This document shows positions 1-32,000 of a stretch of 32,000 nucleotides of DNA, in pieces; position 1 is the stretch's first letter; every line of letters starts with the position of its first letter. Location of the stretch: NCBI RefSeq assembly GCF_000981785.2, contig NZ_CP011304.1, positions 1,980,001-2,012,000 of the forward strand. The letters are read 5' to 3'. This DNA comes from Microcystis aeruginosa NIES-2549 (GTDB lineage Bacteria; Cyanobacteriota; Cyanobacteriia; Cyanobacteriales; Microcystaceae). Position numbers and translations under genes: made by a program. Below the pieces are notes generated by a model that was given only the letters and a program-made list of their open reading frames with translations, made no database searches and was not told the DNA's origin.

Positions 1-1129
1 CTACCTTTCTTCCAATATTTAAGGAACCATTAATATCTGCTCCATAGAAATAACCCGACGAGCTTCTGAATAGTCCTCTTTTAATTCTCTTGCCTAAATA
101 GCTTTTTTGCTTTTGAATAGACTCTAAGTCTAAGAAACTACATTTAGAGGTATAGCTTTCATTAGTTGTTTTGACCTCTATTCCTACTAAATTTGCTTTA
201 TAGGTAAGTTGTTCGATAAACCTTGAATGAGGAATATTTACGAATGACTGGTTATTTCTATCTCCAATATTAATGTTTTGTTTCCAGCCTTGATTATGAC
301 CAATAACTAAAAGGTTAATTTGATGAGCTAGTAATTTATCAATAATATATTTACTAGCGGTGTGGAGGTAATAATCCACCTGGCAATTACGCTTTAAAGT
401 TAAACCTTGTATTCTTTTACTGGTCTTCTGTAGACTGGGTAATTCCGATTTGAGTTTAGCTAGTGTCTTGTTGTACTTTTGATTGCAGGATTTTAAGGCT
501 TTTCCACATACTAAAGTTGGCTGAAATTCGGGAATATTAGAGGTAACAGCAGCTAGGTTATTTAAGCCTAAATCGATAAAAGCATATCTTTCTCCCTCTT
601 GACTTGATGAGGATGGTTGTTCATAGACAATCTCTAAACAATAAGCACCCAATTTAGGAATAATCCTGACCTCTAAGACTTCCTTTAAATTAGTTTTAAA
701 TTCTAAATTAGTCCCTGATAGCTTGATTAAACCTTGCTTCAACGCTTTTTTAGAAATGGCTTGATAGTTATAAGTTAAAACGTTTCTACCTTTTTCCTTG
801 TCTTTGTATCTTGGCAACTTAGGCTCTCCTGTAAATTTATCTGGCGATTTTTTGTATTGTTCTTTCGCTTTTTGGTAGGATTTAAAGGTTTTTTCTACTT
901 GCTTTAATACTAACTGACTTACTTTGGCGGGTAAGGCTTGATAATCTGGACTCATTTTTAAGGCATGATGTAACTCAGTCATTGTTAAAAATGGTTGATG
1001 TGAAAAGAAAACTTGACGGTTTAAATAAACAGCACAATTATACAGATTCTTCGATAAAAATCCTAATTTATCAATTACTGAATAATTTTTGTGATTAAAT
1101 TTAATTAGATGTTTTTGAACTAATTTCAT
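1..1129 (-). CDS. tnpB: TnpB/OrfB RuvC-like (OMEGA-type) nuclease, C-terminus outside the window
   Basis: The minus-strand frame is open from the ATG at 1129 to base 1. It is absent from the ORF track because no stop falls in the window. My translation reads MKLVQKHLIKFNHKNYSVIDKLGF...YAFIDLGLNNLAAVTS...TTNESYTSKCSFLD...GADINGSLNIGRKV. This gives the D...E(SYTSKC)...D(INGSLNI) order typical of TnpB. Confidence 0.85.
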   Translation of the reverse strand, partial: MKLVQKHLIKFNHKNYSVIDKLGFLSKNLYNCAVYLNRQVFFSHQPFLTMTELHHALKMSPDYQALPAKVSQLVLKQVEKTFKSYQKAKEQYKKSPDKFTGEPKLPRYKDKEKGRNVLTYNYQAISKKALKQGLIKLSGTNLEFKTNLKEVLEVRIIPKLGAYCLEIVYEQPSSSSQEGERYAFIDLGLNNLAAVTSNIPEFQPTLVCGKALKSCNQKYNKTLAKLKSELPSLQKTSKRIQGLTLKRNCQVDYYLHTASKYIIDKLLAHQINLLVIGHNQGWKQNINIGDRNNQSFVNIPHSRFIEQLTYKANLVGIEVKTTNESYTSKCSFLDLESIQKQKSYLGKRIKRGLFRSSSGYFYGADINGSLNIGRKV

Positions 1130-1637
1130 CATTCTCCTCAAGGCATTTAATTAAACATTCTGTCTTTCTATTTCGTTGTCTTAATGAGTATAATCGAGCG
1201 CAAAATGAGGTAATTATGCTCACGAAGTCTTGCCTTAAATCGTCTTTTCTTTCTTCTGCTAGATTAACGACCTCTATATCTCTATTTGTTTGACTTAAAA
1301 GAACTTTCAGATAATTAAACCCTACTCTGCTTAAACGATCTTTATGTTCTACGACAATCAAATTATCATCAGTTTGTTCTAGAAGTTTTAATAATAGCTT
1401 TCGATGATCATTGACTCCACTTCCTACTTCTTTAACTACTCGAACAATTTGATAGCCTTTCGCAATACAATAAGCTTCCAATCTTTTTGCCTGAGTCTCT
1501 AAGTTAGATTGATTTTCTGAACTAGAAACTCGCGCATAAATAGCTACTTTATTTTCACCGCAAGAACGGTCATCTTCAAAAATAATAATTGTTCCTGTAG
1601 GAAGACGTTCTCCTTGTAACTGCCCTCGATTCCACAT
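1101..1637 (-). CDS. tnpA: IS607-type transposase TnpA (serine recombinase/resolvase catalytic domain)
   Basis: VAIYARVSSSENQSNLETQ is the resolvase catalytic-serine motif, and VVEHKDRLSRVGF is the resolvase core. The frame stays open upstream to about 1694 and encodes IKLSDYAKKKGISYDTAWR (MerR-like HTH), but without a canonical start codon. Confidence 0.8.
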   Translation of the reverse strand: MWNRGQLQGERLPTGTIIIFEDDRSCGENKVAIYARVSSSENQSNLETQAKRLEAYCIAKGYQIVRVVKEVGSGVNDHRKLLLKLLEQTDDNLIVVEHKDRLSRVGFNYLKVLLSQTNRDIEVVNLAEERKDDLRQDFVSIITSFCARLYSLRQRNRKTECLIKCLEENDEISSKTSN

Positions 1638-1760
1638 TCTCCAAGCAGTGTCATAACTGATCCCTTTTTTCTTAGCATAATCTGATAGTTTTATATGAAC
1701 TGCAATGTAAACTTGTACTAACCATATTAGCAGTTGTTTGCAGTTATTTGCATATATTTT

Positions 1761-1943
1761 TTATAAAACTTTACAATACCCAAATGGCTCAAGTTTGCGG
1801 CTTGCCGCTAAATATTCGCAGGCAACCTGCCAAATTAAAACTCCCTCTGTCAGATTAGCTACTAGAGAAGCTGCGATTGCCTGCTTACTAGGATAACGCG
1901 AATCATTGACGTAAATTAAAACATTTGTGTCAACGGCGTTCAT
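1761..1943 (-). pseudogene. vapC: PIN-domain toxin (VapC-like) truncated at its C-terminus by the IS607 insertion
   Basis: MNAVDTNVLIYVNDS... is a PIN N-terminal acidic motif. Only about 57 PIN-like residues remain before the frame runs into IS-flanking sequence (CKVL stop). The start overlaps the stop of the upstream antitoxin gene. Confidence 0.65.
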
Positions 1944-2172
1944 GCAACATATCTCTAGTAAACTGGGGAGCATCAGAGGGAATGGGGTTTTGTTGCATTC
2001 GCTCAACAAGCAGTCTTAAAAAATTCTGCCTAGCCGCAATATCGGTAATCTTTGGGGGAATAATTTGAGGTGATTTGACAAAAAGCTCCACCTCAGTGCC
2101 TTCAGGTAAATCGTAAGCTGTTTGAAGGATGAACGTACCACTATGATAAATCGCTTTCAAGGCTTGGGGCAT
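1930..2172 (-). CDS. AF2212/DUF104-like antitoxin, partner of the truncated PIN toxin
   Basis: The N-terminus AIYHSGTFILQTAYDLPEGTEVELFV matches the AIYENGVFKP...LPEGT pattern of DUF104 antitoxins. The gene is small and overlaps the PIN start. Confidence 0.6.
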   Translation of the reverse strand: MPQALKAIYHSGTFILQTAYDLPEGTEVELFVKSPQIIPPKITDIAARQNFLRLLVERMQQNPIPSDAPQFTRDMLHERR

Positions 2173-2312
2173 GGGGAAATCTCTATCACAAGAATTAGGG
2201 GTGATTTAGTTAGCTGCTTACAGTCTAGCCTACAGGATTGCCCCTCTATTTTAACCAACGCTAACATTCCTCAACTTGGCCCACCAGAGCGGCATCGCAC
2301 TTTAACCCACAG

Positions 2313-2395
2313 CTTCAATAAATGTGCATGGTGCGTTCCCCAAAAATCGATCAGTGGAGCAGTGGGAGCCACATTAGGGAACGCACCCTACAGCT
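2313..2395 (+). repeat. 83-bp hairpin-forming dispersed repeat, copy A
   Basis: Nearly identical to 3398-3480 in the same orientation. The internal inverted repeat is GGTGCGTTCCC (2330-2340) / GGGAACGCACC (2377-2387). Confidence 0.9.
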
Positions 2396-2566
2396 ACAAG
2401 ATCAGCGTGCTGCTACGCAGTGCCTTCGGCATCGCACTACCTCCGCCAAAAGATGAAGCGGTATAACGGTAAAGTGCAGCGGCGGCAGATACCCTCAAAC
2501 TCAACACAAGCGGCTTTCGCCCGTCCGCTGCCACGCAGTGTTAGCTGGCTGGCAAGAGCAACCAAC

Positions 2567-2995
2567 CTATCCCGAAACAGGAGCTTTGGGGCTAACTGCA
2601 AACTCTAGCTGTGAACGGTAGAAGCAGACATCAAACTCCATAAAGAAGTTCACCTGCCCCAAGATAAGCGGCAGGTTGGTAGCTTGTGTCCAGGCAAATA
2701 CCAGTTGCACGGGATCAAATTGCCCAACGACCGCTTGAGCAAGTACGACACGCGCCTCATATTGAGCCAAATTTCCTGTCAAACTCAGTGCTGTTGTTTG
2801 CCGATCCCATTCGTACCCAAGCTCGACTCCTACTGAATATGGTAGTACGTTTACACTTGCTCCAGTGTCCAATAGACCGGATGCTGTGACAGAAGCTTGT
2901 CTGTAAAACAGAGTAAAAGGCAAATGCGGACGAAAACTGGCTTCACCTAATGCCGCGTCACCAGAAACAAATGGATATCGCTCAGCGTTACCCAT
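2567..2995 (-). CDS. Retropepsin-like (clan AA) aspartyl protease
   Basis: GLLDTGASVNVLP contains the D-T-G-A active-site signature in a ~140-aa protein, the size of single-lobe bacterial retropepsin-like proteases. Its start overlaps the upstream small gene by 8 nt. Confidence 0.7.
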   Translation of the reverse strand: MGNAERYPFVSGDAALGEASFRPHLPFTLFYRQASVTASGLLDTGASVNVLPYSVGVELGYEWDRQTTALSLTGNLAQYEARVVLAQAVVGQFDPVQLVFAWTQATNLPLILGQVNFFMEFDVCFYRSQLEFAVSPKAPVSG

Positions 2996-3203
2996 GGTCT
3001 TGAGCTTTGGTAGCCTGTAGCACTTTTAACATCGTATCTGCTGCCTCAACCGCATCATAGGGCGACCACACTGGGTAAGCCTGACCCTGTTTAATCAAAT
3101 CTGTCTCCTGTTGGGCTAGTTCTGAAATCAGGAGCTGCATGATATAAAACTTATCTGAACGACCCAGTTCTCTCAATGCCGAGATTAATTCTGATGAAAC
3201 CAT
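2988..3203 (-). CDS. Small (71 aa) helical protein translationally coupled to the retropepsin-like protease
   Basis: ATG start, 8-nt overlap with the downstream protease gene, and no recognisable catalytic motif. The architecture resembles an antitoxin/adaptor-plus-enzyme pair. Confidence 0.55.
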   Translation of the reverse strand: MVSSELISALRELGRSDKFYIMQLLISELAQQETDLIKQGQAYPVWSPYDAVEAADTMLKVLQATKAQDHG

Positions 3204-3397
3204 ATAAAATGAAATGCTCTTGTCAAGCTAGGTTTACCCTTTTATTCTAATCGCGCCAACCCGATGCAGTGACGTGCTCGCTGAGCATACACGATACAAG
3301 ATCGGCGATCGCTTGGATGTTCGGCTAACTAAGCTTTCTTGAGCATTTTATCTCCTCGTCTTTACTCATTTTATTATAACAGGATTTGCTATCACAA

Positions 3398-3480
3398 CTT
3401 CAATCAATGTGCATGGTGCGTTCCCCAAAAATCGATCGCTGGAGCAGTAGGAGTCACATTAAGGAACGCACCCTACGGCT
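3398..3480 (+). repeat. 83-bp hairpin-forming dispersed repeat, copy B
   Basis: Direct repeat of 2313-2395 with a handful of substitutions. It overlaps the last codons of the 3473-3877 ORF. Confidence 0.9.
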
Positions 3481-3877
3481 GTAGCATTGAGGGATTTGCA
3501 ATAAGTCCTCCAAGACCAATGGCTACTATTAAGAACAATAGAGCAAACGCGATTGACATATAGGTTAAAGTTTCGGCATGAGGTCGCCAATCAATTCCAA
3601 GTTCTGCCTGATGATGCTTCACCCAATTTGACAAATCCCAAGTCTTCCATGTGCCGAAACAAAACATAATGAACGTCCCGATGCTGAGTAGAAATGGTAG
3701 TTGAAGAGCAAGCCGGATTAAGTTTTCGCTAAGTTTAGCGCTGATTACATAGGTCAAAATCGCCCCAATAATTCCAAAGGAAAAAGAGGCGGATTTGCAT
3801 AAATTTTCAAAATAAAATTTATGCAAATCTATCAGTTGTTCAAACTGAAGCCATTGATACTCTTTATCCTCGCTCAA
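3473..3877 (-). CDS. Small integral membrane protein (about 3 TM segments), function unknown
   Basis: TTG start preceded by AAGGAG 6 nt upstream. Hydrophobic stretches are FSFGIIGAILTYVISA, LPFLLSIGTFIMFCFG and MSIAFALLFLIVAIGLGGLI. It lies 99 nt downstream of vapC on the same strand. Confidence 0.55.
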   Translation of the reverse strand: MSEDKEYQWLQFEQLIDLHKFYFENLCKSASFSFGIIGAILTYVISAKLSENLIRLALQLPFLLSIGTFIMFCFGTWKTWDLSNWVKHHQAELGIDWRPHAETLTYMSIAFALLFLIVAIGLGGLIANPSMLQP

Positions 3878-3976
3878 GAACCAATTCTCCTTTTTTAACT
3901 TCAGATACCGATGAACTAGCCCTGTTTACACCCTCCACCGAGGACTTGCGGCATAACGGTCTAGTTAGGCTTTTCG

Positions 3977-4366
3977 CTAAGGGTAGGGTAATACATTTAA
4001 ATTTTGAATAAATCGGTAGTCTCGTTGATTCTTGGTGATAAAAGGGTAATTCCATATTATTGCTGTACCTGCAATCAAGCCATCGGCAATCAGCAAACCG
4101 TGACTTAGCCGATACAAGCGAAGTAAGTCAACCGCTTTGTCTGAAATAAGTTGGTCAATTCTGATTACATCAAACTGTTGAAGGAATTTTTCCAGCGTCC
4201 GTAACTCTGACTTGTTAGTGCAGCCAACAATTAGTTCCATTTGTGTAACTACGCTAATTGCTAATCTGGAACTTGATTGTAGCCTTTGCAGACAATTGAC
4301 TGCTTCAGAAATACCACGACCAACATCAATGATTATGTCGGTATCTACGATAGTTGAACTAGCCAT
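3977..4366 (-). CDS. vapC: PIN-domain ribonuclease toxin VapC
   Basis: IVDTDIIIDVGRG is the N-terminal PIN acidic motif. The protein is 129 aa, and its start overlaps the upstream antitoxin gene by 8 nt. Confidence 0.8.
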   Translation of the reverse strand: MASSTIVDTDIIIDVGRGISEAVNCLQRLQSSSRLAISVVTQMELIVGCTNKSELRTLEKFLQQFDVIRIDQLISDKAVDLLRLYRLSHGLLIADGLIAGTAIIWNYPFITKNQRDYRFIQNLNVLPYP

Positions 4367-4598
4367 TTGTCTTTGACCACTCGCTTTCTCGTAAATTTCG
4401 CACCCAAGTAGTACTATCTAAATCTTGACGATCGCGCCACATTCCAACAAAGGGATCATTAACTAAATCAACATTTGACGATGCAGACAGAGGTTCAGAA
4501 TATATGTACTTTTGTTTCAAAAAAGCGATCAGGCTGACTACTTGGCTCTGTGCTTCAGCAGGCAAAGATAAAAATTCACCTAAAATCTCATGAGTCAT
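4359..4598 (-). CDS. VapB-type antitoxin (DUF2281-like)
   Basis: The 79-aa protein has an N-terminal LSLPAEAQSQVVSLIAFLKQKY pattern typical of DUF2281 antitoxins. It sits immediately upstream of, and overlaps, the PIN toxin gene. Confidence 0.6.
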   Translation of the reverse strand: MTHEILGEFLSLPAEAQSQVVSLIAFLKQKYIYSEPLSASSNVDLVNDPFVGMWRDRQDLDSTTWVRNLRESEWSKTNG

Positions 4599-4889
4599 GG
4601 TTGTATCCTCCCCTATATCACGCCCAAAAGCGTGTTAGCCAGATTAGCTTACTGCAAAAAGCTTCCTTTAAGGAGACTTATCACAGAAGCCTTCTGGGAA
4701 TGTAGCAAAGATTCTTATATCTGGCTGCACTTTGTCACAAAATTTCACTATTATTTCGGGTAAGGTATGGTAAATCTCTTGATAGATAGGCCAGCGTTTT
4801 AATCGGGACTAACTTCTGGGAAAACCGCTATAGATCTCCTGCAAAAATCAAAAACCTGACCTTAGGTTAGGAGAATCCGAGACAGGAGG

Positions 4890-4946
4890 AGAAAAAAGAC
4901 ATAAAAATTTAGTACAAATGCTCTGCTCTCCCTGCTCTGGCGCTCC
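4890..4946 (+). repeat. Dispersed element with GTACAAATGCTCT core and pyrimidine-rich tail, copy 1
   Basis: It shares ...tAGTACAAATGCTCTG + C/T-rich tail with 7903-7960 (same orientation) and 6411-6458 (inverted). Confidence 0.7.
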
Positions 4947-6398
4947 CTAGCTTACCAGAGGTCGATTGCGACGACAATTATCGCAATGACCACAGCGAAA
5001 ATTATCGGCATTTTCCTGAAACCCAAAGGCATTTAAGAGAAAGTGCCAACGACAGCGACGGGTATAGAGGTAGGGAAATATCTCATTTTTGGGTTTAAAA
5101 GTCATCTTGGCTGAATTATGGCGATAAATAAGCCGATAATGAAAAGGATCGAGCCATTCTAGGCGATCGAGACTGTGTAAAAGGGAGAGAATGAGCGCAC
5201 CATCGGGAAATTCGGCACTAATCGCCTCTACTTTGCCCTCTAGGGGAATTTGGGCTAAAATTTGCCAAGCTTGTCGGTATTGGCGTTCCTGTTGGGAGTT
5301 AAAGAATTTTTGCTGGTTTTTATCGCTATTATCTAACCATCCCGTCGGTTCACTAATTAAGGTGAGAGCCTGCATTTTACCCCCATCGCGACCACCGCGG
5401 CCGATTTCCTGTAGGTATTCCGATAGTAAAGCCGGGGGTTGGTAGTGGACAACCCAACGCACATCGGGTTTATTGATACCCATGCCAAAAGCTGAGGTAC
5501 AGACAACAAAAGTTAAATCCCCCCGCAGCCAATTTTGTTCTATGTCCCGACGCTGAAAGGGGGATAAACCGGCATGATAGGCGCTGGTGCGATAGTGGAG
5601 AGATTGCAACCATGCCGCTAAATTTTCACTATGGCGACGGGAACGAGTATAGATCAGGCCGGATTGTCGAGGTTGACTGGTGAGGAAGTTTAATAGTTGA
5701 TGACGACGACAACCGGGGCTAATACATATTTTGGTGCTTAAGTCAAGGTTTTGACGGTAAGGATTTATTAAGAAAAGCTGCGGTTTTTCTAGTTGTAAGA
5801 CGCGGGTGAGAGTCTCACGGGTGGCGGGGTTAGCGGTGGCGGTAAAAGCAGCGATCGCTATTTGGCTGCCGGCCGGTTTCGATTGCAGCAGAGCGGGACG
5901 GACAGCACCGAGACGACGGTAAGCAGGACGAAAATTGTCGCCCCACTGGGTTAAACAATGGGCCTCGTCGAGGATGAGAGCGTTAATTTTAACGTGGGGA
6001 AGGGTTAATTTTGACCAGAGGGGCGGACTTAAGAGGGTTTCTGGGGAAAGATAGAGAAGTCGCAGGGTTTGATCTGCGATCGCTGCTAAGGTTTTCTTTC
6101 TCTGTTGTCGGGGGATTTCGTGATGAATCAGGGCGACGGGTAGTTTTTTGGCTAATAATTCCTCCACCTGATTTTCCATTAGGGCCACTAGGGGAGAAAT
6201 CACTAGGGTTAAGCCAGTTTTTAATAAAGCGGGCAATTGAAAACAGATAGATTTACCGAATCCCGTGGGCATGACAATCAGGGCATCTTTTGCCGCTAGA
6301 ATTGTCTCGATAATCTCCTGTTGGGGAAAGCGAAAGCTATCATAGCCCCAAATTTTCTGAAAAATAGTCTGGATGCTTTCGGTATCGTGGGAAGACAT
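4947..6398 (-). CDS. recQ: ATP-dependent DNA helicase, RecQ family (short form, no HRDC)
   Basis: FRFPQQEII, MPTGFGKSICFQLPAL (motif I), LDEAHC (DEAH box), TATA, AFGMGINKPDVRWVVHY and GRGGRDG motifs are present. There is also a C-terminal Cys cluster CGHCDNC. Confidence 0.9.
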   Translation of the reverse strand: MSSHDTESIQTIFQKIWGYDSFRFPQQEIIETILAAKDALIVMPTGFGKSICFQLPALLKTGLTLVISPLVALMENQVEELLAKKLPVALIHHEIPRQQRKKTLAAIADQTLRLLYLSPETLLSPPLWSKLTLPHVKINALILDEAHCLTQWGDNFRPAYRRLGAVRPALLQSKPAGSQIAIAAFTATANPATRETLTRVLQLEKPQLFLINPYRQNLDLSTKICISPGCRRHQLLNFLTSQPRQSGLIYTRSRRHSENLAAWLQSLHYRTSAYHAGLSPFQRRDIEQNWLRGDLTFVVCTSAFGMGINKPDVRWVVHYQPPALLSEYLQEIGRGGRDGGKMQALTLISEPTGWLDNSDKNQQKFFNSQQERQYRQAWQILAQIPLEGKVEAISAEFPDGALILSLLHSLDRLEWLDPFHYRLIYRHNSAKMTFKPKNEIFPYLYTRRCRWHFLLNAFGFQENADNFRCGHCDNCRRNRPLVS

Positions 6399-6410
6399 GG
6401 TTAGACTGCT

Positions 6411-6458
6411 GGGGAAGTGGGGTGTGGGGTGTAGGGGAGAGCATTTGTATTAAAATTC
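6411..6458 (-). repeat. Dispersed GTACAAATGCTCT-core element, copy 2 (inverted); its tail forms a four-run G4 motif on the plus strand
   Basis: The plus strand reads GGGGaagtGGGGtgtGGGGtgtaGGGGagAGCATTTGTAttaaaattc. Its reverse complement matches the element at 4890-4946 and 7903-7960. Confidence 0.7.
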
Positions 6459-6626
6459 AGGGGACTGTTTAAAGGCGCAACTGGTTAGAAACCTCTGGTT
6501 TAAACAGTTTGAGCGGTTGTTACTATCCCGGACGGGTAACAATTTTTCCCATAATTGAATTTTTTTTGCACTTTTTTAATAATCTGTTACACTTATAGCG
6601 ATCAATCCTTGTCTGGGGAATTACTG

Positions 6627-6812
6627 ATGACTGAACCTGTTAGCACCACTGACCCCGCAGTAGAAACTGGCGCCGAAGCGCAACCCAGTTACGTCAAACT
6701 GGCGATGCGGAATATGGTCAAGAAAAAAGGCGTCTCGTTAAAACACTTTTTTTTGACTACAGCAGCCCTATTAGGCTTTTTTGTCGGTATTTCCTATCTG
6801 ACGCGTCCCTAG
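6627..6812 (+). CDS. Small conserved-looking membrane protein (61 aa, one C-terminal TM)
   Basis: I prefer the ATG at 6627 over the TTG at 6555. The C-terminal stretch FFLTTAALLGFFVGISYL is hydrophobic. The gene sits directly upstream of ybeY. Confidence 0.5.
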   Translation: MTEPVSTTDPAVETGAEAQPSYVKLAMRNMVKKKGVSLKHFFLTTAALLGFFVGISYLTRP

Positions 6813-6823
6813 GGTGAAATCTG

Positions 6824-7336
6824 GTGAGTGAGACTTTGCCCCTAGGGGTGGATTTATGCCTACAGGATAATTATTTTGATCCCGGAAATAGTCCTGTGGA
6901 TGAGCAAACTTGGCACTATTGGTTGGAGACATGGTTAGGCTATCTATCGGATTATCTCCCCGTTGCCGACGGTTATGAACTAAGTTTGCGTTTAACAGAC
7001 GATCGAGAAATTCAGACCTATAATTGCCAATATCGCCACAAAGATCAACCGACGGATGTTCTCGCCTTTGCCGCTCTGGAAGTGGATTTCCCGGTCGATG
7101 AGGGCATTTTAGAGACAGAACCTTTATATTTGGGGGATATTATCATCTCTGTGGAGACAGCACAACAACAGGCTTTAACACAAAATCATTCTTTGGCGCG
7201 AGAATTGGCCTGGTTAACTGCCCACGCTTGTTTACATCTTTTGGGTTGGGACCATCCCGATGAAACAAGTCTGTTAGAAATGCTATCTTTACAGGAAACT
7301 TTGTTAAAAACCGTCGAAATGCCGATACATAGTTAG
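6824..7336 (+). CDS. ybeY: rRNA maturation endoribonuclease YbeY
   Basis: HACLHLLGWDH is the zinc-binding H-x3-H-x5-H motif, and DVLAF and GDIIIS blocks are present. GTG start. Confidence 0.9.
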   Translation: MSETLPLGVDLCLQDNYFDPGNSPVDEQTWHYWLETWLGYLSDYLPVADGYELSLRLTDDREIQTYNCQYRHKDQPTDVLAFAALEVDFPVDEGILETEPLYLGDIIISVETAQQQALTQNHSLARELAWLTAHACLHLLGWDHPDETSLLEMLSLQETLLKTVEMPIHS

Positions 7337-7364
7337 TTGTTTTTGTCAAGCATTATTGAGGAAT

Positions 7365-7853
7365 ATGAAGACAAACTATCATCAAGCCAACCAATCTACC
7401 AGCCTATCTAATCCCTATCTCAACAATAATTTTATCCCTCGATCGGGACAGCTGAGTGAGGGCAACAATCCCAATCAAAGAGAATACGCTTGGCAAGTCG
7501 CCTCGAATCTATTAGTCAGTTTTCGCTACGCTTGGGCCGGAGTCCGTTATGCTTTTGTCAGTCAGAGAAATTTTCGCATTCACACCCTGATTACCCTAGT
7601 AGCGATTAGTTGGGGCTTATTTTTGCGGGTTAATGCCCTAGAAATGGCGATTGTCTCCCTTACCTGCGCTCTGGTGATGGTCTTAGAATTAATTAACACT
7701 GCCCTAGAATCAGTGGTGGATCTGACGGTGGGGCAATCCTACCATGATTTAGCCAAAATAGCGAAAGATTGTGCGGCCGGTGCCGTTTTAATCGCCTCGA
7801 TCGCCGCTTTACTCGTAGCGGCTTTTATTTTTATTCCCCATTTGCTAGGGTAA
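7365..7853 (+). CDS. dgkA: Diacylglycerol kinase (prokaryotic DgkA family)
   Basis: LELINTALESVVDL and AKDCAAGAVLIASI blocks match E. coli DgkA (EILNSAIEAVVD, AKDMGSAAVLIAI). I prefer the ATG at 7365, but the TTG at 7356 is possible. The ybeY-dgkA order is common. Confidence 0.85.
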   Translation: MKTNYHQANQSTSLSNPYLNNNFIPRSGQLSEGNNPNQREYAWQVASNLLVSFRYAWAGVRYAFVSQRNFRIHTLITLVAISWGLFLRVNALEMAIVSLTCALVMVLELINTALESVVDLTVGQSYHDLAKIAKDCAAGAVLIASIAALLVAAFIFIPHLLG

Positions 7854-7902
7854 GCGGGAAGCTTTTTTCAGTGATCAGCTGTACTGAATTTAAACTGCGT
7901 AG

Positions 7903-7960
7903 GGAAAAATTAAGTACAAATGCTCTGACTTCTCCTCCCTGCTGCCAACTCCGGCACTCC
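7903..7960 (+). repeat. Dispersed GTACAAATGCTCT-core element, copy 3
   Basis: gaaaaattaAGTACAAATGCTCTGacttctcctccctgctgcc parallels 4890-4946. Confidence 0.65.
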
Positions 7961-8004
7961 AGTGCAGTCCTAACCAGTAATTTAGATAGGGTTTGCGACA
8001 AAAA

Positions 8005-8077
8005 GTACGGGCGAAGCATTCGGATAGAAAATCTCCGGTTTCACCGATAGGTTATTGCCCGAATGCTTCGCCCCTAC
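8005..8077. repeat. Long palindromic hairpin element
   Basis: GTACGGGCGAAGCATTCGG (8005-8023) pairs with CCGAATGCTTCGCCCCTAC (8059-8077). The core is 15 bp perfect (18 of 19 overall) and the loop is 35 nt. Confidence 0.85.
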
Positions 8078-8219
8078 AGGACGCGGGCCGATGAAGATGC
8101 AAGGTTTTGAACCACGATTCTCTCAAAATCTTGCACCTGTTTCGCAAGAAAAGCCCCAAAACCCTTACCTTGCCTACATTTCACATTTATTCAGCCAACC
8201 CTAGATAGTCAACAGCTTA

Positions 8220-8253
8220 ACTGATCACTGATCACTGATCACTGATAACTGAT
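8220..8253 (+). repeat. Heptanucleotide tandem repeat (ACTGATC)n, STRR-like
   Basis: actgatc actgatc actgatc actgata actgat, read directly from the sequence. Confidence 0.9.
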
Positions 8254-8456
8254 TTGGCATAAGGGGACTCGACAACTTTTAGCCGATAAATTTAACTTTT
8301 CTTAACCTAAGCCTAAACTGGCGAGGGGAGAGGGTTCCGCTATATATTATAAAAAATTGTCATCGTCGATACAGCAAAAAATCTCTTTTGTCCCTCTATA
8401 GGTTAGACTATAGTTAGTGATAAGACTTCTTTTGTAGATCTTGCAGGAAATCTCCC

Positions 8457-8696
8457 ATGAGTGCCATAACTTTCTCCACCGCTCCCACCGCTTACTCTAT
8501 CAGGATGATTAAGGACGAAGTCCGTCAGATGGTAGAACAGGGGGTAGTGAGCAGACACCAACCGATCTACACCCTCTGTCAGTTCATTCCCCCCCGGGAG
8601 TGGGTTTGTGTTGAATGTGAACTAGAACGATGTGACTACCTTCTCAGAGATCAAATTGGTGACTTGATCGCCTCGGAATCTTGGGATAATGATTAA
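8457..8696 (+). CDS. Hypothetical 79-aa protein
   Basis: The ATG-initiated ORF sits in otherwise non-coding DNA and is followed by a hairpin at 8777-8802. I recognised no motif apart from a C-x-x-C...C cluster (WVCVECELERC). Confidence 0.4.
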   Translation: MSAITFSTAPTAYSIRMIKDEVRQMVEQGVVSRHQPIYTLCQFIPPREWVCVECELERCDYLLRDQIGDLIASESWDND

Positions 8697-8776
8697 ACTC
8701 TCCCGGTTGCCGATGGGCAAAAATCGGACTGATCAGAAATTTAGCAGCCTTGTCCACTTCCTTAAACTATTATAAT

Positions 8777-8802
8777 TCAGCCCCGGTTAATTCTGGGGCT
8801 GA
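8777..8802. terminator. Candidate bidirectional terminator hairpin between convergent genes
   Basis: TCAGCCCC (8777-8784) / GGGGCTGA (8795-8802) form an 8-bp stem with a 10-nt loop and A/T-rich flanks. It lies between the 3' ends of 8457-8696 (+) and 8925-10115 (-). There is no clean U-tract. Confidence 0.35.
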
Positions 8803-8924
8803 AACTATGGGGACAGGAGGGGGATAATTGTTGAGAAAAAAGAAGTTTTTGTAAGATTTAGCCAAGTTAGTTCACAAGTTACCCATTGCCAAGGGACGCT
8901 ATCTCTAACATCCCAGAATTTTCC

Positions 8925-10115
8925 CTAACTTAAAATCAGTAGTTGGCGCTGTTGTAAGGAACGCACACCAGTTAATCCTAAAGCAACTTGAGCGTCGATT
9001 TCTCCCACGCTTAAACGACCATCACAAGCTTGTAAAAAAGCAAATTCTCTTTCCGAGAGATTAACCGGCCGATAATCGTAATCTAGAACACTTGCACTAG
9101 GCCAACCGTAAAGACAGGGATGAACTTCGGCCACTGCATTCTCTAGGACTTGATCCCCGGACCAATCGGCAGTCAAAATCGGTGGTTTAGCGAGGAAAAA
9201 TTCATAGTGGGTGATTTCTGGGTCTAATAATTCCGTCAAGCGATAACGTTCCCTTTCCCCTAAATTTTGCGCTCTAGCCATCAATTCGGGTGATTTACCC
9301 AATAAACGCTCTAATTGCCAGTAGGAAGGGTTAGAAAAGCCAATAAAAGCTAATCCTGACGCATCAATCAGGTGAAAGAGGGTATCGATATTATAGTCCA
9401 CTTCCCGGGGGTGAACATACATATCAGCGAAGGACTCATCGCGATGATTTTCCATTGACCAACGCTCTTTTTCCCGTTTCAAAATGCGATTATTTTCCGG
9501 TAGGGAGGCAAAAATCTCTCGGCCGACAGCGACCCCATCTTTATAATCCCCGCGTCGGTCTCCCTGCAAAAGTGCGATCGCAGATTGCATTAACTGGATT
9601 TCCCAGCGTCCCAATTGAGCATAGACGAAAATATGCAGCAGACCACCAGGGGCCAGTTTTTGCGCGAGGGATTGAATACCTTTAATCGGGTCCGGGAGAT
9701 GGTGCAGCACCCCGACGCAGTTAATTAAATCAAATTCTCCGGGGAGATTAGTGGCGGATTCAAGGGGTAAATGGTGAAAATCCAGAGAACCTCGGTGTTT
9801 TGCTGCGACTCCCGAACGATTACAGCGTTCTTTGGCAATTTCTAGAGCTTTTTCACTGATATCTATCGCGACTACATGAGCGAAAGGGTTGAGAGCGAGC
9901 AGATATTCGGTTCCCGCACCAGTACCACAACCTGCATCGAGAATCCGAATATCCTCTCGTTCGGGTTTACGATGACAACAAAAGTTATAGGCAGCAATCC
10001 AATTCCAGCGCCAATTGTAACCCGGAGGAGGTTCATCTAGGAGCGGTTCGGGGGGGAAAGGATAGGTATTGTAGAGACGTTGTACAGCAGTGCGAATAGT
10101 AGCGTCGTCGGACAT
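8925..10115 (-). CDS. Class I SAM-dependent methyltransferase (396 aa, extended C-terminal domain)
   Basis: ILDAGCGTGAGT is SAM-binding motif I, and DLINCVGVLHHL and APGGLLHIFVY match post-I/II motifs. The gene contains a HIP1 site, so it looks native. Confidence 0.8.
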   Translation of the reverse strand: MSDDATIRTAVQRLYNTYPFPPEPLLDEPPPGYNWRWNWIAAYNFCCHRKPEREDIRILDAGCGTGAGTEYLLALNPFAHVVAIDISEKALEIAKERCNRSGVAAKHRGSLDFHHLPLESATNLPGEFDLINCVGVLHHLPDPIKGIQSLAQKLAPGGLLHIFVYAQLGRWEIQLMQSAIALLQGDRRGDYKDGVAVGREIFASLPENNRILKREKERWSMENHRDESFADMYVHPREVDYNIDTLFHLIDASGLAFIGFSNPSYWQLERLLGKSPELMARAQNLGERERYRLTELLDPEITHYEFFLAKPPILTADWSGDQVLENAVAEVHPCLYGWPSASVLDYDYRPVNLSEREFAFLQACDGRLSVGEIDAQVALGLTGVRSLQQRQLLILS

Positions 10116-10401
10116 GAAAATTGGCAGAGTTTAGGATAACACTCGATCGATTGTCTCACAGACGGCAGCGATCGGGAAAGTCAGCCTGGTTTTTTTTGAG
10201 TTAGTCGAGGGTAAATGATAAATAATCATTATGACTATCCGGTTCTGTGCCAAAATTAGATATTATTTCTTTGGTCGATATTTTTTTCTATTCCTTGTCC
10301 TACTGTCTCTTAAGCCTATCTAAGTTTTACTGGCAATTATTCGAGAGTCATTCTCTAACAATTATCTCAAATATAAGCAAATCTTGCCGATACAAAAAAC
10401 C

Positions 10402-11682
10402 ATGAGAATTAAGTCTATAAAGCTTATTAATTATCGAGGTGCAGTCAGTTTAAACATCGACTTTCATCGGCAATTAAACGTATTTATAGGAGTTAATGGG
10501 GCGGGAAAATCAACCATTTTAGACAGTTTGGCTATTATGCTTTCATGGTTAGTTAATCGCCTAAAAAACACTAATGCCAGTGGACAACAGATTAGCGAAA
10601 CCGAGATTAATAATGGTCAGGGGACGGCTATAATTGAAATCACTGGGGTGACGGAAGATAGTCAAGAGATTACTTGGAAAATAGTAAAAACTAGGACTGG
10701 ATATATCCACGCTGGAGAACGGAGTAATTTTAGCCAATTAAATGAATACAGTCAAGAAATACAACGACAAATTACTGAACATCAAGGACAAATTAACTTA
10801 CCTTTATTTGTTTATTATTCTGTTAATCGAGCCGTGGTAGATATACCATTAAAAATTAAAACAAAACATCAATTTGATTCTCTAAGTGCCTACGAAAATG
10901 CTTTAACCAGTGGATCAGATTTTCGCACTTTTTTTGAATGGTTTCGCGAACGTGAAGATTTAGAAAATGAAAATAGAAAATATCAGGATTATCTAATTAA
11001 ACCAGAAGGTTTTTGTTTTCCTGATCCCCAATTGGAAGCGGTTCGGGAAACGATCGAACGTTTTCTACCCGATTTTACTAATCTTAGCGTCCGTCGTAAT
11101 CCTTTGAGAATGGAAGTAACAAAAAAGAATAAAATAGTTACTGTTAATCAACTTTCTGATGGAGAAAAATGTCTGATTGCTATGCTTGGAGATTTAGCTC
11201 GAAGAATGGCGATTGCTAATCCTCAAAATCCTTATCCCTTAACGGGTAATGGTGTTATTATCATTGACGAAATTGATTTACATTTACATCCTCAATGGCA
11301 AAGATTTGTAGTACCTAAATTACTAGAAGTTTTTCCTAACTGTCAATTTTTTATTTCCACCCATTCTCCTAATATTATCACTCATGTTCAACCAGAAAGT
11401 TTACACTTCATGGAACAAACAGAAATGGGAATAAAATTTCATCCCGTGCAAGAGTCCTACGGCAAAAATGTTGATCGAATTTTGGAAGATTTGATGGGAT
11501 TAGAGACAACTCGTCCCAAGGAAATCGCTGAAGCTTTGAAAGATATCTATGAACAAATTTCTCAAAATCAATTAGAGGCAGCTAAAAATAAAATCAATGA
11601 TCTCAGAGCTAAAATTCAAGATGATCCAGAATTAATTAAAGCTGAAGTTATTATTCGACGCAAGGAAATTATCGGAAAATGA
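10402..11682 (+). CDS. ptuA: ABC/SMC-type AAA ATPase, PtuA-like (Septu-type defence ATPase)
   Basis: IKSIKLINYRG...FIGVNGAGKSTILDSL (Walker A), LSDGEKCLIAMLGDLARR (signature-like), VIIIDEIDLHLHPQWQ (Walker B/D-loop) and FISTHSP (H-loop) are present. I prefer the ATG at 10402 over the track TTG at 10384. The stop overlaps the next start (ATGA). Confidence 0.7.
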   Translation: MRIKSIKLINYRGAVSLNIDFHRQLNVFIGVNGAGKSTILDSLAIMLSWLVNRLKNTNASGQQISETEINNGQGTAIIEITGVTEDSQEITWKIVKTRTGYIHAGERSNFSQLNEYSQEIQRQITEHQGQINLPLFVYYSVNRAVVDIPLKIKTKHQFDSLSAYENALTSGSDFRTFFEWFREREDLENENRKYQDYLIKPEGFCFPDPQLEAVRETIERFLPDFTNLSVRRNPLRMEVTKKNKIVTVNQLSDGEKCLIAMLGDLARRMAIANPQNPYPLTGNGVIIIDEIDLHLHPQWQRFVVPKLLEVFPNCQFFISTHSPNIITHVQPESLHFMEQTEMGIKFHPVQESYGKNVDRILEDLMGLETTRPKEIAEALKDIYEQISQNQLEAAKNKINDLRAKIQDDPELIKAEVIIRRKEIIGK

Positions 11683-12311
11683 AGTATATTAGAAAAAGAC
11701 AAGAACCACCAGAGTTTAAGAATTGGAAAGAGCAAGCTAACTCAGATTGGCAGCCCGACTTTAGAAATTTAGCGGGAAAACCAAAAGAAATACTAATTAA
11801 AGCTTTGATGACAGAACAGGGGGAAATATGTTGTTATTGTGAAAATCGATTGATTGATGGTAAATGGCATATAGAACATTTTAAACCTCAAAGTGATCCC
11901 AGTGTTGATCCCCTAGATTATGCCAATTTGCTATGTTCCTGTCAGGCAAATCTTAAGCCTGGTGAACCTCGGCACTGTGGTAATCTAAAAGATAACTGGT
12001 TTGATGAAAATCTCTTAATCTCTCCACTTAATCCCGATTGTGAGTCTCACTTTGCCTTTAACTATGATGGTACAATTAAACCTGCACAAGAAGATGATCA
12101 AAAAGCAATTAATACTATCGAAAAGTTGGGATTAAACCTCAATAAACTCAAGGCACTTCGTAAGGCAGCCATCGATCCTTTTTTGGATGAGGAGATAGAT
12201 AATGCTCAATTAAAAGTTTTTGTCAATGGATATTTATGCTTAGATGATCAACAAAGATACAATCCTTTCTGGACAACAATCAAATATTTGTTCAGTGATT
12301 TAATTGAATAA
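11679..12311 (+). CDS. ptuB: HNH endonuclease of the TIGR02646 / PtuB type
   Basis: CCYCENRL...WHIEHFKPQS is a C-x2-C plus H-x-E-H HNH core, followed by LLCSCQ...HCGNLKDNW. The protein is 210 aa and is translationally coupled to the upstream ATPase. Confidence 0.7.
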   Translation: MKYIRKRQEPPEFKNWKEQANSDWQPDFRNLAGKPKEILIKALMTEQGEICCYCENRLIDGKWHIEHFKPQSDPSVDPLDYANLLCSCQANLKPGEPRHCGNLKDNWFDENLLISPLNPDCESHFAFNYDGTIKPAQEDDQKAINTIEKLGLNLNKLKALRKAAIDPFLDEEIDNAQLKVFVNGYLCLDDQQRYNPFWTTIKYLFSDLIE

Positions 12312-12549
12312 TCTTTCCTTGACAAAAATACAAGAATTATTATAAAAGTTTGGATAAACCAGAAAAACTATAAAGTCTTATGAAGATTATTCAAGAATTA
12401 TCTCAAAAGTCAACAATTGATGAGATTCTGTCCAGATAATTGGGGTGGTAGATCAACCTTATCCGAAACAGAGATTGTTGTCGAGAGTCGGAGAGAAAAG
12501 CAATGAATATCAAGGATACGTTACAGAATGTTGTCCAGTACCTAACAGA
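12109..12549 (+). repeat. Direct repeat copy 1 (3' 200 bp of ptuB plus about 240 bp downstream)
   Basis: It aligns with 14653-15098. The central ~250 bp (about 12178-12430) are identical, and mismatches and a small indel cluster at both ends. Confidence 0.95.
12319..12346 (+). promoter_or_regulatory. Near-consensus sigma70-type promoter (TTGACA-N16-TATAAA), copy 1
   Basis: TTGACA lies at 12319-12324 and TATAAA at 12341-12346, immediately after the ptuB stop. It is duplicated at 14863-14890. Confidence 0.4.
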
Positions 12550-12910
12550 CAGGGTAAGGGTATCTTAAAAATCCTTGACAAAATGAACTTTATGTGAGTT
12601 GCTTACCCAGATGACGATTCAGGCATATTTGAGGAGAATTTGCCATCTCAATTGTTAAACAAAAATCGACCAAATGGGTCCAGTTCGTAACTATTCTGAT
12701 TGACTGGTATCACTTGAAATGCCCACACAATTTGCCAATTGTCAATAGGGTATGATACTAAATCCGTTTTTAATAGTACGATTAACTCCCAAGAATGATA
12801 AGGAGTAGCAAAATAAAAATGGTTTTTCGGTCACTCGATTGATTTCACTTGCAGTTCTATTGATTGCTAATCCTGCTACCAAAAAATTGATCGCCCGCAA
12901 AGGGAAATCG

Positions 12911-14611
12911 TTATTCCAGGGATTCTCGAAGATCACCGCCTCCCGATACGGTTTTCCAACCGATCACCAGAAAAATGATTAAAGCAACTATCGCCATAAA
13001 TAAGCCGATCGGAGTACCGATCAGATCCCGGGCGAATTGTAAACTATAGTTAGTTTTTAGATCGGCATTTCCATCCCAAACTACCGTTTTTTCCGCACCG
13101 AGAAATAACAAGTGAATCCCCCGAGAAAGAACGAACTCTCCCACGATAGTGAAGAGAATTAACTGTTTCAGTCTCACGGGTAACATGGCCAGATATTCGG
13201 TAACGATCAAGAGCAACAGAACCACGATAGGAGTCATACTCTCGCCGATAATTCCCCCTCGATGAAATCCGGGTTGCAGGAAACAACCTCCCAAAAAACC
13301 GCTCGCGAGTACCGATACTAAAAATGATCTGGGAAACAAAGGTTTACCCTTAACTTTTCCGAAAACTCGTTTCCCGAAAACCGTCAGAAGGACGGCGCTC
13401 AGGGTTATCGTTATAGAGCCGGCTAAAACACTAAAATACAAGCGAAACCATGAATTCCACAGCCGATAGCGTAAGATGTAAAACTCGCCCCCCTCTCCGG
13501 GGCCTTTCTGGATTCGATCTTGAACCGCGTCGGAAAGTTCTAGGGGATAAACGGTAGACCACGCATTGTTGAAAGCATCGGAAATTCTAACGCTCGCGGT
13601 CGCCCCCCCCGTCGTTCCCATTGCCGTCTGGAAGATAGAAGCGAGACCGAAGTGAGAGATTCCCCATAAATACCAGGGAAGACACACGGCGATCATGAGG
13701 ATTAATGGAAAAAATAACTGACGGACTACAAGAGCTAAATTTTTACGATTTACCCAGAGATTATCGATGATCGGGGCGATAACATAGAGTATAGCGGAAG
13801 GATGACTGAGAAAAGCTAATCCCCAACTAACTCCACAACCAATCCCAGAAAGCGAATAGACTCTTGTGCGGGGATTGTTTCTCAAGTCGAGATAGAAATA
13901 GATGCCGGTTAAGATATAGACCGTGGCCAATACCTTCGGCCAAGGGTAGGTGATTATATTACTCAAATAGGGACTAAAAGCCACGAGGAAAAAGGCTAAC
14001 GGAATTAACGACGGACGCAGAAAGAGAGGGATTAGGAGGGTCAGGAATACTCCTGGTAAAATTGCGGTAATTTGATAAACCGCAAATGAATTTTCTAAAA
14101 GTGCCAGATAATAACTAGAAAATAGATTAAATAAAGGAGTTCTAGAAGTAACATTATAAGTTCCAAAGTAAACCGTATCGGTTTTCTGAAGTCCCAAAAA
14201 AATTTGAGCGATATCGAAGTGCATCCACCAATCCCCGTAGTAAAATCCCCCACTGTAAAGCACGACGAAGAATTGCATCCCTAGCAGGACGAGCCAGAAC
14301 AAGATCGCTAGGTATAGCCATCTATAGTTTTCTCTTTCTTCCGCTTGCCACAATTGTCGCGTCAGTAACCATAGAGAGATAATAAATAAACCAGCCGTCG
14401 CTAACAGAAAAAAAGTTCTTCCGGAAAAGCCACAAAGAAAATTAACGAAAGCGATCGCCGATTGTAAAGCCATTCCCCAAGCACCAGCAAGGGCCATACA
14501 TTCCTTGACGGTAAAGCGCGAGATCGCTCTCAGGCTAACATAGCCGAGGGTGAAAGTTAGGGTTAGCGAGATCGCCCCGAAAAAAAACAACTGTAAAAAG
14601 CTTATATTCAC
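12911..14611 (-). CDS. Large polytopic membrane protein (566 aa, at least 12 predicted TM segments); possibly a GT-C-fold (ArnT/PMT-like) glycosyltransferase
   Basis: GTG start. The sequence is hydrophobic almost throughout, with short loops, and an aromatic/acidic loop YYGDWWMHFDIAQ follows the early TM segments. The functional assignment is only a guess from overall architecture. Confidence 0.6.
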   Translation of the reverse strand: MNISFLQLFFFGAISLTLTFTLGYVSLRAISRFTVKECMALAGAWGMALQSAIAFVNFLCGFSGRTFFLLATAGLFIISLWLLTRQLWQAEERENYRWLYLAILFWLVLLGMQFFVVLYSGGFYYGDWWMHFDIAQIFLGLQKTDTVYFGTYNVTSRTPLFNLFSSYYLALLENSFAVYQITAILPGVFLTLLIPLFLRPSLIPLAFFLVAFSPYLSNIITYPWPKVLATVYILTGIYFYLDLRNNPRTRVYSLSGIGCGVSWGLAFLSHPSAILYVIAPIIDNLWVNRKNLALVVRQLFFPLILMIAVCLPWYLWGISHFGLASIFQTAMGTTGGATASVRISDAFNNAWSTVYPLELSDAVQDRIQKGPGEGGEFYILRYRLWNSWFRLYFSVLAGSITITLSAVLLTVFGKRVFGKVKGKPLFPRSFLVSVLASGFLGGCFLQPGFHRGGIIGESMTPIVVLLLLIVTEYLAMLPVRLKQLILFTIVGEFVLSRGIHLLFLGAEKTVVWDGNADLKTNYSLQFARDLIGTPIGLFMAIVALIIFLVIGWKTVSGGGDLRESLE

Positions 14612-14654
14612 GATTAACTATTTACCTGAATCTATTTTAGTGACCCCATCTTTT

Positions 14655-14855
14655 AATACTATCGAAAAGTTGGGATTAAACCTCAACAAAATTAAAGAAC
14701 TTCGTCACAAAGCCATCGAGCTTTTTTTGGATGAGGAGATAGATAATGCTCAATTAAAAGTTTTTGTCAATGGATATTTATGCTTAGATGATCAACAAAG
14801 ATACAATCCTTTCTGGACAACAATCAAATATTTGTTCAGTGATTTAATTGAATAA
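14655..14855 (+). pseudogene. 3' remnant of a second, slightly divergent ptuB allele
   Basis: It encodes NTIEKLGLNLNKIKELRHKAIELFLDEEIDNAQLKVFVNGYLCLDDQQRYNPFWTTIKYLFSDLIE, matching the last 66 residues of PtuB. The first part has several substitutions and the last 46 residues are identical. There is no HNH core and no upstream ATPase. Confidence 0.85.
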
Positions 14856-14862
14856 TCTTTCC

Positions 14863-14890
14863 TTGACAAAAATACAAGAATTATTATAAA
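14863..14890 (+). promoter_or_regulatory. Near-consensus sigma70-type promoter (TTGACA-N16-TATAAA), copy 2
   Basis: TTGACA lies at 14863-14868 and TATAAA at 14885-14890. Confidence 0.4.
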
Positions 14891-15051
14891 AGTTTGGATA
14901 AACCAGAAAAACTATAAAGTCTTATGAAGATTATTCAAGAATTATCTCAAAAGTCAACAATTGATGAGATTCTGGCCAGATAATTGGGATGGAGGGGTGA
15001 ATCAACCTGATCCGAAAAAGAGATTGTTGTCGAGAGTCGGAGAGAAAAGCA

Positions 15052-15201
15052 ATGAATATCAAGGATACGTTACACAATTTTGTCCAGTACCTAACAGAGG
15101 CTTTCGCTCGCATTTTTAGTCCCAGCAATGATGAATATCCCGATGTGGGGATGCAGCCTTTTGATTCTGAACCTTACCATGCTCCCAAGGGTAATTCTTA
15201 A
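15052..15201 (+). CDS. Candidate 49-aa small protein (MNIKDTLHNFVQYLTEAFARIFSPSNDEYPDVGMQPFDSEPYHAPKGNS)
   Basis: This ATG ORF is below the track size cut-off and lies downstream of the duplicated promoter. Its first 15 codons are also present in repeat copy 1 (12503-), where the frame is cut by the repeat junction. Confidence 0.3.
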   Translation: MNIKDTLHNFVQYLTEAFARIFSPSNDEYPDVGMQPFDSEPYHAPKGNS

Positions 15202-15280
15202 CTAAAAATGACGGGTAATTGCTTTGAGATAAAAGCTATGGGTAGGGATAATAACCCTACCTGATTTTATAGAAAAATAA

Positions 15281-15661
15281 CTAATTCTCTGCTTGCCAAT
15301 CAGGACAACTATCACTATCCCAACCGTAGGGATGGAAACCGCAGACGAGAAGATTACCTCCGTAGATATAACCGTGATAATTACGGCAACCGATACAAGC
15401 AGGATGGGTGTTAGGATCGGGGTTAACCTTAGGAGTGAGGGTAAAATCCGAGGGTTCATCTGATTCCGAAAAGGGGTATTCATCGAGGTTAAAAAATTCT
15501 TCTAATTCCTGGGGTAAAACCTCTTGAATAAACTGTTCCAGATCGATGATAATCTCCTCATTAATTTCTTCGATAGTTTGGGCTACTTCTTGGAAAAAAG
15601 TTTCAATTCCCACCGCCACAGTTTCGATCACTTCCCAAAAATCTTTCTGCCAATCGTCCAT
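15281..15661 (-). CDS. Hypothetical acidic protein with a C-terminal Cys/His cluster
   Basis: This 126-aa ATG ORF has a very acidic N-terminal two-thirds. The C-terminus reads HPACIGCRNYHGYIYGGNLLVCGFHPYGWDSDSCPDW. I chose it over the overlapping ORF 15202-15483. Confidence 0.55.
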   Translation of the reverse strand: MDDWQKDFWEVIETVAVGIETFFQEVAQTIEEINEEIIIDLEQFIQEVLPQELEEFFNLDEYPFSESDEPSDFTLTPKVNPDPNTHPACIGCRNYHGYIYGGNLLVCGFHPYGWDSDSCPDWQAEN

Positions 15662-15720
15662 GTTTATACTTGCATCCCTTGTCTGGTAATAATTAATTAT
15701 TTGTTGCTAAAATCTAGGTT

Positions 15721-16086
15721 TTAATCCCGTTGCAGTTTCCGTAATTCTTCCTGAAGACGTTCCACCTGTTGCCGCAATTCATCTACTTTTGGATTGGCTG
15801 CCTTGGTGTCTTCCTCATCTTCAATGATTTCTATCCGTCGGGGTTCATGGGGAATATTAGATTCGTTACCTTCTACCGTTTGCTGTTGTGCCTGTTTCAC
15901 CAACTCATCAACGTATTTGCGCGCTTCTTCCGCGTTTATTTCGCCGCGAGCAATCATCTCATCGGCTAATTTTTGGGCTTGATTTCTTAATTCTTGTAAA
16001 TTTACTTCAGCTTTTTCGGCGGCATAAGTAGCAATGCCTACACCCAAATAAACTGCTTTTTTGACTAAATCACCTAAGTTGGCCAT
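15721..16086 (-). CDS. Phasin-like coiled-coil protein (PHA-granule-associated protein family candidate)
   Basis: MANLGDLVKKAVYLGVGIATYAAEKA...ADEMIARGEI..EEARKYVDELV resembles the phasin family N-terminal pattern. I prefer the ATG at 16086 over the TTG at 16143. Confidence 0.5.
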   Translation of the reverse strand: MANLGDLVKKAVYLGVGIATYAAEKAEVNLQELRNQAQKLADEMIARGEINAEEARKYVDELVKQAQQQTVEGNESNIPHEPRRIEIIEDEEDTKAANPKVDELRQQVERLQEELRKLQRD

Positions 16087-16164
16087 AGCAAAAATCCTGA
16101 ATTGATCGCTCTTACCTACTAGAATAAACGATCCTTCTCCCAAATGGAGATGGGTTTTGAGAGT

Positions 16165-16192
16165 CAGTGAACAGTGAACAGTAATCGGTGAA
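16165..16192 (+). repeat. Degenerate heptamer tandem repeat (CAGTGAA)n, STRR-like
   Basis: cagtgaa cagtgaa cagtaat cggtgaa. A further cagtgaa plus ctgataactgat lies at 16221-16239. Confidence 0.8.
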
Positions 16193-16517
16193 CGCTTGCA
16201 CCTCTATCCAAGAGAGCCATCAGTGAACTGATAACTGATGAGGTAAAGTTTTGTAAATAGATGCGGTGGTGGCGACGGCAAAATTGATCGCTATAAAGAT
16301 GAAATTTTAGTCAAATTGCTGGTTTTTCGCCTTAAAAACGACGATAGAGCCTCATTAGGTCATTTTTAACCTAAATAGTGTGATTAAGCTCAAAATGACT
16401 AAATATTGCCGATAGCTGCCAGCAGCCCGCAGCTGGCTGAATTGATTTGTGTTCATCCTAACCAAAGATTTAAACTAAAGAATCGAGACCAGATTCCCGA
16501 TTTAATCACAAAAAACT

Positions 16518-17504
16518 ATGTTTCCTATTCATCGCCCCCGTCGTCTGCGTCAAACCCCTCAAATGCGCCGTCTGGTGAGTGAAACCGTCTTGACAGCCAA
16601 TGACTTTATCTATCCCCTTTTCGCCACGACGGGGGAAGGTATCGCTCAGGAAGTGAAATCGATGCCGGGGGTGTACCAATTATCAATCGATAAAATTGTT
16701 AACGAAGCCAAGGAAGTGCGTGATTTAGGAATCCCAGCGATTATTTTATTCGGGCTGCCAGAAAGTAAAGACACAGAGGCGACGGGAGCGTGGCACGATC
16801 ATGGTATTGTGCAAAAAGCGGCCACAGCAATTAAAGAGGCAGTTCCCGATCTACTCATTGTCGCCGATACTTGTTTGTGTGAATATACCAACCACGGTCA
16901 TTGTGGTTATCTGCAAACGGGAGATTTAACCGGCAGGGTGTTAAACGATCCCACTCTGGAATTATTGCAAAAAACCGCCGTTTCCCAGGTAAAAGCAGGA
17001 GTGGATATCATTGCACCTTCGGGAATGATGGATGGTTTTGTGCAGGCAATTCGTCAAGGATTGGATGAGGCGGGTTATAGTGATACACCGATTCTTTCCT
17101 ATACGGCTAAATATGCCTCTGCCTATTATGGTCCGTTTCGGGATGCGGCGGATTCTACCCCCCAATTTGGCGATCGCAGAACCTACCAAATGGATCCGGG
17201 TAATGCCAGGGAAGCTTTAAAAGAGGTGGAATTAGATGTATTAGAGGGAGCAGATATGTTAATGGTTAAACCTGCTCTATCTTATATGGATATTATCTGG
17301 AGAATCAAGGAAATGACTAATTTACCCGTGGCTGCCTACAATGTATCGGGGGAATATTCAATGATTAAAGCGGCGGCGTTAAATGGCTGGATTGACGAAA
17401 AACGGGTGACTTTAGAGACTTTAACCAGCTTTAAACGGGCGGGGGCTGATATTATCTTAACCTACCACGCTAAGGATGCCGTGCGCTGGTTAGCAGAGGG
17501 TTAA
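16518..17504 (+). CDS. hemB: Porphobilinogen synthase (delta-aminolevulinic acid dehydratase)
   Basis: RPRRLR near the N-terminus, the [14 protein letters not shown] metal-site region, MVKPA (active-site Lys) and YNVSGEY blocks are all characteristic of HemB. Confidence 0.95.
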
Positions 17505-17735
17505 ACTTGTTGATTGAACCCACCATGCTGATTATCGGTTAAACGGCGAAGCATCGGACCTACCATGACAATATAAACGACTCTCTCATGATTCTCTGGC
17601 AATTCCTCATAATTCCCACATAATCCTCTAGATTTATCAACCCAGACCAAGTTCTCTCTATTATCCATCGCCGGGCTGCATTGGTGATGGTGAGATAGGA
17701 AGTTTTCCTTTTGGGTGGCCAGTCGTCAATAGCAA
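17502..17735 (-). pseudogene. C-terminal remnant of an IS5-family (DDE) transposase, frameshifted
   Basis: My minus-strand translation gives ...RRWIIERTWSGL...EDY... followed, after a frameshift, by YIVMVGPMLRRLT. This resembles the RWVVERTFAWL...DYE...MIRLMLRRL C-terminus of IS5-group transposases. There are internal stops and no N-terminal part. Confidence 0.45.
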
Positions 17736-17741
17736 CTTAGG

Positions 17742-19859
17742 TTATACTTCATCTTGAGGAGAAATGCTGTAATTATATTCTTTTGCCGCTTGTACTAAGG
17801 ATAAAAGTTGTCCGGTTTGATCGGTTCCCGATACTCCTAAATCACTGTGACAGAGGATAACTTTTTCGCTTACCCTTGCTAACAAATCCCTTAAAACTCT
17901 CTGTAAACGGTCCTGATTTTCCTCTAATTCTGCTTCTGTTGTCCAGGGTTGATAGGGACTTTTTAGCCAAAAAATTGGCGCAGCAAAAAGAGTAGCAGCA
18001 CCTCCTTGTTCCCAGAGTGGAGAAGAACAATCTAGCCAAAAATGCCAACGATGACTAGAACGAAAAGAACGATATTGAAAGATATTGCCTAGGGTGACTG
18101 CTGAGGAAGATTTAATAAATTGTCGCACAGGATAGGGATTAGCAGTAATTGTACCACGGCGCAAAAGTTGGATAAACTGACTAATAGTTTCGCTGGGACT
18201 TTGAAAAGAGGGTTCACTCTCACGCAAACGCCGATCGATCTCCCAAAAATGTTGGGCAGTTTCCATTAATTCTCGCAAAGCTGCCAAGTGATCGAAGGGC
18301 AAATTTTCCCCATCGTTTAATAATTGTTCGATCGCTTGATTTAAGACAAAAATCGGGAAAAGTTTGGCTTCTTGCTGCCGTTTTTTCATCCCTTCGATCC
18401 AGTGACAAATTCTTTCGTAGGCAGTACAAGCTTTTTGTCCTAAGCGATCCCAACGGGGAAAAGTTTCGATCGCTAATAAACGAGGATTTTCTGGATGCAC
18501 TTGATAACAATGATCGGCAATTAATCCGGCGCGAACTGGATCGATATCGGGAATTAAATTTTGTTCTTCATCCCAGCGATAACGGCTAAAAATCACCAGC
18601 ATTTCCGCTATGGCCTCTTGGGGGGCTAAACGCCCCAAATTTTCATAAACAAGGGCGAGAAGGGTCAATAATGCCCGAATCAGAGGACAACTGATCAGGG
18701 GTCGTTGTTCGTTCAGGGGTTGAACGGCTATCCCGGCACCGGTTAAAATTTCCATCAGGCTATAACGGGCGATTTCGTCTAAACCGGGGGCAATAACGGC
18801 GATTTCTTCGGCTTTTACTGCTCCTTGATTGACTGCTTGAATAATAGCTGTGGCTGTCTTCCGCAACAATTCAGCGCGAGAGGTGGTTTGCAGGGAGATG
18901 AATTGATCGGGAAGATTGCCAAGATAGTTACCGTCGCTGATTAAGGAGAGAATCGTCTCGCTAAACTGAGCCGCTAACCCGTTAGTGGTAGATAATGGCA
19001 TAGTTTGACAGCGTGCCGCTAATTTTTGTAGATAATCGGGATCGGCAGTTAATCCTAAGCGGATTTTTCCCTGGGGATTGTAGGTAAAAACGCTAAAACA
19101 GTCATGATCGAGGAAAAAACTGAGTAAATCCTTGGCAATAGCCGGATAATCGTCCACATCGTCCGCAAAAACTGCCCGGAAGCGTTTTAATAGTTGCTGT
19201 TGATAACGACTATCAGGGAATAAATAGCGCCAATAGAGTTCGTAGATGATACCATAACTTAATAAACCACGTTCTAGAGACCAATCACGCCATTGAATGA
19301 TTAATTCTCCCACTTTTTCTGGTGTTTCCTGCTCATTAATCGCTAAAACTCGTTTTAAATCTGTTTCTGATAATCCGTCGGCTAATCTTTCGGGTATCTT
19401 TTCTGCGGGAACACCACTAGCGCCGGCTAATTGTAACAGATCGAGAACTTGACGGACGAAACGATATTCATTTATGCTAGTAAGCTGGAATAATTTAGCG
19501 ATCGCTGGTTGCCAGAGACGGGTGGCGAGTTCCTGCTCCGTTTCTGGGCGTAATCGGCGGGGAAATTGCGCTTTTAGCCCCAAAAACTCGAAAATTAACG
19601 GCCAAAACAGGATGACTTCATCGGTGAGAAAACCTAAAGGGGTTTTGCAGAGAATCGGATGGCTACCCTTAACAGCAAGGGCTAATCGATCGGCTAATTC
19701 CCCTTTATTATCATCGTTGGCAGCGAAAACTAAGATCGATCGAGGAAGGGGCGATGATTTCAGTTGATCGCGAGACACCCAGCGCTGAAATTCCCTGACT
19801 AAAGCGGTGGTTTTTCCTGATCGCGTGCCACCTTCGATCCAAATTGGTATGATTGACAT
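17742..19859 (-). CDS. UvrD/REP-like superfamily-1 helicase-related P-loop protein (705 aa, degenerate motifs)
   Basis: The N-terminal GGTRSGKTTAL is a Walker A. LVFAANDDNKGELADRL resembles UvrD motif Ia, and the C-terminal RVLRDLLARVSEKVILCH resembles motif VI. Confidence 0.55.
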   Translation of the reverse strand: MSIIPIWIEGGTRSGKTTALVREFQRWVSRDQLKSSPLPRSILVFAANDDNKGELADRLALAVKGSHPILCKTPLGFLTDEVILFWPLIFEFLGLKAQFPRRLRPETEQELATRLWQPAIAKLFQLTSINEYRFVRQVLDLLQLAGASGVPAEKIPERLADGLSETDLKRVLAINEQETPEKVGELIIQWRDWSLERGLLSYGIIYELYWRYLFPDSRYQQQLLKRFRAVFADDVDDYPAIAKDLLSFFLDHDCFSVFTYNPQGKIRLGLTADPDYLQKLAARCQTMPLSTTNGLAAQFSETILSLISDGNYLGNLPDQFISLQTTSRAELLRKTATAIIQAVNQGAVKAEEIAVIAPGLDEIARYSLMEILTGAGIAVQPLNEQRPLISCPLIRALLTLLALVYENLGRLAPQEAIAEMLVIFSRYRWDEEQNLIPDIDPVRAGLIADHCYQVHPENPRLLAIETFPRWDRLGQKACTAYERICHWIEGMKKRQQEAKLFPIFVLNQAIEQLLNDGENLPFDHLAALRELMETAQHFWEIDRRLRESEPSFQSPSETISQFIQLLRRGTITANPYPVRQFIKSSSAVTLGNIFQYRSFRSSHRWHFWLDCSSPLWEQGGAATLFAAPIFWLKSPYQPWTTEAELEENQDRLQRVLRDLLARVSEKVILCHSDLGVSGTDQTGQLLSLVQAAKEYNYSISPQDEV

Positions 19860-19935
19860 CGTTTTTTCTCGATTGTATTTGTTAAGATGACTGATCGGTA
19901 CTCTAGCTTTTTCCTTGTGGAAGTAATTGTTTTCT

Positions 19936-21273
19936 ATGAATCTTAATCGGATTTTACAAGGTGTTAATCAATGGTTATTACAAACTCCTGAACGTTCTTT
20001 AGATGAGGCGTATCATGCAGCTTTGAAGATTAAGGAGATAGAAGACAAGCATTTTCAAGGGCGAAAAGTGGCCAATGGGTTCTCGAATTATGGCAGCAGC
20101 ACTAATTCCTATTTTATCTCAGAAGTTAAAGGTTATCTGCAAAAAATTAAAGTCAGATTGACGGAGTTTAAAGCTAGTCGCTCGATCGTTAATACCTTTG
20201 GACCAAATCAACCGACAATTAATAATGGGGTGATTACTGTCACCACAGATGTTTGTCTGAAAAAACTTCAGTTTATCGATAGTGTTATCGGAAAATATCA
20301 AGATAATTATTGGCAAGAAGATATTCAAGATGTACCCAAAAGTCTCCAGAACCGAAATTTTGAGCAGGAAACATCTAAAAATAAAACTTCGAGAAATCGC
20401 TCTTTTTTAGCGGCCGGTAGTCCTGAAGAGGAGGAAATAATCAAAAGTAATAAATCCCAAAAAGCTACGGAAAAACCGGGGGTTTTACCCCGTTCTTTTG
20501 TCAATACTTTTAATCGCATTAAACAGGAAATCGATCCGCAAGCGGAGGAATCGGAGGAGGCAGTTTTAAAGAAATTTCGCAACTCTCGTTATAAAACCGC
20601 CATTTCTCTCAAGTTTATTTTACTGTTAATTATTGTTCCTTTATTAACCCAACAATTAACCAAAACTTTCCTGATTACCCCCTTGGTTAATAAATATTTC
20701 CAACAACAGGAACAGTTTATTTTTATCAATCAGGATTTAGAAGAAGAGGCTTTTTCGGAATTGAGAAGATTTGAGGAAGCTTTACATTTTCGAGGTATGA
20801 TTGGTTTAGCACCCAAATTATCTAACGAAGAAATCGAGGGAGAAATTACTAAAAAAGCGGCGGTACTAAGTGAAGAATTTCGCCAACGAGGTTTAAATGC
20901 GATCGCTAATATTTTCGCCGATATTTGTTCCTTGATTGCCTTTGGTTTTGTTGTCGCTTTTAGTCGTCGAGAAATCGAGATTGTCAAGTCTTTTCTCGAT
21001 GGCATTCTCTATAATCTTAGCGATTCAGCTAAGGCTTTTTTAATTATTCTCTTTACCGATATATTTGTCGGTTTCCACTCTCCCCACGGTTGGGAAGTGA
21101 TCCTAGAAGGGTTAAGTCGTCATTTCGGTTTACCGGAAAATCGCGAGTTTAATTTTCTCTTTATCGCCACTTTTCCCGTGATCTTGGATACAGTCTTAAA
21201 ATATTGGATTTTCCGTTATCTCAATCGCATTTCTCCCTCGGCAGTGGCTACCTATCGTAATATGAATGAATAG
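19936..21273 (+). CDS. pxcA: Proton extrusion protein PxcA (CemA family)
   Basis: The C-terminal block FHSPHGWEVILEGLSRHFGLPENREFNFLFIATFPVILDTVLKYWIFRYLNRISPSAVATYRNMNE is the CemA/PxcA signature region. The start is uncertain (ATG 19936 or TTG 19927). Confidence 0.8.
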   Translation: MNLNRILQGVNQWLLQTPERSLDEAYHAALKIKEIEDKHFQGRKVANGFSNYGSSTNSYFISEVKGYLQKIKVRLTEFKASRSIVNTFGPNQPTINNGVITVTTDVCLKKLQFIDSVIGKYQDNYWQEDIQDVPKSLQNRNFEQETSKNKTSRNRSFLAAGSPEEEEIIKSNKSQKATEKPGVLPRSFVNTFNRIKQEIDPQAEESEEAVLKKFRNSRYKTAISLKFILLLIIVPLLTQQLTKTFLITPLVNKYFQQQEQFIFINQDLEEEAFSELRRFEEALHFRGMIGLAPKLSNEEIEGEITKKAAVLSEEFRQRGLNAIANIFADICSLIAFGFVVAFSRREIEIVKSFLDGILYNLSDSAKAFLIILFTDIFVGFHSPHGWEVILEGLSRHFGLPENREFNFLFIATFPVILDTVLKYWIFRYLNRISPSAVATYRNMNE

Positions 21274-21306
21274 GGTAAAATCGGGGATAAACTTGTTAAT
21301 TTACCC
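21273..21306. terminator. Candidate hairpin between convergent pxcA and the Rpn-like gene
   Basis: GGGTAAA (21273-21279) / TTTACCC (21300-21306) form a 7-bp stem with a 20-nt loop. The loop is long for an intrinsic terminator. Confidence 0.25.
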
Positions 21307-21308
21307 TT

Positions 21309-22103
21309 CTAATTTTGGGAGGATAATCTTGCCGCTGTCTCTTGTACTTTGGTAGATTCTAATTGCAAAGCAGTGGCAATCTGTTCTATACTTAAACCTA
21401 AAGCTAGTAAACCAGCGATCGCTTCAGTTTTAGCTTCTTCACGACCTTCTTGTTTAGCTTCTTGATAAAGTCGAGTTTGTCTGAGATCATCTAATCCGAA
21501 CATAGCTTCTAACTCCGTGCGACTAAGATTAGTAAATTTATAGGCTAAGGTTCTTTCAATTAATTCTATAACTTTTTGCTGGAAAACTAGATCATCAATT
21601 TCAGCGATCGCTTTTTCTAAAAGTGGTTTCCCTCGTTGCTGTGCTAATTGGGGTGTAGCGACGATTAACTGAATAATTCCTAAACCCAGAGACGGATCGA
21701 GATTATCGATTAATTCATCTAAATAAATACGTCTGATCTGTCCCGTTATCTCAAATCCCCGCAGTTGATAGGGAAAGTTATTATCGAGATCCCTGGAGGC
21801 AAATAAAGCGACAGCTATCCAATCCTGAACGGGTTTATACTGATTGAGATAGATGACAATTTCTGTTAAAAACCGCCAATAAAAATCACTTTTATCCTGA
21901 AATTGCACTTCAACAAAGTAAATAATTAGTTCCGGTGCTGCTGTGGTCGGTAAAAAAATACCGTCAAAACGACGCGCTAATTCTTTGATTTCTCGGGAGG
22001 AGAATTGATAATTTTCAGCTTTCTGGGTTGATTCTCCCAGTAATTCAAAAATTAACCCCGGAAAAGTTTGCAAGAGTTGATAAAAAATTGTATCGGTCTT
22101 CAC
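21309..22103 (-). CDS. Rpn-family recombination-promoting nuclease / DUF2887-type PD-(D/E)XK protein
   Basis: The N-terminal DTIFYQLLQTFPGLIFELLG, then RFDGIFLP...YFVEVQFQ, give a D...E-x-Q/K nuclease-like core. The helical tail is typical of cyanobacterial DUF2887/DUF4351 proteins. GTG start. Confidence 0.6.
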   Translation of the reverse strand: MKTDTIFYQLLQTFPGLIFELLGESTQKAENYQFSSREIKELARRFDGIFLPTTAAPELIIYFVEVQFQDKSDFYWRFLTEIVIYLNQYKPVQDWIAVALFASRDLDNNFPYQLRGFEITGQIRRIYLDELIDNLDPSLGLGIIQLIVATPQLAQQRGKPLLEKAIAEIDDLVFQQKVIELIERTLAYKFTNLSRTELEAMFGLDDLRQTRLYQEAKQEGREEAKTEAIAGLLALGLSIEQIATALQLESTKVQETAARLSSQN

Positions 22104-22139
22104 AAGCTTAAAACAATCTAGATATTTACTAACAATTAC

Positions 22140-23447
22140 TTACAAATCATCCAACAATAGCGTTACTAACACCTTATCGACGCGATTACCGTCCATATCC
22201 ACCACTTCCAAACGCAACCTTTGCCATTCAAAATGATCAGCAGCCCCCGGAATCCTGCCAAGATGGGTAATAATAAAACCCCCTAAAGTGTGATAATTGC
22301 CCTGTTTTTCCCCGGGTAATTCACTGATTTCAAATAATTCTTTAAAATCTTCGATCGCCACTGTGCCATCGATCAACCAAGAACCATCTTCCCGCTGCAC
22401 GATCTGAGCATCTTCAATATTATCTAATTGGGGTAAATCGCCGACAATTGCCTCTAAAATATCCTTGCGCGTCACCAATCCTTGAATCACCCCGTACTCA
22501 TCCACTACCAAGGCAATATGATGACCACTTTGCTGCACCAATTCTAAAACCTTTAAACCCCTAGTGCTTTCCGGCACAAAAAGCGGCTGTTGTAAATCCT
22601 TCGTTAGGTCGAAACTTTCACCGTTTAAACAATCCGCTAATAAGTCTGTGACTTCAATTACCCCCAAAACCTCATCTAAACTGCCCTGACAGACTGGAAA
22701 ACGGGTATGATTGCTCTCAATTAGCTTCTGGCGGTTAATTTCGGCACCATCTTCCAAATCTAGCCAAACAACATCCGGACGCGTGGTCATAATCTGACTT
22801 ACTCGGCGATCGCCCAATCCTAACACCCTTTCCACCATATCCTGTTCTGCTTCCTCAAAGGTTCCCGCTTCGGTTCCCTGTTTAAGCATAATTTTCAATT
22901 CTTCTTCCGTAATTGGGGAATCATTATTATCACCGCTAATCCCCAACAAACTGAGAATCAGATTAGTCGATTGACTCAAAAGATGGACAACGGGCGAAAC
23001 AATTTTTGATAAGCGATCAAGAGGACCGGCAACAAGGATAGCGATTTTTTCGGGATTACTTAAACCTAACCGTTTCGGCACTAATTCCCCCACCACCAGG
23101 GATAGATAGGTAATAATTAACACCACTAATCCTAATCCCAAAGCTTGATTGTAGGGGGCTAAAACAGGAACTTGCGCTAATAATTTCGCCACACTTGCCG
23201 ACAAATTCGCTCCTCCGTAGGCCCCGGCAAAGATTCCCACTAGGGTAATGCCAATCTGCACCGTAGATAAAATTTGATTGGGATCATTGGCCAATTTTAA
23301 GGCCACCGCCGCCCGTCGATCATCTCTGGCTAATTGTTCTAAACGGACTTTGCGGGCCGAGACAATGGCAATTTCCGAGAGGGCAAAGACTCCATTGAGG
23401 AGGATCAGGAAGAAGATAACAAGAATTTCGGTAGTCGCCGAGAACAT
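22140..23447 (-). CDS. CNNM/CorC-family transporter (hemolysin family: DUF21 + CBS pair + CorC_HlyC)
   Basis: The N-terminal 4-TM DUF21 domain carries a LSEIAIVSARK motif. A tandem CBS region (IMTTRPDVVWL..., HIALVVDEYGVIQGLVTRKDILEAIVGD) and a C-terminal transporter-associated domain (DGSWLIDG...) follow. Confidence 0.9.
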   Translation of the reverse strand: MFSATTEILVIFFLILLNGVFALSEIAIVSARKVRLEQLARDDRRAAVALKLANDPNQILSTVQIGITLVGIFAGAYGGANLSASVAKLLAQVPVLAPYNQALGLGLVVLIITYLSLVVGELVPKRLGLSNPEKIAILVAGPLDRLSKIVSPVVHLLSQSTNLILSLLGISGDNNDSPITEEELKIMLKQGTEAGTFEEAEQDMVERVLGLGDRRVSQIMTTRPDVVWLDLEDGAEINRQKLIESNHTRFPVCQGSLDEVLGVIEVTDLLADCLNGESFDLTKDLQQPLFVPESTRGLKVLELVQQSGHHIALVVDEYGVIQGLVTRKDILEAIVGDLPQLDNIEDAQIVQREDGSWLIDGTVAIEDFKELFEISELPGEKQGNYHTLGGFIITHLGRIPGAADHFEWQRLRLEVVDMDGNRVDKVLVTLLLDDL

Positions 23448-23714
23448 GGTTAAAAGTTACAGGTAAAAGGGCGGATAGTTGTTTGGATCATAGTGCGAGG
23501 ATCGGTTAAGTTCAGTAAAGAATCATCTTGATTTTTAACGAGTTACGAAGGCTTGTGTCTGGAGGGAGGTACTCCCAGTATAAATGGGATAGGATCAAGT
23601 CCGCACTCTTAGCTCAGTTAGCAGTGAACAGTCAAGAGTGACCTGTTGCCAGTCAAAAAAGTTGTCCCTGGGAGAGTGGGGACAAACCATCTCAATCTAT
23701 TCGCCTGAAAAATT

Positions 23715-25199
23715 ATGATCGCTACACCCGTATCATCGAAATCGAACGCTATCACGGAAATCCGCCCCGGACTACCGACTATTTGCGGTTGGGAACAGGA
23801 AATCGCAGCGATTGTCAATCACGATGATCCGATCTTTTTACGGACAACAAATCTCAAATTAGACAATATTAAGGCTGGTTTTGCCTGTGCTTTGCATATG
23901 CACCAACCCACCATCCCCGCGGGTGTTAACGGTGAATTAATCTGCAATCTCCAGCATATGTTCGAGAATCAGGGGGATGGTGATAACCATAATGCCAGCG
24001 TTTTTGCCTGGTGTTACAGTCGCATGGGCGATTTTATCCCAGAATTGGTGGCGGAAGGCTGTAATCCCCGGATTATGCTCGATTATTCCGGCAATCTCCT
24101 CTGGGGTTTGGTACAGATGGGACGGCAGGATATCCTCGATAAACTCAAATTAATCACCTGTAACAGTCAATATCAACCATTTGTGGAATGGTTGGGGACG
24201 ATGTGGAGTCATGCGGTGGCCCCTTCCACACCGATTCCCGATCTAAAATTACAGATGCAAGCATGGCAAACCTATTTTGCCTCGATTTTTGGTCTGGATG
24301 CCCTAAAACGAGTCAAAGGGTTCTCTCCCCCGGAAATGCACCTTCCTAACCATCCTGATACCCTCTACGAGTATATTAAAGCTCTGAAAGAATGCGGCTA
24401 TCGTTGGTTATTGGTACAGGAACACTCGGTGGAAAATCTCGACGGTTCGGGATTGAGTCAGGAACAAAAATATATTCCTAATCGCCTGGTGGCCCGTAAT
24501 TCTCGCGGTGAAGTGATTGCGATTACTGCTTTGATTAAAACCCAGGGTTCCGACACCAAATTAGTTGCCCAAATGCAACCCTACCACGAGGCCAAATGCC
24601 GCGGTAAACAGCAAATCGGTGGCGTTTGGGTTCCTTCCCTAGGTTCCCAGATTGCCGACGGTGAAAATGGTGGCGTGATGATGAATGAATTTCCTCGCGA
24701 TTTTCCCAATCCTTGGCGGGAAATGCAGGGGGGTTCCAGTGTGGCAGGATTTAACGGTACGGAATATCTGGAGTTAATCGAGGCTGCTGGCGTTAATCCC
24801 GAAGATTATCCGGCAATTCAAGCCGTACACCAGCATAAAATCTGGCAGCGAGTTAATCCCGATGCCGCTACCCCAGAAGCGGTAGAACAGGCGATCGCTG
24901 AGTTAAAACAGTCCGACCACCGTTTTAGCATGGATGGGGCCTCTTGGACAAATGATCTCAGTTGGGTGCGCGGTTACGAAAATGTCCTCGAACCGATGAA
25001 CCAATTAAGCGCTCAATTCCACGAGAAATATGATCCTTTAGTACAGGCGGATCCTAGTTTTACCCGACGACCGGATTATCTGGAGGCACTGCTTTATAAT
25101 TTGCTTGTGCAAACCAGTTGTTTCCGTTATTGGGGCCAGGGTACTTGGACCGATTATGCCCGCACTTTATACGCAAGAGGCGCGGCCTTAACCCGCTAG
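23715..25199 (+). CDS. Glycoside hydrolase family 57 protein
   Basis: The FACALHMHQP motif near the N-terminus, the size and the overall pattern are typical of cyanobacterial GH57 proteins. Confidence 0.6.
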   Translation: MIATPVSSKSNAITEIRPGLPTICGWEQEIAAIVNHDDPIFLRTTNLKLDNIKAGFACALHMHQPTIPAGVNGELICNLQHMFENQGDGDNHNASVFAWCYSRMGDFIPELVAEGCNPRIMLDYSGNLLWGLVQMGRQDILDKLKLITCNSQYQPFVEWLGTMWSHAVAPSTPIPDLKLQMQAWQTYFASIFGLDALKRVKGFSPPEMHLPNHPDTLYEYIKALKECGYRWLLVQEHSVENLDGSGLSQEQKYIPNRLVARNSRGEVIAITALIKTQGSDTKLVAQMQPYHEAKCRGKQQIGGVWVPSLGSQIADGENGGVMMNEFPRDFPNPWREMQGGSSVAGFNGTEYLELIEAAGVNPEDYPAIQAVHQHKIWQRVNPDAATPEAVEQAIAELKQSDHRFSMDGASWTNDLSWVRGYENVLEPMNQLSAQFHEKYDPLVQADPSFTRRPDYLEALLYNLLVQTSCFRYWGQGTWTDYARTLYARGAALTR

Positions 25200-25378
25200 G
25201 ATAGTAAGGTATCTAGGGCGCAGATTCTGCGCTCTAGTAGCACAGATGTATTAAACTAAATCCTGTTTAAAAGGTATCGGGGAGCGGCGAGAAACAATCC
25301 ATCTTCTTTACATTAATTTACGAACCCTCTCTTCGATGTTTTTTAGCTGACCAAAAAGCCCCAAGGTGATTCTCCCCG

Positions 25379-25864
25379 TTGGCAACCCTAATCCCGCAAC
25401 AATTAGAGGCAACACCGATGATGACTGGCGCTTCCCCTGCTTTCCACTCACCCGCCGATTCTTCCGGGGCAAAAGTGCAATGCCATGGACGATTATTATG
25501 GCTAGGCATAGGTTGCATCCGTGGCACGGAGAAAGCGGTCATAGATAGGGCAATTAGGGCTGTTTTTCAGCGTTATCACCTCTCTTTAGCCGCTATTGCT
25601 GGTATCGCCACCCTTGACATCAAAGCTGATGAACGGGGTTTAATTGCCTACTGTCAGGAGAAAGGATTGCCCCTAAAAACTTTTACTGCCCAGGAGTTGA
25701 GAGATATTAAGGTCCCCAATCCCTCAGCTATTGTCAAGAAGAAAGGGGGAACCCCTAGCGTCGCTGAGGCTGCCGCTTTAAAAATGGGCGAGATTTTGCT
25801 AGTTAGCAAGCAAATAGAAGCCAAATCGGTGACGGTGGCGGTTTCTTTGGCAGCAAGGGAATAG
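25379..25864 (+). CDS. cbiG: Cobalamin biosynthesis protein, CbiG C-terminal / CobE domain
   Basis: LWLGIGCIRG...IAGIATLDIKADERGLIAYCQEKGLPLKTFTAQEL...GTPSVAEAAAL matches the CbiG_C pattern. The start is uncertain (TTG 25379 or ATG about 25418). Confidence 0.65.
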   Translation: MATLIPQQLEATPMMTGASPAFHSPADSSGAKVQCHGRLLWLGIGCIRGTEKAVIDRAIRAVFQRYHLSLAAIAGIATLDIKADERGLIAYCQEKGLPLKTFTAQELRDIKVPNPSAIVKKKGGTPSVAEAAALKMGEILLVSKQIEAKSVTVAVSLAARE

Positions 25865-25880
25865 AGAGGATACCAAATCG

Positions 25881-27056
25881 ATGCTTAAACAGGTTTTATT
25901 TCTTAGTAATGGTCATGGCGAGGATTTAAATGCTAGTTTAATTGTGGGGGAATTACAAAAAATTCAGCCCCAATTATCTATAGCTGCTTTGCCTTTAGTG
26001 GGAGAGGGAAAAGCTTATCAAAAATTGCCAGTACCAATTATTGCCCCCACTGCCACTATGCCATCGGGGGGAATTATTTATACCAATCCTTTTAATTGGA
26101 TTAAAGATATTGGCGCGGGATTAATTAGTCTAACTATTAAACAAATTCAGGCAGCTTTTAAAGTTAGCAAGAATTGTGATTTATTGATAGCAGTGGGGGA
26201 TATTGTGCCGATTGCGATCGCTCGTTTAACCGGTCGTCCTTTTGTGGCTTTTATTGTTTCTACTTCCAGTTATTACGAAGGTACAATTAAATTACCTTTA
26301 CTCACAGAATTATGCTTAAGATCGAAGAATTGTTTAAGGGTTTTCACTAGGGATAAATATACAGCAACAGATTTACAAAATCGGGGTATTAAAAAAGCGA
26401 TTTTTGCTGGTTATCCAATTATGGATGTGTTAACACCAACGGGTAAAGATTTAGAATTAGATAGTCAAATTCCCATGATTGCTTTATTAGCGGGGAGTCG
26501 TTTACCTGAAGCTTTGAGTAATTTAGCTTTACAGTTAAAAGTCTGTGAGGAAATAGTTAAAATTAAACCGATGCAGTTTCGGGCTGCTATCATTCCTAGC
26601 ATCAGAGAAACCGACTTAGAAAATTTGGCTAAACAAGAGGGATGGCATTATTTAGGAGCGGGAAAATTAGAGAAAAATGGGGCTTTATTGTGCTGTTATC
26701 GTGATGCTTTTGCCGATATTCTACACCATTGTGACGCTTGTTTAGCCATGGCGGGGACAGCAGTAGAACAAGCGGTAGGATTAGGAAAACCCGTCCTACA
26801 AATACCCGGATTTGGTCCCCAATTTACCTACCCTTTTGCTGAGGCACAAATGCGCTTATTAGGGGAATCGGTGATAACTATTGGAAAGAAACCCACGGAG
26901 GTAAATTTATTTAAAAATGCTGCGGTTAAAATTATCGATATTTTGGCAGATTCTCGTTATTTACACAGATGTTTAGAGAATGGCAAAATTAGAGTGGGAG
27001 AGTCCGGAGGTAGCAGGAAGATTGCCGAGGAAATTTATATAAACTTAGGGTGTTAG
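25881..27056 (+). CDS. Lipid-A-disaccharide synthase-related glycosyltransferase (LpxB-like, cyanobacterial family)
   Basis: The LFLSNGHGEDL N-terminus and the MAGTAVEQAVGLGKPV C-terminal nucleotide-sugar-binding-like block fit a GT-B LpxB-related protein. Confidence 0.55.
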   Translation: MLKQVLFLSNGHGEDLNASLIVGELQKIQPQLSIAALPLVGEGKAYQKLPVPIIAPTATMPSGGIIYTNPFNWIKDIGAGLISLTIKQIQAAFKVSKNCDLLIAVGDIVPIAIARLTGRPFVAFIVSTSSYYEGTIKLPLLTELCLRSKNCLRVFTRDKYTATDLQNRGIKKAIFAGYPIMDVLTPTGKDLELDSQIPMIALLAGSRLPEALSNLALQLKVCEEIVKIKPMQFRAAIIPSIRETDLENLAKQEGWHYLGAGKLEKNGALLCCYRDAFADILHHCDACLAMAGTAVEQAVGLGKPVLQIPGFGPQFTYPFAEAQMRLLGESVITIGKKPTEVNLFKNAAVKIIDILADSRYLHRCLENGKIRVGESGGSRKIAEEIYINLGC

Positions 27057-27098
27057 GGCAGCGTAATCCAGCTTAAAATTAACTCAATTACCTTCTAA

Positions 27099-27947
27099 TT
27101 AAACATCGTCATTTTCCTGAACGGATAAAAACTCAGCCACCGCTTGATTAAAAGTTTCAGGTTCCCCTAAAAATGCCCAATGATTACCCGGTATCTTTTT
27201 AATTTCTAGAGACTTTAAATACTTTTTATAGGATTGAATTTGCCAAGCAGTGCGATTTAATCCCTGTTGAGGAAGGATCAATAAACTGGGAATATCTAAA
27301 GCTTTAGTTAATCCGGCAAACCCCATGACATCCTCAAAAATTTCCCCGCGTGCCGATAAAGTAAATTTACTGCTCCAACTGCCATCCGCTTTTTGTTCGA
27401 TGGCATTTTTAAACACCTCTTGCTGTAAATTTGACCAACCTTTATATTGTTTTAATTGACGAGCGATCGCTTCTATGCTCTGATAACTATCAAAGGAACG
27501 AGTAATCTTTAAAAAGGGCAAAACTTGATAGAGAATTGGAAAAGTTATCCTCATCCAACTAGGCATTTTATCGATAAAAAAGGGATCGACTAAAATTAAA
27601 CTCTTAAATACTTCCGGCTGTTTAGTTGCCCAAATTGCCGCTATTTTAGCACTCCAAGAATGACCTAAAATATGTGCTTGCGTCCAACCTAAATGATTAA
27701 TTAAAGCCCTTAAATCGCTGATATAATCCTGAAAGTGATAACCAGTTGCCGGTTTATCGCTTTCCCCATGTCCCCGCAAATCTGGAGCAATAACTTGATA
27801 ATTTGAGCTTAAATAATCGCCCAAACTTGACCAAACCAAAGCATGATCCGCCATGCCGTGCAATAATAATAGAGGTATACCTCGATCGCTCCATTGTAAA
27901 TAGGAAATTTCCATCGAGTTATTGGTAAAAGTCTGGCGTTGTGGCAT
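27099..27947 (-). CDS. Alpha/beta-fold hydrolase
   Basis: LLLLHGMADH (oxyanion region), the GHSWSA nucleophile elbow and a C-terminal GNHW His region are present. Confidence 0.8.
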   Translation of the reverse strand: MPQRQTFTNNSMEISYLQWSDRGIPLLLLHGMADHALVWSSLGDYLSSNYQVIAPDLRGHGESDKPATGYHFQDYISDLRALINHLGWTQAHILGHSWSAKIAAIWATKQPEVFKSLILVDPFFIDKMPSWMRITFPILYQVLPFLKITRSFDSYQSIEAIARQLKQYKGWSNLQQEVFKNAIEQKADGSWSSKFTLSARGEIFEDVMGFAGLTKALDIPSLLILPQQGLNRTAWQIQSYKKYLKSLEIKKIPGNHWAFLGEPETFNQAVAEFLSVQENDDV

Positions 27948-28005
27948 AAATTCTCGACCGATTTTTATTCTATAATTTAAATATCACTTAATAAAACTTC
28001 ATACA

Positions 28006-28899
28006 ATGGCACTACAATCGCCCCTCACTGCCACTAGCTTAGAGCAATTGTCTTGGACATGGCAAGGTCACACCATCCCCTACACCGTGCGGGGAGAAGG
28101 ACAACCCCTAGTATTAATTCACGGTTTTGGGGCATCTATCGGTCATTGGCGCAAAAATATCCCCGTTTTAGCGGAAAATGGCTATCAAGTCTATGCCCTA
28201 GATCTCTTGGGATTTGGGGGTGCGGATAAGCCCGCTTTAGATTATAGTCTCAACCTTTGGCAGCAGCAAATACAAGACTTTTGGCGGGAAAAAATCGCAA
28301 AACCGACCGTATTTGTCGGTAATTCCATCGGGGGACTGATTACCTTAATGCTGATGGCAGAATCTCCCGAAATCACTGCCGGAGGCGTAATTATTAACTG
28401 TGCCGGAGGATTAAACCATCGTCCCGAAGAATTAAATTTCCCTTTGCGTTTAATCATGGCTGCCTTTACCGGTTTAGTTAGTTCCCCCGTGACAGGAAAG
28501 TTTATTTTTGAACAGGTAAGACAGAAAAATCGCATCCGGAACACCTTAAAACAAGTTTATCGGGATCATACCGCGATTACCGAGGAATTAGTCGAAATTC
28601 TCTATCAACCCTCCTGTGATGCGGGTGCGTGGGGAGTGTTTGCATCGGTGTTGACAGCACCCCCCGGACCTTCTCCCCAGGAATTATTACCGCCAATCGA
28701 TCGCCCTTTATTGGTACTCTGGGGAGAGGATGACCCTTGGACACCGATCGCCGGTTCGGTAATTTACCAAGAAAGAGCTAAAATGGGAGATAATACCCAA
28801 TTTTATCCGATTGCCAAAGCTGGTCACTGTCCCCACGATGAACATCCCGAAAAAGTTAATCAATTAATTTTGAGTTGGCTGTCGGAAATGGGGATTTAG
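28006..28899 (+). CDS. Alpha/beta-fold hydrolase
   Basis: LVLIHGFGAS, the GNSIGG nucleophile elbow and a C-terminal AGHCPHDEHPE block are present. Confidence 0.8.
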   Translation: MALQSPLTATSLEQLSWTWQGHTIPYTVRGEGQPLVLIHGFGASIGHWRKNIPVLAENGYQVYALDLLGFGGADKPALDYSLNLWQQQIQDFWREKIAKPTVFVGNSIGGLITLMLMAESPEITAGGVIINCAGGLNHRPEELNFPLRLIMAAFTGLVSSPVTGKFIFEQVRQKNRIRNTLKQVYRDHTAITEELVEILYQPSCDAGAWGVFASVLTAPPGPSPQELLPPIDRPLLVLWGEDDPWTPIAGSVIYQERAKMGDNTQFYPIAKAGHCPHDEHPEKVNQLILSWLSEMGI

Positions 28900-28915
28900 T
28901 CAGTTATCGAAGATT

Positions 28916-29317
28916 TTAGCGATTAATAGTTACTGGAGAAATCTGCCAATCGGGGCGAAGATTTTTCGCCCCCCGGAGATAGACGTGCTGCATTTCCCCT
29001 TGTAGTTTGAGAGTATTAACGTGGAGAATTACGCGAATACACTTGTCCAGACTACCAGCGACCTGCATCTGTTGCACATCGAGGAGGGGGACATTTTGCC
29101 AATGGGGACGTTCGCGAGCGATAGCAGCGGGGAAAATCACGTCTAAATCCTGAGTTGCCGTAAAGATAACACTAACAATATCATCGGGGTCGAGACTATT
29201 GTGAATTTCGATCGCTTCGAGGAGTTCTGTTACTGCTTCTCGTATAGCTTCAATAGTATTAACCGTTACTGTCGTCGCTCCCCGAATGGCTCGAACCTTC
29301 CACTGCACGATTGTCAT
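28916..29317 (-). CDS. aroH: Chorismate mutase, AroH class
   Basis: VRAIRGATTV near the N-terminus, IVSVIFTATQDL, FPAAIAR and CIRVILHVNT blocks match monofunctional AroH-type chorismate mutases. Confidence 0.85.
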   Translation of the reverse strand: MTIVQWKVRAIRGATTVTVNTIEAIREAVTELLEAIEIHNSLDPDDIVSVIFTATQDLDVIFPAAIARERPHWQNVPLLDVQQMQVAGSLDKCIRVILHVNTLKLQGEMQHVYLRGAKNLRPDWQISPVTINR

Positions 29318-29385
29318 CCTCCGCTAATCCTGATGAGTCAATTTTAGGGGTTAACGCGCCCTTTTTCTCGACTTTAATCTGGCCA

Positions 29386-30207
29386 TCAGGGGCGGTATAA
29401 CCACAATAGTTGTCCGTTAACTTCCAATTCAAATTCTAGACGCTGTAGGGTTTTTTGTAATCCTGGGGGTATTTGGGAACGATTGCCCGTCAGACGACTG
29501 AGGAGGGGTTTCGGTTCTTCGATAGTCTGACATTTAGTTTTATCTGGGGGTAATCCTGCCAATTCTAGCGCCCAAAGTCGGGCATCTTCCTCGGTTCCCA
29601 GGCGATCGACCACTCCTAATTCTAACGCCTGTTGACCGGTAAAAATGCGCCCATCGGCAAAACTTTTCACCTGATTGACATCTAAATTTCTGGCTCCGGC
29701 GACGGTTTGCAGAAATTGCTGATAACTGGTATCGATCATATCTTGGAGAATTCTTTCTTCTTCATCAGTTAATTCTCGATCGAAGGAGAGAATATCTTTA
29801 TAGGGGCCAGATTTAATCACTTTAAACGAAACTCCCACCTTATCCAACAATCTTTCCAGATTGTTCCCTCTCAGGATAACACCGATCGAGCCAGTAATCG
29901 TGCCGGGGTTAGCCATAATATAATTAGCCCCCATACCGATATAAACGCCACCAGAGGCGGAAATATTGCCAAAACTAGCGATTATTTTCGTGGTTTTTTG
30001 TAACCGCTTCAATGCTTCATAAATTTCCTGGGAATCCCCCACGGTTCCCCCGGGGGAGTCAATGCGGAGAAGTAGGGCGGGATATTGCCTTTCTTTGACG
30101 ATTTCTAGGGCTTTTAAGACCCTTTTGCGGGTATCGGAGGCAATTGCACCTGTAATTTCTATTCGAGCGATTTGTTTGCGGGTTTTCGGTTTAAAAGGCC
30201 AGACCAT
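29386..30207 (-). CDS. sppA: Signal peptide peptidase SppA, 36K type
   Basis: LLRIDSPGGTVGDSQEI, the catalytic-serine region ASGGVYIG, and GSIGVI and KSGPYKD blocks are present. Confidence 0.9.
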   Translation of the reverse strand: MVWPFKPKTRKQIARIEITGAIASDTRKRVLKALEIVKERQYPALLLRIDSPGGTVGDSQEIYEALKRLQKTTKIIASFGNISASGGVYIGMGANYIMANPGTITGSIGVILRGNNLERLLDKVGVSFKVIKSGPYKDILSFDRELTDEEERILQDMIDTSYQQFLQTVAGARNLDVNQVKSFADGRIFTGQQALELGVVDRLGTEEDARLWALELAGLPPDKTKCQTIEEPKPLLSRLTGNRSQIPPGLQKTLQRLEFELEVNGQLLWLYRP

Positions 30208-30364
30208 CAGGTTTAAATATCTCTCAAAAAAGGACTCTTTCTAATCTAACGCTTTGATCGTTCTAGGTTAAGCAGACATTATATTTCAGAATTTAAGGAC
30301 AAAATGTCTGGTTAAGTGTATAATAGCATTAAGTGACCAGAGTTGAGGTAGGCGAGGTGAAGAT

Positions 30365-30646
30365 TTGGGCAAGGTGGAATCCTTTAATTTAGATGGCTTA
30401 GATCTGTTTTTCAATTCTCACGATCATTGGCCACCTCATTTTCATGTTCGTAAACCGGGCCAATGGGAAATTAGAGTTTTTTTCTTACTTTGTAATCAAG
30501 AAAATGGTCTAAATTTTCAGGTGAAATGGCCCGCCAATGCCAAAATATCTAGTAAGGAAAAAAAGCAAATACTCGACCACGTTTTAGCCAATCGTTCTAC
30601 ACTCCTGATTGAATGGGAGGCAAAGGTCTGTACCTGGGAGAATTAA
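30365..30646 (+). CDS. DUF4160-domain protein
   Basis: HDHWPPHFHVRKPGQWEIRVFF contains the PPHFH signature of DUF4160. The TTG start is preceded by GAGGTG. The gene ends 2 nt before the next start. Confidence 0.65.
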   Translation: MGKVESFNLDGLDLFFNSHDHWPPHFHVRKPGQWEIRVFFLLCNQENGLNFQVKWPANAKISSKEKKQILDHVLANRSTLLIEWEAKVCTWEN

Positions 30647-30648
30647 TT

Positions 30649-31494
30649 ATGTTAAATAAGCCAGAAATTACTGTTATAATTGAGGATAAAGAAATTTATA
30701 ATTTCTTGCCAGAGTTTCAATCTGTGCAGATTCTTTCTTTACCAGATTTAAAGAATATTGATTCTTTAAAAAACATCTTTATTTGTACTTCTTTGAACGG
30801 TTTAAAATCAGTGTCAGATATTGCCAGAAATGCTAATGATAAACATCATCTGCGAGGTCTTTTTATCCGAGCAGACATTGATTCTATCTGCTTGCCGCAA
30901 CTATTTAAACGGGCCAATTTACGCACCCTGCGAAATACCCTCGTTTATCGAGATTTTACTTTACCGACAAGGGTGATTAATGCTTGGAGTTGGGGAGCGC
31001 AAGAGCATTTAATCGCCACAGCTTTAGTTATTGAGGAAAGTTTATTAATCAGTCGCTGTGATCTCAATGAGCTAGAAATTCCCTTTGCATCTATGCCAGC
31101 TTTACAGCGTATTCCTCTAGAAGAAAGAGAGAAGTTTATCATAGCAGAAGATGGTAGTTATATTCATTGGCCAGTCGTGGACATTCATCTTGATATAGAG
31201 GCTTTTTTGAGTGTGATTGAACCAAAAGCAAAACAAAAGTTTGCAGCGATTAAATTAAAACATGATCAGATTTTTGGTCGAGCGATTGCCTCTTTACGCA
31301 AACAGCATCAACTGCGACAATCAGATATTATAGGAGTATCCGAGCGTCAAGTGAGACGCATTGAACAGGGAGAAGGAACAAAGGTAGAAACCCTTAATTT
31401 ATTTGCCCAAGCTCACAAAATGGAACTTAATGATTATCTTGATGCTGTTGCTGGGTTAATCGATAATACTTCAGTAGATTTGCTCCAATCTTAA
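30649..31494 (+). CDS. Fusion protein: unknown N-terminal region + DUF2442-like segment + C-terminal XRE-type HTH
   Basis: AEDGSYIHWPVVDIHLDIEAFL matches the DUF2442 C-terminal pattern (IHWP-x-LD-x-DI). LRKQHQLRQSDIIGVSERQVRRIEQGEGTKVETLNLFAQAH is an XRE HTH. I prefer the ATG at 30649 over the track GTG at 30613. Confidence 0.6.
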   Translation: MLNKPEITVIIEDKEIYNFLPEFQSVQILSLPDLKNIDSLKNIFICTSLNGLKSVSDIARNANDKHHLRGLFIRADIDSICLPQLFKRANLRTLRNTLVYRDFTLPTRVINAWSWGAQEHLIATALVIEESLLISRCDLNELEIPFASMPALQRIPLEEREKFIIAEDGSYIHWPVVDIHLDIEAFLSVIEPKAKQKFAAIKLKHDQIFGRAIASLRKQHQLRQSDIIGVSERQVRRIEQGEGTKVETLNLFAQAHKMELNDYLDAVAGLIDNTSVDLLQS

Positions 31495-31498
31495 GCTT

Positions 31499-32000
<502 letters not shown>

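Follow-up and report, generated by a model that had tools for sequence, protein, structure and literature searches.

ptuAB, a probable stand-alone Septu type I gene pair at a shared chromosomal site in Microcystis aeruginosa

The genes considered here, ptuA and ptuB, lie within a 32,000-nt stretch of Microcystis aeruginosa NIES-2549 (hereafter the window) and are listed with their motifs and surroundings in Table 1. They are adjacent and co-oriented, and the stop of the first overlaps the start of the second in an ATGA at 11679-11682, through which the two are translationally coupled. The overlap had already been described in the first-pass annotation, and every ATPase and HNH motif listed there is indeed present in PtuA and PtuB. 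The ptuA ORF is open from a TTG at 10384 (10384-11682) and the likely start is the ATG at 10402, the one used by homologues; the upstream spacer thus measures 268 nt to the TTG, the length originally reported, and 286 nt to the ATG.

Table 1. Position of the ptuAB genes, their motifs and neighbouring features in the window
Feature	Position	Strand	Evidence
Intergenic region from the divergent methyltransferase gene to ptuA; presumed promoter and 5′ UTR	10116..10401	+	
Extent of the ptuAB cassette relative to a Microcystis genome without ptuAB (L006)	10157..12339	+	Homology with L006 up to 10156 and again from 12340
ptuA, ABC/SMC-type ATPase, 426 aa	10402..11682	+	PADLOC, Pfam, PDB, AF2/Foldseek
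PtuA Walker A, GVNGAGKST (K36), aa 30-38	10489..10515	+	
PtuA ABC signature-like motif, LSDGEK, aa 251-256	11152..11169	+	
PtuA Walker B and D-loop, IIIDEIDLHLHP (D289, E290), aa 286-297	11257..11292	+	
PtuA H-loop, STHSP, aa 319-323	11356..11370	+	
ptuB, TIGR02646-type HNH nuclease, 210 aa	11679..12311	+	PADLOC, TIGR02646, PDB
PtuB HNH/zinc-finger core: CCYCE 51-55, WHIEHFKP 63-70, N83, CSC 86-88, HCGNLK 99-104	11829..11990	+	
Direct repeat R1: last 203 nt of ptuB and 238 nt downstream, including the truncated 5′ end of the small gene	12109..12549	+	
Insertion, strain-specific, 2,103 nt	12550..14652	-	
Gene for a 566-aa polytopic membrane protein, located within the insertion	12911..14611	-	
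Direct repeat R2: ptuB 3′ fragment (ptuB′), upstream region and 5′ end of the intact 49-aa gene	14653..15098	+	
Small 49-aa gene, native to the flank	15052..15201	+	

PtuA matches the PADLOC PtuA1 profile (PDLC00271) with an E-value of 3.9e-160 over profile positions 1-418 of 421, and it is recognized by the Pfam families AAA_21, AAA_15, AAA_23 and SMC_N. Sequence searches against the PDB retrieve the Ec83 ATPase (1.5e-57) and the Septu PtuA 8ee4 (1.8e-36). The AF2 model (pLDDT 81) superposes on the solved structures, with Foldseek E-values of 1e-32 to 1e-25 and TM values of 0.63-0.75 against PtuA chains, and ends in a C-terminal helical bundle, a three-helix extension formed by residues 373-425. 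Among 50 PtuA homologues the nucleotide-binding motifs are strongly constrained: N32, G33, G35, K36 and S37 of Walker A, L251, S252, G254, E255 and K256 of the signature-like motif, D289, E290, H294 and H296 of the Walker B/D-loop and S319, T320, S322 and P323 of the H-loop are invariant, and H321 is nearly so. The first-pass annotation had read the short ATPase as a possible compact Septu subtype. As a new subtype this did not hold up, since the best PADLOC PtuA profile itself has 421 positions and homologues of 424-428 aa number in the thousands. Clustering at 90% identity gives over 70 clusters of full-length proteins of 424-426 aa that are 90-98% identical to PtuA, and every one of these for which a source is named comes from Microcystis.

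PtuB covers the entire PADLOC PtuB1 profile (PDLC00320, E 1.2e-101, positions 1-202 of 202), passes the TIGR02646 model with 101 bits for a cut-off of 52.15 and matches the PDB PtuB chains 22bv_F, 9vh1_F and 8ee7_C with E-values of 3e-10 to 6e-7. In alignments with the solved PtuB proteins the core residues are identical, and the catalytic and zinc-binding set is intact (H64/H67, N83, H99 and the Cys ligands). In the E. coli Septu EcB88, H75 and N91 of PtuB are essential (PMC13096335). The spacing between H67 and N83 is 16 residues, as between H75 and N91, and we infer that the two pairs correspond. PtuB's C-terminal domain is helical and is covered by the PADLOC PtuB1 profile; in solved complexes the PtuB C-terminal domain docks onto PtuA's C-terminal extension.

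The complete matches to PDLC00271 and PDLC00320, together with the same coupled two-gene layout and equal protein sizes, leave no detectable difference between ptuAB and PADLOC Septu type I, making the pair a member of this subfamily. The stand-alone Septu systems of E. coli (8EE4, 8EE7, 8EEA, 8SUX; EcB88) likewise consist of an ATPase and an HNH nuclease without a retron. Their PtuA has the same fold as our model (Foldseek E 1e-25 to 1e-28, TM 0.64-0.67) at only 22-24% identity by structural alignment, and both proteins are somewhat larger in E. coli (PtuA 465 aa, PtuB 243 aa). The Walker A, Walker B and HNH residues that are essential for defence by EcB88 are conserved in the Microcystis pair (PMC13096335). 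Taken together with the evidence discussed below, ptuAB is very probably an anti-phage Septu system of type I, intact and stand-alone, with a mechanism like that of its E. coli homologues, and the original assignment to the Septu PtuA/PtuB family is well supported by the full-length PADLOC matches, the TIGR02646 pass and the PDB relatives.

The same type of pair also occurs in type I-A retrons, and ptuAB could in principle be the orphan effector of an Ec78/Ec83-like retron whose RT and ncRNA are located elsewhere or have been lost. Of the solved structures, those nearest to the ATPase core by sequence are in fact the retron proteins (Ec78/Eco7, Ec83; 9KJX, 9NNB, 9VH1, 9E8Z), with 26-34% identity; by sequence the core lies nearer to retron PtuA (198.9 bits with Ec83 and 352.9 bits with the NCBIfam Ec78 model NF041760) than to 8ee4 (129.4 bits), and retron PtuB shares its HNH core and its C-terminal domain with the protein studied here. 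However, both proteins remain below the cut-offs of the NCBIfam retron equivalogs (500 bits for NF041760; 116.5 bits versus 150 for PtuB with NF041761), and in PADLOC the PtuA1/PtuB1 models are far ahead of ATPase_I-A/HNH_I-A. Unlike type I-A retrons, the locus has no RT, ncRNA or msDNA. No RT domain was found by Pfam or PADLOC in the scanned ORFs of at least 100 aa in the window, where the genes next to ptuAB encode a methyltransferase and a membrane protein, nor among the called genes of the source contig, and neither an RT nor an ncRNA is present at the syntenic locus in other Microcystis; the absence of a retron partner noted in the first-pass annotation thus stands. A retron ncRNA or other structured RNA beside ptuAB was rejected, since Rfam, which is incomplete for retron ncRNAs, gave no match in the whole window at the gathering threshold, nor at E ≤ 1 over 9900-15400, and the 286 nt upstream fold no better than shuffled sequence (z = −0.40).

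The architecture of PtuA points in the same direction. In Ec78 PtuA the N-terminal extension comprises residues 2-65 and the helical flap includes residues 261-274 (PMC12819146). Residue 1 of the Microcystis protein aligns to residue 61 of the Ec83 ATPase, and residues 257-318 of the latter are represented by only 17 residues, so that PtuA lacks the roughly 60-aa, RT-contacting N-terminal extension of the retron proteins and falls about 45 residues short of them at the position of the msDNA-binding flap (PMC12819146). Judged from its position, the missing segment is probably the helical flap. According to PMC12819146, extension and flap are also absent from E. coli Septu PtuA. Foldseek TM values of the PtuA model are similar for stand-alone and retron PtuA and do not discriminate, so the distinction rests on the sequence alignment. 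Since there is no RT or ncRNA in the 32 kb and PtuA is without the retron-type N-terminal extension and probably without the flap, we favour a stand-alone Septu; the orphan-effector reading is largely refuted and appears extremely unlikely.

Another possibility would be a different ATPase-nuclease system of the Gabija, PARIS, OLD or AbiEii type, or a selfish addiction or plasmid-exclusion module. AbiEii is mentioned in the Pfam description of AAA_21, and PtuA gives weak partial matches to the ATPase heads of AriA (3.6e-26, residues 7-198 only), GajA and OLD (about 1e-4 to 1e-5). These are limited to the common ATPase head, with E-values of 1e-8 to 1e-26 versus 1e-160 for PtuA; moreover, there is no TOPRIM domain and no AriB- or GajB-like partner, the partner being a TIGR02646 HNH nuclease, and homologues of the pair reside within BREX defence operons. 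We therefore consider such an identity highly improbable. The nearest relatives outside Microcystis are the BREX-nested loci (L098, L099) and the Annamia dubia plasmid pANN4383.02, whose PtuA and PtuB are 60-63% and 57% identical, respectively, with similar sizes (424-427 and 211-217 aa) and the same overlapping stop and start codons; homologues at about 60% identity are always coupled to a PtuB of roughly 211 aa. The genomic setting differs, the relatives being located between pglX and pglZ of BREX or on a plasmid, whereas in Microcystis ptuAB stands alone between housekeeping genes.

How the Septu pair would act can be proposed by analogy with the characterized E. coli homologues (PMC12819146, PMC13096335), to which identity is about 22-34%. 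PtuA would oligomerize and hold PtuB, its C-terminal extension contacting the PtuB C-terminal domain, and in healthy cells the complex would be inactive. Infection by a cyanophage would then free the PtuB nuclease, which may nick DNA and/or cut host tRNA (tRNA-Tyr in E. coli), leading to arrest of the infected cell and a halt to phage production. Both the ATPase and the HNH sites should be required for defence, as in EcB88, where Walker A, Walker B and HNH residues are all essential (PMC13096335). In PMC12819146, the trigger of E. coli Septu is given as a phage tail fibre protein; PMC12819146 and PMC13096335 describe inhibition by ATP and, as substrates, DNA (nicking) and the tRNA-Tyr variable loop. 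Given the low identity to the experimentally studied proteins, trigger and substrate may differ in Microcystis.

The ptuAB block stands out by its composition. Its GC content is 0.346 compared to 0.425 for the remainder of the window, a difference beyond chance within the window, and of all 2,183-nt segments in the 32 kb the one starting at 10211 has the lowest GC, in agreement with the AT-richness noted earlier by eye. GC3 is 0.23 for ptuA and 0.27 for ptuB, with values of 0.40-0.48 for the flanking housekeeping genes. The first-pass annotation had also pointed to a lack of HIP1 sites. None is present between 9582 and 14450, but with 14 sites per 32 kb a 2.2-kb stretch would be free of them with a Poisson probability of 0.38, and the window has further gaps of 3.3-4.5 kb, so the absence carries no statistical weight and was rejected as a sign of foreign origin. 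A scan of 10000-15400 for promoters and terminators was uninformative, since the counts (19 and 5) equal those expected from shuffled sequence (15.1 and 5.2) and show no enrichment. By eye, a TTGACA...TATAAA pair can be spotted directly 3′ of ptuB. No tRNA or tmRNA gene that could serve as an att-type integration site was found in the 32-kb window, and a 31-nt repeat (10350-10380 and 12386-12416, 74% identical) considered as a cassette boundary was judged a chance match.

Comparison with other Microcystis genomes places these observations in a longer history. Among 11 species representatives, ptuAB is syntenic in seven, one of them with a frameshifted ptuB, and has decayed or been replaced or rearranged away in three; one could not be scored. 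In one genome (L006) 1.8 kb of unrelated RTX-like pseudogene debris occupies the place of ptuAB, in another (L010) the locus is rearranged and contains IS fragments, and the non-Microcystis relatives lack synteny; a clean empty site was thus not found. The synonymous divergence of ptuAB (dS 0.055-0.11) is similar to or below that of neighbouring genes, which, together with the synteny in most representatives, argues against a recent arrival. We would envisage that the compositionally foreign cassette (10157-12339) entered an ancestor of the genus between the housekeeping methyltransferase gene and the hemB region and was from then on passed down together with the adjacent genes, purifying selection on it being relaxed and loss occurring now and then. 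The horizontal acquisition originally suggested is therefore retained as an old event. Universal conservation of the pair at this position with native composition, named in the first-pass annotation as counter-evidence, is not the case, since in some lineages the locus is absent, decayed or replaced by other DNA, and its composition differs from the native one.

The same comparison raises the question of whether the pair is still functional or represents a decaying Septu remnant hitch-hiking with the neighbouring housekeeping genes. Constraint on ptuB is relaxed against some alleles, with dN/dS reaching 0.61-0.83 (overall range 0.18-0.83). In addition to the replaced and rearranged loci just described, ptuB is frameshifted in L007, and L008 has a broken ptuA and a truncated ptuB. 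These damaged copies, together with the high ptuB dN/dS, indicate that the locus is dispensable, and it could be inactive here despite intact ORFs. Yet both ORFs are intact in NIES-2549 and in most species representatives, the catalytic motifs are all preserved, ptuA has a dN/dS of 0.20-0.33, and close full-length PtuA relatives form more than 70 clusters. We regard a non-functional remnant as quite unlikely.

Immediately downstream lies the 2,103-nt insertion, which none of the 11 other Microcystis species representatives has but which occurs in two other assemblies. On either side of it is a copy of a 441-nt duplication that includes the 3′ end of ptuB; the ptuB′ ORF in the right copy (14640-14855) codes for nothing but the PtuB C-terminal domain. 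In its left part, R2 corresponds to the ptuB allele type of L003/L009, and R1 to the type of L007/L011. The small 49-aa gene was considered as a third Septu component and rejected, since L006 keeps it while lacking ptuAB. The 566-aa membrane protein carried by the insertion has no match in Pfam (GT-C families included), NCBIfam or PADLOC, and only 25 homologue clusters were found. Its AF2 model (pLDDT 87.9, pTM 0.92) suggests that it is probably a GT-C-fold glycosyltransferase: 12 of the best 14 Foldseek matches are GT-C proteins with probabilities of 0.94-1.00, at TM values of only 0.3-0.44 and a best E-value of 1.8e-4, obtained with ArnT 5f15; others are EmbA/B/C, Pmt4, AglB and ALG3/9/12. 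In GT-C enzymes an acidic residue of the first extracytoplasmic loop is conserved, and among the homologues G126, D127, W128, W129 and H131 are invariant. Distant homologues occur in glycan-synthesis clusters, in one case immediately 3′ of a GtrA-like gene. A native locus of the gene was not found, all Microcystis copies found sharing the context downstream of ptuAB; the short metagenomic contigs end in IS- or MITE-like sequence.

It is conceivable that this insertion is not neutral and that ptuB′ acting as a decoy and the GT-C enzyme form, with ptuAB, a composite defence islet spread from strain to strain by homologous recombination, although we consider this very unlikely. If true, expressed ptuB′ could tune the assembly or toxicity of PtuAB by acting as a decoy, and the GT-C-like enzyme could change a surface glycan serving as phage receptor. 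The insertion with its 441-nt target duplication is in any event a clean natural case of recombination-driven gene gain in Microcystis.

Microcystis is a bloom-forming genus under heavy cyanophage pressure, and our search found no relevant literature on Septu in this genus. The pair described here is a genus-wide cyanobacterial example of a defence family for which catalogue entries and structures already exist; it changes little in the general picture, and the usual tools, PADLOC among them, would pick it up automatically. What it does provide is a Septu system kept by Microcystis at a fixed chromosomal site, with polymorphism for presence, absence and decay, and belonging to a clade of ~425-aa PtuA proteins with members nested in BREX on two unrelated metagenomic contigs. 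Compared with the E. coli reference Septu, the PtuA core of this pair lies nearer to the PtuA co-opted by retrons, while the protein is without their N-terminal extension and probably without the flap; this could help to trace how retrons recruited PtuAB.

The ATPase and HNH nuclease genes of the window make up a real Septu type I system, intact, stand-alone and of ordinary architecture. Their coordinates, the ATGA at 11679-11682 common to the end of ptuA and the start of ptuB, and the motifs recognized in the first-pass annotation were all confirmed (see the table). We place the start of ptuA at ATG 10402 because it gives the protein the length that nearly all its homologues have and because every profile alignment begins there. 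The PtuA motifs are invariant over 50 homologues (60-97% identity), H321 alone being nearly invariant; PtuA and PtuB both retain their catalytic residues (ATPase and HNH, respectively), and the two genes are coupled. The top full-length PADLOC matches are PtuA1 PDLC00271 for PtuA (E 3.9e-160, profile positions 1-418 of 421) and PtuB1 PDLC00320 for PtuB (E 1.2e-101, positions 1-202 of 202), whereas the retron type I-A effector models (ATPase_I-A, HNH_I-A) gave far weaker, partial matches only. PtuB scores 101 bits with TIGR02646 (curated cut-off 52 bits), while both Ec78-retron equivalogs stay below cut-off (NF041760, 352.9 vs 500 bits; NF041761, 116.5 vs 150 bits). The full-length matches and the TIGR02646 score bear out the initial assignment to a Septu-type PtuA/PtuB pair. 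With Pfam, PtuA matches AAA_21, AAA_15, AAA_23 and SMC_N, and PtuB has no match. Solved relatives of PtuA are the retron Ec83 ATPase (E 1.5e-57), retron Ec78/Eco7 PtuA (~1e-42) and E. coli Septu PtuA 8EE4 (1.8e-36); PtuB matches the PtuB chains of the same complexes (E 3e-10 to 6e-7), with identical CxxC, HIEH, N and HCG positions. The AlphaFold model of PtuA (pLDDT 81) superposes on these solved PtuA chains in Foldseek (E 1e-32 to 1e-25, TM 0.63-0.75), and its three C-terminal helices (373-425) are the counterpart of the C-terminal extension that holds PtuB (PMC12819146).

Position of the features in the window (motifs in residues of the protein), with pairwise Nei-Gojobori estimates against seven orthologues
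Feature	Position	Strand	dN/dS	dS	Remarks
Mobile/defence-like genes	1101-1637, 2567-2995, 3977-4366, 4947-6398				left part of window
class-I SAM methyltransferase	8925-10115	minus	0.04-0.16	0.08-0.13	surrounding gene
ptuA	10402-11682		0.20-0.33	0.055-0.083	426 aa from ATG 10402; open frame reaches back to TTG 10384
PtuA Walker A	aa 30-38
PtuA LSDGEK	aa 251-256
PtuA IIIDEIDLHLHP	aa 286-297
PtuA STHSP	aa 319-323
ptuB	11679-12311		0.18-0.83	0.057-0.109	210 aa
PtuB CCYCE	aa 51-55
PtuB WHIEHFKP	aa 63-70
PtuB HCGNLK	aa 99-104
441-nt direct repeat	12109-12549 and 14653-15098				last 203 nt of ptuB + 238 nt flank duplicated
Truncated copy of 49-aa gene	~12504-12565				insertion leftover
2,103-nt strain-specific segment	12550-14652				between repeat copies
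566-aa polytopic membrane protein gene	12911-14611	minus			within the 2,103-nt segment
ptuB' leftover ORF	14640-14855	plus			PtuB C-terminal domain only, ~residues 144-210, different ptuB allele
Small conserved 49-aa gene	15052-15201	plus			directly downstream of ancestral ptuB position
hemB (ALAD)	16518-17504		0.02-0.08	0.11-0.17	surrounding gene

The short ATPase had suggested a compact Septu subtype. Such a length is not new, since the best PADLOC PtuA profile has 421 positions and several further PtuA1 profiles have 420-455. At E<=1e-20, 5,390 homologues were retrieved; the proteins listed after the Microcystis group measure 424-446 aa (424-428 aa in nearly all cases) and are 59-65% identical. 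The pair thus belongs to a subfamily already modelled, and it is widespread in the genus.

The absence of a retron partner, already remarked at first pass, holds by every search made. No reverse transcriptase domain was found in the scanned ORFs of the window, the genes called on the source contig include none, an Rfam search returned nothing even at E<=1, and the 286-nt spacer upstream of ptuA folds no better than shuffled sequence. Retron-associated PtuA has gained two elements that stand-alone PtuA lacks: an extension at the N-terminus (residues 2-65), which binds reverse transcriptase and ncRNA, and a 'helical flap' of helix-loop-helix form (~261-274) wrapping the msDNA (PMC12819146). Residue 1 of the window PtuA pairs with residue 61 of the Ec83 ATPase chain, and Ec83 residues 257-318 face only 17 residues, so the protein has the stand-alone architecture; judging from its position, the missing middle segment would be the helical flap. 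In sequence, the ATPase core is somewhat nearer to the retron branch of PtuA than to the reference Septu from E. coli. Between ptuA and the divergent gene upstream of it, the cassette's left edge has a hairpin that resembles a terminator, with a T-run behind it (10170-10191, plus strand), and the spacer shows indel variation between Microcystis strains around 10216-10335.

Stand-alone PtuA of E. coli is described as self-assembling into an inflammasome-like oligomer bearing PtuB, whose DNA-nicking activity is lowered by ATP and which is sensitised by a phage tail-fibre protein (PMC12819146); in Septu EcB88 the Walker A, Walker B and HNH residues are required (PMC13096335). By analogy, the Microcystis pair would most likely form a latent ATPase-nuclease complex in the uninfected cell, become activated by infection and then arrest the cell via nuclease action on DNA and/or a tRNA. 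This scheme is carried over from E. coli homologues at 22-34% identity, and both trigger and substrate may differ.

The genes of the window have their nearest relatives exclusively in Microcystis, and those neighbouring ptuAB are for the most part housekeeping genes (among the surrounding genes a RecQ-like helicase, YbeY, diacylglycerol kinase, a DUF4327 gene and CemA). At its left end the window has a few genes of mobile or toxin-antitoxin-like type, namely a serine resolvase, a PIN-domain gene and a 142-aa aspartyl-protease-like protein matching the PADLOC candidate PDC-M52B (E 2e-49); an IS607-like element carrying a TnpB gene is found just beyond the window edge, and the RecQ-like helicase, also in the left part, matches DpdF models as well. 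The AT-richness of the ptuAB block is evident from its GC content (0.346 for 10157-12339 vs 0.425 in the remainder of the window) and GC3 (ptuA 0.23, ptuB 0.27 vs 0.40-0.48 for adjacent housekeeping genes), in agreement with the earlier impression by eye, and the 2,183-nt window of minimum GC across the 32 kb starts at 10211. HIP1 (GCGATCGC) occurs 14 times in the window vs 0.29 expected. Its reported absence from the block is real, with no site between 9582 and 14450, but carries no weight as an argument: the probability of zero sites in 2.2 kb is 0.38 at the window density, and other gaps reach 3.3-4.5 kb.

A synteny survey anchored on the adjacent methyltransferase, with one genome per species, recovered 11 Microcystis loci. 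The order methyltransferase - ptuA ptuB - orf126 orf140 hemB is as in the window in seven of them (L003, L004, L005, L007, L009, L011 and L012), ptuB being frameshifted in L007. In L008 (8101-9566) ptuA is broken and ptuB truncated past residue 92, followed by a PIN-type gene; L006 (8132-9960) has 1.8 kb of RTX-like repeat pseudogene debris instead of 10157-12339, the site is rearranged beside IS fragments (transposase) in L010 (7000-9900), and the L017 sequence ends too soon for the site to be scored. Outside the genus, the methyltransferase of Hydrococcus, Chroococcopsis and a Microcystaceae MAG has no ptuAB beside it, nor any of the other flanking genes queried. The shared synteny together with the dN/dS and dS values indicates that ptuAB and its neighbours have been inherited together from a time before the sampled Microcystis diversified. 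By these sequence estimates ptuAB is under purifying yet relaxed selection and is lost now and then, the usual pattern of a dispensable defence gene. PtuA identity exceeds 90% inside Microcystis vs at most 65% outside, and this gap, with the foreign composition, argues that the ancestor of the genus acquired the pair, rather than this strain. The horizontal acquisition first proposed is therefore upheld by composition, but the recency it implied does not fit a pair that is syntenic in seven of 11 loci with dS in line with inheritance alongside its neighbours.

Two minor points, an insertion downstream of ptuAB and relatives nested in BREX operons, are worth noting. The 2,103-nt segment is absent from all 11 other Microcystis species representatives, and those retaining the region have the repeat sequence in single copy. 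An assembly artefact is ruled out, as GCA_046308755.1 and GCA_046306875.1 have the same arrangement. At differing positions the upstream repeat copy is resident-type (L007/L011 allele) at its left end and odd at its right end, and the downstream copy carries an L003/L009-type ptuB allele on the left and the common type on the right, ~250 nt in the middle being identical. Although the repeat and insertion may have arisen otherwise, for example by unequal exchange, this reciprocal mosaic is as expected from one Campbell-type crossover between the chromosome and a putative donor with a homologous copy. The insertion leaves both ptuB and the 49-aa gene intact; the latter has no family match and is kept in a genome without ptuAB, so it is independent of Septu. 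The start of the leftover ptuB' and that of the opposite-strand membrane protein gene are 28 nt apart; ptuB' is probably a pseudogene, but a decoy role is conceivable. In some metagenomic populations the sequence before or after the inserted gene differs (short contigs L087 1898-2012, L088 1-117 and L089 1862-1909), which indicates probable further IS activity around the insertion; by eye, one of these extensions resembles the C-terminus of a transposase, and another an inverted-repeat MITE.

The inserted membrane protein has no Pfam, NCBIfam or PADLOC match and belongs to a very rare family (25 homologue clusters found) in which G126, D127, W128, W129 and H131 are invariant. Its AF2 model is confident (pLDDT 87.9, pTM 0.92), and 12 of its 14 best PDB matches are GT-C glycosyltransferases (ArnT, Emb, PMT, AglB, ALG), at modest TM (0.3-0.44). 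Far homologues lie in glycan-synthesis clusters, one right behind a GtrA-like gene. The protein is probably a glycosyltransferase that depends on lipid-linked sugars and acts on a surface glycan; a link with Septu would be speculation.

Outside Microcystis, the Annamia dubia plasmid pANN4383.02 carries a ptuAB pair whose PtuA is 63% identical to that of the window. Further pairs (PtuA 60-62%, PtuB 57% identical) occur on two metagenomic contigs, L098 (6001-7916) and L099 (6001-7913). Each of these is nested in a BREX operon, with pglX on one side and pglZ on the other, and ptuB overlaps the start of pglZ; L099 has in addition a second AAA_15/21 ATPase and a small gene between brxC and pglX. 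That the nearest outside relatives are found on a plasmid and within BREX operons lends support to a defence role and to mobility.
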